This document shows positions 1-64,000 of a DNA stretch of 64,000 nucleotides, piece after piece; within the stretch, counting starts at the first letter, position 1, and the number at the start of each line of letters is the position of its first letter. The position numbers and the translations under genes were made by a program. The notes under the pieces were generated by a model that was not told the DNA's origin, searched no databases, and worked only from the letters and a program-made list of their open reading frames with translations. Source of the stretch: Squalus acanthias (lineage: Eukaryota); contig CM059431.1 in assembly GCA_030390025.1 (NCBI GenBank), positions 124,436,001 through 124,500,000 of the forward strand. The letters run 5' to 3'.

Positions 1-759
1 GAACACCGGATACACTCAAGTGCAGCTCAGCTCTGCAGCTGTAACCCATGGGGTGGAGTCGTCACTGCTGCATTCAATAACCTGTCTGTCAGGATGAGCT
101 AATAAACTCTGCAATATTTCATCAGTGAGCTTCTCAGAAAGGCCACCTCTTAAATTGGCAATAAATGCTTTAGCAGCCTGGATTCATTGAAATGGGAAAA
201 GTTGGGAAGAGAAATGAATATGTCTGATCAGTTATACACATTCTCTACATCAGTCAGAGTGCTAAGTCTGAACGGCAGCCTGTGGCTTCCACCATGAGCT
301 CTTGCTACCACTGCATTTTCAGTCTTGGATTCCAACGTTGCCACCTCTGGGAGCTTTTGTATCAAGCTATACAAGAAGGTGTACCTCTAACACCTTTGAA
401 CCAGTCTTCACCGCCTCCTGTACTGACCACAAATTACACTCCAAACTGCCTGGTTTGCTGGTCAATAATTAAGGGAATAATATCAGAAAATGCTGGAAAT
501 ACACAGAAGGTTGATCAGTATCTGAAAAGGCTAATGCTTTGGGTGTAGATCCTAAATCAGAACACTTTTACTAATGATACAAATGCTGGGATAGCCTGCT
601 GCCAGTGCTGCTTCCTGTTTTCACTCTATCTCCAGAGAGACGGACAGACAAGACATGCATATCCCATAGCCAGGCAATTAAATGAGGCAAAGAGAGAAGG
701 AGACACGAATGTCACTGACCATGGCAAGGGAAGAAATGGTTGAGAGGGAAGAGGAGAAA

Positions 760-1011
760 TATATTAGTGGCCATGACACCAGAAGAAATTCCCTGTTCTT
801 CTTAGATTAGTGCCATGGGATCTTTTATATCCATCTGAGAGGGCAGACAGGGCCTTAGTATAACATCTCATCGAAAAGGCGGATGATTCAACATTCCTTC
901 ATTACTGCATTGACATGTCAGCCTAGATTATATACTCACGTTCTGGTGTGGGGCTTGAGCCCACAACCTTTTTACTCAGAGGCAAGGGTGCTATCACTGA
1001 GCCAGGGCTAA
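760..1011 (-). mobile_element. tRNA-headed SINE, partial
   Basis: Reverse complement has an A-box-like TGGCTCAGTG and a B-box-like head; the body matches other copies at ~4597, ~9197 and ~14298. Confidence 0.7.
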
Positions 1012-1916
1012 CATTACTATTTATGTCTATTTCAATAATTTTATGATGTTTTAAGTAAGCTTACAGAATATTATTCTTTATATGATTATCTCATTGAACT
1101 ATATCTCATGCAGACATAGGCTTATTATATTCATTGAGTATTGCCTTCTGATGGTACAAAAATCAAGATTTGATGTATTTCAATATTTAATATTTAAAAT
1201 TTAAAATAGACGCATTGTACACAGGAAATCAAGAACGAGTGTAGTCTTCAGTTGAAGCGGGTTTAGAGGGGAATGTTAATTGGACCAGGGTACAAAAAAA
1301 TAATTCTGTTCCCATTTTCAGGTCAAAACATTCTGTCCTTATTTTTAAATAATACTTTGATTTTATATTATTACTTATAGTTTAATAGCAAAACATAAAA
1401 ACATTTCGGGGCAGACAAGTAGAGTTGGTTGGACTATAAGAGTTTCTCTGCAGTGCAGGCTGAGGAGTTGGGTACAAAACTAAGACTCCTGTGCCACCTT
1501 TGGTAGGAGGGCATACTTACAGCATGACAAGTTTACAAGAGACATACTATAAATGTGGACATAGGAATTTATAACAACAATTAAAAGTTGACTCAGATGT
1601 GTGACAAAAATGTGGCAACAGAAAATAAAATTTTGTACACAGCAAGTGCATCCAGGTGCAAGATTCTTTACACACAAACCTTTACAGAATACATTATTTT
1701 TGGCTTCAAATGCTGAATCACCGTACACTTCAAAATGGTGGAAATGCACCAAAAAGGATGTCAAAATCAAAATTTCCAAGGCAGTTGAGAAGTTCATTCA
1801 GCCCGCCCCCCACCCCAGACCTCACTTCCCCCTTCAAAGACATCTAATTCCACCACCGCAAAAATTTCACTTATGTACTCTTCAGTTTTTCCCTCTAAAA
1901 CAATCGATGGAACATT

Positions 1917-2487
1917 GGGGCTGATTTTCATCTAGGAAAATCAGCATTAGCGGTGCAGTAACAGCCCAGAAATGGGGTCGGTAGCTTTATGATTAACCCC
2001 AATGATTGGCGGGCTGTGACTTTCACAGGGGCCTACCACTGGGCAGTTGAACCACCTGCTTGAAACAAGCTGCAGGCTTCTTTATCATGCAGGTCCCGAT
2101 ACGACCCTGATTGTTATTTTCAGGGACCCACGGGCAAAGCGTGCACTGCGTGTGTGCTCCGCCCATGTGTGGTTGCGTTTGATCAGGAAATGGCTCGCAG
2201 TTTTCCTCCTGGCTCCACAAAAATATTGCGGACCACAATCGGCCCAGCCAAGCCCCACCTCGACATCACCACCCCCCCACCGTCCCTTTCACAAGGACCT
2301 AACTCGGGGCCTTTGCCAGTGCCCCAGCTTGCTGACATTCCTGAGGACAAAGACCAGCAAGAGGCATCAGAACGCCCATTTGGCAGATTCAAAAGAGGCT
2401 AGGCCTCAATGTAGTGGCTACCTCTTCGCCATTGGCTGGTGCATTCTGCCAGTTGGTCTCTATAGCCCAAAAGTCAAAATCAACCCC
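1917..2487. mobile_element. Harbinger-type MITE / non-autonomous DNA element
   Basis: Termini GGGGCTGATTTT...AAAATCAACCCC form imperfect TIRs around a GC-rich non-coding interior. Confidence 0.55.
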
Positions 2488-4596
2488 ATCGGTTATAGCT
2501 GCAGCTTAAGTCCTGACAAGTTCAGGTTTCAGTGCACATCCATTGTAATTACTCCTCATGTATGTCATATGTGAGGCCACTGGGTTTCAGTCTTCACAGA
2601 ATAACAAACTGATTTGTAATATGATCCCAAAGCTCTTAATAAAACCTGAAATCCAATGCAATAAAAATGGAATGTAACTTATTCGGTCACCTTGAAACAG
2701 TGGCCTTGATCATAGGCCTTTATTGAGAGCTGTTTTACAATTGTACCTTGTATTCTTAAGTTGTTAGCTCTCTTGGGGCTGTTCTAGATTTTTGCAGCTC
2801 TTTGTCGGCTTTTTAGAGTTTTATAGCTTGGCTGTATGTTTTACTGAGCTGCTATTATTGTAACTTCACCAGAATCCAGGACAACAGAGTTCTGGTGCTG
2901 TCGTGAAACAGAAGCTTGCCTTGCATTGACCAATTTTATCTATAATGTTGGATGACGAGCCAAGGAATGTAACTTTGGAATGGGATTCTGCACAATTTCA
3001 TATGTTCAGTAGCGCTACTCTGCATGCATTATTAATAAGGTAATCCTTGTACATCAATCATTGGTCTCATTGCTCTTATACAGTTGCAGTCTTTGTAATT
3101 TGTGCTTGTAACATCAAAATCTTTTGGAAGGGTTAATGATCCTCATCCTGGTAAAATATGCAACCAACAACTTTGCCTAATCACTTATTAAAATGAGGCA
3201 ACTGACTTTTTGATAGAATCTTTCAATAGCGTCTTAATTTAGATGACATATATTTTTTTCTGGATTTTTTGGGAGGCGAGGCATTGACTCATGCTTTCTC
3301 TGTGTGATTGTTAACCTCCTGAAACAGCAGAAGCTCTGGGAGCAGAAACTGAGCACAGAAATAACTGGTTTCAGTATACAGTCTTGGAAACATGAATAAA
3401 TAGATACTAGCTTTGACTGGGAGCCCAACCATGAAATGTTTTTTCTAATTAACTTAATTCCTTTTTATGTAGTTGATGACTGGTTGTCAGAATAGTTGAG
3501 TACACTGTCCTTTCACCTCTGAGACCTGGGTGCGAATCTGGTCTGAACTGTTAGGTGAAAGTCTTTTCTCTCTGTTGCTAAAAGGATCTTATGTAAAATG
3601 CGTTTGAGCAGCTGCAGCTCAATTCTATTTTTCAATTTCTCTCCAAGGAAGTGACTCTTCATGAGGTGCAGATCCATACGTGACAGCCACCCTCCTTGCT
3701 TCACTCAAGTAGCCATTCTTCATGTGGGGTAATTTTGACTTTGGCTGCTAGTGCAAAGCAGGCGATATCGATTCAGCTGAATGAAGTTAATAGAAATGAA
3801 AATCGAGAGAGATGTATAACAGGCAGCTGAATCGATATCACCCGTTTTACACTATTGCACAAAATCATCATTACCCCTCATGTCTCTGTTTAAGTACTGA
3901 GGCCTTGAAAATCCATAGCTATTCAGGACACATTCCCACCAGAATTTTGGTGGGAGGATGCCAGAAGGCTGGAAATTAGTGCGGGAGCCATGTACATTGG
4001 ATCCTGATCTAGCAACAAATTTTCCAGGATGGCCTGTTGGGAGCAGTGCCACTGCTCACTCCAAACATGACCATTAATTTAAGCAGGGGTGGGGGATGGT
4101 GGTGGGGTGTGGGGTAAGCACTGCAAACATCGGAGGTCCCACACCCCATGATTGCCACAAGTACTCCTGATGATATCAGACACACAAGCTGATCCAGGGC
4201 CTGATAGGTACGATCCGGGGAACCAGGGTGGGATTGTGGCCCAGACCTCCAAAGATTTGGAAACAATATTGTTTTTGAATCAAGGGGGCCGCAGGGGCAA
4301 CTATACTTTCTTCTGAAGGAAGATCCCCAATTCCCCACACCTCTAGCTACTGCGGCTGGCCATTCTGGATTTACTTCAATGTGGCGACCCCTGATTCGCC
4401 TCTAGAGACTTAAGCCCCCGCCAATGTTAGACAAATGAAGGGACCTCTCACTGACCCTGTGAACTTTGACAGGGTCAGTAGCGGATGTCCAGAGTGGAGA
4501 GCATTTCAACATTCATGCCGAGATGCGCCACCCCATAGATTTGCAAGGCTTAAGTGTCAGCAGGTTGTTTGACTGCCTTTTCCCCTCCATTGCTTA

Positions 4597-5021
4597 AAGA
4601 ATGAAAGAACATGCATTTATGTATTGTCTTTCATGACCTGAGCACATCCGAAAATGATTTACAGCCAATGAAATATTTTTGTAATGTAGGAAACGCGGCA
4701 GCCGCAATAAGATCCCACAAACAGCAATACAATAATGATCAAATATTCAATGTTTAGGGATTTTGGTTAAGGGATACATTTTGGCCAAGACACCAGGGAG
4801 ATGTCCCTACTCTTCTTTGAAATAGTGCTATGGGATCTTTTACATCTATCAGAGAGTGTTTAATATCGCATCTGAAAGATGGCACCTCCGATAGTGCAGC
4901 ACTCACTCAGGACTGCACTGAAATGCCAGCCTAGAGTTTTGCACTAATGTCACTGAGTGGGGCTTAAACATACAACCTTCTGACTCAAAGGCAAGTGTGC
5001 TACCGTTGAGCCATGGCTGAC
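4597..5021 (-). mobile_element. tRNA-headed SINE with L2-like 3' tail
   Basis: Same body as the 760-1011 copy; the tail resembles the L2 3' end at ~41130-41190. Confidence 0.7.
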
Positions 5022-6104
5022 ACCTCAGAAAGCAAGGCCAACTGTAATGTTTGTACTATTGGCACAGGTTAGACTAAATAATACTCAATAAAGATTACAG
5101 TTTGACCCTCAGGACGTCCCCGGTCTGGATACCTCAAATTCTCATGAGGAGGCGTACCTGCAAACTCAGCCATTGAGGAAGATAACTATCCATAATTTGA
5201 TGCAATTAGGTGTTTTATTCAGGAAGACCACATAGATGGCTGGTCTGGGAAATAGAACAATTCACACTGATCGAGCAGGTGGTCCTCCTCTAAGATTGGA
5301 GAAGTGCAGAAGAAGCTTCACCTGTAGCTGATCTTAGAGTGCTTGATGCTGATACGAGCTCTGCCTGAAATTAGAAAGTGTGCCATTCCCTAGCACTGTC
5401 ATGCCTCATCTTCATAAGTACAGAAATTCACAATAAAAAAAGAAAACAGCTATTGCAAAAATATTGAGCAGTTACTTTGTCCATAATTATTCAAGAATGT
5501 AATTTCAAACATGTAGCTATGTACACTTGTGTACGAATAGGATGTTAAAACAACATTCTGCCTTTTGAATTATGTATCTATGTACCAACAATAACGTAAC
5601 ATTTGTCCCTTTATTCTAAACTAAGTCAATAACCTGCTGAATGCTGTTTACACTATTACTTTTTCCTTGGACCCAATGGTTGAATGTCCCTCGACCGTCT
5701 GCCGTAACTTCAGCAGAGGATAATGGAAATCTCAGGGAAGCGCTGTTCACATTATTTCTCCTGGATTTTCAAGGATCTTCCACTGAAGTTATGGCGAATG
5801 ATCGGGAGAAGCCCTGCACAAATTCAACCTCCATGTGTCTTGAACTTTCTCTAAAAACACACACCAAAAATGATTGATAACATTATTCAGCGTTTCAGCT
5901 TTTACTCCTTGAAGAAGCATGGATAACTATTTAATTCCATTAAAAATAATCTAAATTGGCAGATCCCCAGGCGGATACATTTTAGACATAATTAAGGGGC
6001 AATCCATTTTAGTCCTGATTATTTTATCAGCAAATAGTGACAATTCCATATTTTGTTTGTTAAAGTGCTTTTACTACCAAGTAAAGCCAGAGTGAAATTA
6101 TCAG

Positions 6105-6425
6105 ATGGAGTTATTAATTCCATTTCACATTCTAGGATGAGGGGTTACAGTTATGGAGAGTCATTTGAGGAGTTTGGGGGCGTTTCACAAAAGTTGAGAA
6201 GGTTAAAACTTGACTTGATATAGGTCTTGAAGATTGTGAGGAGTTATGATAATGTAAATAGTCATAGATGGTTTCCACTGATTAGTGGAGTGGTAATGAG
6301 AGCCAACAAATTTAAGACAATCACAAAAATAATAAAAGGGGAGGTTAGAAAAAATCAGTGTAGACTCAAGGCATCTCAAATATAATGACATTATTAAGAG
6401 ATAGGTGCATTGAAAGTATTGGGGG
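6105..6425 (+). mobile_element. Old, degraded CR1 LINE 3' fragment
   Basis: Weak similarity to the 3' region of the CR1 copies at 26.7-27.0 kb and 43.6-43.9 kb. Confidence 0.4.
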
Positions 6426-7313
6426 ATGACATTTGTGATGCTGTGATACCAATTACTAAGAATGTAGAATGTAGATAGAATCAGTATATTTGCCCTAGAT
6501 CTTGCAATTCAGGTCAGCTCGGCATTTTTCAAACCCAGTAAAAGAATAAATCTAGCTTGAAGGCAGATTTGGAAGTCTGAGATCCGCTCCAAACTGCATC
6601 ATTGTCAGGACTTCAGAACTTAAGGAGTGTAGTCAAATCTATTTATATTTTCAGGTCTAACCCCTCTTGTTGAGATGTATGGGGTGAGATGTATGGGGTC
6701 ATGTGGTGCACTACTGCTGATAAAGCACCATGTTTACTGAAACATCATGTGAAATACAGTGTCAAGAACTATAGGTCACATTGAAGTATAGCAATCAAAC
6801 CAGCCAAAGGAAGATGAAACAAAGGAAAGATATGCATTTCCTTCAATGGGCTGACCTTGGAAAAGCAACAGCCTTGATGGCACAGTTTCTTGCGTTCCCA
6901 AAGCCTCAATTAACTATTTTCCTCACGTATCCATTTCAACTGGCCCATCTCTGTAGAAGGTAAGACGTATCACTTTGCTAACTACAGAGTAGCATATCTC
7001 TAGCAATTGTATCTAAGCTCATGGAAACCTAAGTGAATAAGAAATTTCAGACAGCAACTCTTTTACCTATGGATTTCACTCCAACACAATTGGGCAAATT
7101 TTCCGAGGCTCTATTCCCAAAGGAAGGCTTCACCCAGTTGGTGAGCAGATTGGAGAATTGGGCAAGGAGGTCAGCACAACTGATTAGCAGTACTCCTGAT
7201 TTTCTGGTGATTCCTTTTTCATTACCAGAAAGTTAGGAGCATCACAAGTCAGATGCACAGACCTGCGCTCTTGATTCTACATTCTGCATTCTCATTGAAC
7301 AAGGATTCACACA

Positions 7314-7387
7314 GGAGGTCATTTTATAAATCCACACTGCCAATAGGAGCCTCATCCACCAGCAGTGTGGATTTATAAAATAGCCCC
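7314..7387. repeat. Short inverted repeat (mini-MITE-like)
   Basis: Perfect 20-bp arms ATTTTATAAATCCACACTGC (7321-7340) and GCAGTGTGGATTTATAAAAT (7362-7381) with G/C-rich Harbinger-like ends. Confidence 0.75.
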
Positions 7388-8261
7388 TAGGGAGCAGAGT
7401 CTTGTAAAATTTACCTTAAAATATCCTCACCTGGAACTCTATCCCTCTTAAAAAAAAGGTGTAACCACGATCAATGTAGCACGGTTTAAGTTATTGAAAT
7501 CTATTGCTTTTTATGCCAGTGCAGCTTGTCCATGTAATTTTGTGCTCCCATTAGGTACCAGTTTCAATTTTGTAAACTATCTGTCCTTGTTATAGTTGTC
7601 CTTGTTGATATGTTCCCAAATGTACAATTAAAACTAATGGTTATTGATTTATTAAAAGAACAAATACCAATTATGGTACCTTGCTCTGAATTCATCCTCA
7701 GTCAGGTGAAAGGGAACCAAGGCCTGCTGCACAAGTTTGCTAATTTTGTGCTATGCAAATAAAAAGGGAGTCTAAAGAAGCTTACTTCACCTTCCTTCTC
7801 AGTTCTTTCTATGTTGATTTCCCAATCCTTAAATCTCATTGATTAAAGAGATACCTTGTGGGTTGTCCTGTTCACTCAGGTCACAGGTGCCCTGTTTCCC
7901 TCACTGCGCCATCCCTCGCACTTTCAGCAACTTTGTGGGCAAAAAATCTTTGAGCTGAAGAGTGCAGGAGCAAGTCTAACTAATGGCAGACATCTTGCTA
8001 CAGCAAATTCTGGCCCATTAACACTGAATTAAGCTAAATATAAATCACCATGCTGGTTTATCTTACAATCACTAAGTGACTGTACAGAGTAACATTTAAA
8101 GTAAATCTCACTTAACTTCAATTTAATTCAGTAGCCCTCCTTGTAATATAAAAATGTCTCAACTTTAGTGGGAATTGGTCCGTAACACAACATGGTTCAT
8201 ACCCAGAGTAGGCCCAAAGGATGGTTGTCGTAACTAGAGCAGCAAGGTGTTCTTTGTGTTA

Positions 8262-9441
8262 AAGGAAGAAATAACTTACATTTATATAGCACCTTTTATG
8301 ACACCCGGAGATCCCAAGGCACTTTAGAGCCAATGAAGTACTTTTTGAAGTGTAGTCACTGTTGTAATATAGGAAATGTGGCAGCCAATTTGCAAACAGC
8401 GAGGTCTCACAAACAACAATGAGATAATGAAAAGATAATGGGCCGGATTTTGCGACCCCCACGGGTGTGTACAAGGTGTGTACGCCCATAGGGGCCGCGC
8501 AAGTGTTGGGTTTAGGCATGCGAAGTGCATGCGCTAAAACCCAACAACGTGCGATCTGTCAAGAATGCTCTTGACAGATCGCACACATGCTCTGGAGAAG
8601 GGCCTCCGCGGGCAGGGAGTTCCGCTTTCTGCACAACCTCCGCCCACTGAAAGCCTTTAAAAATCTTACGCCTGGTAAAAGCCTGTGTAAGGCCTGCTTT
8701 TACCAGTATAAGAGTTAAAAAAATAAAAAAATAAAATGTTTTCACTCATTTATAATTTTAAAATACTTTTAAAAAAGGTAAGTTTATTTTTAGCCCCGTA
8801 AAAAACTTTAATTATTTTTTTCAAAAAATTAAATTTTTGTTGAAAATATTTAGTTTAATGTAATTTTAATTAATTTTAAATATATGATTTTTAAAAAAAA
8901 ATATTGAATGTTTAACTGTTTTTTAAGTGATCCCCATTCATACTTTTGACAGTTCCATGCATAGAGACCTGTCAAAAGTGTGAAGGGGGATTCCCTTCTT
9001 TGATTGGTTCCCCATAGCCCACGTGATCCCAGGGACGCTTGCGAACCGCATGCGCCCCTGAGATACCTGGGCCTCTGCGCATTACGGAAGACCGGAAGTT
9101 TCGGGATCTACGGAGCCAGCAGGTAAGTGCGTAGACTTTTTTCCGATCGGAGGCATCCGCCCGCAGGAAGCCTCTGATCGGAAATTCAGGCCCCATCTGT
9201 TTTTAGTGATGTTGCTTAAGAGATAAATATTGACCAGGACACCAGGGAGAGGTCCCCTGCTCTTCTTCAAAATAGTGCCATGCGATCTTTTATGTCTACT
9301 TCAGATGGCACCTCCAGCAGTGCAACACTACCTCATTACTGCACTGAAGTGTAAACCTAGATTATTGTACTCTGGAGTGGGGCTTGAACTCACAACCTTC
9401 TGCCTTAGAGGCAGGAGTGCTACCACCTAGCCAAGGCTAAC
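8262..9441 (-). mobile_element. SINE split by a MITE insertion
   Basis: SINE tail at 8262-8439 and SINE body/head at 9194-9441 are collinear once 8440-9193 is removed. Confidence 0.7.
8440..9193. mobile_element. Harbinger-type MITE with AT-rich core
   Basis: TIRs GGGCCGGATTTT...AAATTCAGGCCC; related inverted copy at 59627-60380. Confidence 0.65.
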
Positions 9442-10467
9442 ACTAGTTAAGGGGCATTGCTGGAAAAGTGTAAAATGAGCTTGACTTTGTATAATTTGTA
9501 ATATTACAGACTCTTGTTAATCTATTTAATCTCATCAGGGACAAGCACAATTTATTCACCACATTTTATAGCAATGCAAATAATAAAGACATGCTAAACT
9601 ACTCTGGTTCTGAGTGTGACAGGAAAAGCAATCCAATTTATGCTGATCCCCACAGTAGGAATAGGACAGGGTATTCCTGTCACATAGGTGGATCTGCAAC
9701 TGTATTATGCAGCCAGCAGAATCGCAAACAGAACACCTCTCAGGACATGTCCTCCTTCCAATAGAGCATCACTTAGGAGCAGTACATAAGAAAGAACACA
9801 GCCCACTAATGCATTTAGCACAGCGGGATAACGCAGCATCACGTTGTGTTAATCATATTGCAATCATGCATGCTTCCATTATTAAAATCAAAAGCTGAAC
9901 ATGTAACTTTTGTGGTCAGTATGTATTAATGAAAAATTCGTGCAACAAAGAAGTTATTTTGCACATAATAGTGGGGAAAATATAACTGAACCAAAGTGCA
10001 GCTTTTCAGGTGTGTAAGTCGGGACTTCATTTTACTGGACAAAACCTCTGTATCCGAATTTCTCTTGGTTTAAAAAGTTCTGCACGAGGAATACAAATTT
10101 AGAAAATTTACCCTCTTGCCTTTTGCCCCCAAAAAACCACTAGGCAATTTTAGTTCAATCTCATTAATCTTCCATGATATTCTAAATGGTAAGTCAGATA
10201 TTATGGTCTCCCACTGTCTCTGCTGTTCTCATGGCATAATTATTTGGCTTCCACAAGACGCCCTCCAAAACCCAATCCCACCAACTACCTTGTGCCGGCA
10301 GGGGTGCCTCCGAGACGTGCGATTTTCCTCCACTTCCCGCCCATTCCAGCAGGATGTCAGCCAGTGGGATTTTAATTAGTTCCAGCTGTTAAAATTGTCC
10401 TCATTCTGCATCAGGTAGGCAGGAAATTACCTCGCCAGAGCCGTTTCCCACCCAAAACTCGCTGGCA

Positions 10468-10579
10468 GTTAACATCCAGGCTGAGCAGTTTGCCAACACA
10501 GAGGCAGCAAAGACGTAGAGAGATGTGCTGGGGAGGTGGAGCTGGGTGTCATCAGTGTACATGCGGCAGCTGACCCTAT
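10468..10579 (-). mobile_element. L2 LINE RT fragment
   Basis: Translation MYTDDTQLH matches the YADDTQLY motif of the L2 at 40229. Confidence 0.6.
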
Positions 10580-11245
10580 GGGGATGAATTTCCATGTGAA
10601 GTTCTCCCGTTTGTCCACTGTAACTTCAACGGAAGAGCCACAGAATCCCTGGAAGAATGGGATCAATGGGTTTCCATGGCTCTTCCAGCGAAGTTATGTT
10701 GGATGCGCGGAAGAAACGCCTTTGTTTGCGGGCCTTCACGGGAGCATCGAAAATTAAGCTGGGTCTTTTGGGTGCAAGGACAGTAAGTAATAGGTGCATT
10801 TTAAAAGGTTTCGAATACATTTAAAAAAAAATACACTAAGGAACTGATGACTGTAACCAAAATAACTAGAAAATAGTTTTGTATATTCTTAAAAAGTCAT
10901 TTTCAGTCATTTGAAATCAGGTTACTCAAAGGTGGTGCATCGATACTGCGATTAAAAATGCTTATTTTTTGTGATTAACCCATTTTCAGCTGCATTAATC
11001 AAACTGCACCAAGTTACCACTCTTAGATATATCAAGGAATACATTTTAAAGCAACATTTAAAAAAAAAGTTATGTTTTAAAACACTGCCCAATTGCACTG
11101 GTTCATGGCAGATTTTGTGTTTGGCGACATGCAAATGAGTTTAAGCGGAAATGCCAGGAAAAAAAACACTTTTGAAAATGGACGCGATTTAGGGCGCAAT
11201 TTGTGCCGGAATCGCCAATTGTACTCAAAGCGGAAACTCTACCCC
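10580..11245. mobile_element. Harbinger-type MITE
   Basis: TIRs GGGGATGAATTTCC...GGAAACTCTACCCC. Confidence 0.55.
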
Positions 11246-11292
11246 AGTGTGCGTAGTTAGAGCACTGTCATTTTATTCTCAGTCTCTCACTC

Positions 11293-13035
11293 ACACACAG
11301 AAACATGCACACAGCTACACACATACACATACCTACAGAAACATGCACACAGGTACACACATACACATACCTACAGAAACATGCACACAGTTACACACAT
11401 ACACATACCTACAGAAACATGCACACAGGCACACACATACACATACATACAGAAACATGCACACAGGTACACACATACACATACATACAGAAACATGCGC
11501 ACAGCTACACACATACACATACCTACAGAAACATGCACACAGCTACACACATACACATACATACAGAAACATGCACACAGGTACACACATACACATACCT
11601 ACAGAAACATGCACACAGGCACACACATACACATACCTACAGAAACATGCACACAGGCACACACATACACATACCTACAGAAACATGCACACAGCTACAC
11701 ACATACACATACATACAGAAACATGCACACAGGTACACACATACACATACCTACAGAAACATGCGCACAGGTACACACATATACATACAGAAACATGCGC
11801 ACAGCTACACACATACACATACCTACAGAAACATGCACACAGCTACACACATACACATACCTACAGAAACATGCACACAGGCACACACATACACATACAT
11901 ACAGAAACATGCGCACAGCTACACACATACACATACCTACAGAAACATGCACACAGCTACACACATACACATACCTACAGAAACATGCACACAGGTACAC
12001 ACATATACATACAGAAACATGCACACAGGTACACACATATACATACAGAAACATGCGCACAGGTACACACATACACATACCTACAGAAACATGCACACAG
12101 GTACACACATATACATACAGAAACATGCACACAGGTACACACATACACATACCTACAGAAACATGCACACAGGTACACACATAACATACTACAGAAACAA
12201 TCGCACGGTACACACATATACATACAGAAACAAGCACACAGGTACACACATATACATACAGAAACATGCGCACAGGTACACACATACACATACCTACAGA
12301 AACATGCACACAGGTACACACATACACATACCTACAGAAACATGCGCACAGGTACACACATATACATACAGAAACATGCACACAGGTACACACATATACA
12401 TACAGAAACATGCGCACAGGTACACACATACACATACTACAGAAACATGCACACAGGTACACACATACACATACTACAGAAACATTGCACACAGTACACA
12501 CATACACATCCTACAGAAACATGCGCACAGGTACACACATATACATACAGAAACATGCACACAGGTACACACATATACATACAGAAACATGCGCACAGGT
12601 ACACACATATACATACAGAAACATGCACACAGGTACACACATATACATACAGAAACATGCACACAGGTACACACATACACATACAGAAACATGCACACAG
12701 GTACACACATACACATACCTACAGAAAAATGCGCACAGTTACACACATACACATACATACAGAAACATGCACAGAGGTACACAGATACACATACCTACAG
12801 AAACATGCACACAGGTACACACATACACACAGAGACATGTGCATAGGTACATACATACACATACATACAGAAACATGCACACAGGCACACACACACATAC
12901 ACACAGAAACATGCACGCAGGTACACACATACACACACATACAGAACAAAGCCCACAGGTACAAACATACACATATACACAGAAACATGCACACACACAG
13001 GTGCATGCATTAACATGCACATAGAAACATGCACA
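11293..13035. repeat. Minisatellite with 38-bp and 34-bp units
   Basis: Tandem ACAGAAACATGCACACAGGTACACACATACACATACCT and a shorter ...CACATATACAT variant; degenerates at the right end. Confidence 0.97.
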
Positions 13036-14297
13036 GTCAGAGGCATGCACATCCCAGACATTCTGGATTTTTTTTATTTAATCAACATTAATTTTACCTC
13101 AATAAGGCTTTTGAAAATTGTTCCCTTGTTTTGCAAAATTATTTGAAGAAAAGCTGCTTTGCCCAAAGTGCTTTAAGCTAAAGTAAAATACACATTCAGT
13201 ACAGATGACTGAACAGCACTGAGGCATCCTGGGAATTTAGGATTGCTCAGATTGTGCAATCGAAATTCATCTCAGAGTCACAGCTTTGGGCAAATAATTA
13301 TGTTCAAGCTCAGGCTGTTTGGAAAGTCTGCAGCCTTTAAGTGAAAACTTTAATAAAAGTACTAAAAGACACAAAGACAATTCAATGAATAACATTAATC
13401 ATGTTATTGCAAAATATGTTATTTTTTACAATTTGAACTTTAGAAATTTCACTCACTGAGCAAGCTTCTTTCAATAGCTACATTATATACAATATCTTAC
13501 AATTAACCAACCAACTCCATTCTGGCTGGTAATTCAAAGCACCAACGGCGACCAAAGGTCTACTTCATTACTTTTCTGCCTCGCAGTTGCCCTATCTTGT
13601 GGGCGTGAAGGGAATGTAAGTGTAATTACTGGTGCCTTGTACGAGGGGGAATACCACAGGATTAGGTTTGCTCTTCCAGCTGTTGTTGAGTGTCAGTGTT
13701 GAATTTGATGGATGCCAATGTGTGGCAAAGGAGACCATTTGTTACCACGGCAATGCAGCGGTGAACTGCAGACCAACTATTCTGAGTAATGTCTCCTGTT
13801 CGCACCTGGAAGGACCCAGTGGTGAAAAAGTGGTCAATTTGCTTTCACTGGTTTGGATGTTGCTTCATGGTTGCAGATGTAGTTTCAAGCGCTGAAATGT
13901 CTGCGATCATGTTCCGTGTCAAGGAGTAGCCTTATAACACACTATTCCTGAATGAGGTCCATGTTGGTGATATGTCAATATTAATCATTCTACATCGGTG
14001 GTCACAAGTCCTGTAAGACAGCCTCCTGCGGCCTCGAGTCCTCCAAACTGACATTTACTGTTGCTGCTGCCTCCTCCAAACTATCTAACTTTTTCAAACT
14101 TGATGCGCTGCAATTTTACAAATGACTTTTATCTCCTACTCTGCTCACCACTAGAATTCTAACAACCCCTTTCAATCCATTAGCATGGGTTTAAATGAGA
14201 AAAATTAACATGACGTGGTTTGAGTAAATTTGCATATTCCCAGTTAATAACTGTTTAACTAGTATTAAGAGGCAAAAAATTGCATTTCCATTAACTT

Positions 14298-14499
14298 ATG
14301 TCAGCTGTGGCTCAGTGGTAGCTCTCTCATATCTGAGTCAGAACGTTGTGGGCTCAAAGTCCCACTCCAGACACTTGATAACAAAAATCTAGGCTGACAC
14401 TTCAATGCAGTCCTGCAGGGCAGTACGGAGGTGCTGTCCTTCAAATGAAATGTTAAAGTGAAGCCCCATCTGCCCTCTCAGGTGGATGTAAAAGATCCT
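14298..14499 (+). mobile_element. SINE 5' part (continues at ~29071-29157 and ~29932-29966)
   Basis: TGGCTCAGTGG head; the body breaks at ...GTAAAAGATCC and resumes with CTGTGGCACTACTT after 29070. Confidence 0.75.
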
Positions 14500-15170
14500 G
14501 GGGGCGATTTTGGCCGAATACATTAGGCACTAAAGAGCCTCCGAAGTGGCCAAGATAGGGTCTTAAGCTGCAATGCGGTTTAGCCCGTGTTCAGCACAAG
14601 ACGCTAGCTTGGTAAAGAAGTTGAAATGCGCACTCGGAACAGTCACCCGGAGGATCGTTAAGGGGCTGATTGACAATTAAATTGCCTGCTAGCGCTCATT
14701 AAATAGGCTGAACGTCATTTTGGTGGGTATCGCTTCATTTAATGACCTCTCCTAACAGCGACCAGCTGAACAGGAGTAAACAATTCCTTGCCGAGGATTT
14801 CGAGCGCTACTTAAAGCCATGCTCAGATTTCAATGTTCACTTGCTGATTGAGATTGACTGACTACACTGCGTTTGAAGAGGACTTTTGAGACACATCAGG
14901 AGACTTTCTGGGTCACTTTGTCAAGACTTCACCAACACTCTATCAACATTTTTCTTGGATATTTTCTCAGGAATTCACCTAAAAAGAGTGAGTGCTGTGC
15001 TACTCTACATTATTAGACACGTTACAGGAGTCACCAGGAGAAAGAGAGTGCTTGATCATGGGCATCTTGCTATGGGTCCCCCTTGCTCTGCGTGAGGAAT
15101 TGGAGGAGGAGATGAGGGCAGGTAGAGCAGCACCAGCTGCTGCAGGAGAGAGGGACAGGAGAGCGAGGAG

Positions 15171-16892
15171 TGTAAGGGATTCCTGACCCTGCGTGTCTCG
15201 CAGCCTGTGAGATTCACGCGGCTCTGTGCAGCCTGTATGTCAGTGCGGGTCTAGGCCTGGTTGCCTGTTCTGGTCTCCAGCCAGTCTGGGAACACTAGAC
15301 ACACCTGTGAGTGGTTCGAATCACTCTCCCTTACGGTTCTAGACACTGGACTTAGATGCGAGAGCAGTAATGGAGATAAAACTCATGTAGACTTGGTTTG
15401 AATGGTACGAAATGGAAAATCTTTATTGCATGATACTTAAGATTATGAAATACATGTCATAAGCACAGATTAATGACAGTACAATCTTACAAACAGTTAT
15501 ATAGTCGATCTTAGGGAAACGAGGAACGAACGGCACAAAGTAAATAGGGGCACACATTACAAATATCCTTAATCCTTAAACCCTCCCCTATCAATATCTA
15601 TCCTAAACTAGCTTCGTAGGATCTCGAGACTCATGCTCACCACTCGTGATAACTCGGAGAAATTCCGAATAGCTGATCGGATGTTTTTCACCGCAGCACC
15701 CACGTGTCGGTCAGGAGATCTCCTGGTCCCACTTGTTTACTTGCTTCTGCTGCTCCGGCTAGTAGGCTGGACCGTCTGCTGTGATGAAGACCTGTGTTGG
15801 TTGGCTTAACAGGTACTCTTGGAGCACAGTTGTCAATATCATCGATACGATGTGTTTTCACGTTCCAATCTCCTTGGACACAGTCCCGTTATCGTCGATG
15901 CAATATGTTTTGTTAAAAGTTCAAAATAGAAATCTTCCTGGCGAGGAAAACTTGGCTGATCGACCTACAGGCGCGGTCGGGATTTACTGACCGTGGCGAT
16001 GGATATGGTCTTCCTCTCTTCTCCTCTCATCTCATCTCATCTCATCTCATCTCGGGCCTTTGGTTCCGCTGCCAGTTACCAACATAGGTCTTCGTTACGC
16101 GACACGAGGTAGATCCGAACGGATCAGAAAGTTCAACAGTCTTTTCAGAAGAGGCAACGGGCAAGCAGAAGCCCAACTACGAGTACACAGGAGCAGCCAC
16201 GAGGTTACGAATCGACCGGATAAAAGCACAGGAGCAAGCGAGCGAATGCAAGAGCAAGAGAGCGAATGGACGGTTTGGAGCCTGCAATTATAGTGCAAAA
16301 ATCTTCCGTTTCCCGCCCAACTATAATGTCCATTCTTTGTTTAGGGTTTGGCGCCCAAATGTCTTGTATGGGTGATCTCCGTTCTTAATGGGTTTCGGGG
16401 CTACTCATAAATGTCTGAGTACCTGTTAATATTTCTCCCATTGTTAAATCGGTCGGTGTTCTCCCTGGAGGGGTTTGGGGCTTCCAAGTGTCCTGTATAA
16501 CTACCTGCTAACGGCTCTCTCATCGTAGAGTCGTTGGGATTTTACATATTAATGTCTTTTGGATGGGCCCTTGAGTACTCGGTACAATGGCTTTCCTTTG
16601 TACCTGGGAGACCGATTCCAGTATCTATGTTTATACTGCAAACCCATAATGTCTCGTGTATTATCTTCACTGTGCTGAATCGTTATCGATCTTGCACAAA
16701 TGTTTAATGGAACGCCATCTTGTCTGCCTGTTGAAAAGTCTAGAATGTTGTGTCACGAGGTGCGGCGGCCATTTTACAGGCTGCTTGTGTCCAATTTAAA
16801 CCTGCCAGCATTCTGCTGAAATAAAAGCTGTTTGAACGAAACTTTGTGTTTTCTCCTTATTAATCAAATCGCGATATATTGCGAATTCTACA
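15171..16892 (-). repeat. 3' LTR (1722 bp)
   Basis: Direct repeat of 22967-24688 at a constant offset of 7796; TGTA...TACA termini; short ORF translations identical in both copies. Confidence 0.97.
15422..15427 (-). terminator. Putative LTR polyadenylation signal AATAAA
   Basis: GCAATAAAG on the minus strand, conserved in both solo LTRs. Confidence 0.6.
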
Positions 16893-16904
16893 GTCCCTCC
16901 TGTT
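16893..16904 (-). other. Polypurine tract
   Basis: AACAGGAGGGAC immediately precedes the 3' LTR start (TGTAG) on the minus strand. Confidence 0.65.
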
Positions 16905-17338
16905 GATGCGAATAACTCCGCTTATCGTATCAAAAATCACAGTGGTGAGCAATATTATCTCGATTTCTCTCCGAATCCAGTAAATTAATCCCATAATTTT
17001 TAACTTATCTAGGGTCTCGGTGTCGTCCTTATTTCCCAAGAAAATCACATTTTATATCACCGTAGGCATTATTTGCCCTTAAACTTACACCACTTGTTTT
17101 CCTTCCCGGCGTAACCAGGCCGATACCTCACGCATCACCTGTATATTTGTCTTTTATTCAGGGAAAGGAAAAAAAAAAACAAAACCTAAAACCAAACAAT
17201 CAACACCATCACCAAAATAATCAAACCCCAACTCTTAAAACATGTCGAGTTTCCAACGTATTTACAATCTCTGAAAATCTTATATGAGTACAAACTTCCG
17301 CGGCGCACGCGGCGAGCGGGAGTGACGCCATTTTCCGA

Positions 17339-19690
17339 TTACACGGTGCTCTCATCGTGCACGCGCACGTAACGTTCTCGCCACTCTCCCGTGTTTTCAT
17401 GCTTGGTGAGGCGTTTGTCTCTTTTACAATGTACGACCAATAGGTACACTACAATAAACACTTGGCATACGACTAAAATGTGGGAGGCTATTCTAATCCA
17501 TGAAGGCACTTCAATATTAGTGAACAGATTCCACCACGGTGGAACTACTATGTCCAGAATGTCTGTTCCTATTTCGACAGTTTTCTGCTCTAATGTATAA
17601 AAATGTTTCTGTGATACCGCGACGGCTTTCAGAAGTTTGGTTAAATGTTCAGGGAGAGGGGGAATGAGGTATCCAAAATGTGCGACAAATCGCTGCAAGT
17701 CGGTGAAATTCTCTTTTACTGTGAGATGAACAGTGGATGGTTCAGGGATTGGGATAATTCGCTGTTGTGCTACTTGAACTTCAGCCCTGGGTTTAAAACA
17801 GAAACTGCTGTCACTCACCGGACACCGGCTACGGTTTCCATGCTGGTAGTGTTGCGCTGCAGTGGTAACACAATATGTTCCACCCCCGATGTATGCTACC
17901 TGCGGAGGCACATGATCTTGTGCCATTGCCTCCATGGTGCAATTCATGGACTTGGCGCCAGCCGTTCTGAACCCGCACTGTGGTGTTAAAAAGGCATTCA
18001 AGTGCTGGGGGCACAGTATTATGTGTGCTCCCCTGCCACGACAACCAGAGAGATCTGTACCTGTCATCGTTTGCTCCCAGCGGATGACGTAAGGTGGAAC
18101 CGCTGCGTAACGAATGTGGGCTCCCCCCTGAATGACACCAATGTTCTCTACCCGATACACCGGGGCGGGCTTTGCTGTGTCGCCCAAAACCGGCATGCGT
18201 AATACTATTCCCATAATAGTATGGTTTGAACGTCCGCAGTCCACGGGGACTGGGTAAGCTTCTGAAGCTAGCCTGAGCTGGCACGGACTTAATGCGTTCT
18301 GAAAAGGGTGGAGCGCCCGTAGGTGTTTGTTACTTATCCAGGACGGAACCAAACCTTGTTTTAAATCCTCCAAATTACTGCGGCCCTCGCCCAGTAACCA
18401 CGCCCCGTAAAGCACGCACACCTCGTTCTGCGCAGCTTGATCGGATGCATTCCGATCTTCCCTGATCAGGGCATTTACCGTACGCGCATGTTTCTCCAGC
18501 TCTGCTATAATTTCCTTTAAATGGAGAGTCATGGCTTGGTCCTCGTGTAGACCTGACCCTACCACTTTATTCTCATCTGTTAGAATGTCTTTTAACTGTG
18601 TTTTTAAACCATTAATCTGGGTCTGCAGCTCCACACTGTCTAGAGCGTTGACCACAGATGTCCCTGTGTTAAAAGCAGTGAACGCATCGTTCACCAAACC
18701 CCTTCTTTGCCTCCCTACTTGATCCAAAACTTCCTGCGGTGCGGTGTACAAACTTGTCTTATCAATTTCTGCAAAATCAAACTCGTAAAATTGTCTGAAC
18801 ATCTTGGTCAACAGGACCTGATACAACTGTTCCGTCTTTTTGGGGCACCACTCTGGTAACCGTACCTCAGTGAGATTTAAAATCACCGAGGCCACCGCGT
18901 AATGTACCCCCTGAAATAGTATCTGGTCTGTGGGGACCAGTACCAAACCATTCCCGGGTCCCTTACTAGTTTTAGGGCACCCTTCTTCCTCAGCTAGAAC
19001 CACCGGAATCGTGGGCGGGGCTTTGCGTGGGCGCGTAATGAGCTCAGTGGCATTTACTGGGATCGGGGAGAATGGGGCTCCGCACCCCCTGGTGCTCGCA
19101 TCCCACCTCATCCCCTGTCCGTTATCCTGCCATTGATTAATAAAAAATATGGAGATGCCTTTGGGGCAAACGTACTTTGACCCCCACATACATACATAAA
19201 TCCCCTCATCCGGTTCCCACCATTTGTCCCAACAGACTTTCACTTGTCCGTCTGTCCCCGTAATTGTCCGATGGGTATTATTACCCAGTCGTTCCCACTC
19301 GACCGAAGAGTTTCTCATAGTTTTGCTCAGCTTTCGCAGCCACCAGCATCGGCTCAATGGGACCTTCCCACTACAAGTCAAACAAATCCGTTTGCCGACG
19401 GTGACGCTGATCCTGGGTGCGATGATCCTTACTTTGGGGCACAGTAAAGAAGTCTCTTGGTAGGCAAACCCCGATGTGCTGGAATACTCCGTTGAGTTCG
19501 TTCCCAGCCATCCTGGCCACCTTCCCTTGTGGAAATAGGTGCTGGTCCCCTCTGCCTTCCGTCTTCCGGTCCCATCCACCGCGATGGGGGCCGTGTCCCC
19601 GGAACATCCAAACACCACGACATCCTTGGTGCGGCCTCGATAGGCCAATCCACATCCGATTGCCACGAGCAATACTAGAATTCGTTCCAT
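17339..19690 (-). CDS. env: Envelope glycoprotein: Ig-like domain plus F-type class I fusion protein (~783 aa)
   Basis: Signal peptide MERILVLLVAIGCGLA from ATG 19690; furin site RQRR at 18701-18712; fusion peptide GLVNDAFTAF; heptad repeat; Cys-rich region; TM helix ILVVCQVFIVVYLLVV; short tail; uninterrupted frame. Confidence 0.9.
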   Translation of the reverse strand: MERILVLLVAIGCGLAYRGRTKDVVVFGCSGDTAPIAVDGTGRRKAEGTSTYFHKGRWPGWLGTNSTEYSSTSGFAYQETSLLCPKVRIIAPRISVTVGKRICLTCSGKVPLSRCWWLRKLSKTMRNSSVEWERLGNNTHRTITGTDGQVKVCWDKWWEPDEGIYVCMWGSKYVCPKGISIFFINQWQDNGQGMRWDASTRGCGAPFSPIPVNATELITRPRKAPPTIPVVLAEEEGCPKTSKGPGNGLVLVPTDQILFQGVHYAVASVILNLTEVRLPEWCPKKTEQLYQVLLTKMFRQFYEFDFAEIDKTSLYTAPQEVLDQVGRQRRGLVNDAFTAFNTGTSVVNALDSVELQTQINGLKTQLKDILTDENKVVGSGLHEDQAMTLHLKEIIAELEKHARTVNALIREDRNASDQAAQNEVCVLYGAWLLGEGRSNLEDLKQGLVPSWISNKHLRALHPFQNALSPCQLRLASEAYPVPVDCGRSNHTIMGIVLRMPVLGDTAKPAPVYRVENIGVIQGGAHIRYAAVPPYVIRWEQTMTGTDLSGCRGRGAHIILCPQHLNAFLTPQCGFRTAGAKSMNCTMEAMAQDHVPPQVAYIGGGTYCVTTAAQHYQHGNRSRCPVSDSSFCFKPRAEVQVAQQRIIPIPEPSTVHLTVKENFTDLQRFVAHFGYLIPPLPEHLTKLLKAVAVSQKHFYTLEQKTVEIGTDILDIVVPPWWNLFTNIEVPSWIRIASHILVVCQVFIVVYLLVVHCKRDKRLTKHENTGEWRERYVRVHDESTV

Positions 19691-19702
19691 CCTTCCTTGG
19701 TT

Positions 19703-19730
19703 CCTGTGATCAGATAGAATGAGGTAGCCA
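19703..19730 (-). promoter_or_regulatory. Putative env splice acceptor
   Basis: CTACCTCATTCTATCTGATCACAG|G lies 13 nt upstream of the env ATG. Confidence 0.55.
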
Positions 19731-19878
19731 GCCTCGCAAGAGTCTCTGGCTTTTGTGAAGGGTGAGCGGGTCCCCTGACCTCGCCTCACGTAAATTTCAA
19801 CGTTTGCTGAATAAACTTCCTCTAAACCTAACCTTAAAACTCCCATCATTTTATCGTTTTCTGTTAAAAACACTACAA

Positions 19879-19972
19879 ACTTAGCCTTATTAAAACTTAA
19901 AACTTAACCTTGAACTATAAACTTAAAACTTAACCTTGAACTATAAACTTAAAACTTAGAACTATAACTTTA
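19879..19972. repeat. Short AT-rich tandem repeats between ORF X and env
   Basis: Repeated AAACTTAAAACTTAACCTTGAACTAT-type units. Confidence 0.8.
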
Positions 19973-20001
19973 CAGTGCCGCCCGTTCTCAGGGCGGCCCC
20001 T

Positions 20002-21150
20002 TTAAACTCTGAGAAGGCTGCTGCGAGCTCTTCCCGACGGTGGGAGGGCACTGACCCTTCCCTCTGATCTGCCGCAGCCTGTTGCTGCGCTGACCCTTCC
20101 CTCTGATCTGCCGCAGCCTGTTACTGCTGCGATGTGGCCGGTCTGTACCCAGGTTATCTTAACCTGAAGTCTACGCCTTGGGGCAGTCTGGGGACATGAC
20201 CACATCCTCCTGGGCTGGGGTTCTCTACTTGACCTACGGGGAGTTGCTATGGGCGGGGGTTCCGTGACGGACGGACCGGGTTCCGAGACCTCCAACGGGA
20301 TGACCTGGGGTTCCATCACAGTCGCCGGCTCCGCCTCCGCTGACTCCGCCTCCCTAACCTCGGGGCTGGCAGTTCGTGGCTCCGCCCTGCTCGGCCCAGC
20401 AAGCGGCCCTTCACTCGTGATCTCTGCCTCCCCTGAGGACTGGACGTTCAAAGCGGGCGGCCACATCTCTGGGAGCCACATCGGTACTCTCTGTGCTCCT
20501 ATAGCGGCTGGCCCTGCCTCCTCTAGCTCCTCCCTCCTGTCCTCGGGACCTGCAGCTTGTGTGTCCACCCTGTGTGGATCTCTACCTATAGGCCCCATTC
20601 CCTCCAGACCGTTCCTCAGGAACCACCCGTCATCATCACTATGCTCATCTGCACTATCCTCATCTGACCAGGGTACCCTGGGTTCTTCCTCATCTAACCC
20701 CCAACTCCAGAAAAACGCTGCATGATCGTCCGGGATGTCCCTTCCCCTGATGCAAGCTGCTATGCCTGCCTGTGTGCCTTGTGGTCCTACCTGGGGCTGT
20801 GCTTTCCCATTGGCGGGATTTACCCCTGTAGTTTTCCCCTGCGCACCCGGCTGGTACAGTTTGCATTGGTTTACATCCTCATACTCCCGGCTTTTGGCTA
20901 CCCTGTAGGCTGCTTTTACCTCACTAAGCTGCGCTTCTAGCCTGAGCACGTCTAACTTTCCCATTGATCGGGCGTTCTCCTCCCGCAGGGCCTGCTCTCT
21001 AAGCTGCCCTTCCAGCCCATCTATTTTCCCTATTAAGCGGGCGTTCTCCTCCCGCAAGGCCTGCTCTTTTAACCTGGCCTCCTCACCGCAGACCCCCTCC
21101 TGTGCGTGTCTTTTAAAAGGACACAGGTAGGCAGGCTGCGTGGGCTCTAG
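20002..21150 (-). CDS. ORF X: unknown coiled-coil, acidic and Pro-rich protein in frame with gag (~382 aa)
   Basis: Open from directly after the gag TGA (LEPTQPAYLCPFKR...) to the stop at 20002-20004; no protease, RT or integrase motifs. Confidence 0.7.
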   Translation of the reverse strand, partial: LEPTQPAYLCPFKRHAQEGVCGEEARLKEQALREENARLIGKIDGLEGQLREQALREENARSMGKLDVLRLEAQLSEVKAAYRVAKSREYEDVNQCKLYQPGAQGKTTGVNPANGKAQPQVGPQGTQAGIAACIRGRDIPDDHAAFFWSWGLDEEEPRVPWSDEDSADEHSDDDGWFLRNGLEGMGPIGRDPHRVDTQAAGPEDRREELEEAGPAAIGAQRVPMWLPEMWPPALNVQSSGEAEITSEGPLAGPSRAEPRTASPEVREAESAEAEPATVMEPQVIPLEVSEPGPSVTEPPPIATPRRSSREPQPRRMWSCPQTAPRRRLQVKITWVQTGHIAAVTGCGRSEGRVSAATGCGRSEGRVSALPPSGRARSSLLRV

Positions 21151-21156
21151 TCATTG
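21083..21156 (-). promoter_or_regulatory. Putative stop-codon readthrough signal (CAA UGA CUAG plus 3' hairpin)
   Basis: TGA at 21153-21151 followed by CTAG; downstream complementary blocks CGCAG/CTGCG and CCTGTG/CACAGG. Confidence 0.7.
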
Positions 21157-22962
21157 GGTACTATTAGACGGTCCTGCGGCACCTACGGGGCCGGTTGCGA
21201 CCGCCACCTGTCCACGCCCATTCAAGTCTAGCTTGCGCATGGCTCCTAACACTGCTTCGAGGTCGTCGGGAGGGGTGGGTGCCTTGGCTTCCTTAGCCGG
21301 GACAGGCGCCTGGGCTCGGACCGCGGGATTTTTATCCTTGGAATCCTTCCAAGGGTTCCTGCAATGCTTGCGCCAGTGCCCTGTCTTTCCACACCCGTAA
21401 CAAGCATTACTTGCCTGTGGGGCGCGATTCCCCTCCTGATGCCACTCTCTTTGATACGGGGCTGCGGGTCGTACCTCATGTACTCTTCCCTTAAAGGGAC
21501 GTGTCGTCATACCCCTTATATTACGATAACCTAACGTGAGTCGATTCAAGACCGACTCTTCCGTAAGGTTGAGATCATTGGGATCGAACCATGCTTTTGC
21601 CTGCTCTCTAACGGCTGGTAAACTGTTGGCTATTATGCACCTAAGCTAATGAGTTAAAGCGGCGCCTTCCACATCTTCGCGCTCGGGCGCACCTAGACAG
21701 CTGCGCTCATATACTGGCCACAGCCTGTCGGCAAAAACCTTCGGGGGTTCTCCCTCCATCTGCACTGTCTGTCCCACTCTAGCAAACGGACCTCCGTCGT
21801 TCGCCCCCAACACTTCTAGGACCTCATTCTTTAATTCCTCATAACTCTTGTTTCCCCTCTTGCTCTCGCCTGAGAGACACTGAAGGACCGAGCTGTCTAA
21901 TGAGAACAGCAGCATTTTTGCTGTCTCCCCATCATCGCAGCCGTTAATGGCTGCGGCTTGCTCAACTTCTCTGAAATGTACGGAAGGGTCGTCTATCTCG
22001 GTCAGCTTCCGTACGTGATTTATCATAGCTCTCAGCTGATGTGAACTGTGAGGCAACACCAGCTGTCCGAGGAGATCCCCCGGTTCTTCCCCACCGTTTC
22101 TGCTTGGGCCCCTTTTAATACCCGTTACTGGATACAACGATCCCTTTTCTACTTTCTTTTCAATGGGCTCTTTTGTTTCTTCCATTGCTTCCTCCCTAAC
22201 CCAGGTTTCTGAATAGCTGGGTGGCGCGGAGGGCGCAGTGGCTACTACTTCTTCTGCTTTACTTGGTGGGGATTTTCTAAATCTCTCATTTACTAGCGGC
22301 TGGTGCGCCGACGGATTGATAAGGCACACCATGCCGTTCGCATTGTTCACGGCCTTTTTGAGGTTCTCTATCTCCCTTTGGCAGGCGCTATGGTCGGCTC
22401 CCTGAAACTTATCCTCAAGGGCCAACTTATATGCCGACCTAACCCCCATTAAGCTCTCTTCTTGAGTTCTTATCTGGGCAGCTTGGCGGTTACATCTTTC
22501 CTTTAACCTGCTCTCATTCAATTTTGCCTCAGTGACCTGGCACTCGAGATAATCTATCCTTGTCTTAAGGTGACTGGAGACTTCCTGGCTTTCCTGGTGT
22601 AACTCATTTAAATTCTTAATGAGCACCTCCCCTCCAGAAACCTTCTTCTCCATTTCTCCCTCTAAATGACTGATTCGAGCTACTAGCGCTGTAATGGTCT
22701 GGTTTGAAATCTGAACCTGCCTTTTGTAGCACATAAGCCAGACTGCTTTCTCAAGTGTCTTTTTATGTTCTTTACTATCTGTCCACCTTTCAGCTGCCTC
22801 TAGTGGGCTCTTATCCGCTAACAATTCACTTATCCATTTCTTAGTTAGATTAACCTTTCCAAACACATAATCCGCTATCTTTTCCTGCATAACATTTCGT
22901 ACAGTCATTCCAAAATCTAACACACTACCCTCTCGCTGCCAGTGTCCTGCCGCGGTCGCCAT
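21151..22962 (-). CDS. gag: Gag-like polyprotein (~603 codons) with one internal in-frame TAG at 21646-21648
   Basis: ATG 22962 (MATAAGHW); coiled coil; PSAPPSY at 22213-22233; helical capsid-like region; CYGCGKTGHWRKHC knuckle at 21361-21402; ORFs 21646-23013 and 21151-21549 share a frame. Confidence 0.88.
22944..22961 (-). other. Primer-binding site complementary to tRNA-Arg(UCG)
   Basis: TGGCGACCGCGGCAGGAC lies 5 nt after the 5' LTR and is complementary to ...GUCCUGCCGCGGUCG-CCA, the vertebrate tRNA-Arg-TCG 3' end as recalled. Confidence 0.85.
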
Positions 22963-22966
22963 TTTC

Positions 22967-24688
22967 TGTAAGGGATTCCTGACCCTGCGTGTCTCGCAGC
23001 CTGTGAGATTCACGCGGCTCTGTGCAGCCTGTATGTCAGTGCGGGTCTAGGCCTGGTTGCCTGTTCTGGTCTCCAGCCAGTCTGGGAACACTAGACACAC
23101 CTGTGAGTGGTTCGAATCACTCTCCCTTACGGTTCTAGACACTGGACTTAGATGCGAGAGCAGTAATGGAGATAAAACTCATGTAGACTTGGTTTGAATG
23201 GTACGAAATGGAAAATCTTTATTGCATGATACTTAAGATTATGAAATACATGTCATAAGCACAGATTAATGACAGTACAATCTTACAAACAGTTATATAG
23301 TCGATCTTAGGGAAACGAGGAACGAACGGCACAAAGTAAATAGGGGCACACATTACAAATATCCTTAATCCTTAAACCCTCCCCTATCAATATCTATCCT
23401 AAACTAGCTTCGTAGGATCTCGAGACTCATGCTCACCACTCGTGATAACTCGGAGAAATTCCGAATAGCTGATCGGATGTTTTTCACCGCAGCACCCACG
23501 TGTCGGTCAGGAGATCTCCTGGTCCCACTTGTTTACTTGCTTCTGCTGCTCCGGCTAGTAGGCTGGACCGTCTGCTGTGATGAAGACCTGTGTTGGTTGG
23601 CTTAACAGGTACTCTTGGAGCACAGTTGTCAATATCATCGATACGATGTGTTTTCACGTTCCAATCTCCTTGGACACAGTCCCGTTATCGTCGATGCAAT
23701 ATGTTTTGTTAAAAGTTCAAAATAGAAATCTTCCTGGCGAGGAAAACTTGGCTGATCGACCTACAGGCGCGGTCGGGATTTACTGACCGTGGCGATGGAT
23801 ATGGTCTTCCTCTCTTCTCCTCTCATCTCATCTCATCTCATCTCATCTCGGGCCTTTGGTTCCGCTGCCAGTTACCAACATAGGTCTTCGTTACGCGACA
23901 CGAGGTAGATCCGAACGGATCAGAAAGTTCAACAGTCTTTTCAGAAGAGGCAACGGGCAAGCAGAAGCCCAACTACGAGTACACAGGAGCAGCCACGAGG
24001 TTACGAATCGACCGGATAAAAGCACAGGAGCAAGCGAGCGAATGCAAGAGCAAGAGAGCGAATGGACGGTTTGGAGCCTGCAATTATAGTGCAAAAATCT
24101 TCCGTTTCCCGCCCAACTATAATGTCCATTCTTTGTTTAGGGTTTGGCGCCCAAATGTCTTGTATGGGTGATCTCCGTTCTTAATGGGTTTCGGGGCTAC
24201 TCATAAATGTCTGAGTACCTGTTAATATTTCTCCCATTGTTAAATCGGTCGGTGTTCTCCCTGGAGGGGTTTGGGGCTTCCAAGTGTCCTGTATAACTAC
24301 CTGCTAACGGCTCTCTCATCGTAGAGTCGTTGGGATTTTACATATTAATGTCTTTTGGATGGGCCCTTGAGTACTCGGTACAATGGCTTTCCTTTGTACC
24401 TGGGAGACCGATTCCAGTATCTATGTTTATACTGCAAACCCATAATGTCTCGTGTATTATCTTCACTGTGCTGAATCGTTATCGATCTTGCACAAATGTT
24501 TAATGGAACGCCATCTTGTCTGCCTGTTGAAAAGTCTAGAATGTTGTGTCACGAGGTGCGGCGGCCATTTTACAGGCTGCTTGTGTCCAATTTAAACCTG
24601 CCAGCATTCTGCTGAAATAAAAGCTGTTTGAACGAAACTTTGTGTTTTCTCCTTATTAATCAAATCGCGATATATTGCGAATTCTACA
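22967..24688 (-). repeat. 5' LTR (1722 bp)
   Basis: Direct repeat of 15171-16892, followed on the minus strand by the PBS. Confidence 0.97.
24084..24114 (-). promoter_or_regulatory. Putative LTR core promoter (GC box plus TATAA)
   Basis: GGGCGGG at 24114-24108 then TATAA at 24088-24084; similar arrangement in both solo LTRs. Confidence 0.5.
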
Positions 24689-26055
24689 GGAGGACTCTCA
24701 GCAGGGGGCGCTATCCACCCAGGGTCTTCAGAGGGCAATACACCTACATTCACATGACCCAAGACCAGTGCATGAGGAGGGTGCGCTTTACCAAAGAGGT
24801 CATTACAGAGATCTGTGGCCTTGTGGAACGAAGACTCAGATGTCAAGGCACAGCCAGGACTGCATTGCCTGTGGCAGTCAAGGTCACAGTAGCACTTAAT
24901 TTTTATGCTACTGGAACCTTCCAGGCTGCCACAGGTGATAGAAGTTACATATCGCAATCCTCTGTGCTCTTATGCATAAGGGAGGTTGCTGAGACCCTAT
25001 ACACTCTGAGGAATGACTAATATCATTCCTTATTGCCAGAGAAGACCAGAGGCAGAGAGCTCTAGGGGGAGAAATTTGTGTTAGCCAGTAAAGTTGCTGG
25101 AGGTAACAGTCGCTGAAAATAGGTGCAACGCTAACAGAGCAAAATTCATCTGGGAGGATGGAGACTGTTGGCGCAGCGCTTACCTGCCATGCAACGCCAT
25201 CCTGGTGACGTTGCTGGAGGCATCCAACCCAAAGTTGGTGTGCAGGTGCGGCGTTCGAGCCTCTCACAGCCTCTGGAGGCAAGTCTGTGGAGCTCACAGG
25301 GAATTGAGGGCAATGAAGAGCCCTGAGAATTAAAGTGGCCATGCACACTGAAGCAATACAAATTAAAATGAAGTGAAACAATGCAGTTTTTACATAGGGT
25401 TGCATAGGATATACAGCACAGAAACAGGTCATTTCAGCCCTTTCTGCTTCTTTAAAAAAATATTTAACATTAAAAAGAAGTCCCAAATGTGAATATTCAG
25501 CTCGCATAAGCTAAATTCCCTTCCTAACCTCAAAAAATGGGAAAAATGCCTCAGCACGAACACAAGTGGCTCAACAAGCCAGGGACGGGGCACCCAGGGT
25601 CTCGCACGCAGCACTCCAGCTTTGTGCAGGGCGTCAACACTGCAACACAGGCCCTCTACCCGCAGGGGCCAGAGGCCCTCCAGAAAGAACGATGTGGGAT
25701 TACATTACCGAGGCTGTCACTATGTCGCCCCCACCACCTGGCTCCAGTGCCCAAAGAAGCATCATGACCTCAGACCACTAGTCAAGGTCAGTGAATGCAT
25801 TTTCAAAAGCCACCTCCTACTAACTGCACCACTAGCCTCACACACTGCTCATGCACGACCCCATATCACTCACCTACCAACAATCTGCACCAATCAGAAG
25901 GCACAGCTCCCATTCCTAGCCTTACCTTACCTCCTTCGAGGAGACTGTGCAGATCATTCTTGGCAGGAGTATGGCTGAGCCCTTGGCTAGTGGCGGGGCT
26001 GAAAGGATACAAGATGCTGGTATCCTCATATGTTACTCTCCTTCTGGCATGCACC

Positions 26056-27147
26056 TGGTTGGCAGACAGGAAGCAAAGAGTTGGAATAAATGGGTCTTTT
26101 TCCGAGTGGTAGGCAGTGACTAGTGGGGTACCGCAGGGATCGGTGCTAGGACCCCAGCTATTCAGAATATATATTAATGATCTAGACGCGGGAATTAGAT
26201 GTAATATCTCTAAGTTTGCAGATGACACAAAGCTGGGTGGGCGTGTGTGCTGTGAGGAGGGTGCAGAGAAACTCCAGTATGATTTGGACAGGTTGGGTGA
26301 TTGGGCAGATGCATGGCAGATGCAGTATAATGTGGATAAATGCGAGGTTATCCACTTTGGTGGCAAAAACAGGAAGACAGATTATCATCTGAACGGCAAT
26401 AGATTGGGAGAAGGGGAAGTGCAACGAGATCTGGGAGTCCTTGTGTACCAGTTGCTGAAGGTAAGCATGCAGGTGCAGCAGGTGGTTAAGAAGGCAAATG
26501 GTATGTTGGCCTTCATAGTGAGAGGATTCGAGTACAGGAGCAAGGATGTCTTGCTGCAGTTGTACAAGGCCTTGATGAGACCATACCTTGAGTATTGTGT
26601 GCAGTTTTGGTCGCCTTATCTTAGGAAGGATGTTCTTGCCATGGAGGGAGTGCAGCGAAGATTCACCAGGCTGATACCTGGGATGGCAGGAATGACGTAT
26701 GAAGAGAGATTGGGTCGATTAGGCTTATATTCGCTAGAGTTTAGAAGAATGAGAGGGGATCTCATTGAAACTTATAAAATTCTAACAGGACTAGATAGAC
26801 TAGATGCAGGAAGGATGTTCCCGATGGTGGGCGAGTCCAGAACCAGAGGTCACAGTCTAAGGATAAGGGGTAAGCCATTTAGGACTGAGATGAGGAGGAA
26901 TTTCTTCACCCAGAGAGTGGTGAACCTGTGGAATTCTCTACCACAGAAGGCAGTTGAGGCCAATTTATTAAATATATTTAAGAAGGAGATAGATATATTT
27001 CTTAAGGCTAAAGGGATCAAGGGATATGGGGAGAAAGCAGGGACAGGGTACTGAATTTGGATGATCAGCCATGATCTCATTAAATGGCGGAGCAGGCTCG
27101 AGGGGCCAAATGGCCTACTCCTGCTCCTATCTTCTATGCTGCTATGC
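26056..27147 (+). mobile_element. 5'-truncated CR1 LINE with an open RT C-terminal ORF (26116-27054)
   Basis: SGVPQGSVLGP, KFADDTKL, LEYCVQFWSP motifs; CTATG-type tail. Confidence 0.93.
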
Positions 27148-27809
27148 TTTCCTACCCTCCCATCACCACAACTCTACCCTTGTACCTTCCTCATTTCACA
27201 CACCCAAGAAATGCATCCTGCCCAGCCAGTGGGTGGCCAAGAAGAGGCAGAGGAGAGTAAAGAAGTAGAGAAGAAGAAGATTGATTTGGCATTCCCAGCC
27301 ACCAGCTCTTCAAGGTCAACCAGCAAAGACATTTGCAGTATCCCCCACTGAAAGTCAGCAGCCTTCCACCAGTCATGCTGCAGACACTGGGGTAGCACTG
27401 CATGACATCAGTAGGAGAAGCAAAGGCACACATAAGATAATCACTAAGGGAATGCATACGGGTGATGAGTTGATTTCTTGATGTCACATTGGATGGGTAG
27501 ACGTATATAGGTGGATTAAAAGTTAGCTTTGTGGTGGCTTTTATTTCAGCATCGTGGGCAAGAGGATGTTGTGATGGTCAGTAACAGATAAAAGGTAAGG
27601 TGTGGGACTAATGTTGAAAGGGAAATTGGGGTTTTGGTCACTGGGACCACAGGCGGATGATTCCATCCCGGATATCCCAGCCACAAAGGGATGTCTGGGA
27701 TGCATCCTTCCATCTGCTTCCTCCTCTTCTGCTTCCTCCTCTTCTGCTTCCTCCTCTTCTGTGTCTTCCTCTTCCCTCTGCGAGCGGATGCTGTAAATGT
27801 GAAATGACA

Positions 27810-27925
27810 GCATAAAATGCTGGAAATACACAGCTGGTCAGGCAACATCTCGACCTGAGACGTGAACTCTGTTTATCTCTTCACGGATGTTGCCTGACCT
27901 GCTGAGTATTTGCAGCATGTTCTTC
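27810..27925. mobile_element. Degenerate Penelope-type terminal inverted fragment
   Basis: Similar to the inverted repeat at 51987-52169. Confidence 0.55.
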
Positions 27926-28546
27926 TTCGCAAAGGCCTTCATTTACCATCTGAGCCCTTGCAAGCATCCAGCAGCACTCCCTACACACTTAAAAAACTTT
28001 TCACATCATTGCAGCAAGCCAGCACTTCAATAAAATTTAAAAAAAACAGTGCAAAACCTTAAATCCAAATTTACCTGAATGATGTGTGTGTCCCTTTAAG
28101 AGGTCCAGACATCGCCACTGTCAGCCTGCTTGCACGGCAGGTTAACCTGGCATGCTTGGGACCTAGCACTGAATTTGGCGTCTCCACCTCCCCTCCCGAT
28201 CATTGCTAACACTGCCTCCTCAAAGGGAGTGATGTCACGCAGGTGTGGTTGACCTCCTCCCGGTCAGCTCCTGCTGCCGCCTGTTAAATGCTATTTTTTC
28301 CTGGAAGAGAAAAGCGATGATTGCAAATGAGTATATTGACATGTGTATTTGTATGTGTGATGCCTCACATGTTTGAAGAGCAGTGAGATGTGCCTGAGGT
28401 TTTGAGTAGTGCCTGTGAAGGATGCAATAGTGTGGGTTGTGTGAATGTCAGTGTATAGTTAGATGGTGGATGAAGTGTATTGAGGTTGTGATGCTGGTGG
28501 TGGTGGTGGAATTATTAAGAAGTATGTTTGTGAGATGTGATCTTAC

Positions 28547-28785
28547 CTTGACCACTCGTGTCAAATCATTAAATTTCTTGCACACTGGAGCCATGTCCTG
28601 GGGCCATGGCTCCTGGCTGTGACCTCCCGGGCAATCTCCTTCCACATGCGCTGGATCAGCTGTCTCTGTGGCCTCCTTCCCCTCTGCGGGTAGAAGATAT
28701 CCCTCCTCCTCTGTACCTCCTCCACCAGGACCTCCAGTGCTCCATCAGAGAACCTGGGCGGCCTCTCTCTAGCTCCTTGAAACAT
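28547..28785 (-). pseudogene. Harbinger A Myb/SANT-like gene, exon 1
   Basis: RPPRFSDGALEVLVEEV...W..IA...CKKFNDL with a frameshift; ends at AAG|GTAAG. Confidence 0.8.
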
Positions 28786-29157
28786 CCTTCCATTCCCAGC
28801 CAGCGCACTCCACGCCTTCAGTGGAAGTGGGTGAGTGCAGGCTCCAGGAAAATGGTGTCTAATCATCGCCTGAGTACTTATCCTGCCGTTGTTGGTTTCA
28901 GCACCTGCATGTACGTTCAAATCATGTTCATCATAAATTAGCCCGAAAATTGTGTGCTAAATCCAAACTTTCAAACAGGCATTTCTTATTAGCACAGCAC
29001 CCATTTAGCGCCTGTTTTCACCATTGGCCAAAATAAGCCCCCATCCCCCCCTCCCCCCCCCACCCCGGCACTGTGGCACTACTTAAAAGAAGAGCTGAGG
29101 AGTTCTACCAGTGCCCTGACCAATAATTATCCCTCTACCAACATTACTAAAACAGTT

Positions 29158-29931
29158 TGGCCCAGAGTTTGCTGTGGGGAGCAAAGGATCGGCTCTCACA
29201 GTTCTCCTTGCGTATAGTTGCCCAGAGACTTTTTGTGGGTTTGTCAGCAGAGATTTCTAGTTTTCGGGCATCGAATCCAATGCGGCAGCCCCTACAGGAG
29301 ATCTCTGGCATCTGTAAGCTGGAAGCAGCAGGGAGGCTCTTCAACCAATCAGATTGAAGAATCCTCACTGAGACACGCAGGCTGCAAAGCAGGAAGTAAT
29401 AAATACATTTAAATTACATTTAAATCATTGTATAGGAAGCAAAATAAAGATTGGGACATACACGAGATTATGGGAGATAGATCAAAGAGAAAAACAGAAA
29501 AACTTTTAAAACAATTATTTTAATTTTTTTAAATCTGCAACATTAATTTTCTTCTGAGGGGATGAGACTCCGTATTTGTAAAGTAATTTTTTCATGGCCA
29601 GAGAGGTTGTTCAGTAATTATCACTTATTATGCCATTAAAATCTCATTTACTCCTGATTGTATAAGCCTTATCTTTTTCATCTCTCTGTAGAGCGAAAAT
29701 AACGGGTAATTAGCCTAAGTTCACGCCATTACAGTGATCTCTGTCCAGATTCCATTGGTGAAGACTGCAACAGCGCAGCCTGTGGAGGAACAGGGTATCA
29801 CTGACAGCAACTTCCAGATTTCCACATTTAACTGCACATATGCGGATGCCAGAATTTACTGTCAGTTGTACCCTGGAATATCGACGAGTGCTGACAGCAT
29901 CGCCGTTGTTAGTACAATAAAATCTAGGCCA
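29158..29931. mobile_element. Harbinger-type MITE inserted in the SINE 3' part
   Basis: Termini TGGCCCAGAGTTT...AAAATCTAGGCCA; SINE sequence resumes afterwards. Confidence 0.55.
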
Positions 29932-30949
29932 TAACCCGGTCATTATCACGTTGCTATTTGTGGGGCAACAACTTGCATTTATATAGCACCTTTAATGTAT
30001 TAAAGCGTCCCAAGGCAATTTACAGGAACATTATTAAACAATATTTGACGCCAAGCCACATAAGGAGATATTAGGACAGGTGAACAAAAGTTTGGTCAAA
30101 GAGATAGGTTTTAAAGAGTGAATTGTTAGCTAAAATTAAAGCTCATGGAATTGAAGGCAAACTATTGACCTAGTTAGGAGATTGCTTAGGCAGTAGAAGA
30201 CAGAGAGTAGGGATAATGGGTACATGCTCAAATTGGAAGGAAGTGACTAGTGGTGTCCCATAAGGATCTATGCTGGGGCCTCAACTATTCACTATATTTA
30301 TTAATGATTTAGTTCACACAATCCAAGTTTGCTGATGACACAAAGATTGGTGGTATAGTAAGTAGTGTAGACAAGAACATAAAATTGCAAAGAGACATTG
30401 ATAGATTAATGCCGCGATTTTGCCAACGCTCAGAGGGTGAGTTCAGAGGCTGGTCAGGTGTTAAATTCAAAATGATTGACGGCGGTTTGGGAACTTGCCA
30501 CAAACCCACCTCCACGCCAGTTTCCAAAGTGTCGGGTCGGCGACTTCAGAATAGACCTGACACCAAGCGGCGGGAGAGGCAATTAAGGGAGTTACCAGCT
30601 TGTTAACTCCTTGTTAACTGCTATTTTGCCAGGCTTTTTCTATTTTCACACATATTCAACGTGTTTCACGTCGTTCGGCAAACACGCCAGCTGAGTGTGT
30701 CGGGTCTTCCAACGAACTGAATAGTTCATAGCTCAAATTGCTGCATAAAACCTAACCTGTCACATCAGGTCACTTTCAAATGCCAGTAGTTGCTAATTTC
30801 ATGATTTGAAGGACACATTTGAGCTGTATTGAGGTTGTATGTGTGTGTTGTGAACTCTATGTGCACTGTCACCTCCTTGGAATAAGCTCTCTCCCCATTG
30901 ACTTACTGCTGATAACATCTCATCCTCAACTGCCATATATAATAATAGA

Positions 30950-32153
30950 ATGGGAACCATTTATACTGTCCTCCTGGTCCTCAGAATCCGAAGAGGATCA
31001 GCCGCAGCAGCAGCAGAAACAGGCACAGCAGCAGCACCAACAACAAGAGCGCCAACCTTCTCCTCAGCCGCCTGATGCTGCGCAGGGCAGAGGGCGTCAG
31101 CGCAGGGCTGCACCGTGCCGCAGGAAATACCCCCAACACAGGGTTTACAGGCCGAGGATGAGCTTCCTCAACATGACTGGGCAGCAGTGCCAAAGGAGGC
31201 TGAGACTTTCGCGAGAGGTAGTCGCAGACCTCTGCACAATGCTGGACCAACACCTGCAGCCCAGAGGAACAGGTGGACACCCCTTACCAGTGACTGTCAA
31301 AGTCACCACCGCCCTCAACTTCTTTGCGTCAGGGTCCTTCCAGGGATCAACAGCAGACATTAGCGGCATCTCCCAGTCGGCCGCCCACAGATGCATTATG
31401 CAGGTTACCGATGCCCTCTTTGACAAGTCCTCCAATTACATCCACTTTTCAACTGATGAAGCAAATGTTACCGCGCGGGTGCTAGGCTTTGTCAATCTGG
31501 CTGGCTTCCCACGGGTGCAGGGCGTCATCAACTGCACCCATGTGGCCATCAGGGCAACCCATCAGAACCCAGCGGTATTTGTCAACCGCAAGGGCTTCCA
31601 CTCCATTAATGTCCAGCATGTGTGCAAAGTACCCTGGCAGCTGCCATGACTCTTACATCCTGCGCCAGTCCACTGTGCCTCAGCTCTTCGCTCAGCCAAA
31701 TGAACTTTCCGGCTGGCTTCTTGGAGACAAGGGCTATCCCCTGAAGACGTGACTAATGATGCCGATGAGAGGCCATCAAACGAGTTTAAGGAGCGCTACA
31801 ATCAGAGCCACGTTTCTACCAGAAGTGTCATAGAGCAAACAATAGGGTTGCTCAAAATGCACTTCAGATGCCTGGACAGATCTGGTGGAGCCCTACAGTA
31901 TGCACCAGCCAGGGTCTCGAGAATTATCGCGGTCTGCTGTGCCCTGCACAACATTGCATTGCAGCAGGGATTAGTGCTGCCTGAGGAACAAGTTGCAGAG
32001 CGCACAGCCTCTTCAGAGGAGGAGGAGGAAGAGCCAAATGAGGCTGCAGATGAGGAACACCTGAAGGAGGTGGCTGACCCAATGCAACCAGCACGCGAGC
32101 ACGTTGATGCCCGGCAGGCAAGGGGTGGCCGAATCCATGGCAGATTCACTTAA
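30950..32153 (+). pseudogene. Harbinger DDE transposase (HARBI1-like), frameshifted
   Basis: [60 protein letters not shown] and CCALHN spread over three frames. Confidence 0.92.
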
Positions 32154-32449
32154 CTTTAGGCCGCACAGACATGTGGCTGCCACATGCACATGAAAGTTGG
32201 CATGACCCCACTTCCACACCATAGAACATCCCTTCAATGAACTGTGTATTCCTAGCCCTTTCACCACCATTGCTACAGATGAAAGGCACCCTTACCCCTC
32301 ATTGTGCCACTCCAATTGTGAGCACACATAGGGCAACGCATTGCAACATTCACATGACAATACTTTAATACAACAAAATAAAAGAACACAAACGTTACAT
32401 TGATTTATATGAAAACACCCAAGTGACTACCCTTGTGACTATTTTTGTG

Positions 32450-34338
32450 TTAGCTTTCTCTTACACGTGCTTCTACGTGGTGCTTCCTCTGTGGCTTCAG
32501 CAGATGCAGAGGCAGCCTGCTCACTTCCCTGCTACGCCTGCTTAGACGCCTTTGGCAGTCGTCCTTTGGGTTTTGGAGCCTGTGAGGGCCCCGCCAAAGT
32601 CTGCTCCTCCTGCGGCTGTGCAGCAGCAGACTTAGCCATCTCTGTTGGGGGAGGCACCTGGGGCTCTGACTGAGCTGTTGGCAATGGAATGGCAGTATGA
32701 GCGCTTGGAGAGGAGCCCCCACTTTCATGTCCCCTCCCACCACCATCCCTCTCATGGGCCACCCACACTTCTCTGCTTGCAAGGTGCTGGAGAGCACCTT
32801 GCTGCACATCAGTGGGGCAATGAGGACCCATGTCTATACTGACATTCCTCATAACAAGGACGTCCATGAACCTCTGCTTTCTCTCCTCGATAGATTCTCA
32901 TCTATCCTTCATACCTGACCATCTATTTAGAAGTGTTACCATGTTCGCCTGAGTCTGGGGATTTATGTCCTTCATGGAGTTGCCATCCTTTCCATGGCGG
33001 GACCTACATTTGCCAGAACCTGCACAATGTTTGAGATGGACTCCTACGTTCTCTGCATACTCGCAGTCACCATGGTTGCTAACCCAGTCAGAGCCTCCTG
33101 CACATGTTCCTGAAGCTCCAGCACCACTCTCTTTCTGGATGGCCCCCGAGGCTCAGCGTCTGCATGTAACTCAGCAAAGCTAGGAGCATCCTGCAGCCTC
33201 CGACGAGGACTCTCCACTGCTGTCCCTGTCTCCACCATCTGCTCTTGCTCACTTATAAGTTGTGAGACATCAGATGACAACACTACTCTATCCCGCGTTG
33301 GACCCACCGAGGTGTGCGTCTCTGCGCTGGTGCAGGGTGCGCTCATTTCTGCTGACGCTGCTCCCTCAGAGGCTGAAGGTTCCTTTGAGGAGTGCTCCTG
33401 CTCTTCCTCCTGGACAGTAGGGAGGGGAGCTCTTGATGGTCCTGTGGGAGAGTAAAGACATGATTTAGACATGTGATATGTAAGTTGCAGACACATCCCA
33501 TTGTGCACGTGATGAGCACTCAATTTCTATGAACATCAGATCCCATACGAGTCACTCCTGAATGCCAAATCAGATGGTTGGAAAATAATTCTGTCACCAA
33601 GTTATTCTACTGGGCCCATCTCTCCGTCCCCCAATTCAAGCTCCTCAGCACATCCAACAATGTCCTGAGCTGACTCCTCAGCACGGGTGAGCTGGCCATG
33701 GATGGTGGTCCTCCTCCTGTTCTCTCCCTCTCCCTCTTATTGCGGGATCTCTTTTCCTGCAATGAGGGACAGAAGTGCAGTTTTAGTGGGAGTGATGCAA
33801 TGAGTGTAAAGAATGGATAGGATAGATGTTTAGAGGGAGACTATGATGGAGTGAGGTGCCAATACCAAGTTCCCTCCTTGTGAGTTGTTAGTTGTTATCA
33901 TTGCATAACATTGAGAGTGAGTGTGAATGTGCATAGTAAGATGGGGATGTAATTCTGTACATAGGGAGAGAGGGATGGGTGATGGTGCAAGGGATGTTGG
34001 GGTGAGTTAGGATGTGCAGGATTGGGGTTGGTAATGCAGAGTGATGGGATGTGAAGACAGGCACAACAGAATGAAGGTAAGTGTGCTGTTTTACTCACTT
34101 TTGCTGAACGCAGAAGATCATTGAACCTCTTCCTACACTGGACCCAGGTGCGTGTAAAGATAGACCTTGCACTGACCTCCTCAGCTATTTGCAGCCAGGC
34201 TGCCTTGGTGTGCTGAGGAGGCTTCCTCCTTCCATCAGAAGGGAACAGCACCTCCTTGCATTCTCTTACTCTCTCCACAAGAACATGGAGGGAGTCATCG
34301 TCGAAACGGGGAGCAGTCTTTGTTCTAAGCGCTGTCAT
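32450..34338 (-). pseudogene. Harbinger B Myb/SANT-like gene (exons ~34338-34099, ~33756-33598, ~33441-32450)
   Basis: APRFDDDSLHVLVE...WLQIAEEV...WVQCRKRFNDL; GT-AG boundaries; stops in later exons. Confidence 0.8.
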
Positions 34339-35404
34339 GTCTGCAACCACCAGGAGCAGCAAAATGGAAGTGAGAGCCAAAGGGGACATGACGCCGTTAA
34401 ATACAGCGGCTTCAAACGCGTCATCACAGGAGATCAGCAGACCTGCACCCACTGATTGGGCCGGGTAATGAGCACAGCATGCTTAATAAGCCCAATCTAG
34501 GCAAAATTGTTAGCGCAGAGCGGCTGGAACCGAGAGCAGGACCAGGACCCGCCAAACAGCTAATCGCTGCGAACCCGCCTCCAGGCGGAAATTCCAGCCC
34601 TAAGTGAGTGGGCAAAACTGTGGCAGATGGATTTCAATGCAAGTAAATGTGAGTCCATCCATTTTGGATTAAAAAAGACTAGATCCAAGATTTGTTTAAA
34701 TGGTGAAAGGCTAGGAACAGTGGCGGTCCAAAGAGATTTCGGGACCCATGAACATAGATCACTAAAATGTAGTGTCAGGTACATAAAATTATCAAAAAGT
34801 TTAATAGAACGTTAGCTTTTATATCTAGAGGGCTAGGATATAAAGGGGAAGAAGTTTTGCTACAGCTATACAAAGCCTGAGTTAGACCACACCTGGAGTA
34901 CTGTGCACAGTTCTGGGCACCATACCTTAGAAAGGATATATTGGCCTTGGATGGAGTGGAGGGTGCCAGGGTTAACATTTGAGGAGAGATTACAGATTGT
35001 ATTCACTGGTATATAGAAGCTTAAGGGGTGATTTGATTGAGGTTTAAGAATTTTGAAAGGAATTGATAGGGTAGATAGAGAAAAAAATTTCCACTGGTCG
35101 AGGATTCCTGGTCAAGGGGACATAACCTTAAAATTAGAGCCAGGCCATTCAGGAGAGAAGTTAAGAACACTTCATCACGCAAAGGGTGGTAACAGTGTGG
35201 AACTTCCTTGCACAAAAAGCAGTAGATGCTTGCTCAATTAATAATTTTAAATCTGAGATCGATAGATTTTTGTTGTCAAGGGTATAAAAGTATATGAAGC
35301 CAAGGCAGGTGGATAGAGTTAAGATACAGATCAGCCATGATCTCATTGAATGGCTGAACAAGCTCGAGGGGATGAATGGCCTACTCCTGTTCCTGTGTTC
35401 CTAT

Positions 35405-35563
35405 GGAATTCCAGAGCTTAGGGCTTAGGCAGCTGAAGGCATGGCCGCCAATGGTGGAGCGATGAAAATCGGGGATGTGCAAGAGGCCAGAATTGGAGAA
35501 GTGCAGAGAACTCGGAGGGTTGTAGGGCTGCAGAGATAGGGAGGGGCGAGGCCATGGAGGGAC
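35405..35563 (-). mobile_element. L2 LINE fragment
   Basis: Translation STIGGHAFSCLSPKLWNS matches the L2 at 40747-41121. Confidence 0.75.
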
Positions 35564-38500
35564 ATAGTTAGATGTGTGCAAATTGAATGTTGTGTTTCCT
35601 ACAATACAACAATAACTACTCTTCAAAAGTACTTAATTGGCTGTAAAGTGCTTTGAGACGTCTTGAAGTCGTGAAAGGCGCTATATAAATGCAAGTGCTT
35701 TCTTTTATCATTAAAAATATTTACATCCAGCAAAAAGACTAGAAGCGTGGATTTAAGTTAATGCTTGCTCAATTAACAGCAAATTGCAAAGGTTCATACA
35801 GTTAAAGCATGTGTCATCAACACCAAGTCACAGAACAAAATATTGAGCATTACAAAGTACCAGCTGTTGAAAAAAATATGTTAAAAATGAATTCTGTAGA
35901 TATCCTCTCTGAGTAAGCTCCCACTTTTTTTTTTTTTTTTTTTCATTTTTCAGTTTAAAAAACCTGCTATTCATTTTCTGTTTATGACATACCCTTTGCT
36001 TTCTGTCCTGTCTCAGAATCTCAAGGCAGCACAGACTGAGAAAGCAATCTTTCTTAATCAAGATTCTTTCTGCTCAATTTCCTGATTTTCCAGCTGCCTG
36101 TTTTTCACTTCCTCTAATCTGGGAATATGGAATTTCTCCAATGCACTTCCAGGAGTGCTGAGGTGTAATTTATCCTTGTATCTTTTATTCTCCTTTTACA
36201 TTTTTGTTTTTTATTCTATTCTACTACTGTTTCCTTTTTTTCAATTTCTTTTCTGCATTTTCTTAAATCCACAAACTTATTTGATCTTATATTTCTTTTA
36301 CAATAATTCAATTTCCCTTACTTATGTTTTCGCTTTTGTTCCTGCATTATTTATCTCTTGTGCTTCCTTTATTCTCCTCCTGTTTGCATTTCATATTGCT
36401 TACCAGGTCTAATCTTTTGCTGTTAATCTCCTTTGTACCTTTATTAATTTCCGCAGTCGTCTCTGAAATCTGTAATCTGTTTCTCACTTCCTCCTCCTTT
36501 CCTCAACCATTATCTCTCTTCTTGCTTTTTGAATTTATTATTTTGCTTTTATTTTCTCTCCAGGACCTATCGAATCCTATGTTTTATATTCCTACCACGG
36601 GCCTTGGCTTCTGTACAGGAACTTCAAATATCTTTATTTCATAGATTGAATGTCCCTTTCCCTCTACATTCAATTCCTCTGCAACAAGAAAAATGGAATC
36701 CAGCTAAACTGCATCTGTTATGCTGCAGCCGTATTAGAACAGTCAAATCATGCATCCTAAAATGTTACAGCAAATCATTTCCAACAGGAACAGAGCCAAC
36801 AGAGAATGGGTAATTGCAAATGCACGTAATAGCCAAGAGATTAATTTATGCGTGAAGTGACCTGGGTTAACTGTTCACAAGATGAACAGTGAACCCTTTT
36901 TGAAACAATCTGGCATACACTGGAAATAATACGGATTACCACAGTAAAATCCATGGAATTTACACCTCAAGCATTTTTTTTAATCCAGTTTTCACCTTTT
37001 CATCTCTCCTGGAGGGCAGAGTGAGTATTGGGCTAGAGGCATATCACAGAGGGAGACCAATGGTGTCGACAACTTTGTACACATGTGTGCTGTTTCTTTG
37101 TATAAGGTATGGACCCAATGTAAATTTTTATCTGCTGCGTTCTCACAGAGATAATCTGCACAGAGCAGTGACCTATCTTTTCAAAACTACTTCATTTAAC
37201 AGAGTCTGAATGGTACATTTGCAACGGGGGACAATAACATCTTGTTCATGACACTTCACAAGCCACCTGCAAAAAAAATATTGGCAGCAAAACACCACAC
37301 AAGATAATGTGTGAAGGCCTGGCACAGGGAGGGAGGTTGTCTGGACACAGGGGTGCTGTTTGGGCTGCTTCAGCACTTGCTAACATCTTCATAAATATAC
37401 TCTGCTTATAGGCTCAGCCCTCAGAACCACTGTGAGAGAACAAGGGCAGGCAGTGGGCCAGGCAATGCAGAAGCAGCTGTCTAAGTGTGAGGAGATGACC
37501 CTCACCTTTTTTTTTGGACATGGATCTGTAGAGGGCATTGGTGTGAGTGAGCTTAGAGGCCTAGTGCTCCTACCCAGCAAGTATATTCCATTCATTGTGC
37601 TCCTCGATACACTGGGCTGAGGATGGTTTCATTGTCAGAGATGGGCCTACCACCCTACCACTCTGGTTTTCTGAGACAAGGTTCATTAAAAATGCAGGGT
37701 GAGTTTCGAATATATTGCTGCCACACAAAGGGTGCGTGCCACTTCCAAGCAATGAAATAGGAGGAGGCAGCTTTGAAAGGGACAAAAGTGCTAAGAAGAT
37801 TTTTTTTCTTTAATTCAAGAAAGGACTCTGACTGTGCTGTGGCCCCTTCCAGTCCAGATATAGAAGCAGAAGAGAAGGAGAGGTGGATCTGACCAGGTCT
37901 CTTTCCTCCAACAGGGCATGTTTTAAACTACTGCATCACCATAAATCGTCACTCCCTTCTGCTGGGAGCTGCAGCATTGGCCAGGAGGTGAGAAAATCAA
38001 CTAGTTCCCTGATCTCGTGCCTCGGCAGTCATTAAAGCGCAGTGGGGTCATCAAAGGTCGGTTGCCAAGTTCTGAGCTGAATGAGGATGAGGGCAAGGAA
38101 AATTCCCTATGACAGTTTCAGAGCGGCCAGCGGTAGGTCTTCCCGTCCCATTTTCTTTCTTCATCCACTGCTGTATTGTCTGACTGTGATAGATGATTCC
38201 TTCAGCTGCTTCCACCACATCTGCTGCTCTAGTGACTGGCTGGTCTTGCCCACTTTCTGCCACATCTCCTATCATTTGGGAAGGGGGTGTTAGATAGATG
38301 TAGCATGACCCTGAAAGACAGCTTTCATGCCCTGATTGCTGAGCACTCCTTCACTATGTTTAATAATCTGGATGGGTGTAGATCTCTGGGCAGTAAAGTC
38401 CTGCATCCAATCTTCCAGTCTGTTGAAGTCAGACAAGCGTCTCTTGCAGCTCAAAGACGCCACAGAATCAGTGTAAGCATTTATGAGAGGTGTCCCATTA

Positions 38501-39193
38501 TGTGAAACACCTCTGTGAAATAGCTGCCTAAAACATTAGTGCTTGGATAGAAACCCTTTAAATGCAGACTCCATGAGGTACAAATCCCAGGGATCTGGAG
38601 CTGAGAAAGGATGCGAGGTGGCCCTCTGGCCAGGCAGTTTCTGCTCCACTACTGCCAGCACCAAATGCTTGTGCAGTTGGAAAATTTTCCTTGCTGCAGT
38701 ATGGACATGCACGTTGGCCACAAAAGAGATATAAAATTGTTTGAGTGTTTTGTATGCAGTCTCAGTCATGTTGTAACAGGTAGAGAGGAAACACTTTGTG
38801 ACATGCTTACTTTGCCCATTTACTTTGTTTAGGCAAGTGCTGGGTAGCTTTACCTTAACAGATTTTTTGAAGCTGGCAAATTTCTTCCTCACCTTCTCTC
38901 AGGTCCTGTGAACATTGGACCCCTCATTAGCCCTTTGTGCCACGCCCTCCTACACAGTGCCCTCCTGTGGGGAGTCCTGTATTGACTCCACAGCTCCAAC
39001 AGTGAATGGAGGAGGTCCTTATGGACATTACACCATTCTTCAATAATTAGAACATTTTCCTACCTTCTTCCTGTACAAAGAAAGCAACTCACTTTTAAAA
39101 TCACAGCTACAGCCCTTTAAGACTTGTTGCATCAGATTATTTATATCTCCCACTCAGCCGCTGATCGAGAAGTCTAGTTGCATTGAATATTTA

Positions 39194-39957
39194 GGACCAG
39201 AAATTGAACATCGATGGTTCCCGCGAGGGTAAGGATTCCCCGCGATATCGCACTCCGCGCCTACCTTTTTGTTTGGGGCCCACACGAACTTTAGTTTCAA
39301 AGCCTCTCCCTGTTGCAACCGTGCAGTGCTTGCGTATCCCAGAGGCGCAATTAGTTTGTGCGAGCTCTGGGATCACGTGATTCAGTTAGAGCCAATGGCA
39401 GCACACCATCTTTCATTCATAGTTTTGACAGCAAGGGCTGTCAAAGCTATGAATACTACAAACCCCCAAAAGAACAGCTAAACCTCAATTAATTTTTTTA
39501 AAAAGGCCATCACATTAATAAAATAAGTATAGTTAAGTAAATTAACCACTTTAAACAAAAAATTAAATTTTTGAAAAAATTTAAAATCTTTTTAAAAGTT
39601 ATAAAAATAAACTTACCTTTCTTTAAAGTCTCTAAAAAATATAAACCCATTGAAAAAAATTTAAAATAACACTTAATTAACTACTTACCTTGTTAAAAGG
39701 GGGTCCTATGCCTGCTTTCTTTATGTGTAAAATCTTCACCACTTACCTGCGCGTTCAAACCTGAAAAAAAAACTAAGTGCACTGCGTGCGCACAACCTGT
39801 AGCGCGCATGCAGTTCACTTAGGAACCGCCCCCTTTGCAATTCACGAAGTGCCGGTTTCCCGCGCATGCGCAGTGCATGCAGGAAACCGGCAATTCGGGA
39901 CCTAATACGCGAGAGTACAGTGCGTACTCTCGCGTATTAGGTTTAATTTTCGGGCCA
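39194..39957. mobile_element. Harbinger-type MITE with AT-rich core
   Basis: Termini GGACCAGAAATT...AATTTTCGGGCCA; same organisation as 8440-9193. Confidence 0.55.
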
Positions 39958-40164
39958 TAGTTATCTTAACTCGAAAGGTCCAGCAGGGTTGGCTGTTCCT
40001 AATTGTGTGAATGCAAACCTGGGTACACACTAGTCCTGAAGGTCGAGTGCCAAGACTGGAAGATTTGCTCTCTTATGCCCCGAGATTATCCCGGAGGCAT
40101 GTTGGGAGCAGGGGGTTCTGATATCGTGTGGAAAATCTGGAAGTAATTCTCCTATTTCTATTGC

Positions 40165-41190
40165 TCCTATTTCTCATCTAGATGCTGCCCATGACAAATT
40201 CATCTGAAAATATAGAGTCAGTTTCCAAATGTACGCTGACGACACCCAGCTCTACATCAACACCACCTGTCTCGACCCCTCCACTGTCTCTAAATTGTCA
40301 GACTGCTTATCCGACATCCAGTACTGGGTGAGCAGAAATTTCCTCCAACTAAATATTGGGAAGACCGAAGCTATTGTCTTTGGTCCCTACCACAAACTCC
40401 GTTCCCGGGTCACTGACTCCATCCCTTTCCCAGGAAACTGTCTAAGGCTAAACCAGACTGTTTGCAACCTTGGTGTCATATTTGACCCTGAAATGAACTT
40501 CCAACTACATATCCGCGCCATCACTAAAAAGCCGATTTCCACCTCTGGAACATCGCCCGACTCCACTCCTGACTCAGCTTATTTGCTGCTGAAACCCTCA
40601 TCCGTGCCTTTGTTACCTCGAGACTTGACTATTCCAACGCCCTCCTGGTTAACCTCCCACGTTCTACCCTACGTAAACTTGAGGTTATCAAAAACTCTGC
40701 TGCCCCTGTCCTAACTCGCACCAAGTACCGTTCACCCATCACCCCTGTGCTCGCTGACCTACATTGGCTCCCGGTTAAGCAACGTCTCAATTTTAAAATT
40801 CTCATCTTTGTTTTCAAATCCCTCCATGGCGTCGCCCCTTCCTATCTCTGTAATCTTCTCCAGCCCCACAACCCTCCGAGATCTCTGTGCTCCTCTAATT
40901 CTGGCTTCTTGAGCATCCCCAATTATAATCACTCCACCATTGGTGGCCATGCCTTCAGCTGCCAAGGCCCTAAGCTCTGGAATTCCCTCCCTAAACTCTT
41001 TGCCTCTCTACCTCTCTTTCCTCCTTTAAGACGCTACTTAAAACCTACCCCTTTGATCAAGCTTTTGGTCATCTGTCCTAATATCTTCTTATGTGGCTGG
41101 GTGTCAAATTTTGTCTTATAACTCTCCTGTGAAGCGCCTTGGGACGTTTTACTATGTTAAAGGTACTATATAAATAGAAGTTGTTGTTGC
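40165..41190 (+). mobile_element. 5'-truncated L2 LINE
   Basis: YADDTQLY, LQLNIGKTEAI, LHWLPVKQR, PKLWNSLP; frameshifted; GTT-repeat tail. Confidence 0.9.
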
Positions 41191-42415
41191 AATTTCTTTG
41201 TGTCTGTCTGTGGCATTTTACCTTTACTTCTGGGATTGGCATCGATTGTGCGGCAGCGGGCGTGATGAGGACCCACATGACGCAATCTCAACTGGAGTAT
41301 TTAAAGGAGGAATTTGGAGGAATTGGGAGCAAGAGGAGACGAACTGTGAGAATGGATTCAGGATGGTCAAAGGCTGTGCCCCGCTTCAGTGACATGTGCC
41401 GGGGGACATTGAGGAGCTGGAGAGAGATACTGTTCCCTAGCAATGGGAGGAAGAAACCTGCTGCTGACACCAAGAAGGCATGGCTGGAGGTGGCCCAGGA
41501 GGTCAGCAGCAGGAGCGTAGTGCCACGCTCCTGGATTCAGTGCAAGAAGCGCTTTAATGACCTAAGCAGGTCAGGAAAGGTGAGTACAGTTGGACATTCA
41601 TCTACATCCTGCTGTCGACATCAAGCCCTCTCACTCTGCATGTCAAGCCGACTCCACTACATCACTCCTCTCACCCACTTACCTTGCAAGAGCACCCATC
41701 TTTCTCTTTCGATGCACTGCCTCACATCCGCATCTATCCATCCACCACTGCCACTCAACCTCATGCAATTTCATGCCTCTCGCTGATAGTCACCCTCACC
41801 AAATGCACTCCATCCATCGGGTGAACACATGCCATTTCAGTCACCCATAGGTCTGTTCTTTCACCCACTACAGGAGAAAAGAATACAAAACACAGAGGAA
41901 ACGGAGAGAACTGGAAGTGGGCTGCCACAGATCACTCAATTGACAACTACACAGGAGGAAGCGCTGGAGATCAGTGGCGTTTCAGCATCCCTGGCCATCG
42001 GAGATGGGGAGCTGGGGACCTCCCAGTTAACTGATGACAGAAGCAAATATAATGCACACACATGTCATACAACACTCAGTCATGTTGACTTGAAAGAGTA
42101 GGGCCCATTAGGGACCAAAGTGGCAATCTGTGTGTAGAACCGGAAGATGTGGGTGAGGTTTTAAATGAATATTTTGCATCTGTGTTCACTATGGAGAAGG
42201 ACGATGTAGGCATAGAAATCAGGCAGGGGGATTGTGATATACTTGAACAAATTAGTATTGAGAGGGAGGAGGTACTAACGGTTTTAGTGGGCTTAAAAGT
42301 GGATAAATTCCCCAGGCCCAGACGAGATGTATCCCAGGCTGCTGTGTGAGGCAAGGGAAGAGATTGCAGGGGCTCTGACACAAATTTTCAGAACCTCTCT
42401 GGCCACAGGGGAGGT

Positions 42416-42512
42416 CAAAATTGAGAGGTCGCACAACACCAGGTTATAGTCCAACAGTTTTATTTGAAATCACAAGCTTTCGGAGCTATCGATTGCTCCT
42501 TCCTCAGGTGAA
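42416..42512 (-). mobile_element. ~97-bp Penelope-type mini-insert with a minimal hammerhead ribozyme motif
   Basis: Minus strand reads TCAC-CTGAGGA-A-GGAGC...GCTCC-GAAA-G-CTT-GTGA; interrupts the CR1 frame. Confidence 0.7.
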
Positions 42513-42972
42513 GTGCCAGAGGACTGGAGGACAGCTAACGTAGTACCATTATTCAAGAAGGGTAGTAGGGATAAACCAGGGAATTACAGGCCATGGAGCC
42601 TAACATCAATGGTAGGGAAATTATTGGAAAAAATTCTGAGGGACAGAATTAGTCTCCACTTGGAGAGGCAAGGATTAATCAAGGATAGTCAGCATGGCTT
42701 TGTCAGGGGGAGATCATGTCTAACCAATTTGATTGAATTTTTCGAGGGGGTGACTAGGTTTGTGCATGAGGGTAGTGCAGTTGATGTAGTCTACATGGAC
42801 TTCAGTAAGGCTTTTGACAAAGTCCTGCATGGGAGACTGGTCAAGAAGGGAAGAGCCCATGGGATCCAGGGCAATTTGGCACATTGGATCCAAAATTGGC
42901 TTAGTGGCAGGAGGCAGAGGGTGATGGTCGAAGGTTGTTTTTGTGACTGGAAGCCTGTGTCCAGTGGTGTAC

Positions 42973-43070
42973 AAAATTGAGAGGTCGCACAACACCAGGT
43001 TATAGTCCAACAGTTTTATTTGAAATCACAAGCTTTCGGAGCTATCGATTTGCTCCTTCCTCAGGCATCA
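42973..43070 (-). mobile_element. Second copy of the mini-insert, with a 15-bp TSD
   Basis: Near-identical to 42416-42512; TGTCCAGTGGTGTAC duplicated at 42958-42972 and 43071-43085. Confidence 0.8.
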
Positions 43071-44069
43071 TGTCCAGTGGTGTACCACAGGGATCGGTAC
43101 TGGGTCCTTTGCTGTTTGTAGTGTACATTAATGATTTAGATATGAATGTAGGAGGTATGATCAGTAAGTTCGCAGATGACACGAAAATTGGTGGAGTGGT
43201 AAATAGCGAGTAGGGACGCCTCAGGCTACAGGAGGATGGGCAGAACAGTGGCAAATGGAATTTAACCCTGAAAAGTATGAGGTGATGCATTTTGGGAGGA
43301 CTAACAAGGCAAAGGAATACACAGTGAATGGTAGGACCCTAGGAAGGACAGAGGATCAGAGGGACCTTGGTGTGCATGCACATAGATCCCTGAAGGCAGC
43401 AGGACAGGTAGATAAGTTGGTTAAAAAGGCATATGGGATACTTGCCTTCATTAGCCGAGGCATAGAATATAAGAGCAGGGAGGTTATGATGGAGCTGTAC
43501 AAAATGCTAGTTTGGCCACAGCTGGAATACTGTGTGCAGTTCTGGTCACCACACTATAGGGAGGATGTGATTGCATTGGAGAGGGTGCAGAGGAGATTCA
43601 CCAGGATGTTACCTGGGCTGGAGCGCTTCAGCTATGAAGAGAGACTGGACAGGCTGGAGTTGTTTTCCTTAGAGCAGAGAAGGCTGAGGGGGGACCTGAT
43701 TGTGGTGTACAAAATTATGAGGGGCATAGATAGGGTAGATAGAAAGGAACTTTTCCCCTTAGTAGAGGGGTCAATAAGCAGGGGGCATAGTTTCAAGGTA
43801 AGGGGCAGGAGGTTTAGAGGGGATTTCAGGAAAAACTTTTTTACCCAGAGGGTGGTTGGAATCTGGAACTCACTGCCTGAAAGGGTGGTAGAGGCAGGAA
43901 CTGTCACAACATTCAAGAAGCATTTAGATGAGCACTTGAAGCGCCATAGCATACAAGGCTACGGACCAAGTGCTGGAAAATGGGATTAGAATAGACAGGG
44001 TTTGATGGCCGGCGTGGACACGATGGGCCGAAGGGCCTCTTTCTGTGCTGTATAACTCTATGACTCTAT

Positions 44070-44961
44070 GGGGGAAAAATTAGGTCGCGCCCCATTTGGG
44101 GCGCAAATATCGTCTGGACGCAAATATTAGCGCCTGGCGCTAATTATCGGCACTGACTGGAAACTTCACTTTTACCGCCCCGGGAGGTGAGTGGAGCGCT
44201 AAATCAGGCACTGCACACCTGTCTTAAGGCGCAAAGGCCAAGGAGTGAGGCGCTAACTCAGAGCGCTGGCGAAGCTCATGTAATGTCAGTCAGCAATGGA
44301 ACACACACACAATGCCACGTGCCAGTTCTTAAAGGGGATGGTTAATCTTGCTTTCCATCCACATCCTGTTCATTGCAGCCTTGAATCTCGGCCTGGAGAG
44401 ACTTGCACATCAAATTTGCTGGAAAGAACAATGGAGAGTACCAGGCAAAGAGCTCAGAGTGCAGCTCCCACAGTCTCTGCTAAATCGATAGAAGAATGGC
44501 AAATCAAAATGAACCTGCAAAGTGCTGCTCAGTACCCAAAACTCCTTCACACAACGTTGAATCTCTCTAGAAGTCTCTCCCTCTCTCTCTCAGAATGCGT
44601 AGTTCAAAAATGCCACCAACAATAAAAGACAGGAAGAGGCCCCCTTTAAATAGCGCCCCCCCCAGCCCCACAGCGATTGGTAGCGTTCCAGTCTTCTGGT
44701 CGTTGGATGCGCCAGGCGGTAAGGCAGGGGGCGCCACTCAATTTCCGCTCCGGGGCGCCACAAGGGCGTTGCACCATGGAATGACGTCACAATCTGCGCG
44801 CGCAGGTGGTCGCAGCGGTAAAGTTTAGCGCCGCCGCACAATCTCTAGTTAAGTTCCCGAGCGGCGCAAACATCGCTGCGTCCGGGCGTTAGCGGCTTTG
44901 CGCCCCATTAGCGCCCTCTTAAGGCGCTAACGGGAGGCGCAACCAACTGAATTTTTACCCC
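44070..44961. mobile_element. Young Harbinger-type MITE (892 bp)
   Basis: TIRs GGGGGAAAAATT...AATTTTTACCCC; TAT TSD; inverted close copy at 61093-61987. Confidence 0.9.
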
Positions 44962-46259
44962 TATGACTCTATGATGTCAGCAGGGAGTGAAATATGATCA
45001 TCTTCATAATGATAAGTTGCAAAATTCTTACCTGGCGAGCACTAATTCATATCTTTTATCCCCGACAGGGCTTTCACACATGCAGCAGGAGTCCATGGAC
45101 GTCGCGGACAAAGAAACCTGAGAGGAGATGATTCCTTCTGAAGGTGCACCATCACAGGACTCATGCTTACCATGCACCAGCTCAGGTACTCGTACTTCAG
45201 TGGGACCAGTTAGACAGATAGTTGGGTTTTCATCTGGTGACTCACACTTCACAAGTGAGAAAGAGCCGATGGTGGTGGCAGGGACAGCTGTGGAGAGTCC
45301 GCGTCGGAGGGTGCAGCCCTCTCCAAGCTCTGCTCAGCTGGACACAGATGAAAAGACTAATCGTTGAGGAGCAGCAGAGAATATGCAATGTACTGACAGG
45401 CCTTGCAAGCACACTGACCACGAGTGCAGAGAGAATGGAACAGTCCACCTCAAGCATGAGTGGGATAATGTCGCAGGGCATTGCAACTATATCTTCTTGC
45501 TTGGATAGCGTGGTCAAATCCATGGAACATCAAATGTGACAATCATGAACACCTTTACCATGACTGTATACACTCTGGATGCCAACATATCTTAAATAGG
45601 AAGACAGATACTTTAGACTTCACCATACAGTGCCTCACTGATCGGCACCAAGCTGCTCTCCAGCAATGAAGTGCGACTGGGCCATGAGAGGGATGATGGT
45701 GAAAGGGGACATGGAAGTGGACACACCACTCAAACTGCTACATTTTCTCATTCATTGCCCCCCCCTTCAGTCAGTTCCCAATATGCTGCTTCGTGTCCCA
45801 ATAGCTGAGTCTGCCCCTGCACAGGTGCAGGTGGAGCAGTCCTTTATGGGGCCCTCACAGGCTCCAAAACCAGGGCATTTCAGCAGTCAGAGCAACCTGC
45901 CTCTAACTCTGCTGAAGCCACAGGTGTTGCACCATGTAGGAGCAATAGGAAAAGGAAGAGTAAAGTTTGTAGTTGCACAAGGTTGCATGAAAAAACATTA
46001 TGTTGTGAAGTTTCCGTTCTTTAGTAGAATCATATAAATGTTATTACTTTGCACCACTTTCCCATCTTGCCCATTCTTGGTTGCTGGGTGGCAACTCACC
46101 TTTTAGCTTGCTTGATGATGAATGGGAAGACATGAATTGACGGTGACCAATGGTGGATGTGCAATGGGCGATTGGTTTTTTGCAGGACTGCTTTGTGTCA
46201 GCGACATTGGGTGGGGGGACAGGAGGAAGAGTTGCCGTTGCAGGTGTTTCTGACATCGG

Positions 46260-47550
46260 TCCACTGGTGCTACCTAAGTGAACCTTGCATTAATAAGGGC
46301 ATACCTGGTCATCCAGTGCAGCAATATGAGAAGTTGGTGCTGCATTGCCCTCATCACCTTCCTCCTCCTCATCTTCCTTGTCTTCCTTCTCCTCCTCCTT
46401 GGAATCATCCGTGGATGATCTGCGCTCTGCGCATTGTTCCTCTTGCTGGTTCAAACCTCACTGGTGTGCAATGTTGTGCAGAGCACAGCACGCCATGACC
46501 ATTCTGGAGACCCTGGCTGGTGCATACTGAAGGGCTCCTCCAGAACTGTCTAGGCTCCTGAAAAGAAAGACTTGCATTTATTTAACGCCTTTCATGACCA
46601 CTAGAGGTCCCAAAGCGCTTTACAGCCAATGAGGTACTTTTTGAAGTGTAGTCACTGTTGTAATGTAGGAGAAGCACATCTTCAGCATGCCGATAGTTTG
46701 TTCGATCACACATCTGGTGGACATATGACATTCTGACAGGTGTCATTAGCCAAGTATCCCTTGTCTCATAGCAGCCACCCCTTAAGTCTGCTTGCAGGTC
46801 CAAAGAGGTCGGGGAGCTTGGACTGCCGTAGGAAATGACAGCTCCCCGGGAATCTTGTGCACACCTGCAGAAATATCTTTTTGTGGTTGCACACCAGCTG
46901 CACATTGATGGAGTGGAAGCATTTGCGGTTCAGGAACATTCCTGGTTGATCTGGGGGTGTGCGGACTGCCACGTGTCTACAGTCGATGACGCTGTGCTCC
47001 TGTGGGAAGCCAGCCAGAGATGCAAACCCAAGCATCTGCTCATTCTGACTGACTTCATCACAGGCGAAGTTCACATAATTGTCGGCTCTGGCAAACAACC
47101 CATCAAACAAACACCTGTCTTATGCATTTGCCTGCCATCGACTGGGAGATCCTGGATATGTCTTCAGTAGAGCCCTGGAAGAATCCGGAGGCAAAAAAGT
47201 TGAGGGTGGTGGTGACATTGACAGCCACTGGTAACGCGTGGTCACCAGATCCAGCAGGGAGCAGGTCAGCTTCTAGGAGGCTGGAGGTGTCTGCAATCAC
47301 CTGACGTGACACCCTGAGCCTCCTTAAGTACTGCTGTTCCGACATGTCAAGGAAACTCAGCCTCTGCCTGCGCACCCTGTGCCACGGGTAGTGCCTCCTG
47401 CGAGCTGCACCCCTTTGCTGCTCCCCTCTCTGCAGTCTAGCTGCAGGTTTCTAAACAGCAGGCTGATGCTGCTGCTGTTCCTGGTGCTGGAGCTGGTCAT
47501 ATTGCTCCTCGTCCGAGGTCCAATCTAAGGCAGCCAAGCCGCCACCCATC
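46260..47550 (-). pseudogene. Harbinger C transposase, degraded and interrupted by a SINE/L2 tail (~46563-46667)
   Basis: LPVAVNVTTTLNFFASG, GFPQEHSVIDCRHV, NRKCFHSINVQLVC motifs. Confidence 0.88.
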
Positions 47551-48236
47551 CTGCTGTGATTCAGAAGAGCTCTAAAGTGTAGAAGGTAAACTCTCAGCAA
47601 AAATACTGTAAACATACCCTTTCCCATTAGTAAGTAAGAAAGCAGCTGTGAGTACTGAATATTTGGTGCAGTAGTTCCATGAGTTTGAATTAGCCCCCTC
47701 AATTGCCATTGTGTTCTCGCCTTGCTTTCAATGGCGAGTTTCAGGAAGCCCAGGAAACTGGTGGTTGCACCGTTAAATTTAAAAGTGTGTTGAAATATTG
47801 CTCCAATTGAGTGATTAGCAATGTTAATAGGCAACCTGCCTCTCCTGAGGGGGTTGCACGCACCCAGCCTAACATGCTCCAGTTAAACATGGAAGTCGGC
47901 GGGTTAGAGCTGACATCTTTGCCGGTTTTAACCCCACATCTAAGCTTAAGCGCTCCTCCAGTTTAAAATTCCCCCCTTAGTTTCATAAATGACAAGATAA
48001 TTGAAAATATCTTGGTCCCTTAATGGCTGTGAAAGATGTTCTGCGTTTAAAAAAAAAGCTATTAGCACTTTGTATAAGCTTACTGACCTATAAGAAGAAA
48101 ATTTTGAATCCATCTTCTTTGATACAATCAAATCTTTTCATTGTAAAAATGAGCTACCTCCAGATAATATAATTAGAATGATTGGGGAGTGATGGGCCTA
48201 GAAATTCGATGCTTTAATGCCAGCCATTCAGGCTGG

Positions 48237-49884
48237 TGTAGAGTTTCGCAATTATCGCAATTCAAAATAACATGAGACAAGCAATTGATCATTTTTGTTG
48301 GGCAAGGTGCTGTCCTGATGATGGGGGACACGGGGGCCTGTAAGGTGGCCGCCGCGCATCGTGGCAGAAGCTTCCAGAGACACAGTGGGCAGACAAGATG
48401 GCGTCGAATATACATTCAGTATGAGATCGGATCGTGCTCGGTGCGCATTGAAAAGGCAGGATGCAACCCGTTTGCGTCCTGAACAATGGCAATGATATAA
48501 GTGCTGGAATCGTTTCCTACGCACAGTAAGGATCGTTGGGCGGGGCCGTCGAGAACCCATCTAGACACATCAATACACAAATACCCCCCCGGCTCAACAA
48601 TGAGAGAGACATTGGCGGGTGATTAAGCCAGTATTCGGGGGGCCCCAAAACCAGTCGAGGAGACGATTCATACACATCCTGGCTGGCTCAACAATGGAGA
48701 AGGTATTAACGGATAGTTGGCCAGTTTCAGGTGTTACCGAAACCCGTTAAGAAGATGATCGCCCCATGCTGGGAGTTTTGGGCGCCAAAATCACACAAAG
48801 AATAAACGTTTAGATTTGAGCGGGAGATAAGGCCGACAAAACAGTATAACTATAGAGGACAAATGTCCATCGGTCTCTTCTTGAACTCTTCCTTGACTCT
48901 GGGCTCTGGATTTGCTTGATTCTCTTGACTCTCATGACGCTGGCTGAAGCTCTCTCTCTTCCTGAAGCTCTTGCTGAACTCTCTTGACTCTTGACTCTTA
49001 GCCGTGCTGGTCGGTTATTCGAGTGTTGGGTGGAGCTCAATCGGAACGAGCCACCTCGACAGGGCAAGTAACAGGGTACACCATCCCGAGTGTCGGTAAA
49101 CGGTGTCCGGACCCAGAGGCCCGAGTGACGAGAAGAAAGACGAGAAGAAAGACGAGAAGAAATTCCACGTGCCGCCACGGTCAGTAAACCCCGACCGCGC
49201 CCGAAGATATAACGACAGAACCCATCTTTGAATTCTACCGACTACTACATGTACCGTTTCCTTTGAATTCTACGGATTGCTGCACGATCCGGTCTGAGGC
49301 CATCAACTGCTTCATGACATCAGGGAGTCTGGCTTGCCTTTCACGGCAGCGAGAGTAAACAAGTGGGGTGCAGAAACCCTCACAACCACGTGACAGTAAG
49401 GCGCTGCAGCGAAACGAGCTGAGTGCCTCACTTTAAATTTCCGAAGTGAGCCGAGTGGTGAGCATGTTTTCTGATCCTACAAATCCAGACGTAGTTTAGG
49501 TATATTGAGGGAGGGTGGGTTTTCTAAGGTTAATGTATAATGTGTTCCCCCTTTTACGATGTGCCGTGTGTTCCCCATTTCCATAGACCAAGTTTTATGA
49601 ACGTGTGTATACTTGTACTCTCTTTGATCTGCGCCTATGACATGTATTTCATGATTTTAGACGCCATGCAATAAAGATATTCATTTTGTGCTATTCAACC
49701 GGGTCTATTTGAGTTTTCTCTGCATTACTGCTCCTTGCATCTAAGTCCAGGTGTCAGAACCGTAAGGGCGAGTGGGTCGAACCACTCACAGGTGCTTACT
49801 GCAAAAAGTCTGGCCGGAGACCAGAGCAAGCAATAGTATAGGCAACGAAGGCCTCACCTCGCACCAGTACCGTGACCCCTTACA
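48237..49884 (+). mobile_element. Solo LTR (1648 bp) related to the 15171-24688 element
   Basis: TGTAG...CCCCTTACA; CTGG TSD (48233-48236 and 49885-49888); collinear similarity to the provirus LTR. Confidence 0.93.
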
Positions 49885-50031
49885 CTGGTTTTGCAGAAAA
49901 AATGGCATCTGCCTCGCTTCACGCCCACTTCCGACACAGAACGCGGCGGCCGCCATACTGGGCAGGTCAGTAGCGCTGCTGTTGCTTGCGCTTGCTGCAA
50001 GTATTTTAATTACCAGGAGTGTGACTTCAAT

Positions 50032-51694
50032 TGTAAGGGGTTTTGTGTCGTGCTTGTATCGCAGGCGGTGCTGGTACGGGGTTAGGCCTTCGCTGCCTAA
50101 TACTATTGCTTGCTCTGGTCTCCGGCCAGCCTTGTTGTAATAAGCACCTGTGAGTGGTTCGACCCACTCGCCCTTACGGTTCTAACACTGGACTTAGGTG
50201 CGAGAGCAGTAATGCAGAGAAAAACTCAAATAGACCCAGTTGAATAGTACGAAATGGAAATCTTTATTGCACAGCGTCCAAGATCATGAAGTACATGTCA
50301 TAGGCGCAAATTAACGAGAGTACAAGTATACATACATTCATAAAGCTTGGTCTATGGTAATGAAGAACGCACGGCACATCGTAAAAAGGGGAACACATTA
50401 TACTTTATCCTTAATAAAACCACCCTCCCTTATCAATACCTACACTACATCTAGATTTGTAGGATCGGGAAACATGCTCACCACTCGTGATACTTCGGAG
50501 AATTTTAAAGTGAGGTGCTCGGCTCGTTTCGCTGCAGCGCCTGACTGTCACGTGTTTTGAGGGGTCTCTGTACCCCACTTGTTTATTTTCGCTGCTGCGA
50601 CAAGCAGGCCAGGCTCCCCGTTGTCATGAAGAACTCGACAGCACTCGGGCCCGGCTGTAGAACTCAAAGAAAAGTCTTCCTGTACCGACACCAGTTGCCG
50701 GTAGAATTCAAAGAAGAGTCTTTGGCCAGTTCGTGCAGTAACCTGTAGAGTTCCAGAAATGGGTCGAATATTTTCGGGCGCGGTCGGGTTTTACTGACCG
50801 CGGCGGCACGTGGATTCTTCTCCTCTTCTTCTCGTCTCGTCTCGTCTCTTTTCTTTGGGCCTTCGGGTCCAGACACCGTTTACCGACCCTCGGGATGGTG
50901 CACCCGGTCACCGGCCTTCGTCGAGGCGGCTCGTTCCGTTTGAGCTCCACCCAACATTCGAATAACCGTCCAGTGCGGCTAAAAGTCCAGAGTCAACAGT
51001 CCAGAGAAACAAGAGCACGAATCAAGCGAATAAGAGTCGAATCAAGAGCATCAGCCGAGATAAGAGAAAAATAAGAGAGCGATGGACATTTGTTGTCTAT
51101 AGTTATAGTGCTGTGTTCCCTTATCTCCCGCCCAAATCTTAATGTTTGTCCTTTGTGAAATATTGGCGCTCAAAACTCCCAGCATGGGGTGATTCTTGTC
51201 TTTAATGGGTTTTGGTACCACCTGAGACTGGCCAACTACCCGTTAATGTTTTCCCCATTGTTGAACCGGCTCGGAGCCTCCCTGGCTGGGTTTTGGGGGC
51301 CCCCGAATACTTGTTTAATCACCCAAGAATGGCTCTCTCATTGTAGAGCCGTGGGGGTATTTGCGTATTGATGTGTCTGGATGGGCCTTCGATTGCCCAG
51401 TACAATGGTCCTTACTTGTGCATGGAAAACGATTCCAGCACTCATATCTTTTGCTATTGTCACAAATGCAAACAGGTTGCATCCTGTCTTTATCAGTGCT
51501 TATCGAAAATGTTTATTCGAACGCCATCTTGTCTGCCCACTGTACTTCTGGAAACTTCTGCCACGATGCGCGGCGGCCATTTTACAGGCTTCTGTGTCCT
51601 GTTTAATCATGACAGCATTTCGTTTAAATAACCTGATCAAACGAATCTGCTTCTATCTCGTTATTTCGAATCGCGATAATTGCGAAACTTAACA
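50032..51694 (-). mobile_element. Solo LTR (1663 bp) of the same family
   Basis: TGTAAGGGG...CTTAACA on +; CAAT TSD (50028-50031 and 51695-51698). Confidence 0.93.
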
Positions 51695-51986
51695 CAATTG
51701 TCGTGCAACACCCAATTGACGCGTGCTCATCGATTTTGGAGCTCTTACCACCCTCTCCAAAGCACGCCCGTGTGTGCAGCCATTGACAGTGTGTAGAGCT
51801 GCGAGAAAGCGGTGGTGAGCTATAAACTGTACAGTAAACAGCTGCTGGGATAACTGATAACTATGGAGAGCTCAGACTATGTAATTGGAGTGAAAACTGC
51901 TTCCAATGAGATGCATCAAATCTCACCCCTAGTCAGTCAAACATTACAGGAGGCAAATACTTTTAAAATAAACTATACCATTCTAC

Positions 51987-52203
51987 AATAAAAACAGAAA
52001 ATGCTGGAAATACTCAGCAGGTCAGGCAGCATCTGTGGATAGAGAAATAGAGTTAACTTTTCAGGTTGATGACCCTTCGTCAGAACTCGACCTGAAACGT
52101 TAACTCTGTTTCTCTCTCCACAGATGCTGCCTGACCTGCTGAGTATTTCCAGCATTTTCTGTTTTTATTTCAGATTTCCAGCATCCGCAGTATTTTGCTT
52201 TTA
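51987..52203. mobile_element. Penelope-type inverted terminal fragment with a hammerhead-like core
   Basis: Long near-perfect inverted repeat 51987-52169; minus strand has CTGACGA-AGGGT...ACCT-GAAA. Confidence 0.7.
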
Positions 52204-53991
52204 TACCATACTACAGTTGTAATAATCTCAGAAAAAATAATCAAAGCTGCATTTCCTTCAATTTTATACATTGAGTTTTCTAGTTTAGGAACTGATAAAA
52301 TAATATGCAAAGTTTTGAAGTCTGTTTTTAAAAGGCTGAACACCATATTCTCAGCAATAGTTCTTCAAAAGTCTGCTGTCATTAAAAATTTAATTGAACT
52401 CTCTTCTGCACCACTTACATCAGTAAACTCCTGAAGAAGAGGTTCAAGTTTCCTTTTTTAAATTTCTTTCAAGTGATTTCTCATGCAACATTTTAACAAT
52501 ATCTATGCCGCAGTCTTTATGTGGTGTTTCCAGTCACAGTCCCTCCAGTTCTGAGCCTGTGCTTTAAGAGCCACTTACCAGGGAGTGAATCTCTATGTGA
52601 TCTGCAGGCTAGAGCACTGTCACTGCTCGCTGCAAGATGGTGCATCCCCATTCCCCTCCCCCTCCCCCTCCAGCACCATGGTGGAGCACAAACCTCCACA
52701 CAGCAACCATCTGAGTGAAACATCTGTGGACCTATGGCAGCCAGCGAAGGTGGGAGTACCAGGCAGTCTGGTACCAATTTGTGGACCCCACATAAGTCCC
52801 AGACAAATGTACAAGAAAATAAGAAGGGAGCTGTGGACAAACAAATGTCTTCTAATGTGCCACAACGGACAAAGCTCCAACCCTACAAGGGCCATCAGTG
52901 GACTCGATACCTCCTGACCCAGCAAAACCCAGCAGCCGTCACCAAATGATCCGAAACAGCACATTGCCAGAGAACGCCGCACAGATCCTTTAGATGCGAC
53001 CTTAGGCCTCCTGCTGAGGTTACCACTGGAAAGAACACATTGCACAAGAGATTCTCTGCCCCGCTCATGTAAATCAGCAGGCAGCATCAAAATACTTGCA
53101 CACTTTTTGCAGGTGGCTGTTAACCTTGGCCTGTGGTGACACTGTCCGTTTCCGGGCCTAATTGATTTTCTAGGCCATTATGTTCTCAGTTATAAAGGAA
53201 AAGCTCAGGAGACTGAAAGAAGCTCATCTCATGTCTTTCACATCCATTATTTTGCCACATTTCCCATCTGTGTGCCTCAGGTGCATCTAAACAACTGCCA
53301 GTACAGTATTCCTTGAACAGCTTGTACATGACCTTTTGGCACACTTGTCACACAACTGTAAACAACAAACAAAATGCATGCAGTTCTGTAAACCTGTACA
53401 TGCAGAGCCACGGAAAATTCTAGTGCCAATCGAAACTAGATGGTAAGCTTGAGAAACTGTTGGACAGAAAATTGTGGGGGCACATGACGGAATTCCTGGT
53501 ATTCCACTGGACAAAATTACTCACTGGGAGCACAAATTCATAAAATTAAATCTTATTGCTAGAGTTATCAAAGGGAAAATTCTACATCTGCTCAAACAAA
53601 TATTCTCTCACATGATCTATTTTTGAAATAAAAGTGCTATTTCCTCATTCGTGGGCTTCCAAAACTCGCAGGGAGACCAGTGTGTGAGATTCCGGCCCAG
53701 AGTGCCAGATTTTCTATCCATTAATTTAAATGGATGCAAAAATGAGGCACCAAAGATCCACAGTTTTCTCCGTTGACCACCGTTCACCACCCGAGTGGGG
53801 ACTATGCCCTAATATTTCAGTTTTTTAAAGCATGTTGCCTATTTTCACACCCTTCGATGGATGAATCTAACCAAAAATCCATATCTGTCCTGATTTTCTG
53901 TTTGGCCAGTCTAGTTGACATTTTCAAGCTTTCACTTTATTTCAGTACAGAGATGGTGGGATTAATATTGACATCTGCAACTCAGAAAACA

Positions 53992-54330
53992 TGGCCGCGA
54001 TTTTGCCAGCCGTGGCGAGTCCGGTGCGGCCGTAGCAGACAGCCACCTCAAAATCAGCACCCGTCTTCATCCCACCTCCTCCAAGTGATTTTGCCCTGAT
54101 TGGGCTTGTTAAGCCTGCCCAGAGGTTCCCTGCCAATTAAAAGGAAGTGGGTCTGATGACGTCATCTGATGCTGCGTCATCAGCCAGTTTCCTTAAAGGG
54201 GCCACATCCACATTCACTTTGACAGTTGTGCTGTCAGTGTTCTGAAGCATTGAGGTGCTGCAAACACTGGCAAGCACTGCACAGAGGTGCACGGCTTCAC
54301 CCAGGCTCTCCCATGACTCCTTCCATATAC
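53992..54330 (+). mobile_element. Harbinger terminal fragment
   Basis: TGGCCGCGATTTTGCC terminus; similar to 56052-56370. Confidence 0.65.
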
Positions 54331-56051
54331 CGCGGAGATATGTTCTGTCATCCCATTGAAGAATTCATCTGAGACTGGAGTTTTCTGCAGGTAAGTGTTG
54401 GCGGGAGAAGAGGCAACTAGACAGCCATTTATCTCCATAATAATATTATAAAAATGTTCATTAAAAAATTTGCAAATATACTTAGGGATGAAATTCTCTT
54501 CTGACTATACAGACAATGCATTAAATGGAAGTTATTGAGCAATTTTTTTCATACACTGTTAGGGAAACACAACTTTACTCTGTAAGATTTCTGAAAGCTC
54601 AGGTATGTTAGCATGTACGAAAACTAATGCACAACTGAGTGGCCAATCTGAAAGAATTTGCAGTAATTCTGCTTAACCAGCTAAGACGCCAATTTTCATG
54701 CAAAAAAACTCACTATGAACCAATCCAGCTATGGTGTGCACAATTTCTGGGCAAAATGAAGGTAAACAACACAAACCCCGATTTGTAAGTAAAGAGCTAC
54801 ATGTCATAGTGGATGCCTTGAGGCCACAGAGAAGTATTCTTTATGTTGTACTGGCAATCCAACAAGAACCAGAGGGTAAAGCAGTCAAGCCAGGTTGTAT
54901 TTCCAATCATAAGTGCAGGCTCATAGAGCTGCAGAAACTGAGGGATATCTGGAAATGGGTGCCGGATCTTAAAGAAAAGTGTGAGGGTGAGCAATGAAGG
55001 TGACTGTGAATAAACATAAGGATTCATTCTTGGATTGTGCATGTCCAGTTTAGAGTGAAACTCACAGGGAGCACTGAGCTAGAAGTTGCAGGCCTTCAGC
55101 TCCTGATTTTCCATCTATTAATTTAAATGGACAGAAAATCAGGAGCTGCCAGCCCACAATACCCAACCAGCGTTCAGGGAATCAGTCCTATAGGCTTCAA
55201 GAAGGCACAGTGTATACACAGATATATCTATCTATATATATATATATATGTATGTGGTATATTCCTTTCAATAGCTTAGCATACTTAACCCAAATTGAAC
55301 TAGTAATCTGTTGCAGTTGCAACACACATGGAAATAATGAACATTATTCAGAAACAGTAGAGCAGGCCAAGAATGAAAGACTTTGACTGATGAAGGTGAG
55401 AAAGATTGAAGATGGACTGTCATTAATCACACATGCAGCTAACAAGTCCAATGCACTCAGCAGCTCTCAAACAATTTGTAGTCAAGTTACTTTGCATTCA
55501 GTTAAGCTATAAACAAGACCACAAAAACTGTGCTGCTGCTTGAGATACACTAGAGTTCAGGTGGGAGGTCAACGACTCCTACAAGATTTTCCATCATTAA
55601 AGGGATTTGTTTTATCTACTCTTGTACCTGTTTATTCAAAGCATATTGTTCTTCTCCTTGCTGAAAAAGGCTGCTTTTAATAGAACGCCCCAAGGATAGC
55701 AGGACACAGTGATTAAAACCTCTCGCCTCGTTTGGGTAAACAGTACTGAAGGACATGAGCCAGGATGTACTGCACCAATGGTTGGTTAAAATAGAAATCT
55801 CACTGACCCAGATACTTAGCAACATGGGGGCATTGCTCCACGATGTTCTAATTGCTGATATGTTTTACTTAGACTCTACTATCCAAGCAGGGTAGCAGCA
55901 GTCTAACCACTGCCTTGTACAAACGTATCATGAGATCTTTATTCTTGTAATTTCTGCCCCTAGTTATAAAACACAAAATGCTATTGACCTTCTTTATTGC
56001 TTCATCTGTCTCCACTCGCACTTTCAAGGAATTATGTATTTCAATCACTAG

Positions 56052-58466
56052 GGCCGCAATTTACCCTAACTCGGCGGGCGACGTTGGAGGCGGGTCTCGG
56101 CCCCGCTGCTGTCTCCATCCCGGCCTCCGAAATAAATTTCCTGAGATTGGGCTTGTTAAGCCCGCCCAGCGCATTTCCCATCCAATTGAAAGAAGCCGGT
56201 CTGATGACATCATTTTGTCATCACCGGTTTCCTTAAAGGGACCATGCCCAAATTTAGTTTGACATTTGTGCTGTCAGTGTTCTACAGCATTGAGGTGCTG
56301 CAAACAGTGACAATCTCTGCACAGAGGTGCAGGGCTGCACCCAGGCTCTCCCAAGAATCCCTCCATATGCTTATGGAGGGAGTCGGAGCAAGCAGGGAGG
56401 CCCTCTTCCCTTCCCATGGGCGGAAGAGACCTCCCCAGGACACCAACACAGCCTAGTTGCACATTGCAGAGGAGGGCACAAGCAGGGATGTCGTCAGGAG
56501 GACCTGGCTGCAGTGGTGCAAACCGTTCAATGATCTCAGTAGATCACGAAACATTACTGCAAAGCCACACTCAACCTCATCCTGCTGTGGCACTCATCAC
56601 ATCCCCATCACTCTGCCTTCCCTACACTACTCCTGCACATCCTTACTCACACCAACTTACCTTGCACCTCCACCCAACCCTCTCTATCTACATTATCACT
56701 TCCCAATCTCACTAGCCACCCCTCACCCTCGTCCTTGTGCAATCATACCAACTAACAACACACATAAGTAGGCACTTAGGGGTTTTAGCCAATGTTCATG
56801 TAAAGTTTCTGTTAATGTGCTGTTAAACATTGAAATCTTCATTTCGAACACTTGGCGTTTTGCACAGATTTGTTTGCACCTTTGGAAGAGGCTTAGTGAG
56901 TTGCAATGAATGGTGAGACATAACGGTACCCCTCGCAATGGTGATGAGTGTGAAAGGAATGGCTTCGGCATTGTAGGGATGCTTTATGGGGTCACCATTG
57001 ACCAGAAAATTAACTGGAGCAGCCACATAAATACTGTAGCAACAAGAGCAGGTCAGAGGCTGGGTATTCTGTGGCGAATGTCTCACTTCCTGACTCCCCA
57101 AAGCCTTTCTACCATCTACAAGACACAAGTCAGGAGTGTGATGGAATACTCTCCACTTGCTTGGATGAGTGGAGGTCCAACAACACTCAAGAAGCTCAAC
57201 ACCATCTAAGATAAAGCAGCCCACTTGATTGGTACCCCATGCACCACCTTAAAAATTCACTCCCTCCATCACTGGCATACCGTGGCTGCAGTGTGTACTA
57301 TCTACAAGATGCACTGCAGCAACTCGCCAAGGCTTCTTCGGCAGCACCTCCCTAACTCGCGACCTCTACCACCTAGAAGGACGAGGGCAGCAGGCGCATG
57401 GGAACACCACCACCTCCAAGTTCCCCTCCAAGTCACACACCATCCTGACTTCGAAGTATATCGCTGATCCTTCATCGTCGCTGGGTCAAAACCCTGGAAC
57501 TCCCTCCCTAACAGCCCTGTGGGAGTACCTTCACCACAAGGACTGCAGTAGTTCAAGAAGGCGGCTCACCACCACCTTCTCAAGGGCAACTAGGGATGGG
57601 CAATAAATGCTGGCCTTACCAGCGATGCCCACATCCCATAAACAAATACATTTTTATGGTGTTGGTGTGGGGTGGTGCCAATCTGGCACATCATGTTGCA
57701 GCCAGGATGTACAGCGTCAAGTGAAATAAATGTGGTCATGGTGAGGCCATCCCTGGCCTCCCGGGCAGCAATGTGGTCGGCTGCTGATGCCCTATGTCCT
57801 TTGCAGCATCAGGTGATTGCGGAGAAGATTGGTGTTGTCATTACTGCTGCTGGTGTGCCTGGTGATGCTGGTGTTGGGGCTGATCGTGGTGGGATTCTGA
57901 GGACCAAACTGAGAGTGTTTCAAGGGCACCAATGCTGATGGAATAGATGGCATTTAAAGTAGGGATGACAAAAGCGATCTGTCAATGGTGGGATAGGTAA
58001 TGAGATCAGACTAGATGGAGGCTTGTGTAAAGACTTGCAGCATCCTGAATCTGTAGTGGAAATGCAGTTTAGAGAAGCTAGTGCTTAAGGGAACATATCT
58101 CAATCAGCTGGGAGCTTTGACTTGGCATTTGAAGCTGTCAACTCATCAGCTGATTCAATGGCCACTGACCTCCTGCCTCAGCTTCACAGACGAGGTCTAG
58201 GCACAGCGGGAAACTGGTGGGCGACCTGTCAAATCCAAAAAGCTGGGGGAAAAACATTGATAATTGGCTGTTAACAAGCCACTAATGATTTTAATTGCCT
58301 CCCCTGCTGCTGCCTATCAGGTCTGCTCAGTGCTGGCAGACCCAACATCAGGAAAGTCCAGTGTGCATGTTTTGACAGCGTGTTCCCGACCCGCTGTCAA
58401 TCATTTTAAATTTAACTGCTGACCCGCCTCCCATCCCATCCGCTGAGTGCCGGCAAATTTCCGGCC
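56052..58466 (+). mobile_element. Internally deleted Harbinger element with a Myb/SANT exon remnant
   Basis: TAG TSD; TIRs GGCCGCAATTT...AAATTTCCGGCC; RAAPRLSQESLHMLMEGV...WLQWCKPFNDL. Confidence 0.8.
56985..57645 (+). mobile_element. CR1/L2-group LINE 3' fragment
   Basis: GVTIDQKINWSSHI...IYKTQVRSVMEYSPLAW; tail GGGCAATAAATGCTGGCC. Confidence 0.8.
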
Positions 58467-58556
58467 TAGGCTTCTCTGCTCGTCCTTTAGCATCTTTCCA
58501 TTGAGTGTATACTTTCATTCATTATCTTTCCACACAAAATTTATCACCCCACACTT

Positions 58557-58703
58557 CGACATGCACTTGTAGTGCTGTAACCTACAAGGCTATGGACCAA
58601 GAGCTGGAAAATGGGATTAGTCTGGATAGCTCTTTTCGGCCGGTACAGACACAATAGGCCGAATGTCCTCCTTCTGTGCCGTACGTTTCTATGATTCTAT
58701 GAT
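58557..58703 (+). mobile_element. CR1 3' end fragment
   Basis: QGYGPRAGKWD* followed by a TTCTATGA tail. Confidence 0.75.
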
Positions 58704-58932
58704 AAAATTGCACCTAACCAAGATTTGTGCTCCACTCCCACTGGATGCTGAATGTATCACACACTTTTTAAAATGTTTTGTCATTACAGTAAAAATGGAG
58801 ACAGAAAAATAGGACAGAATATAGTGCGCAGACGACACTGAACTAACTCACATAGTTCTGTTGTTTAACCCTTGAACCTTACAGATACTAAAATTAATCC
58901 ATCTGCATCTATACCATGAATAGGCTTTTTAA

Positions 58933-59350
58933 AATTCATTCTCAGAATGTGAGCATCACTGGCAAGGCCAGCATTTATTGCCCATCCTTAGTTGCCCTGA
59001 GAAGGTGGTGGTGGGCCATCTTCTGGAACTGCTAACAGTTTGATACAATTGCATGGCTTGCTATGCCACTTCAGAATCAACCACATTAGTGTAGGACTTG
59101 AGTTACATGTAGGCCAGACTGGGTACGGACAGTATGTTTCCTTGCCTAAAGAACATTACTGAACCAGTAGGGTTTGTATGACAATTCGACAGCTTCATGG
59201 TCACTTTTAATGATACCGGTTTTTTAATTGCAGATTTGTTTTCCAATTCGCAAACTGACATGGTGGGATTTGAACTCACATTCATTGGATTATTAGTTTA
59301 GCCTCTGGATTGCCCATCCAGAAAAATAACCAGTAATCTACAATACCCCT
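58933..59350 (-). mobile_element. SINE sharing its 3' tail with the LINE at 56985-57645
   Basis: B-box-like GTTCAAATCCCACC on the minus strand; the tail matches 57565-57640. Confidence 0.7.
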
Positions 59351-59626
59351 GCGTAGGAATGGAATCAAATGGAATAGTGTAAGCTTCCTGCAAAAGGGAT
59401 GTCTGTGGCATTAATGCAAATGTTAATTATTTATTAGAATATTATGGATATACTTCTCAGTGAAATAATACTTGTACACACATCTATCAAAAAGGAAACT
59501 GGAAAATTAAAAATACTGTAGTTGTTGCTGAAATCTCAAATCAGTCAACTTTGGTTAATTTTCTGTATATCTGCACATTACTTTCTTTAGCGCATGTTCT
59601 GTTACTAGCTGCATTAATGCAACATT

Positions 59627-60380
59627 GGGCCTGAATTTGCAGGCGGATGCCTCCGAACCACAATAAAACAACAAACCTACCTGATGGTCCTGGATCCATG
59701 GAGACTCGCACTCCTGGGCCTCTACACGTATGCCTGCATAGAGGTCCATGTATCCCAGGGGTGCATGTAGTTCGCAACTGTCCCTTGGATCATGTGGGCC
59801 GGCCCAACCAATCAGAAAGGGGATTCCCATTATGCTTATGGGGATTCCATTTGCGTACGGAATCCCCATAAGCTTAATAGGAACCACCCAATAAATACAT
59901 TTTAACAACACTGAAATTAAAAAAAATCATTACTTATTTAAAATTAATTAAAATGCAATTTAATTAAACATTTAAAGAAAACATTTATTCTTTTGAAAAA
60001 TAAATTTTAACATTTTTCAAGGGGCCAAAAATAACACAAACTTATTTTACAGGTTTTTAAATGTTACAATGATTTTTTTTAATTTATTTTATTATTAATT
60101 TAAACCCTTATGCTGGTAAAAGAAGGCCTTATGCCTGCTTTTACCAGATGTAAGAGTTCCATGGGCATTCGCTGGGCAGTAGTTGGGCAAATAGCCCAAC
60201 TCCCTGTCAGCAAACGCCCATTTCCCGGGGATGCGGAGGACCTGTCAAGAAGATTCTTGACAGATCACAAGTTCTGGGTTTTCGCGCATGTGCAAAGCAT
60301 GCATAAACCCAGAGCCTGCGAGGCACTTACGGCCATGTACGCACCGCTTATGCGGTCATAGGCTCCGGAAAATCCGGGCC
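59627..60380. mobile_element. Harbinger-type MITE, inverted relative of 8440-9193
   Basis: TIRs GGGCCTGAATTT...AAAATCCGGGCC; shared internal blocks. Confidence 0.65.
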
Positions 60381-61092
60381 AATATAATATTTTCTAAGTA
60401 ACAGGCAAACATTGTTGAAGCATTTACACATCTGGATCCATCTATCTCATCACGAATTGATTATCTTTGCTGTTGTTTACTTTTATTTTAAATACTGCAT
60501 TTTAAATGTCAGAATTCTTTAATCACCTTCTTTACTTCTAACTCTCCCTGCTTTCAAGAGATTCTCTTGGTGATCTTAATAAATCTGTACATCAGCAATT
60601 CATTGGCACAATTCCAGACTTGGCTATTATTCATTTCTGGTACATATAATGGCCTTGAATTCACAGTCGTGGGCGTAGCTAATGAGTACACCGCTGACAT
60701 CTGAATGAAATCACACTTACCTCGTGCGAACCCCCCTTTGAAAAGTTGCTTTCAAATGCTGCAGAATTGTGTGCAGCGTAGGGACCCACGGATCCCAGGG
60801 GCGCACCGTTGTGTATATGTGAACCTGTGAACATATGGGGCGGTGCTCCTTTCACTTCCTGACAATCAGGAAACAGAGGAGATTGCTGAGTTGCCCACAA
60901 CTCATTTTAAATAATTTAGCAGCCAGAAATGCTACTTTATTAATACGATGATTACAATAGTATTTAATACACAAACCAAGATTATAGTACACAAACCTAT
61001 AATTACAGTCTTCTCGTCCTATCAAATTTGTTCCTCCTCTTTTGACTACCTAACTTTTGATTAATTTAAATAATCTAAAATCGAGAGATTAA

Positions 61093-61987
61093 GGGGTAAA
61101 AATTCACTTGGTTGCGCCTCCCGTTAGCGCCTTAAGAGGGCGCTAATGGGGCGCAAAGCCGCTAACGCCCGGGCGCAGCGATGTTTGCGCCGCTCGAGAA
61201 CTTAACTTGAGATTGTGCGGCGGCGCTAAAACTTACCGCTGCGACCACCTGCGCGCGCAGATTGTGATGTCATTCCATGGTGCAACGCCCTTGTGGCGCC
61301 CCGTAGCGGAAATTGAGTGGCGCCCCTTGCCTTACCGCCTGGCGCTTCCAACGACCAGAAGACTGGAACGCTATCAATCGCTGTGGGGCTGGGGGGGGGG
61401 CGCTATTTAAAGGGGGCCTCTTCCTGTCTTTTATTGTTGGTGGCATTTTTGAACTACGCATTCTGAGAGAGAGAGGGAGAGACTTCTGGAGAGATTCAAC
61501 ATTGTGTGAAGGAGTTTTGGGTACTGAGCAGCACTTTGCAGGTTCATTTTCATTTGCCATTCCTTGTATCGATTTAGCAGAGACTGTGGGAGCTGCACTC
61601 TGAGCTCTTTGCCTGGTACTCTCCATTGTTCTTTCCAGCACATTTGATGTGCAAGTCTCTCCAGGCCGAGATTCAAGGCAGCAATGAACAGGATGTGGAT
61701 GGAAAGCAAGATTAACCATCCTCTTTAAGAACTGGCCCGTGCCATTGTGTGTGTGTTCCATTGCTGACTGACATTACATGAGCTTCGCCAGCGCTCCGAG
61801 TTAGCGCCTCACTCCTTGGCCTTTGCGCCTTAAGAGTGGTGTGCAGCGCCTGCTTTAGCACTCCACTCACCTCCCGGGGCGGTAAAAGTGAAGTTTCCTG
61901 TCAGTGCCGATAATTAGCGCCAGGCGCTAATATTTGCGTCCGGACGATATTTGCGCCCCAAATGGGGCGCGACCTAATTTCTACCCC
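61093..61987. mobile_element. Young Harbinger-type MITE (895 bp)
   Basis: TAA TSD; TIRs GGGGTAAAAATT...AATTTCTACCCC; reverse-complement relative of 44070-44961. Confidence 0.9.
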
Positions 61988-63478
61988 TAAATATTTGATA
62001 ACATGAGAAAATCATGAAAGGGAATTAAATCCTATCTAAATATATATAAACCAAAACTACAAAAGGCTTTTGGACAGCAAAGACAGTAACACAAATTTAA
62101 GATCTTATTGATGTCTCAGAGTTCTTGGACAAGACATCAATAGGCAGCAGCCAGTAAGTTTGAGCAATAGATCAAGATTTATTAAGCTTACAGTGTAATA
62201 TACTTAACAATAGGTGATAGTTTTAACGAGTAGCTCGCAGACCTTGGTCTCTGGAACCTCTCGGACACAGATGACGTCGTCTTAAGTCTGTTCCTTTGTT
62301 CTCGCAGTAAGTCTGTGTAAAATTGTTCTTTGAGTATCGAGGTTTTAACCCTTTTCTTAACAAAAGTTCATTTGGCCAGTGTCCATATATGGTCTTTAAC
62401 AAAATCACCTCCTTTAATTGGTTCTAATGGTCAAAATACCATTGTCACTCAGACTAAGGTTAGCATCTTGGCCACTCCTTTTTCAGTACTTTTCCACAAC
62501 CCTATCCTGCTGTCTTGTTATCTTGTTTATAGTTCTTCACCTCATTGGAATTTACCATATCGCTTTCATTTCTAGCCTCCCCTGGTACAAGTGGTATAAG
62601 GCCTTTCTCTACCAAGGGGCCCATCTCAGCGCTGTCTCCCTAGGCTTGATGGTGTCCAGGCTATCTCACTTTAATCTACCAGATGGATACCTTAACTCCA
62701 TGATCTCTCTCATTTTATTTCCTTATACTAATTATCTTTTAAATATCTTTGCAATTAGTTTTGTTAAGCGAACTCTAATTTCTACTTAGCGTTAGGATAT
62801 GTCATTTAACAATTTAACCTTCACTCGCAGCCTGTGGCTGTTTGTTATCAAAGCTTAGTCAAAACTGCTTTTGACTGTCCTTGCAGCTGCATTCTGAAAA
62901 AGTCTTAGCATTTTAGTTACCCAGGAGTAATTATGGGTAATATTAGTTGGTCAATGGCTATACTTGAATTTATACATATATGGTTCTTGTCTACTAAATA
63001 TCTCTAAATATCAGTCTTTCGTACACAAAGGTCCTATTTTCAAACTCAAACAAATGAAAGTTTCTTTCAAAGTTTGTATCCACTCAGACACAAACCAATG
63101 CCTCATTGTTATGGGCTGTAGCATAAAATAATACTATTTTCTCATCCCACCTCTCCTTATGCTGTGCAACAGGCTCCTGTGCCTGTTTGCACCAGACATT
63201 AAAATTTTCAGGGTAAGTAATGCGCAGTTGGTGGGCAATTAGCCCAACTTTTCGCCAGCACTTTGATTTGAATGGGTAGGTGAAACGTGCAGCGAAGCTG
63301 TTGCGCAGTAGGAACTTGACAGATCGCAAGCACAAGCAGAAATCCCGAACTTGCGGTCAATTTCAAAGGTGGTATGACGGCGTACTCTGAGCATACGCCG
63401 TCATACCGACCGCGAATTCAACGCCAATAAGTACTTCTTTGTGTTTTGTATTCTCTTGATGGTAAATAAAAACACTAT

Positions 63479-64000
63479 GGGCTGGATTTTGAATGACCCA
63501 TGGAGTCGGGTTTGGAGGCGTGTGGGGGGTTAAATTTGCGGGGTCGGTGTTTCCGACCCCATCCCGACTCCATCCCGCCTCCACGCAATTTTGACATAAT
63601 CAGTCGCGGGGTTCCCGATTCTGTCCCGCCTCCAAGAGGCGGGAGAGGCCATTAAAGCCCTTAACAAGCTCTAAATTGGCTCTATAATGCGATTTTGAAA
63701 CGCTGTAGCTAGTTTAACCCTCTTCTGACGTGAAGCACGCCTGGTGTGAAACACTCCAGTGAAACCTGGCGGGAGCAGAAGTGGATAGCTGGCTTTCGGC
63801 TGCAAGTGCACTATTACAACGGAGATGTGTTGAAGGTGTTAGTATTAGGTCTGAACATTGCCTGTGATGCTGCTGCATTGAATGTCTTAAGACACTGGCT
63901 GGGAGGACTTACTTGGCAAAAAAAGTCTCTCTTTTCTCTCTCTCTCTCTCTCTCTCACCCACCCCCCCCCATTTCTGCATCCAGGTCCACTCACATCATA
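63479..64000 (+). mobile_element. Probable Harbinger terminus running off the window
   Basis: Starts GGGCTGGATTTT; the CCCGCC-rich subterminal region resembles 30410-30750. Confidence 0.5.

Follow-up and report, generated by a model that had tools for sequence, protein, structure and literature searches.

The element at positions 15171 to 24688 of the window, the 64,000-nt stretch of Squalus acanthias DNA analyzed here, is very probably a single recent integration from a non-autonomous lineage with pol deleted, belonging to an endogenous retrovirus (ERV) that is abundant and apparently still active. The pol-less element is not a novel gene order but a family-wide deletion derivative of a gag-pol-env retrovirus of the same genome. 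Insertion at this locus was very recent, and the form, found about a thousand times, was evidently copied by intact relatives.

Structure of the element

The pol-less form is 9.5 kb long, and the interior of this copy measures 6074 nt. The following features were assigned:

15167-15170, no strand: left TSD copy, GGAG; the bases flanking both LTR ends are identical
15171-24688, sense strand minus: provirus with LTR pair, TSD, PBS, PPT and open env; pol domain absent
15171-16892, minus: 3' LTR of the sense strand, 1722 bp, TG...CA, 100% identical to 22967-24688
16893-16904, minus: PPT, a purine-rich tract abutting the 3' LTR, read directly from the sequence
17342-19849, minus: env, an open frame; 854 aa between stops, counted from 19903, and 836 aa when begun at the first ATG
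17432-17491, minus: membrane anchor of Env
18641-18700, minus: fusion-peptide-like stretch of Env
18701-18712, minus: RQRR furin-type cleavage site of Env
19634-19690, minus: signal-like peptide of Env
20005-20873, minus: pol tail: the 290 codons that end the pol frame, kept in frame and forming the C-terminal portion of ORF X
20874-21118, minus: filler of 245 nt that replaces 3620 nt of pol; an 82-aa coiled-coil-like stretch
21119-21150, minus: first 10 codons of the pol frame, with which ORF X starts; they follow immediately on the gag/pol boundary stop
21151-21153, minus: gag/pol boundary stop, normal for the family
21154-21645, minus: C-terminal part of gag, 164 codons, which in this copy is severed from the remainder
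21361-21402, minus: CCHC zinc knuckle; the motif is seen, with Pfam zf-CCHC at E 0.022, below the cut-off
21646-21648, minus: premature in-frame stop in gag, private to this copy
21649-22962, minus: N-terminal part of gag, beginning at the first ATG, which overlaps the PBS
22944-22961, minus: PBS, 18 nt, 5 nt inside the 5' LTR; complements the 3' end of tRNA-Arg(TCG) plus CCA
22967-24688, minus: 5' LTR of the sense strand, 1722 bp, TG...CA, 0 differences from the 3' LTR
24689-24692, no strand: right TSD copy, GGAG; the bases flanking both LTR ends are identical

The hallmarks of an LTR provirus are thus all in place: direct LTRs with TG...CA ends, a short TSD, a tRNA-complementary PBS and a PPT. 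The original prediction had described LTRs without differences, a clean 4-bp TSD, a PBS, a PPT and an intact env, and alignment of the LTRs, the GGAG on both sides, the tRNA-Arg(TCG) match, the purine tract and the open env frame of 836 to 854 aa confirmed each of these. The genome contains a tRNA-Arg(TCG) gene (identified by ARAGORN as tRNA-Arg tcg) to whose 3' end, with CCA added, the PBS is perfectly complementary, and the PBS-complementary pattern has 442 genome matches, located in tRNA gene arrays. Retroviral gene features are the CCHC motif in gag and an env of the cleaved class I type, with pol domains present in the long relatives only.

The interior had also been predicted to contain no protease, RT, RNase H or integrase, and Pfam searches of all frames, 19.9-21.2 kb included, indeed returned none of these. 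No PR, RT, RNase H or IN match was obtained in the four main frames (E<=1), and the other 50 six-frame fragments of at least 45 aa from the 6074-nt interior contained no pol domain at E<=0.01. With RT and IN absent and the cis signals (LTRs, PBS, PPT) kept, the element is a non-autonomous ERV.

The gag reading frame had been read only in part correctly: the boundary stop at 21151-21153 is real, and the additional stop at 21646-21648 had been missed. This extra stop sits upstream of the CCHC knuckle, and all 11 of the other copies inspected, 8 of them pol-bearing and 3 pol-less, have a sense codon at its position. Because gag is interrupted in this way, full Gag is not supplied by this copy, and the earlier statement that the element supplies Gag and Env fails here for Gag. 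The gag of an intact long copy has features like those of Retrotrans_gag/Ty3_capsid/zf-CCHC clusters (score 0.92), which serves as a lead only.

Env is predicted to fold like paramyxovirus F, since its AlphaFold model matches the F proteins of paramyxoviruses and pneumoviruses with a best E of 1.9e-11. At the sequence level Env gave no match to PF00523 (Fusion_gly) in Pfam at E<=1, and none was found at E<=0.1 in the 12 longer-matching of the 50 relatives found; one relative matches Baculo_F at E 0.0011, below the cut-off. Searches of the PDB with Env, by sequence and by profile, returned nothing below E 0.006. The closest homologues of Env that carry a name point to an elasmobranch as the probable host. 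The env frame is full length and without stops in all 54 scored genomic matches, at least 13 of which adjoin an open X. It is likewise open in all four pol-less interiors fetched, and open from the signal-peptide Met in six of eight long copies, being broken in the other two.

Pol-bearing relatives and the origin of ORF X

The full-length form of the family is about 12.9 kb long and is organized as LTR-gag-stop-pol-env-LTR; gag and pol share a frame, and a single stop lies between them. Its pol ORF of 1507 aa contains RVP, RVT_1, RT_RNaseH(_2), RNase_H, Integrase_H2C2 and rve, including two RNase H-like regions (RT_RNaseH_2/RT_RNaseH at 470-602 and RNase_H at 650-793). A coding-competent partner therefore exists in the genome, in the form of long copies with approximately 99% identical LTRs and open PR-RT-RH-IN. 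The pol frame is open in 3/3 long copies read end to end, gag is open in 7/8 long copies (fetched as best matches), and TSDs are perfect in 7/8. Outside gag, pol and env, three long copies have no further sense-strand frames of at least 100 aa. Frogs and coelacanth have the nearest relatives found for pol, which are 42-44% identical, and in comparison with the PDB the Ty3, MLV and foamy-virus enzymes score about equally.

Alignment to this form and frame arithmetic resolve ORF X into three pieces: 10 codons of pol, 82 of filler and the 290 terminal codons of the 1507-codon pol ORF. The view that the pol position holds a different ORF, and that the element does not look like a simple deletion, is not supported, as ORF X is mostly pol frame, 10 + 290 codons around the filler. 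The deleted 3620 nt cover PR-RT-RNase H-IN and the replacement keeps the frame, with a net loss in the pol-less form of 3375 nt, or 1125 codons. What remains of pol downstream is the stretch after the integrase SH3-like domain, by the domain limits of the long pol. Pol tail and env together have 97.4-98.5% aligned identity to long-copy internal positions from 5468/5469 on, and change in the pol tail is about neutral (3 synonymous and 10 non-synonymous differences). The 48 nt leading up to the junction differ at 8 positions from each of three long copies and at 1 and 4 positions from two pol-less copies.

ORF X is open in the four pol-less interiors fetched. It is full length at 108/108 scored places and without a stop at 105 of these, the scored places being best matches in which frameshifted copies are under-sampled. 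Length variants range from 369 to 408 aa, and all are open frames. ORF X has no family in the protein atlas and a low 'recognition' value of 1143. The filler contains a 69-nt tandem duplication (20945-20998 and 21014-21067) and is present in more than 40 identical copies dispersed across the genome. It had no blastn match to the long form at word size 7; its best E was 1.3 against gag by BLASTP, and 0.27 by tblastn of its six frames against a long copy and the remaining part of the window.

Copy number, integration and age

Junctions were counted over the whole genome as exact patterns allowing up to 2 mismatches, and reversed-pattern controls gave 0. The deletion junction has 1101 genome matches dispersed over all large contigs, the pol-start (pol-bearing) junction 2141, the PBS/LTR boundary 2251 and the PPT/LTR boundary 28-mer 3163. 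The pol-bearing junction is thus the commoner of the two. The original prediction was to fall if most family copies carried pol and the locus were at the same time a unique rearrangement or misassembly; pol is indeed present in most copies, and the locus is not unique, given 1101 identical junctions. Contig C1 has 22 exact deletion junctions below 123.3 Mb, and for 19 of these an exact PPT/LTR boundary lies approximately 4.2 kb away, as expected.

At five pol-less loci the 4-bp TSDs are perfect and differ from one another (GGAG, AGTG, CCCT, ATCT and GCTG). Since each of these loci has its own TSD, the pol-less form was reverse-transcribed and integrated, and since it has no pol, the enzymes were necessarily supplied in trans. 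The proposal that the element was copied in its pol-less form with enzymes supplied in trans is therefore upheld by the 1101 junctions, the five TSDs and the pol-bearing partners with open frames. LTR pairs differ by 0-6 mismatches in 12 pairs, a biased sample chosen as best LTR matches. More generally, frames, LTR identity and trees were all studied on best matches, a choice biased toward young, intact copies.

Not all junction-bearing copies are simple proviruses. Among 10 exact junction places on C1-C3, sampled in listing order with 201-nt edge samples, both LTR edges lay within 100 nt of the prediction in two, one edge in two and neither in six. With LTR edges mostly away from the predicted positions, many junction-bearing copies are rearranged, nested, truncated or length-variant. 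Tandem LTR-interior-LTR-interior-LTR arrays also exist in the genome, so part of the copy number is due to DNA-level duplication.

Three copies matching a junction-variant probe are 4%, 19% and 24-33% diverged. The same 5' junction is present in all three of these probe-selected copies, and the 3' junction is also kept in the one whose fetched stretch reaches it. Because the 19% and 24-33% diverged copies keep the same junction, the pol-less lineage is old. Hypermutation was considered as a cause of the divergence of these 'old' copies and was rejected, the substitution spectrum being mixed. Their filler frame is open, with 9 and 11 synonymous versus 14 and 13 non-synonymous codon differences.

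In public runs from three organism codes there are contigs that span the deletion junction with 0-1 differences, and long-form continuations were likewise found in public-run contigs of three organism codes. In two runs that were guessed to be RNA, contigs lie deeper over env, an observation unusable as evidence. The four public runs consist of contigs, which cannot show expression, and no splice joint was seen in them.

Intermixing of the two forms and a proposed mechanism

In the tail+env tree the four pol-less copies are not a clade (AU p=0.0058), and one of them pairs with a long copy at an SH-aLRT of 99. The deletion junction itself is of single origin. This intermixing of pol-less and pol-bearing copies in tail+env indicates recombination between the forms, which would most simply have followed co-packaging of both.

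A mechanism consistent with these observations is as follows. The 3620 nt of pol encoding protease, RT, both RNase H-like regions and integrase were replaced once by the 245-nt filler, in a way that kept the frame and every cis signal together with the rest of the genome (LTRs, tRNA-Arg PBS, leader and gag, pol tail, env and PPT). The pol-less genomic RNA would then be co-packaged with full-length RNA into particles from cells expressing both forms, the cell type being part of the same supposition. Gag-Pol of the full-length copies would reverse-transcribe and integrate the pol-less RNA, giving rise to the 4-bp duplications, and template switching between the co-packaged RNAs may keep the shared parts, including env, approximately 99% alike. 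The family is probably active at the present day.

Alternative explanations

We consider it unlikely that the two forms are a stable two-component system in which the pol-less genome, rather than being a mere parasite, supplies Gag, Env and a functional Gag-X readthrough protein. In particles of such a system Gag-X, with the filler coiled coil and the pol tail, might replace Gag-Pol and aid the spread of the short genome, or long copies defective in env or gag might be complemented, both of which we regard as improbable. The age of the lineage, with the same junction at 19% and 24-33% divergence, fits this explanation, as do the in-frame deletion and filler, the 105 of 108 places without a stop in X, the open frames of all its length variants, and non-synonymous changes in the filler of old copies that are fewer than the neutral expectation of approximately 1:3. 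The two of eight long copies with broken env could be complemented by pol-less copies. Against these points, the pol-tail part of X changes about neutrally, X has neither a family nor a high 'recognition' value, and the scored copies are best matches among which frameshifted ones are under-sampled. An in-frame junction has a prior of 1 in 3, and exchange with long copies accounts for the conservation of Env in the pol-less ones. We likewise consider it unlikely that the pol-less and pol-bearing genomes form a long-lived bipartite retrovirus, the short one being kept for Env, Gag and a Gag-X coiled-coil module acting in assembly or packaging, and both persisting by co-packaging and recombination instead of one living off the other.

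The filler might also be a captured piece of a host gene, making the element a transducing retrovirus of the acute-transforming type. In transducing retroviruses foreign sequence is in frame with the viral polyprotein, and here too the foreign sequence that replaces pol reads in frame with it. The filler is nevertheless just 245 nt of low complexity, and it has no homologue among the longer proteins searched. Probes of the filler ends for a non-viral context gave only variant viral copies: one had 5 matches, of which 3 were fetched and were all viral, and the second had 73 matches, all with the same single variant base beside the filler and with known pol-less places among them. By these searches of limited reach a host source was not found, and we consider host-gene capture very unlikely. 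Spread of the pol-less form mainly by segmental or tandem DNA-level duplication or unequal crossing-over, rather than by reverse transcription, is less probable still. An array on contig C792 with three LTRs spaced 7792 nt apart and shared between units, and three junctions on C1 approximately 7.72 kb apart, are what such duplication would leave, but the five pol-less loci with their own perfect TSDs have unrelated flanks and lie on different contigs or at different positions, and the 1101 junctions are scattered across every large contig. The notion that a normal provirus was rearranged after insertion at this one locus, or was misassembled, has nothing beyond its prior in its favor and a negligible probability; it is refuted by the recurrence of the identical junction 1101 times, in old diverged copies and in independent public-run contigs, and the identical LTRs and intact TSD also speak against it.

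Comparison with known systems

Mouse ETn/MusD, IAP I-delta-1 and the deleted forms of human HERV-H are ERVs with internal deletions that are amplified through complementation in trans by coding-competent relatives and have lost env or all coding capacity. The pol-deleted lineage described here differs from them in that env is kept and open. In chicken, EAV-HP likewise includes integrated LTR-gag-env proviruses with the entire pol missing; the copy described in the excerpted text of PMC3554524 also lacks parts of gag and env, whereas here pol alone is replaced, in about a thousand copies. In cattle the ERVK[2-1-LTR] family, according to excerpts of PMC10924933, comprises a competent C-type of about 10 kb and a defective D-type of about 6.8 kb. 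As in the present family, an autonomous form and a shorter one differ by a poorly alignable central segment, the D-type is mobilized by the C-type and is very successful, a 'parasite of parasite', and differences cluster at the boundary of that segment (here 8/48 nt). As far as those excerpts go, the D-type is without any functional genes, in contrast to the open gag (in most copies), env and in-frame Gag-X found here, and the systems differ in virus lineage, host and Env type, with the pol-bearing junction being the commoner one in our case. A pol-deleted ERV copied in trans is thus an already known kind of genomic parasite, while the virus lineage in which it occurs here is little studied.

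Epsilonretroviruses have gag and pol in one frame with a single separating stop, as in the present family, and carry accessory ORFs beside gag-pol-env. Walleye dermal sarcoma virus and walleye epidermal hyperplasia virus also turn up when the fold of our Env is compared, with their predicted Env structures at ranks 9 and 19 of the matches. In contrast to epsilonretroviruses, the three long copies have no accessory ORF of at least 100 aa, and in the PDB comparison pol is about equally close to Ty3, MLV and foamy-virus enzymes.

Lokiretroviruses, as described in excerpts of PMC7947760 and PMC9040795, are organized as LTR-gag-pol-env with a dual RNase H region and an Env resembling the F glycoproteins of Mononegavirales, and their reported host range includes frogs and coelacanth. 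The present family shares with them gag-pol-env, the dual RNase H (common also to canonical retroviruses) and pol relatives in frogs and coelacanth, and differs in that its Env similarity lies in the predicted fold alone, with no PF00523 sequence match. The signs of a lokiretrovirus (the similar Ty3, MLV and foamy-virus scores and the frog and coelacanth pols) may be taken as leads only. The excerpts of these two papers make no mention of cartilaginous fishes as hosts, and those of a preprint on anamniote Env deal with Env of the gamma type, which the present Env is not. A full-text literature search found no description of this family for cartilaginous fishes by title or abstract start, and the family appears to be unreported for these animals.

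As a defective retroviral genome found in nature the lineage is a clean case: it lacks pol alone, its gag and env are open, and it accounts for approximately a third of the family's internal copies, of which there are roughly 3200. Alongside the bovine C/D-type system, the lineage shows that the 'parasite of parasite' dynamics of ERVs are not confined to mammals. The intermixing of the two forms in env despite a single-origin deletion is a genomic footprint of recombination that is rarely visible in endogenous families. On the assumption that all copies are full length, the family would amount to approximately 1% of the 3.7-Gb assembly, as an order of magnitude. Whether the pol-less genome is a parasite or a component of a bipartite virus, this would be a lokiretrovirus-like virus with an F-type Env that remains active in a cartilaginous fish and has thousands of young copies. 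With its identical LTRs, many open frames, predicted paramyxovirus-F-like Env fold and frog and coelacanth pol relatives, the family bears on the origin of retroviral envelopes.

Structure of the provirus

The window belongs to a 3.7-Gb eukaryotic assembly. A repeat scan with base-by-base extension delimited two LTRs bounded by TG...CA and flanked on either side by GGAG. All long frames of the 6074-nt interior lie on the minus strand, with the following features.

15171-16892: direct repeat (LTR) 1, 1722 bp
22967-24688: direct repeat (LTR) 2, 1722 bp
22944-22961, minus: primer binding site (PBS), 18 nt, beginning 5 nt internal to the 5' LTR; complementary without mismatch to the final 15 nt of a tRNA-Arg(TCG) gene in the same genome together with CCA
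LTR edge to 21649, minus: upstream part of gag, ending at a stop (21646-21648)
To stop 21151-21153, minus: downstream part of gag, 164 codons in the same frame, including a C-X2-C-X4-H-X4-C knuckle
After stop 21151-21153, minus: ORF X, 382 codons, the same frame again
minus: env, 854 codons in a different frame (frame reading)
Adjoining the 3' LTR: purine tract (PPT; sequence reading)

The LTR alignment and the six-frame profile search both bore out the original prediction of a recently inserted, pol-less element with matching LTRs, a target site duplication (TSD), PBS, PPT and an open env. The LTRs show 0 differences over 1722 bp, and no Pfam match to protease, RT, RNase H or integrase was found in the four main frames of the interior (E<=1) or in its remaining 50 six-frame fragments of >=45 aa (E<=0.01). 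The first gag stop, which lies within gag upstream of the nucleocapsid knuckle, is private to the window copy, since a sense codon occupies that position in all 11 other copies.

The 3'-end pattern of the tRNA-Arg(TCG) that fits the PBS has 442 genome matches, and large tandem arrays of these genes with a period of ~1.62 kb were seen on contig C26 of the same assembly (G000) at ~38.99-41.88 Mb (L046, L047). Elsewhere in the window, 49452-51686 is LTR-like and matches parts of the element's LTR at 69-78% identity, the piece 49452-49833 being inverted; it is an older member of the family. An open 313-codon frame at 26113-27051 (+), which matches RVT_1 in part (E 1.5e-10), lies 1.4 kb past the right TSD on the opposite strand; it is a different retroelement and not part of the provirus. 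A minisatellite at 11297-12995 (46 copies of a 38-nt unit) accounts for the strong skew in GC/AT at 10-14 kb.

Origin of ORF X

Of the 3652 candidates from an LTR search of the assembly, the best 40 were scored, and 39 of these were full-length matches at 98-100%. Matches were spaced by ~11.15 kb at nine loci and by ~7.8 kb at three (the window, one on contig C4 and a triple-LTR array on contig C792), and eight 11.15-kb copies were compared with the window together with the other 7.8-kb copies. Two window segments, 15171-20873 and 21119-24688, align with the long copies, which hold 3620 nt between them in place of the window's 245 nt. In order, the long copies carry gag (604 codons from the LTR edge), a single stop, an in-frame pol ORF of 1494-1507 codons and env. 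The pol ORF contains RVP, RVT_1, RT_RNaseH_2/RT_RNaseH, RNase_H, Integrase_H2C2 and rve domains and an SH3-like end at residues 1182-1224.

The replaced block begins 32 nt into the pol frame and finishes within codon 1218. As the difference in length (3620 - 245 = 3375 = 3 x 1125) preserves the reading frame, ORF X is made up of 10 codons from pol, 82 from the filler and the final 290 of pol. The pol-less form is thus a deletion with filler rather than a new gene at the pol position, and the suggestion in the original prediction that a different ORF had replaced pol does not hold. No relative of the filler was found in the long form, in gag, in translated frames of one long copy or the rest of the window, or among the longer proteins of a 5.8-billion-protein collection; ORF X as a whole had no look-alike family in the protein atlas.

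Local misassembly of the deletion junction is ruled out by public sequencing runs under three organism codes, in which contigs span the junction with 0-1 differences; long-form continuations at both junctions occur in runs of three codes, though one of the runs may be the assembly's source, so that not all are independent.

Integration of the pol-less form

Perfect 4-bp TSDs were found at five pol-less loci, and perfect duplications at 7 of 8 long copies.

TSDs of pol-less loci
Window: GGAG
C4 copy: AGTG
C792 array, as a unit: CCCT
Two more copies, on contig C1: ATCT and GCTG

Because these duplications are distinct, the pol-less form must have undergone repeated reverse transcription and integration, and since it lacks RT and IN the enzymes came from elsewhere. 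Judged by their LTRs, which are 99% identical to those of the pol-less form, the pol-bearing copies would be the obvious source. The central inference of the original prediction, mobilisation in trans, therefore stands.

Age and coding capacity

The LTRs of 12 pairs differ at 0-6 positions; the pairs were picked as best LTR matches and so represent the youngest copies. The window copy's LTRs, without a difference in 2 x 1722 nt, set a 95% upper bound of ~0.9 million years on the age of that copy, at a neutral rate of 1e-9 per site per year assumed for this host.

Open frames
Pol-less interiors: gag 3/4 (the window is the exception), ORF X 4/4, env 4/4
Long copies: gag 7/8, pol 3/3 read end to end, env 6/8 from the signal-peptide Met

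Genome-wide, all 108 scored ORF X matches (best 108 of 11578 candidates) were full length and 105 lacked a stop, with 93-100% protein identity and open length variants of 369-408 aa. All 54 scored Env matches (best 54 of 14021) were full length, stop-free and 99-100% identical; at least 13 of them directly adjoin an open X and so sit in pol-less copies. Being the best of their candidates, both sets are biased to intact copies.

Selection and exchange between the two forms

Differences in env among eight in-frame sequences were strongly synonymous; with 3.3 non-synonymous per synonymous site, rough dN/dS values are 0.14 and 0.05. The pol tail (the last 290 pol codons) inside X appeared about neutral.

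Synonymous and non-synonymous differences
env, eight copies, singletons: 30 and 14
env, eight copies, shared: 17 and 3
env, four pol-less copies, singletons: 30 and 9
pol tail inside X, all differences: 3 and 10

The deletion junction arose once. In the tail and env tree the four pol-less copies form no clade, and an AU test rejects their grouping (p=0.0058): SH-aLRT 99 supports the pairing of one with a long copy, and the window copy clusters with three long copies (support 92). The gag tree does not decide (AU p=0.13 for holding the pol-less copies together). A junction of single origin in copies that do not cluster in tail and env means that the two forms must exchange sequence, and this exchange explains why a defective genome has an env that appears to be under selection. 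The simplest route would be a switch of template between co-packaged RNAs. Comparison of the 48 nt immediately preceding the 5' junction gave 8 differences to each of three long copies, versus 1 and 4 for two pol-less copies, and the remaining gag is ~1% different. This is the pattern expected if recombination were homogenising all but the close neighbourhood of a non-homologous block.

Older pol-less copies

Filler-end probes for a non-viral context found no host source, and their matches were variant viral copies. Three of these, picked for probe match and not a random sample, were 4%, 19% and 24-33% diverged from the window across gag end, junction and filler, with a mixed substitution spectrum. 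The 5' junction is the same in all three; the 3' junction is also kept in the most diverged copy, the sole one whose retrieved stretch reaches it, which has one 69-nt filler unit versus two in the young form. The pol-less lineage is thus much older than the present burst. In both older copies the filler frame is open, and its synonymous to non-synonymous codon differences (9:14 and 11:13) hint at some constraint, the numbers being small. The age of the lineage keeps alive, short of demonstrating, the two-component system of the original prediction, in which a partner might supply Pol. A pol-less sub-lineage whose base right at the 3' junction (20873/20874 in the window) differs was seen at 73 places genome-wide.

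Copy number and integrity

Exact patterns were counted over the whole assembly with <=2 mismatches; reversed-pattern controls gave 0 in every case.

Whole-assembly matches
Deletion junction: 1101
Start-of-pol junction (long form): 2141
PBS/5' LTR boundary: 2251
PPT/3' LTR boundary: 3163

On C1 below 123.3 Mb, an exact PPT/LTR boundary accompanies 19 of the 22 exact deletion junctions listed, at the expected ~4.2 kb (18 within ~130 nt, one off by 740 nt), so X-env is at normal length in most junction-bearing copies. For 10 junction places taken in listing order, both LTR edges lay <=100 nt from prediction in two, one edge in two and none in six, one of which had gag fragments at the expected edge position; copies of variant length, nested insertions and rearrangements are thus common.

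Tandem pol-less arrays (LTR-interior-LTR-interior-LTR, period ~7.7-7.8 kb) were observed at C792:39495-56799 (G000; L004, L005) and as three deletion junctions in series on C1 (143657923, 143665646, 143673364). Since a single TSD (CCCT) bounds the C792 array, it arose during or after one integration. The long-form pol-start junction recurs every 2926 nt on contig C2 (G000) at 19916827, 19919753 and 19922679, a spacing that points to a fragment in tandem repeat or to a further deletion derivative.

Affinities of Env and Pol

In Env, a signal-like peptide, 10 N-glycosylation sequons and long helices were recognised, along with an RQRR site that precedes a hydrophobic stretch, and a membrane anchor at the C terminus. 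The sequence matches of Env are cartilaginous-fish proteins only (best 75% identity, a skate protein), and sawshark gene models contain fused Env fragments. Public gene models P0002, P0003, P0008 and P0039 join Env fragments to proteins named at source as Niban-like or cadherin-related, and to others bearing C2H2 zinc-finger and F-box Pfam domains; these are probably chimeric predictions over ERV insertions.

An exhaustive HMMER search gave 50 cluster representatives, and an AlphaFold model from 39 of these sequences averaged a pLDDT of 62.5, its confident blocks being model residues 240-310 and 420-650. The best PDB matches of this predicted structure were paramyxovirus and pneumovirus F proteins, led by hPIV3 F (E 1.9e-11, probability 1.00) and followed by RSV, Langya and NDV F. 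Against predicted viral structures, the model resembled arli-, chu- and lispivirus glycoproteins, baculovirus F, paramyxovirus F and walleye epsilonretrovirus Env; one Env relative matched Baculo_F below the cut-off (E 0.0011).

Against Ty3, MLV/XMRV and foamy-virus enzymes Pol had similar scores, its integrase part being nearest PFV integrase. Its nearest full-length relatives are from frogs and coelacanth (42-44% identity), versus ~30-32% for gamma-like ERV pols. F-like Env and dual RNase H are described as lokiretrovirus hallmarks in the available portions of PMC7947760 and PMC9040795, which make no mention of cartilaginous fishes as hosts. The present element has both traits, the likeness of Env being one of predicted fold and not of sequence, and may belong with the lokiretroviruses.

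Comparison with known non-autonomous ERVs

ETn/MusD, IAP I-delta-1 and HERV-H are further examples of the same kind. In bovine ERVK[2-1-LTR], the available text of PMC10924933 describes competent (C-type) and defective (D-type) forms that differ by a non-alignable central block, with the D-type dominating new insertions; for chicken EAV-HP, that of PMC3554524 describes the absence of the entire pol gene. The present element differs from these in losing pol alone and in frame, in retaining open gag and env, in belonging to an old lineage, and in carrying an F-type Env in the genome of a cartilaginous fish. Its standing as a further variant among the known non-autonomous ERVs is well supported.

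Follow-up and report, generated by a model that had tools for sequence, protein, structure and literature searches.

F-type fusogens of paramyxoviruses rely on a separate attachment protein. In herpes simplex virus, gD, a receptor-binding protein with an Ig V-like core, triggers a separate fusogen, the class III protein gB, which is a distinct polypeptide. Among retroviruses, the lokiretrovirus Env is described as related to the F proteins of Mononegavirales, with a match to PF00523 at E 2.2e-7, and as comprising a signal peptide, an RXKR-type site, a fusion peptide, a coiled coil and a TM segment (Wang and Han 2020/21, PMC7947760). Its Env model has no N-terminal domain, the word 'immunoglobulin' is absent from the text, and the hosts reported do not include cartilaginous fish; the supplementary genome table does list shark genomes, but without the asterisk that marks the Xenopus tropicalis row. 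Foamy virus Env combines F-like fusion machinery with an added receptor-binding domain (RBD) joined by linkers (PMC11468914).

Here we analyzed an endogenous retroviral Env encoded in a window of 64,000 nucleotides from the spiny dogfish Squalus acanthias (contig CM059431.1, positions 124,436,001 to 124,500,000). Taken as a whole, the observations are best explained by a long-standing, receptor-binding Ig-like head on an F-type retroviral Env, a reading to which we assign a probability of about 0.6. The original prediction had not recognised this architecture as described, and the portion of the literature covered by our search likewise yielded no description of an Ig-like head on an F-type retroviral Env.

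The provirus and the layout of its Env

The env gene lies within a provirus on the minus strand, and the features of the provirus are given below in their order from the 5' LTR.

22967..24689, minus strand: 5' LTR, recognised by its identity with the 3' LTR
21151..22966, minus strand: gag region, a coiled-coil-rich frame and then a CCHC zinc-knuckle part (ORFs in one frame)
20002..21150, minus strand: pol remnant, with most of PR-RT-RNase H-IN missing (blastn against the copy at locus L021)
19643..19690, minus strand: Env start codon and putative signal peptide (residues 1-16, MERILVLLVAIGCGLA; hydrophobic N-terminus, predicted helix 2-10)
19436..19642, minus strand: pre-Ig part of the N-terminal module (residues 17-85, with C29 and C84; many invariant columns in alignment A4)
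19121..19435, minus strand: putative Ig-like core (residues 86-190), enclosing the first-noted span 19170-19435 (Ig_3, CRTAM, ESM, predicted strands, dN/dS)
18980..19120, minus strand: post-Ig segment with C203, then a Pro/Thr-rich linker (sequence; pLDDT <50)
18701..18979, minus strand: F2-like segment (residues 238-330), with a conserved C-P...G-L motif at its start and a furin-type RQRR at its end
17501..18700, minus strand: F1-like ectodomain (residues 331-730; AF2, Foldseek, VIA)
17339..17500, minus strand: TM helix (about residues 731-753), 30-residue cytoplasmic tail and stop codon at 17339-17341 (predicted helix 730-765; hydrophobic run WIRIASHILVVCQVFIVVYLLVV)
15171..16893, minus strand: 3' LTR of 1,723 bp, 100% identical over 1,723 bp to 22967-24689

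The gag of the window contains an in-frame stop at 21646-21648, ends at the stop 21151-21153 and gives a weak zf-CCHC match (E 0.022); in full-length relatives the gag frame runs uninterrupted for 631 residues, and gag and pol share one frame with a stop between them. Within the pol remnant, positions 20051-20873 match the integrase ORF of full-length copies at its C-terminal tail (blastn against L021; IN domains are present in L021 and L062), and contigs of other sequencing runs diverge at position 20873. The element has the features of a retrovirus: LTRs, gag, env, and a pol with PR, RT, a tether plus a second RNase H, and IN. The pol domains are seen in the full-length relative L062 (RVP, RVT_1, RT_RNaseH_2, RNase_H, Integrase_H2C2 and rve). 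The nearest solved RT-RH to the pol of full-length copies was that of XMRV/MLV (E 2.4e-68), followed by foamy virus (1.5e-62). An RT in locus L021 belongs to a LINE-type insertion, with L1 ORF2 and R2 as its nearest matches, and was rejected as the element's own pol; the real pol was taken from L062.

The S. acanthias genome harbours thousands of proviral copies, with 5,830 candidates in the genome search; among gag, pol and env, dozens of frames are open. The element is apparently a very young and abundant endogenous retrovirus of an elasmobranch genome. As a separate observation, contigs from the sequencing runs X1, X2 and X9, which may derive from DNA, span the stretch with 95-100% likeness, and no splice joints are seen in them.

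The env ORF spans 17339-19873 on the minus strand. We placed the start of Env at the Met at 19690, which is conserved among relatives (a Met at the matching position is seen in P0004, P0010 and P0018), to give a protein of 783 residues; the cleavage position of the signal peptide was judged by eye. The pre-Ig part (residues 17-85) carries a highly conserved H-x-G-R-W-P-G-W-L-G-x-N-S-T motif and matched no family in a Pfam search. The Pro-rich linker that had been proposed to separate the Ig-like from the F-like part is indeed present (PFSPIP...PRKAPPTIP, Env 206-230, window 19001-19075), and it holds a conserved N-glycosylation sequon, NAT (N213); relatives keep the P/T-rich stretch and NATEL, and the flanking sequence varies. 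Further sequons lie at N65, N127 and N137. Downstream of the furin-type site RQRR (18701-18712), the F1-like ectodomain comprises the fusion peptide GLVNDAFTAFNTGTSVVNAL, a long HRA helix (391-444), beta domains (477-645) and an HRB helix (679-714).

The F-type body of the Env

The remainder of Env had been called F-like, and structural comparison bears this out. A Foldseek search with the Env model returned 231 matches at E<=0.001, of which the top 50 were all F proteins; hPIV3 F (1ztm) matched at E 3.1e-11, and the F proteins of hPIV3, PIV5, Nipah, RSV and hMPV fell between E 3e-11 and 1e-7. The best VIA alignment had Z 12.1 with an rmsd of 19.8 A over 329 aligned residues, pairing model residues 245..653 with residues 26..432 of the F chain, and Nipah post-fusion F aligned with Z 11.8 and an rmsd of 4.8 A over 287 residues. 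Across F proteins, Z ranged from 12.1 to 8.7, with 280-330 aligned residues within model residues 244-655, and the AF2 pLDDT was 80-95 across most of residues 410-650. The model shows the nested domain I/II/III body of the F family, and the protein has RQRR followed by GLVNDAFTAFNTGTSVVNAL, HRA, HRB and a C-terminal TM segment. Its predicted structure identifies Env as a class I fusogen of the F type found in paramyxoviruses and pneumoviruses. Since PF00523 (Fusion_gly) was not matched by the window Env at E<=10 or by any of nine relatives at E<=1, we file the protein as a structural homologue of F and not as a PF00523 member; a whole-Env search of PDB sequences likewise gave chance matches only.

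The VIA alignments start at model residue 243-245, equivalent to F residue ~26-34. As F begins at the equivalent of Env residue ~245, Env has about 220 extra N-terminal residues, and the module, lying upstream of the site that matches the mature F2 N-terminus, is thus added on to the F body. In distant full-length relatives, the aligned part begins only at Env residue ~221-237. An hhalign comparison of the module profile with the Env's own F body (E 0.3) showed no demonstrable homology and did not point to an internal duplication of F's Ig-like domain II.

Fold, age and role of the N-terminal module

The span 19170-19435 corresponds to Env residues 86-174, and the V/I-set pattern that the original prediction had reported there (Cys, Trp, D-x-G-x-Y-x-C) is present as ISVTVGKRICLTC (C103, C106), WWLRK (W116, W117) and DEGIYVC (D161 to C167), with C106 and C167 exactly 61 residues apart, as had been estimated. 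When searched as C-x(9,16)-W-x(30,60)-[DE]-x-[GA]-x-Y-x-C, this pattern is rare by chance: 233 of 200,000 shuffled versions of the whole Env contained it, as did 159 of 200,000 for residues 17-237. Across 17 aligned relatives, which share 47-74% identity with the window copy, C106 and W117 do not vary, and C167 is present in all but three relatives among the sequences listed, one of the exceptions being truncated. We infer a C106-C167 disulfide.

The Pfam check gave a divided answer. Ig_3 was the only recurring family for the module, matching 14 of the 17 members of A4, the clean alignment of 17 modules (best E 0.00044, profile positions 5-74 of 78), and 8 of the 13 members of alignment A3, but every match fell under the curated cut-off; the window copy itself scored 12.7-15.1 bits against a cut-off of 30 (E 0.035-0.19). 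The Ig_3 match was confined to the module, and the whole-Env Pfam search was otherwise without a relevant match. The A3 search of PDB sequences was contaminated by the zinc-finger part of the chimeric gene model P0004. The top match of the A4 profile in the PDB was ArfGAP1, an unrelated zinc-finger protein (E 0.097). The nearest solved sequence to the module is the Ig-V domain of CRTAM (4h5s, 3rbg), whose whole domain aligned with the 17-module profile (88-179 to chain 7-97) at E 0.15 and 0.28, which is not significant; this alignment is nearly gap-free and spans the B-strand Cys, the C-strand Trp and DxGxYxC. In addition, the nearest neighbours of residues 75-200 in the ESM Atlas were Ig families or clusters, with scores of 0.88-0.90.

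Structure prediction was similarly two-sided. AlphaFold2 placed strands at 102-107, 116-121, 141-146, 149-154 and 163-168 (pLDDT about 50-60), coinciding with the expected B, C, E and F strand places, but gave no confident fold, with a pLDDT of about 40-60, mostly <55, for the module in the full-length model. Folded alone with 13 sequences, the module reached a mean pLDDT of 40.4, and that model was not usable. A Foldseek search with the low-confidence module model gave no match at E<=0.001 (best E 0.1), and its list consisted almost entirely of antibody V domains, a class very common in the PDB.

These data also bear on another reading, in which C...W...DxGxYxC arose by coincidence or convergence and the module, perhaps still a receptor-binding head, adopts a different or new fold as a cysteine-rich beta domain. 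The module pLDDT of about 40-55, the sub-threshold level of all Ig matches, and the eight conserved cysteines in the module in place of two are consistent with such a fold, and the RBD on the F-like foamy virus Env has a fold of its own (PMC11468914). The Ig-like core contains four or five extra cysteines (C103, C115, C153 and C175 among them) and a Trp-rich CWDKWW, which are unusual for Ig domains. However, the near-complete coverage of the Ig_3 profile, the full-length alignment with the CRTAM V domain, the language-model neighbours and the positions of the predicted strands all argue for an Ig-like domain, and we regard a different fold as somewhat unlikely. Judged from its sequence, the central ~100 residues of the module most likely form a divergent Ig-like beta-sandwich; the fold is graded as likely and no higher because AlphaFold2 gave no confident fold.

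We then asked how long the module has belonged to this Env. Relatives from skate, sawshark and whale shark retain it, with 42-74% identity to skate and shark Envs, and it is found in every subfamily examined in the S. acanthias genome (48-64% identical), some of which are saturated at synonymous sites relative to the window copy. Between subfamilies, the Ig region showed dN/dS of 0.11-0.21 at dS 0.16-0.39, and the pre-Ig part 0.11-0.14 between moderately diverged subfamilies; the copies compared, 20 of 150 scored matches, had been picked for open frames, which may bias these values towards conservation. As for a donor, an exhaustive phmmer search of 1.84 billion representatives, with the whole Env as query, yielded 50 matches and no host donor; each of the 23 identified by name, like all eight matches overlapping the module, proved to be an Env relative or a gene model carrying a fused Env piece. 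The module profile, searched against 5.8 billion proteins, gave six matches, all Env relatives and again no host donor, and CRTAM shows no sign of being one.

The original prediction had taken the module for a captured host Ig domain. Viruses do capture host Ig domains, and a fairly recent fusion of a host Ig exon to env would fit the N-terminal modules of distant relatives, described below, that lack detectable homology to this one. The failure to find a host protein in either search, the sharing of the module between skate and shark Envs, and its presence in subfamilies with saturated synonymous sites nevertheless make a recent capture highly improbable. The module, fixed across several elasmobranch species and all subfamilies examined, is a long-standing, selected part of the Env lineage, and recent host capture is not supported.

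As to whether related Envs share or swap the domain, close relatives share it; at greater distance, shark and frog Envs have different N-terminal modules that look Ig-like, or none in the case of P0037. Compared by hhalign, the module profile showed no demonstrable homology with frog P0019, Chiloscyllium P0013 and P0034 (E 0.27, 0.12 and 0.21, respectively). These non-homologous modules, together with their absence from P0037, suggest that module gain or exchange occurred somewhere in the Env family. A broader proposal, which we consider speculative and rather unlikely as a whole, is that in this Env family, shared by retroviruses of elasmobranchs and frogs, the N-terminus of the F-type fusogen serves as a slot into which different Ig-like receptor-binding cassettes, possibly derived from host IgSF genes originally, can be exchanged, so that host range evolves by cassette turnover, and that the S. 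acanthias lineage, given its identical LTRs and many open frames, may still replicate as an infectious retrovirus.

In order, Env runs from the signal peptide through the N-terminal module and the Pro/Thr-rich glycosylated linker to the F2-like segment, RQRR, fusion peptide, HRA, beta domains, HRB and TM segment; the flagged stretch codes for the central part of the N-terminal module, which is rich in cysteines and ~220 residues long (Env 17-237). In the mechanism that we consider most likely, furin cleavage would leave the module and F2 as an SU-like subunit, whose Ig-like head may bind a receptor at the cell surface and supply the attachment or trigger function that is given to a separate HN, H or G in paramyxoviruses; the F1-like subunit would then perform fusion. 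A receptor-binding head is a plausible role for the module.

The module might instead serve a purpose other than attachment: it could be an immune decoy, an immune modulator, or a shield or clamp keeping the F body in its pre-fusion state. Its exposed N-terminal position, the flexible glycosylated linker and the sequons at N65, N127, N137 and N213 are compatible with such roles, and purifying selection shows some function without telling which. A retrovirus with one glycoprotein still needs an attachment function, though; the F body alone is not known to supply it in paramyxoviruses, and the Pfam, PDB sequence and profile searches found no similarity to known immunomodulators. We therefore consider a non-attachment role quite improbable, and nothing speaks for the immune-decoy role named as an option in the original prediction. 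The module, as a putative receptor-binding head, is a defined, expressible domain for a receptor search.

Comparison with known viral glycoproteins

With the F proteins of paramyxoviruses and pneumoviruses (hPIV3 1ztm, Nipah, Langya, RSV and hMPV), this Env shares the nested DI/DII/DIII body, the furin-type site and fusion peptide, HRA, HRB and the TM segment. It differs from them in being ~220 residues longer at the N-terminus and encoded by a retrovirus, without a separate attachment protein and without a match at the sequence level.

The lokiretrovirus Env is distinguished by its PF00523 similarity, which the shark Env does not show; lokiretroviruses are further defined by an RT placed as sister to those of all other retroviruses. 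The two are alike in that the Env family described here has frog members, including Xenopus tropicalis, a species listed with an endogenous lokiretrovirus in Table S1 of that paper (PMC7947760). An abundant and apparently very recent retrovirus with an F-type Env is hereby placed in cartilaginous fish, hosts not reported in the lokiretrovirus paper (PMC7947760).

The element resembles epsilonretroviruses in having gag and pol in one frame with a stop, and its nearest solved RT is gammaretroviral, with foamy virus close behind. In BFVD, the predicted Env models of walleye epidermal hyperplasia virus 1 and walleye dermal sarcoma virus were structural matches (E 9.4e-12 and 1.9e-9), as good as which many other F-like glycoproteins scored in the same search. 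These walleye virus Envs, at 1,159-1,317 residues, were absent from the 50 phmmer matches, and no sequence similarity to them was detected.

The feline foamy virus Env was a weak structural match (E 7.6e-5, rank 47). The foamy virus RBD, which has its own fold, interrupts domain III at a point between HRC and the furin site (PMC11468914), whereas the shark addition sits at the extreme N-terminus and looks Ig-like. If our reading is correct, an Ig-like head on the N-terminus of F2 would represent a third solution, beside the separate HN, H or G protein and the foamy virus RBD in domain III.

An additional module upstream of an F-type fusogen

The env gene of the window encodes a 783-residue product (Env), and its features, together with those predicted from an AlphaFold2 model, are as follows.

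Features of env and its product
17339-19873, minus strand: env ORF, 844 codons (ORF scan)
19690, minus strand: Env start Met, with a hydrophobic signal sequence behind it, matching the start of the Env relatives P0004, P0010 and P0018
19170-19435, minus strand: Ig-like span, Env residues 86-174, reading ...ISVTVGKRICLTCSGKVPLSRCWWLRK...VKVCWDKWWEPDEGIYVC
Env residues 206-230: Pro-rich linker PFSPIP...PRKAPPTIP, downstream of the Ig-like stretch
Env residues 327-330: furin-type site RQRR, directly followed by GLVNDAFTAFNTGTSVVNAL (sequence)
Env residues 391-444: long HRA helix (predicted structure)
Env residues 679-714: HRB helix (predicted structure)
Env residues 730-765: TM helix (predicted structure)

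At the sequence level, PF00523 gave no match to Env at E<=10 in a Pfam search, and a PDB sequence search returned chance matches only. The Env model, built with 49 aligned relatives as input, reached a pLDDT of 80-95 across most of residues 240-310 and 410-650. When it was compared with the PDB by Foldseek, the best 50 matches listed, of 231 at E<=0.001 altogether, were all paramyxovirus or pneumovirus fusion proteins (F), headed by hPIV3 F (1ztm, E 3.1e-11) and followed by those of PIV5, Nipah, Hendra, Langya, RSV and hMPV. VIA-align superposed the model on 1ztm with Z 12.1 (rmsd 19.8 A, 329 aligned) and on post-fusion Nipah F with Z 11.8 (rmsd 4.8 A, 287 aligned), and the model together with both comparisons confirmed the F-type fusogen proposed in the original prediction. 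Furthermore, the aligned range of Env always ran from ~244/245 to 650-660 and was paired from F residue ~26-34 onward, where mature F2 begins. Env residues 17-237 (the module) are therefore an addition upstream of a complete F-type fusogen.

The Ig-like core of the module

Direct reading of the sequence bore out the Ig-type motif described for 19170-19435, with C106 and C167 spaced 61 residues apart, as well as the Pro-rich linker behind it. When the Cys...Trp...[DE]xGxYxC pattern was written as a regular expression, 233 of 200,000 shuffled versions of the whole Env matched it, as did 159 of 200,000 when residues 17-237 were shuffled. As to the fold itself, Pfam Ig_3 was the sole recurring family when relatives were scanned singly (8 of 13 in a first alignment of modules), and it appeared in 14 of the 17 members of the cleaned alignment, with a best E of 0.00044 over profile positions 5-74 of 78, besides one chance match in total; yet these and all other Ig signals stayed below formal thresholds, the window copy alone giving Ig_3 at E 0.035-0.19. 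A profile of the 17 modules, searched against all PDB sequences, aligned the complete CRTAM Ig-V domain near gap-free (E 0.15 and 0.28), with the B-strand Cys, the Trp and DxGxYxC all in register, while the top row of that search was an unrelated zinc-finger protein (E 0.097). Language-model neighbours of Env 75-200 were Ig-family clusters (score 0.88-0.90), which we take as a lead only.

In the full-length model, strands were predicted at 102-107, 116-121, 141-146, 149-154 and 163-168, the positions expected for the B, C, D/E and F strands; the placement is thus plausible, but the confidence is low, with a pLDDT below 55 for the module and a mean of 40.4 when it was folded alone on 13 sequences. 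Foldseek with this low-confidence module-only model gave no match at E<=0.001 (best E 0.1), and its list consisted almost wholly of antibody V domains, which their abundance in the PDB may explain. The module also has eight conserved cysteines (C29, C84, C103, C106, C153, C167, C175 and C203), a Trp-rich E-F region and, upstream of the Ig part, its most conserved motif, H-x-G-R-W-P-G-W-L-G-x-N-S-T; C115 of the window copy is Trp in the other copies. If it is an Ig domain, the core is an unusual one, and it forms only part of a larger module. The V/I-set-like signature of the original prediction thus stands and the fold is probable; we put an Ig-like fold of the core at roughly 70-75%.

Origin of the module

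The original prediction regarded the domain as a captured host Ig module. The whole Env, compared exhaustively by phmmer with 1.84 billion representative proteins, had 50 matches, none limited to the Ig region; the eight that overlapped the module were all Env fragments or gene models containing them, and all 23 matches identified by name or sequence were Env relatives or chimeric gene models. The 17-module profile gave six matches at E<=1 among 5.8 billion proteins, all Env relatives, in a search restricted to candidates with 5-residue words shared with the query and lengths of 76-412 residues. No host donor was therefore found, and the capture is unsupported, the module being widely shared and selected as well. 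Among public gene models, P0003, P0004 and P0040 join Env fragments to 'Niban 1-like', 'ZFP2-like' and 'fbxo15 isoform X3'; these host-gene fusions are probably annotation chimeras.

The closest protein relatives of the locus come from skates and sharks, and close relatives share the module, with identities of 72-73% in Rhinoraja longicauda, 53% in a Pristiophorus japonicus gene model, 50% in a metagenome contig and 42% in Rhincodon typus. The window's own genome (3.7 Gb) holds thousands of candidate copies in diverged subfamilies (5,830 candidates, 150 scored), and all 12 fetched loci kept the module at 48-64% identity. For dN/dS (Nei-Gojobori), we used 20 of the 150 scored copies, chosen as free of internal stops and mostly with long open frames, together with five of the 12 fetched loci; six were excluded for stops in the module, and the stop-free L022 was placed in the module alignment only. 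The Ig region gave 0.11-0.21 at pair dS 0.16-0.39, 0.11-0.13 for farther, near-saturated pairs, and 0.27-0.61 for very close pairs, in which neutral decay after insertion weighs more. These low values across pairs and the wide sharing indicate that the module was kept by selection during diversification of the retroviral lineage. No host parent of it can be recognised, and a recent host capture is unlikely; an ancient one is conceivable. The interpretation that we favour is that this retroviral Env of F type bears an Ig-like head for receptor binding, old in the lineage and under selection.

Distant full-length relatives from Mustelus asterias (P0012), Chiloscyllium punctatum (P0013), a contig (P0034) and the frogs Pelodytes ibericus (P0019) and Mantella aurantiaca (P0048) align to Env only from residue ~221-237, at a conserved C-P...G-L motif, and each carries 140-190 residues of its own sequence before it. 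Cys/Trp/Cys or V-set-like patterns can be seen by eye in the N-termini of P0013, P0019, P0048 and P0034; P0013 is automatically named 'Ig-like domain-containing protein' in UniRef, P0034 has a weak V-set match (E 0.045), and the frog module again has Ig clusters as its language-model neighbours (0.84-0.86, a lead only). Profile comparison found no significant similarity between our module and three of the distant ones (E 0.27, 0.12 and 0.21), the best pairwise BLAST match to the window module being E 0.007 in a 12-sequence database. In another relative, P0037, the signal peptide runs straight into the C-P motif with no module between. With modules shared among close relatives and dissimilar or absent farther away, the Env family has a variable slot at its N-terminus, which may hold a single ancestral Ig-like head that evolves fast or may have been refilled several times.

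The provirus family and known retroviral Envs

Features of the provirus and a full-length copy
15171-16893: LTR, 1,723 bp
22967-24689: LTR, 1,723 bp, 100% identical to the other
21646-21648: single internal in-frame stop of the gag frame, which ends at stop 21151-21153
Inter-LTR region, before the gag stop: CCHC knuckle
Between gag stop and env: pol remnant, most of pol missing
G000:C9:26402000-26411999: full-length copy L062, with a 631-residue gag frame, a stop and a same-frame 1,520-residue pol

Window positions 20051-20873 correspond to the C-terminal tail of the integrase ORF in other copies, and contigs from other public runs part from the window sequence at 20873; the window copy is a pol-deleted derivative with its junction near 20873/20874. 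Elsewhere in the window, a large tandem-repeat block (11170-13020; 72 register-shifted copies, periods 38 and 10-14 bp) gives rise to long ORFs, among them 11193-13013, that are spurious and lie on both strands.

The pol of L062 contains RVP, RVT_1, RT_RNaseH_2 (tether), RNase_H, Integrase_H2C2, rve and SH3-like domains, and the dual RNase H makes the element a retrovirus in the strict sense. Full-length integrase matches lay in open frames of 1,507-1,533 residues in 56 of 66 scored cases (one flagged with an internal TGA), and all 57 scored env matches were free of internal stops and 99-100% identical. With many full-length copies open in gag, pol and env, the family looks very young and is possibly still active. 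Own-genome env pairs on the same strand lie 7.7-7.8 kb apart (C792:41661/49453, C7:29046441/29054163 and C9:22813185/22820956), a spacing that matches one pol-less unit and suggests tandem arrays with a shared LTR. In a diverged subfamily, L055 (G000:C8:43751500-43761499; ~57% identical in the Env module) has a 614-aa gag and, immediately before env, a 252-aa ORF; no pol domains were found there, and pol-less gag-env forms may recur in several subfamilies. Locus L021 carries a LINE-type reverse transcriptase (2430-7000; closest solved relatives L1 ORF2 and R2), flanked by an LTR on one side and on the other by a copy of the element with a truncated 5' end.

The closest solved RT-RH is that of XMRV/MLV (E 2.4e-68), with foamy virus near behind (1.5e-62), and the closest solved integrase is that of prototype foamy virus (E 1.2e-32), followed by Ty3; the lineage may be lokiretroviral or epsilon-like. 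Lokiretrovirus Env is described with a signal peptide, RXKR site, fusion peptide, coiled coil, TM and PF00523 similarity, in hosts comprising lampreys, bony fishes, amphibians and reptiles; Table S1 includes Xenopus tropicalis, and the genome table has shark genomes without the asterisk of X. tropicalis (PMC7947760). The word 'immunoglobulin' is absent from the accessible portions of that description, of PMC9040795, of the errantivirus paper (10.1101/2023.10.26.564294) and of a 2026 review (PMC13709493), as is 'Ig-like' from the last two. Consistent with the original prediction, which did not recognise the architecture, searches of the freely available full-text literature turned up no account of a retroviral Env of F type with an Ig-like domain at its N-terminus.

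Among predicted viral structures, negative-strand RNA viruses of arthropods supplied the best matches to the Env model with their F-like glycoproteins, together with baculovirus F and paramyxovirus F. The BFVD matches included the walleye epsilonretrovirus Env models Q9WHI8 and A4GTG3 (walleye epidermal hyperplasia virus 1, E 9.4e-12; walleye dermal sarcoma virus, E 1.9e-9), and feline foamy virus Env matched more weakly (E 7.6e-5). The walleye model matches hint that epsilonretroviral Env is F-type, a statement that we did not find in the full-text literature; epsilonretroviral SU could not be modelled, according to 10.1101/2021.11.05.467493. Foamy virus Env is F-like, and its receptor-binding domain, a novel fold, is inserted in domain III (PMC11468914). 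In the frog relatives P0019 and P0048, a hydrophobic leader is followed by an R-x-K-R site (REKR and RNKR) just upstream of the Ig-like-looking module, an arrangement reminiscent of the leader peptide that is cleaved from foamy virus Env.

Follow-up and report, generated by a model that had tools for sequence, protein, structure and literature searches.

Readthrough in retroviruses is understood almost wholly from the UAG-pseudoknot signal of MLV, and the signals in fish and other lower-vertebrate retroviruses are varied and unverified. In gamma- and epsilon-retroviruses pro-pol is expressed by readthrough (PMC13517186), as a sequence-only reading of the DNA studied here had noted. According to the available part of the same 2026 review, MoMLV uses UAG-GGA with a pseudoknot after a spacer of 8 nt, other fish and frog retroviruses carry UAGGAU, UGAAGA, UGACGA, UGAAGU and UAGGGC, and no retrovirus with UGA-CUA is among those listed, though others may be in print (PMC13517186). 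A different class of recoding signal, the type II leaky stop, is represented by the alphavirus opal codon (UGA-CUA) and by OPRL1, OPRK1, AQP4, MAPK10 and MDH1 (UGA-CUAG). The literature agrees with the status of UGA-CUAG as a leaky-stop context: in the consulted sections of PMC4132726, human cells read through it efficiently, UGA-CUA by itself yields 1.5% readthrough, UGA serves the motif better than the other stops and all four CUAG nucleotides mattered in the OPRL1 context, these efficiencies coming from mammalian cells and thus from a host other than the present one. Literature listings showed no work on the readthrough of stops in shark or cartilaginous-fish ERVs. The third related group comprises internally deleted, helper-dependent elements which outnumber their parents, such as mouse IAP I-delta-1, which makes a gag-pol fusion, and ETn/MusD. 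MoMSV is also named as helper-dependent (PMC13517186).

The window analysed here, a stretch of 64,000 nucleotides from Squalus acanthias (contig CM059431.1, positions 124,436,001 to 124,500,000), possesses a provirus of 9.5 kb on the minus strand with the organization LTR-gag-X-env-LTR. Its pol is missing, with no pol domain detected by Pfam. The two LTRs were found to be identical, with 0 mismatches in 1723 compared positions. On the basis of pattern matches, the genome holds at least 651 near-identical copies, which are about 99% alike around the gag stop. A sampled autonomous copy shares 91% identity with the window element in the LTR and gag and 93% from the end of pol through env. The env nucleotide identity to the env of autonomous copies is 72% and 93%, and Pfam and PDB sequence searches with the env-like ORF gave no match. 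Among six loci of the closest autonomous family, L102-L104 are 87-89% identical to the window gag over 1.5 kb and the other three 74-86%. By sequence comparison the window element derives from an autonomous ERV family and is itself non-autonomous, having lost pol. Affiliation with the lokiretroviruses, which are recognised by pol phylogeny and a Mononegavirales-like env, was considered and not established, the env being without PDB or Pfam sequence match. The consulted portion of the lokiretrovirus paper mentions neither readthrough, nor stop codon, nor cartilaginous (PMC7947760).

Table 1. Features of the provirus and of its gag-X junction, in coordinates of the window.
Feature	Position	Strand	Basis
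5' LTR, 1722 bp, TG...CA	22967..24688	-	direct repeat, spacing 7796
3' LTR, 1722 bp	15171..16892	-	direct repeat comparison
Target-site duplication CTCC, 4 bp	24689..24692 (upstream copy), 15167-15170 (other copy)	-	flank sequence
Putative primer-binding-site-like TGG... 18-mer, overlapping first gag ATG	22944..22961	-	inferred from sequence
gag, 603 codons from first ATG; coiled coil and one CCHC knuckle	21154..22962	-	ORFs, homologues
Private nonsense codon TAG within gag	21646..21648	-	comparison with 29 other copies
CCHC zinc knuckle, nucleocapsid part, motif CYGCGKTGHWRKHC	21358..21405	-	Pfam zf-CCHC, E 0.022, below curated cut-off
gag stop TGA	21151..21153	-	sequence; same codon in family copies and relatives
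CTAG directly 3' of gag stop	21147..21150	-	sequence
35-nt block after stop, common to autonomous relatives; homology ends there	21116..21150	-	blastn against F1a copies, alignment
Hairpin of the sequence-only reading, 17 bp with bulges	21084..21142	-	fold of 59 nt
ORF X residues 1-11, protease N-terminus stub LEPTQPAYLCP	21118..21150	-	peptide precedes DTGAS in autonomous relatives
ORF X residues 12-91, linker and gag-like coiled coil, internal duplication	20878..21117	-	common to F3b X-like ORF; resembles gag coiled coil of copies A and B
ORF X residues 92-382, end of integrase SH3 domain and pol C-terminal tail	20005..20877	-	blastp and tblastn to pol ends of copies A, B and F1a
env-like ORF, 837 codons from first ATG; RQRR cleavage-type site, C-terminal membrane anchor	17342..19852	-	ORF list
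Putative polypurine tract AGGAGGGA adjoining 3' LTR	16894..16902	-	inferred from sequence

The minus-strand junction reads ...AGT ACC CAA TGA CTA GAG CCC ACG CAG CC..., and the initial observations on it hold: gag ends ACC CAA TGA CTA G, and the frame stays open for 382 further codons, from 21150 to 20005, up to a TAA at 20004-20002. The chance of 382 stop-free codons at the base composition of that stretch is about 9e-7. As a heptamer TGACTAG is no rarity, with 6 occurrences in the window against 8.07 expected; what goes beyond chance is that it falls precisely on the gag stop and turns up again in relatives. All 30 family loci compared carry TGA CTAG. Among the 100 listed rows of the 651 pattern matches, TGA is present in 99 and TGA CTAG in 97. 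Two other families were represented by 64 loci, 62 of which have the junction, and TGA is found in every one of these 62. The stop is followed there by CTAG (33), CTGG (23), CTAA (4) or CGAG (2), so that the C at +4 is invariant and the U at +5 is kept in 60 of 62; the CTGG junctions include subfamilies that multiplied. The conservation of the stop is thus borne out across families. The CUAG context is nearly constant in the family of the window element but not strict in its relatives, and since CUGG occurs in 23 of 62 junctions and all four nucleotides mattered in the OPRL1 context, a claim specific to CUAG is weaker than one for UGA followed by C-U-purine. In deletion copy B, which was examined separately, the stop is lost. 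A skate Gag homologue stops on Q at the equivalent position. Recoding of the invariant UGA as selenocysteine was considered; a pro-pol in frame and the C-U-purine context agree with readthrough.

The autonomous relatives show LEPxQPVYLCP...LLDTGAS in frame directly behind the TGA, followed by the Pfam domains RVP, RVT_1, RNase_H, Integrase_H2C2 and rve, and one sampled autonomous copy has 1297 uninterrupted codons directly after the TGA. In the closest autonomous family, the 18 nt starting at the stop recur at 17 places, where they lead into protease coding sequence. Because an in-frame protease, reverse transcriptase and integrase lie behind the TGA kept by the autonomous relatives, the stop is best read as a readthrough-type gag-pro junction that was inherited; judged from its sequence, it is built like the gag-pol readthrough sites of retroviruses. 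The TGA of the window element is therefore probably the gag terminator of a pol-deleted ERV whose UGA-CUAG was inherited from the autonomous gag-pro junction, and, on account of this inherited context, it is likely leaky into ORF X. The autonomous relatives would make Gag-Pro-Pol by reading through the UGA, as gamma- and epsilon-retroviruses do. In the deleted family a small share of ribosomes may pass the UGA, which would give a low-abundance Gag-X (Gag-delta-Pol) fusion able to enter particles via its Gag part, while reverse transcriptase and integrase would be supplied by an autonomous relative.

The junction resembles those of MoMLV and the epsilon-like WDSV, SSSV and ZFERV in having a single in-frame stop between the end of the nucleocapsid and the N-terminus of protease, upstream of DTGA, and the pro-pol of the autonomous relatives likewise shares its frame with gag. 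The solved structures closest to the reverse transcriptase of the relatives are those of foamy virus and MLV/XMRV (about 1e-51). The junction differs from MoMLV and from the fish and frog retroviruses named in the available part of the review in its hexanucleotide, which is UGACUA or UGACUG, and the window element departs from gammaretroviruses in that pro-pol itself is gone. With the type II leaky stops it shares the heptamer UGA-CUAG, the exclusive use of UGA and nucleotide-level conservation just 3' of the stop. In the type II cases, as far as the consulted source goes, CUAG is nearly invariant, whereas CUGG and CUAA (4 of 62) are found here; the host and the gene class also differ, and leakiness is here judged from the sequence. 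Like IAP I-delta-1, ETn/MusD and MoMSV, the window element has LTRs and gag about 91% in common with an autonomous family, has lost pol, reaches a high copy number (at least 651) and keeps gag under purifying selection. Unlike them it has kept env, and its deletion has left the readthrough stop in place, so a fusion in this family would depend on recoding.

The signal is likely the sequence right after the stop (C-U-purine, perhaps with the next 30 nt) rather than the hairpin to which the sequence-only reading had pointed. Counted from the first base of the TGA, blastn homology to F1a copies extends no further than 35 nt, and synonymous diversity is 0.31 in codons 1-11 after the stop against 0.61 in codons 12-35, with similar non-synonymous diversity. 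The arms named for the hairpin can indeed pair: the isolated 59 nt (21142-21084) reach -26.1 kcal/mol over 17 bp with a z of -3.19, and 2 of 200 shuffles are as good. Its start 8 nt after the stop equals a known stimulator spacing, that of MoMLV (spacer 8 nt) in the part of PMC13517186 consulted. Further, F3b, the only other family with the 3' arm, keeps 9-10 of the 10 pairs of the upper stem in the seven copies examined. A role of the hairpin as a required 3' stimulator acting together with UGA-CUAG is nevertheless unlikely. In its context the fold loses its distinction, as 111 nt around the stop give a z of -0.17 (76 of 200 shuffles as good) and the 100 nt after the stop a z of -1.59 with a different minimum-energy fold. 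Readthrough matters most to the autonomous relatives, yet these lack the 3' arm, which falls past the point at +35 where homology breaks off; in six of them, shuffles fold as well as the first 100 nt downstream of the stop (z +0.65 to -1.28). The lower stem retains 4-5 of 7 pairs in F3b, where no compensating changes were found in it. No covariation can be read within the family of the window element, because 29 of 30 copies are identical across the hairpin.

The search for covarying structure gave no support to any candidate. RNAalifold on 54 unique junctions from all families returned a 6-bp hairpin only (-5.0 kcal/mol), and on the 27 autonomous junctions -11.08 kcal/mol with a covariation term of -0.86. 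Two candidate stems are 98-99% paired in these 27 junctions, with 211 of 500 and 500 of 500 shuffles as good, and no pseudoknot or covarying structure was found at the junctions. A long-range pairing between CCUGUGUC and the DTG codons was rejected, since the Thr codon ends in A, U, G or C depending on the family, leaving no covariation.

By homology to the relatives, ORF X is a rearranged pro-pol remnant joined to a gag-like piece and no unknown gene (Table 1). Pfam found no protease, reverse transcriptase or integrase domain in it, and an 11-residue protease stub remains. Against 1.84 billion representatives, ORF X gave a single match, the pol-tail fragment P0008 (E 4.6e-12); no homologue was found among 5.8 billion proteins of 210-669 residues, and none of its Atlas neighbours is credible (best score 0.81, recognition 1143). 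Capture of a host gene, making X oncogene-like, was rejected as these searches gave no host homologue and the only match is the pol-tail fragment. A database search of weak power for fused Gag-X or Gag-Pol proteins of 1057-3015 residues returned none. For annotation, ORF X should not count as a new gene. A search for transcripts listed no run recorded as RNA. Contigs of four runs, whose RNA origin is a guess, include some unbroken across the stop, and among those listed there is no joint into X; as they may be DNA, they are silent on expression or splicing.

This composition bears on whether the stop is a plain terminator and X an untranslated or functionless relic, open since its parent pieces were open and the family is young, with any readthrough product incidental. 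X is a patchwork of retroviral pieces without a family of its own, as this explanation expects, and its constraint among copies is weak (omega 0.64, p 0.035, against 0.20 in gag); in the first 100 codons omega is 0.93 among shared substitutions and the constraint is not significant alone. The identity of the LTRs and the likeness of the copies around the stop agree with a very young family, and the open frame, present in 23 of 30 copies, could therefore partly be inheritance. The 3' end of pol may also stay for RNA-level reasons known from general retrovirus biology, such as an env splice acceptor, predicted to fall within the pol-tail section of X. Against a relic, all X indels found in more than one copy are multiples of 3 (39, 12 and 33 nt), as is one single-copy indel of 78 nt, and frameshifting indels are singletons only. 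In a second deleted family the TGA is followed in frame by an X-like ORF of 343 codons, which has its first 51 residues and its end in common with X, 55% amino-acid identity to it and a pN/pS of 0.61; the chance probability of the two in-frame junctions is about 1 in 9. The stop context is of the leaky type whether or not the product matters, and a mere relic behind a plain terminator appears rather unlikely. Expression of X apart from gag, through a spliced RNA or internal initiation that makes the in-frame layout irrelevant, is highly improbable: the X-like ORFs lie in the gag frame behind the TGA in two diverged families and begin with a protease stub abutting the stop, and X has no starting ATG. 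Nothing direct speaks for this route; the first Met of X is residue 62.

In this genome, UGA-CUR stands at the gag-pro junction in three families and in hundreds of copies, and two pol-deleted families keep the site. They constitute a natural series for the minimal 3' context which drives opal readthrough in a vertebrate, and the series could show whether a Gag-delta-Pol fusion helps the spread of non-autonomous elements. A bolder proposal, which we regard as doubtful, is that the lineage swarming this genome makes Pro-Pol via an opal stop UGA-CUR of the alphavirus and cell-gene type, with a short conserved 3' block replacing the pseudoknot, and that its pol-less offspring keep the site for a dedicated Gag-X. 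X would then be a new particle-borne accessory made from gag and pol scraps, aiding these elements in parasitising their helpers and outnumbering them.

Homologues of the gag of the window copy include P0001 (50% identity) and P0002 (35%). An in-frame TAG at 21648-21646, absent from the sequence-only reading, lies upstream of the TGA and is private to this copy, so full-length Gag cannot be made from it. At this position 28 of the 29 other copies have TGG and the region is deleted in the remaining one. Among copies the gag is under purifying selection, with an omega of about 0.2 (0.20, p 1.6e-11).

The window element is a provirus: two LTRs with TG...CA termini, flanked by a 4-bp duplication of the target site (CTCC). 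The 6.07-kb interval between the LTRs comprises gag, ORF X and an env-like ORF (837 codons counted from the first ATG), and neither ORF reading nor Pfam detected a protease, reverse transcriptase or integrase in it. The end of gag reads ...ACC CAA TGA CTA GAG CCC ACG CAG CC... on the minus strand, and the frame behind the TGA is open for 382 codons up to a TAA. The chance probability of such a stop-free run is ~9e-7 for the base composition of that stretch. The stop and its in-frame extension, first noticed in a sequence-only reading, are real. The gag of the window copy is broken by a TAG and this copy is dead for Gag itself; 28 of the 29 other sampled copies have TGG at the site and in one the region is deleted. 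The first ATG of gag lies so close to the 5' LTR that no leader separates the gag frame from it. MATAAGHW, the Gag N-terminus, was found again in both Gag homologues described below, that of the skate and that from ENA.

Features of the provirus and of the rest of the window
Feature	Position	Strand	Detail
LTR, 1722 bp	22967-24688	minus	0 mismatches over 1723 positions compared
LTR, 1722 bp	15171-16892	minus	0 mismatches over 1723 positions compared
Region of the first ATG of gag	22944-22966	minus	4 nt past the 5' LTR; overlaps a primer-binding-site-like TGG... 18-mer
TAG in gag	21648-21646	minus	
TGA of gag	21153-21151	minus	
Proposed hairpin	21142-21084	minus	
39-nt tandem unit (13 residues), C-terminus of ORF X	~20063-20140	minus	two copies
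TAA of ORF X	20004-20002	minus	
Short AT-rich tandem repeat	19900-19990	minus	occupies the gap from ORF X stop to env start
Env-like protein	17342-19852	minus	RQRR site, then long helical region and distant C-terminal anchor; no match to Pfam or PDB sequences
Imperfect short tandem repeat, ~2 kb	11193-13146		CA- and TA-rich; open in several frames on both strands
Fragment of non-LTR-type reverse transcriptase	26113-27051	plus	Pfam RVT_1, E 1.5e-10

A database search with Gag, the query carrying the letter X at its break, identified one protein of 588 residues from the skate Rhinoraja longicauda (50% identity) and one of 628 residues from ENA (35% identity), and both terminate at the homologous position. 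When the genome was searched with these two proteins, two further families, both older, emerged: F2, with 70 scored matches among 9864 candidates, and F3, with 74 among 8753. Gag ends were read at 64 loci of these families, of which 24 came with their flanks and 40 were retrieved as 451-nt stretches. The junction block is absent in two loci, and all the 62 others have TGA, followed by CTAG in 33, CTGG in 23, CTAA in 4 and CGAG in 2. In autonomous members the frame runs on as LE(P/L)AQPVYLCP...LLDTGAS, a retroviral protease, and Pfam finds RVP, RVT_1, RT_RNaseH, RNase_H, Integrase_H2C2, rve and an SH3 domain behind the junction. The closest autonomous family, F1a, was located by a pattern that combines the first 18 nt of the window element from its stop onward with a DTG-codon motif 60-90 nt downstream, and that occurs at 17 places in the genome. 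Of six fetched loci, three (L102-L104) share 87-89% identity with the last 1.5 kb of the window element's gag and the other three 74-86%. In all six, homology to the window element breaks off 22-35 nt past the stop's first base, in five of them at 35 nt. In one sampled F1a copy, a gag frame of 611 codons is followed by TGA and then, without a change of frame, by 1297 uninterrupted pro-pol codons; its env frame has 847 codons. Identity between this copy and the window element is 91% across the LTR end and gag and 93% for the part that runs from the pol end through env and on into the LTR. Copy B of F2 (L045+L046) is an independent deletion derivative, with a sense codon in place of the gag stop and gag, protease remnant and pol tail in one 1004-codon open frame.

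UGA-CUAG is reported to direct efficient readthrough of four human genes, UGA-CUA alone supporting 1.5%; with this motif UGA performs three- to six-fold better than other stops, and for OPRL1 the C and each of the three bases behind it were important (PMC4132726). A 2026 review assigns UGACUA to the type II context of alphaviruses and a dicistrovirus, names UAGGGA, UAGGAU, UGAAGA, UGACGA, UGAAGU and UAGGGC as retroviral contexts, and describes expression of pol by readthrough in gamma- and epsilon-retroviruses (PMC13517186). The single TGA kept between gag and in-frame pro-pol in the shark families is the arrangement of those retroviruses (PMC13517186), and by this likeness we infer that pol may be expressed by readthrough in these families. 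A literature search on readthrough in ERVs of sharks or cartilaginous fish retrieved nothing on the point, and no sequencing run recorded as RNA was found to contain the stretch. Comparison with the relatives makes a readthrough-type gag stop a well supported reading. As for the proposed UGA-CUAG context, the TGA was present at all 62 junctions of the relatives and the CUAG at 33. The many CUGG junctions, some of them in subfamilies that have multiplied, speak for C-U-purine as the feature kept by the lineage, rather than CUAG proper. The most likely mechanism is inherited opal readthrough at the gag UGA, which would yield a Gag-delta-Pol fusion; the ERV family concerned is very young, very abundant and presumably dependent on helpers.

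Comparison does not support the view of ORF X as novel. It is composed of recognizable pieces. Residues 1-11 (LEPTQPAYLCP) represent the N-terminus of the protease, truncated at the breakpoint. Residues 12-91, a linker and a coiled coil with internal duplication, are common to the X-like ORF of a second pol-less family, F3b, and the coiled coil shows 44-47% identity over 45 residues to the gag coiled coil of copies A and B, two fetched relatives. From residue 92 (VNQCKLYQP) on, X matches the integrase SH3 end and the C-terminal tail of pol. In blastp against a five-sequence database, X matched copies B and A with E 2e-5 and 0.002, respectively. In tblastn against the F1a copy, residues 81-180 matched at 57% in the pol frame and residues 289-382 at 74% after the pol stop in another frame; residues 181-288 had no counterpart. 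The sole match among 1.84 billion representative proteins was a 266-residue fragment (E 4.6e-12) that carries this integrase end and tail as well. Pfam assigns X to no family, a search of 5.8 billion proteins found no homologue in the 210-669-residue range, and the Atlas offers no credible neighbour. In F3b (L109+L110, L090-L099) gag is followed by TGA CTGG and an in-frame X-like ORF of 343 codons, whole in three of seven loci, which shares its first 51 and its last residues with X and still holds a longer piece of a second gag. Over 283 aligned codons the two ORFs are 55% identical with pN/pS 0.61, an estimate that the protein-guided alignment pulls downward; for gag in this pair it is 0.32. 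With its protease stub, gag-like coiled coil and integrase end with pol tail, X is thus a rearranged pro-pol remnant with a gag-like insert, in frame in two families and weakly constrained.

Among 24 copies of the window family (L006, L010, L011, L018, L020 and L028 being dropped for frameshifts or large deletions), pN/pS of gag was 0.22 in its own frame and >1 in the others, and that of X was 0.72 in its own frame versus 0.82 and 0.93. Counting substitutions common to at least two copies, omega was 0.20 for gag (42 synonymous, 29 non-synonymous; p 1.6e-11), 0.64 for X (29 and 60; p 0.035) and 0.93 for the first 100 codons of X (4 and 13; not significant). All indel types present in more than one copy are multiples of three (39 nt in 13 copies, 12 nt in 7, 33 nt in 3), as is a single-copy 78-nt insertion, and each frameshifting indel (13 nt once, 1 nt four times) is private to one copy. 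Of the 30 copies, 23 have X open, and in 22 the gag-X frame is whole, with just its two expected stops. The number of 39-nt units at the X C-terminus varies, one being deleted in 13 of 29 other copies and two gained in one.

The hairpin proposed 3' of the stop starts 8 nt after it and folds as drawn when its 59 nt are isolated (17 pairs, -26.1 kcal/mol, z -3.19, 2/200 shuffles as good), but it fades in context: the 100 nt after the stop have a different best fold (z -1.59) and the 111 nt around it gave z -0.17. Its 5' arm is inside the 35-nt block common to all relatives; its 3' arm is sequence confined to the two pol-less families. Of the upper ten pairs, 9-10 are retained in seven F3b copies, and of the lower seven just 4-5, with no compensating change. 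In six autonomous relatives the 100 nt after the stop folded no better than shuffles (z +0.16, +0.61, -1.28, +0.65, -0.50 and +0.35). RNAalifold of 27 distinct autonomous junctions gave -11.08 kcal/mol with a covariation term of merely -0.86, and neither candidate stem, columns 23-29/77-83 (98.9% paired, 211/500 shuffles as high) nor 13-18/28-33 (97.5%, 500/500), exceeded shuffled partners. Comparison with the relatives does not support the proposed hairpin. Synonymous diversity was 0.31 per site in the eleven codons after the stop versus 0.61 in the next 24, with similar non-synonymous diversity (0.10 and 0.135). This hints at a possible RNA-level constraint, a hint rather than proof given the small sample and the relatedness of its sequences.

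The conservation of the stop expected within the family was confirmed. A 401-nt query around it gave 41 scored matches of 99-100% identity from 2011 first-look candidates in the 3.7-Gb genome. A pattern of 32 places, with the seven bases from the stop onward left free, matched 651 places; TGACTAG occupies 97 of the 100 matches listed, the remaining three being TAACTAG, TGACTGG and AGACTAG. TGA CTAG is present in all 30 family loci (3.4 kb each) and the hairpin region is identical in 29, so the family is too young to inform on selection of the signal. Tandem arrays with common LTRs were observed on several contigs for both the pol-less family (spacing ~7.7-7.8 kb) and an autonomous relative (~12.4 kb).

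Follow-up and report, generated by a model that had tools for sequence, protein, structure and literature searches.

ORF X, a frame of 382 codons lying between gag and env in a young retroviral element of Squalus acanthias, is, judging from its sequence, a remnant of pol in which a Gag-like helix is joined in frame to the C-terminal tail of an integrase. The element is 9518 nt long and lies on the minus strand of the window (the whole stretch of 64,000 nt analysed here), with the layout LTR-gag-X-env-LTR. Gag, X, env, the LTRs and the primer-binding site, with their parts, are all on that strand; coordinates are positions of the window. X is open from stop to stop at 20002-21150. Residues 93-382 (20005..20874), delimited by alignment with a protein named P0026, correspond to a Pol C-terminal tail, that is, the end of an integrase SH3-type domain followed by a long tail. 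Residues 20-92 (20875..21093), recognised by a Gag profile and by predicted helices, hold the Gag-like helix with a 23-residue duplication. Residues 1-19 (21094..21150) are possibly a 5' stub of pol, a natural guess from position only, and overlap a modest hairpin. An earlier note on this DNA had proposed that X replaces pol, and this was borne out, as a Pfam search of the element found no pol enzyme domain (protease, reverse transcriptase or integrase core). The note had also called X a gag-derived accessory protein. A Gag-related helix is indeed present, but X does not stand as an accessory gene of its own: the integrase tail of pol makes up 290 of its 382 residues, and its first ATG is codon 63, inside the second helix repeat. 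A word-indexed search with X gave no match.

The 5' LTR (1722 nt, 22967..24688) and the 3' LTR (15171..16892) are identical (0/1722 differences) and are flanked by a 4-nt target duplication, GGAG (15167-15170 and 24689-24692), indicating that the insertion is very young. The ends of the genome are kept: besides both LTRs, a primer-binding site can be read in the sequence at 22944..22961, presumably of the tRNA-Arg type and overlapping the first gag ATG, and a purine tract (16893-16904) precedes the 3' LTR. At least half of the sampled words of the element were present in 20 of the 24 sequencing runs listed (8 studies, five organism codes); the best run may be the window's own source. In the four runs that were aligned, 403 to 21420 contigs per run fell on the element. 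All 30 bins of the element, X included, were covered in every one of these runs, indicating that the gag-X-env layout is a family trait and no accident of a single copy. The family is young and abundant, and is without enzymes of its own. When the window copy was compared with the family over 15100-24800, plus-strand T>C differences (93-109 places) exceeded A>G differences (54-65 places) in four of four runs, which amounts to an asymmetry between the strands.

Some contigs revealed sub-lineages with a broken env or larger deletions. A 1-nt env deletion at 18123 was frequent in run X1 but in no other run, and a contig from run X3 jumps from 16377 to 21114. In two predicted proteins, P0034 and P0020, part of Gag runs on into the beginning of an Env-like sequence; these are further deletion derivatives or gene-model artefacts.

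The origin of the X tail was revealed by database comparison. When gag and X were read through and compared with 1.84 billion proteins, 26 matches were obtained, and only P0026 matched X (E 7.8e-11). In pairwise alignment (E 6e-18) the similarity runs from N94 to the last residue of X, with a shared end point. P0026 starts with an integrase C-terminal SH3-type domain: its residues 12-49 match SH3_Tf2-1 at E 0.002, which is under the curated cut-off, and it scores 0.86-0.90 against integrase C-terminal clusters. Conservation with P0026 is uneven along X. Residues 93-160 and 301-382 are conserved (0/1000 shuffles each), residues 161-300 are not (score reached by 198/1000 shuffles), and residues 1-92 do not match (831/1000). 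The tail is predicted to be disordered, with pLDDT mostly under 50. A motif RRS-x-x-EPQPR...APR (X 305-327, 20170-20238) is conserved with P0026 amid the diverged tail; it may be comparable to the basic motifs of integrase tails. The Trp/acidic block (X residues 146-177) and the Pro/Glu stretch pointed out previously are present. The tandem repeat of the tail (20051..20127) keeps the frame as had been claimed, but its unit is 39 nt rather than 36 nt (13 codons, 2.0 copies, 97%); it covers a TGCG motif common to P0026.

Three lines of evidence place the junction between the two parts of X at codon 93: the start of the P0026 alignment, the end of the predicted helix and the departure of one X3 contig from the window at 20873/20874. 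The 14 loose letters of this contig, read by hand in the X frame, give K-W-F-H, the motif preceding INQCK in P0026. It is a single case among the loose ends listed, of which 1220 more exist, and this integrase-type loose end is a candidate trace of a pol-bearing helper. We considered X 73-92 as a degenerate integrase strand. This candidate was excluded because P0026 has no match in X 1-92 and because 20873/20874 is the exact point at which the pol-type contig diverges. The end of the Gag match drawn in the earlier note (VNQC against HSAC) is likewise a coincidence, NQCK being integrase. A search with the X/P0026 alignment yielded no longer protein, which is weak evidence, and no related loci were found in the viral contigs or metagenome contigs scanned, so that these searches gave no full Pol. 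PDB sequence searches with P0026 and with Env gave nothing meaningful.

Next, we analysed the helix. A profile of 11 related Gags, from which the window sequences were left out, matched X 46-95 with E 6.8e-7 and 19.7 bits. None of 3000 shuffles (plain, windowed and heptad-preserving) reached this score (shuffle maximum 12.3 bits), and the heptad-preserving shuffles accounted for 0/1000. Of the 187 frames and decoys scored, none but gag and X exceeded 2 bits (15.0 bits in X vs. 1.9 in the best of the other 185); the decoy set contained only two real coiled coils, both Env helices. The motif A-A-Y-[RK]-[VL]-A occurs at the same place in the X helix and in the Gag relatives, and a structure model predicted helices at X residues 20-59 and 65-93. 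These sequence comparisons make it likely that the X helix is Gag-derived.

The claim of resemblance had originally been based on the Gag of the element itself. That match was weak (BLASTP E 1.3), while the match to related Gags was clear. The Smith-Waterman score of X against its own Gag (68) was equalled by 1, 5 and 5 per 2000 shuffles in three kinds of shuffle, and no DNA likeness between the own gag and X was seen at the place of the helix. P0005 was the best of five Gags compared pairwise with X (E 4e-5, reached by 1 to 9/2000 shuffles); P0006 was marginal, and P0004 (skate) and P0008 were non-significant, the score of P0004 being reached by 789/2000 shuffles. Copying from the own Gag is thus unsupported, since other Gags match X better, and the combination of a weak own-Gag match with a clear profile match suggests a distant or long-diverged Gag as the source. 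EQALREENAR occurs twice in X, as had been reported, and forms part of a 69-nt (23-codon) repeat (83% over 54 nt). In a comparison of 12 Gags at the motif, none had this repeat; P0005 has a different, 18-residue repeat. It is improbable that the helix came from elsewhere as a generic coiled coil and resembles Gag by convergence, a view that would leave the rest of our reading unchanged. It would account for the BLASTP value and the lack of DNA likeness, and the score among the frames was only 15 bits, with two Env helices as the real coiled-coil decoys. However, no heptad-preserving shuffle reached the profile score, and the shared motif is co-located in the Gag relatives. A complex prediction for the Gag helix (85-220) and the X helix (20-98) gave a score of 0.00, with the alignment unused and the controls not folded, and so counts neither for nor against contact between them.

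The gag gene (21151..22962) probably encodes an N-terminal coiled coil, a capsid and a CCHC knuckle; its relatives P0004, P0005 and P0011 show 38-51% identity. Those relatives of this Gag that have names belong to a skate and to sharks, in line with a cartilaginous-fish host. A long helix was predicted in Gag by the structure model. The gag of the window copy has a premature in-frame stop at 21646-21648, where P0004, P0005 and P0011 are open, and a Foldseek search with the model of the shortened Gag gave capsids in its top rows, only at E 0.1 or weaker. In P0004 and P0011 the start is arranged as in the element, where the first gag ATG overlaps the primer-binding site (22944-22962).

The gag and X frames are continuous, with one UGA between them. 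This stop stands in the context UGA-CUAG (21147..21153), a likely readthrough signal with X downstream in the same frame. The context is rare: it occurs at 1 of 84 TGA triplets in the internal region of the element and at 6 of 2305 in the window. A 207-nt contig from run X9, which has another organism code, crosses the gag stop with 0 differences, and the C-termini of three related Gags fall close to that of the element's Gag. In alphaviruses and in 23 human genes, UGA-CUA(G) serves as the type II readthrough signal (PMC13517186, PMC9841425, available text). In human genes, readthrough of UGA-CUAG is given in the same available text as at least about 1.3% (PMC13517186, PMC9841425) and as about 1.5-17% (PMC9841425). 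The element has in common with type II sites the exact UGA-CUAG and a long in-frame ORF. By contrast, the retroviral readthrough cases covered in the available portions of these reviews use UAG, or UGA as UGAAGA, UGACGA or UGAAGU, and none has UGACUA (PMC13517186, PMC9841425). From its context and the frame behind it, the gag UGA is probably read through to give Gag-X. If so, a UGA-CUAG gag junction is added to the loki-like retroviral lineage; no paper combining lokiretroviruses with readthrough was found in open-access texts. A hairpin after the gag stop reached z -2.75 over 154 nt and -2.0 to -1.3 in other spans, and ranked outside the best 15 of 200 windows. With a z that varies by span and such a rank, we rejected it as an established stimulator.

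Expression of X by itself would be the alternative route. X would then be a stand-alone accessory protein, translated from a spliced RNA or starting at the codon-63 ATG, and would act in trans by binding or hijacking helper capsids. The Gag-like helix and the several ATGs within X agree with this. Nevertheless, a start inside the second repeat would leave only a minor part of the helix, the integrase tail makes up three quarters of X, and the in-frame leaky stop is a simpler route, and we consider a stand-alone X very improbable.

The two 23-codon repeats of X differ at 0.46-0.61 of silent sites vs. 0.10-0.21 of non-silent sites (pN/pS 0.21-0.34), and the silent-site bias gave Fisher p values of 0.001-0.008 over four spans. 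Calculated for each of the six frames, pN/pS was lowest in the frame of X (0.29 vs. 0.55-1.14 in the other five). A plain third-position test gave p 0.11-0.14. The sequence of the two helix repeats thus bears signs of purifying selection in the frame of X. The 69-nt duplication is far older than the present insertion, and the silent-site bias may have arisen in the donor Gag before capture. The suggestion in the earlier note that frame-keeping duplications hint at selection therefore holds for the 69-nt duplication, which shows the signal, but not for the near-identical 39-nt one, which shows none by itself.

Variation among copies gave a similar division of X. Over its 382 codons the X frame contains no stop, compared to 4-23 stops in the other five frames. 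Among the best-supported 12 of 94 indels, none was in X or gag, one was in env and 11 were in the LTRs, in a count that favours LTR places, some of them counted in both LTRs. A single contig has 21 gap letters within X, and the net result is in frame. Among the substitutions listed (40 of 606 variant places), non-silent changes made up four of five in X, all at residues 157-382, vs. three of 11 in gag and env together. These data, from samples that are thin, suggest an open frame in which the helix is under constraint and the tail only loosely so. As there are many contigs per run and five organism codes, selection on each part of X is measurable from the copies.

A different interpretation of these data is that X is a neutral relic. 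One chimeric founder would have been amplified recently, and the region would persist because the RNA needs it, for env splice acceptors and for packaging, with the protein idle; X would then be an ordinary deletion relic. Several observations agree with it: the LTR identity points to a very young burst, four of the five X variants listed among 40 of 606 places are non-silent, the tail is predicted to be disordered, the window copy moved or persists despite its broken gag, and repeated AG acceptor-like runs lie directly 3' of X. The excess of silent over non-silent differences between the repeats, the contrast between the open X frame and the five others, and the absence of X from the best 12 of 94 indels do not fit, and overall we find neutrality rather unlikely. 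We think it less likely still, and quite unlikely, that translation alone matters, with readthrough shielding the unspliced RNA from nonsense-mediated decay while the content of X drifts. With readthrough, MoMLV reporter RNAs are protected against decay (PMC4917968, available text), and a shield would fit an open frame with a drifting tail. However, it leaves unexplained the silent-site bias of the repeats and the Gag-like helix at the junction, and about 4.8 kb of RNA is still downstream of X's own stop.

Our own proposal is that Gag-X is made by readthrough in place of Gag-Pol and acts in cis for its own RNA, while helpers provide the enzymes. It is drawn from sequence and from analogy, and we hold it tentatively, at somewhat less than an even chance. 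The parent would have carried the stop signal at its gag-pol junction and passed it on, and low levels of Gag-X would be made across the UGA-CUAG stop of gag. Gag-X would enter particles through its Gag part, the extra helix might add Gag-Gag contacts, and, if the element is comparable to IAP 1-delta-1, the fusion protein could then act in cis to the benefit of the RNA that encodes it. The enzymes would be supplied by pol-bearing relatives. If the premature gag stop of the window copy is older than the insertion, its RNA moved without its own Gag-X; together with the identical LTRs, this counts against a strict need in cis, provided that the stop predates the insertion. An extended version, which we consider unlikely, is that of a parasitic provirus that has swapped its enzymes for a second, duplicated Gag helix at Gag-Pol-like levels. 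Gag-X would be a selected adaptor taking the Gag-Pol slot in mixed particles and biasing them toward the pol-less RNA, the open env would keep infectivity, and the element would be a vertebrate satellite retrovirus with its own evolved protein. Helper-dependent endogenous retroviruses often outnumber their helpers.

The nearest known system is the mouse non-autonomous ERV IAP 1-delta-1, whose fusion protein acts in cis (PMC6466679, PMC7411935, available text). Like the present element, it lost pol enzymes internally, was left with an open fusion frame, needs helper proteins and is a highly successful mobile subtype (PMC6466679, PMC7411935, available text). According to the same portions of these sources (PMC6466679, PMC7411935), a deletion fused gag directly to pol in this class II ERV, which mostly lacks env, whereas the element keeps the gag stop, has X behind a leaky UGA, carries a second Gag-like helix at the junction and has an open env. 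The cis effect is reported for IAP 1-delta-1 and would apply to the element by analogy only. In our literature searches, IAP 1-delta-1 was the sole case found of a leftover fusion frame reported as helpful in cis. The element works like IAP 1-delta-1 but is no IAP member, given its skate and shark Gag relatives and its open F-type env. BHIKHARI of zebrafish is pol-less and young, as is the element, but lacks X and, as stated for Bik-2, env (bioRxiv 2024.03.25.586437, available text).

The env gene (17339..19690) is open and has features of F-type fusion proteins (Atlas 0.94 to the PF00523 cluster, 209/256 features), and its sequence includes RQRR and a hydrophobic C-terminal stretch. Pfam gave no match of Env to the PF00523 family at E up to 1. 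F-type Env is also known in Ty3/gypsy elements. Lokiretroviruses resemble the element in an F-like Env with a basic cleavage site, an integrase end W-x-H-x-N-Q and probably in a Gag with an N-terminal coiled coil, theirs being 'smc' fused to the Gag front (PMC7947760, available text). In that text their Pol ends at most a few tens of residues past W-x-H-x-N-Q, compared to about 290 in the element, and the accessible main text does not mention cartilaginous fish (PMC7947760). The lokiretrovirus pol set (PR, RT, tether, RNase H, IN) is absent from the element copy. The RT of lokiretroviruses groups as sister to Retroviridae; having no such pol set, and hence no RT for placement, the element is classed as loki-like only. 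We ruled out that X as such is the 'smc' gene of lokiretroviruses, for which the available supplement headings give a position at the Gag front (PMC7947760). No description of the element was found in the literature within open-access coverage. It is new in form in its inserted duplicated Gag helix, its kept env and its UGA-CUAG junction.

Further features were observed in the window. A perfect 7-bp GC stem lies directly after the X stop (19977-19997). Ahead of env there is a 26-nt tandem with AG acceptor-like runs (19890-19963), which shows length variants in other contigs. The right flank of the element (24689-25020) is presumably a relic of a Harbinger-type transposase; Pfam gave no match in this segment. 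It is followed by a LINE-type RT fragment at 26113-27051 (RVT_1, E 1.5e-10). A long C/A-rich tandem array occupies 11170-13000, and an ARAGORN tRNA call at 9367-9437 probably marks the head of a SINE. A related family, with 69-78% identity to the element LTR, has left two solo LTRs at 48237-49884 and 50032-51694, in opposite orientation and 147 nt apart, with target duplications of 4 nt each (CTGG and CAAT).
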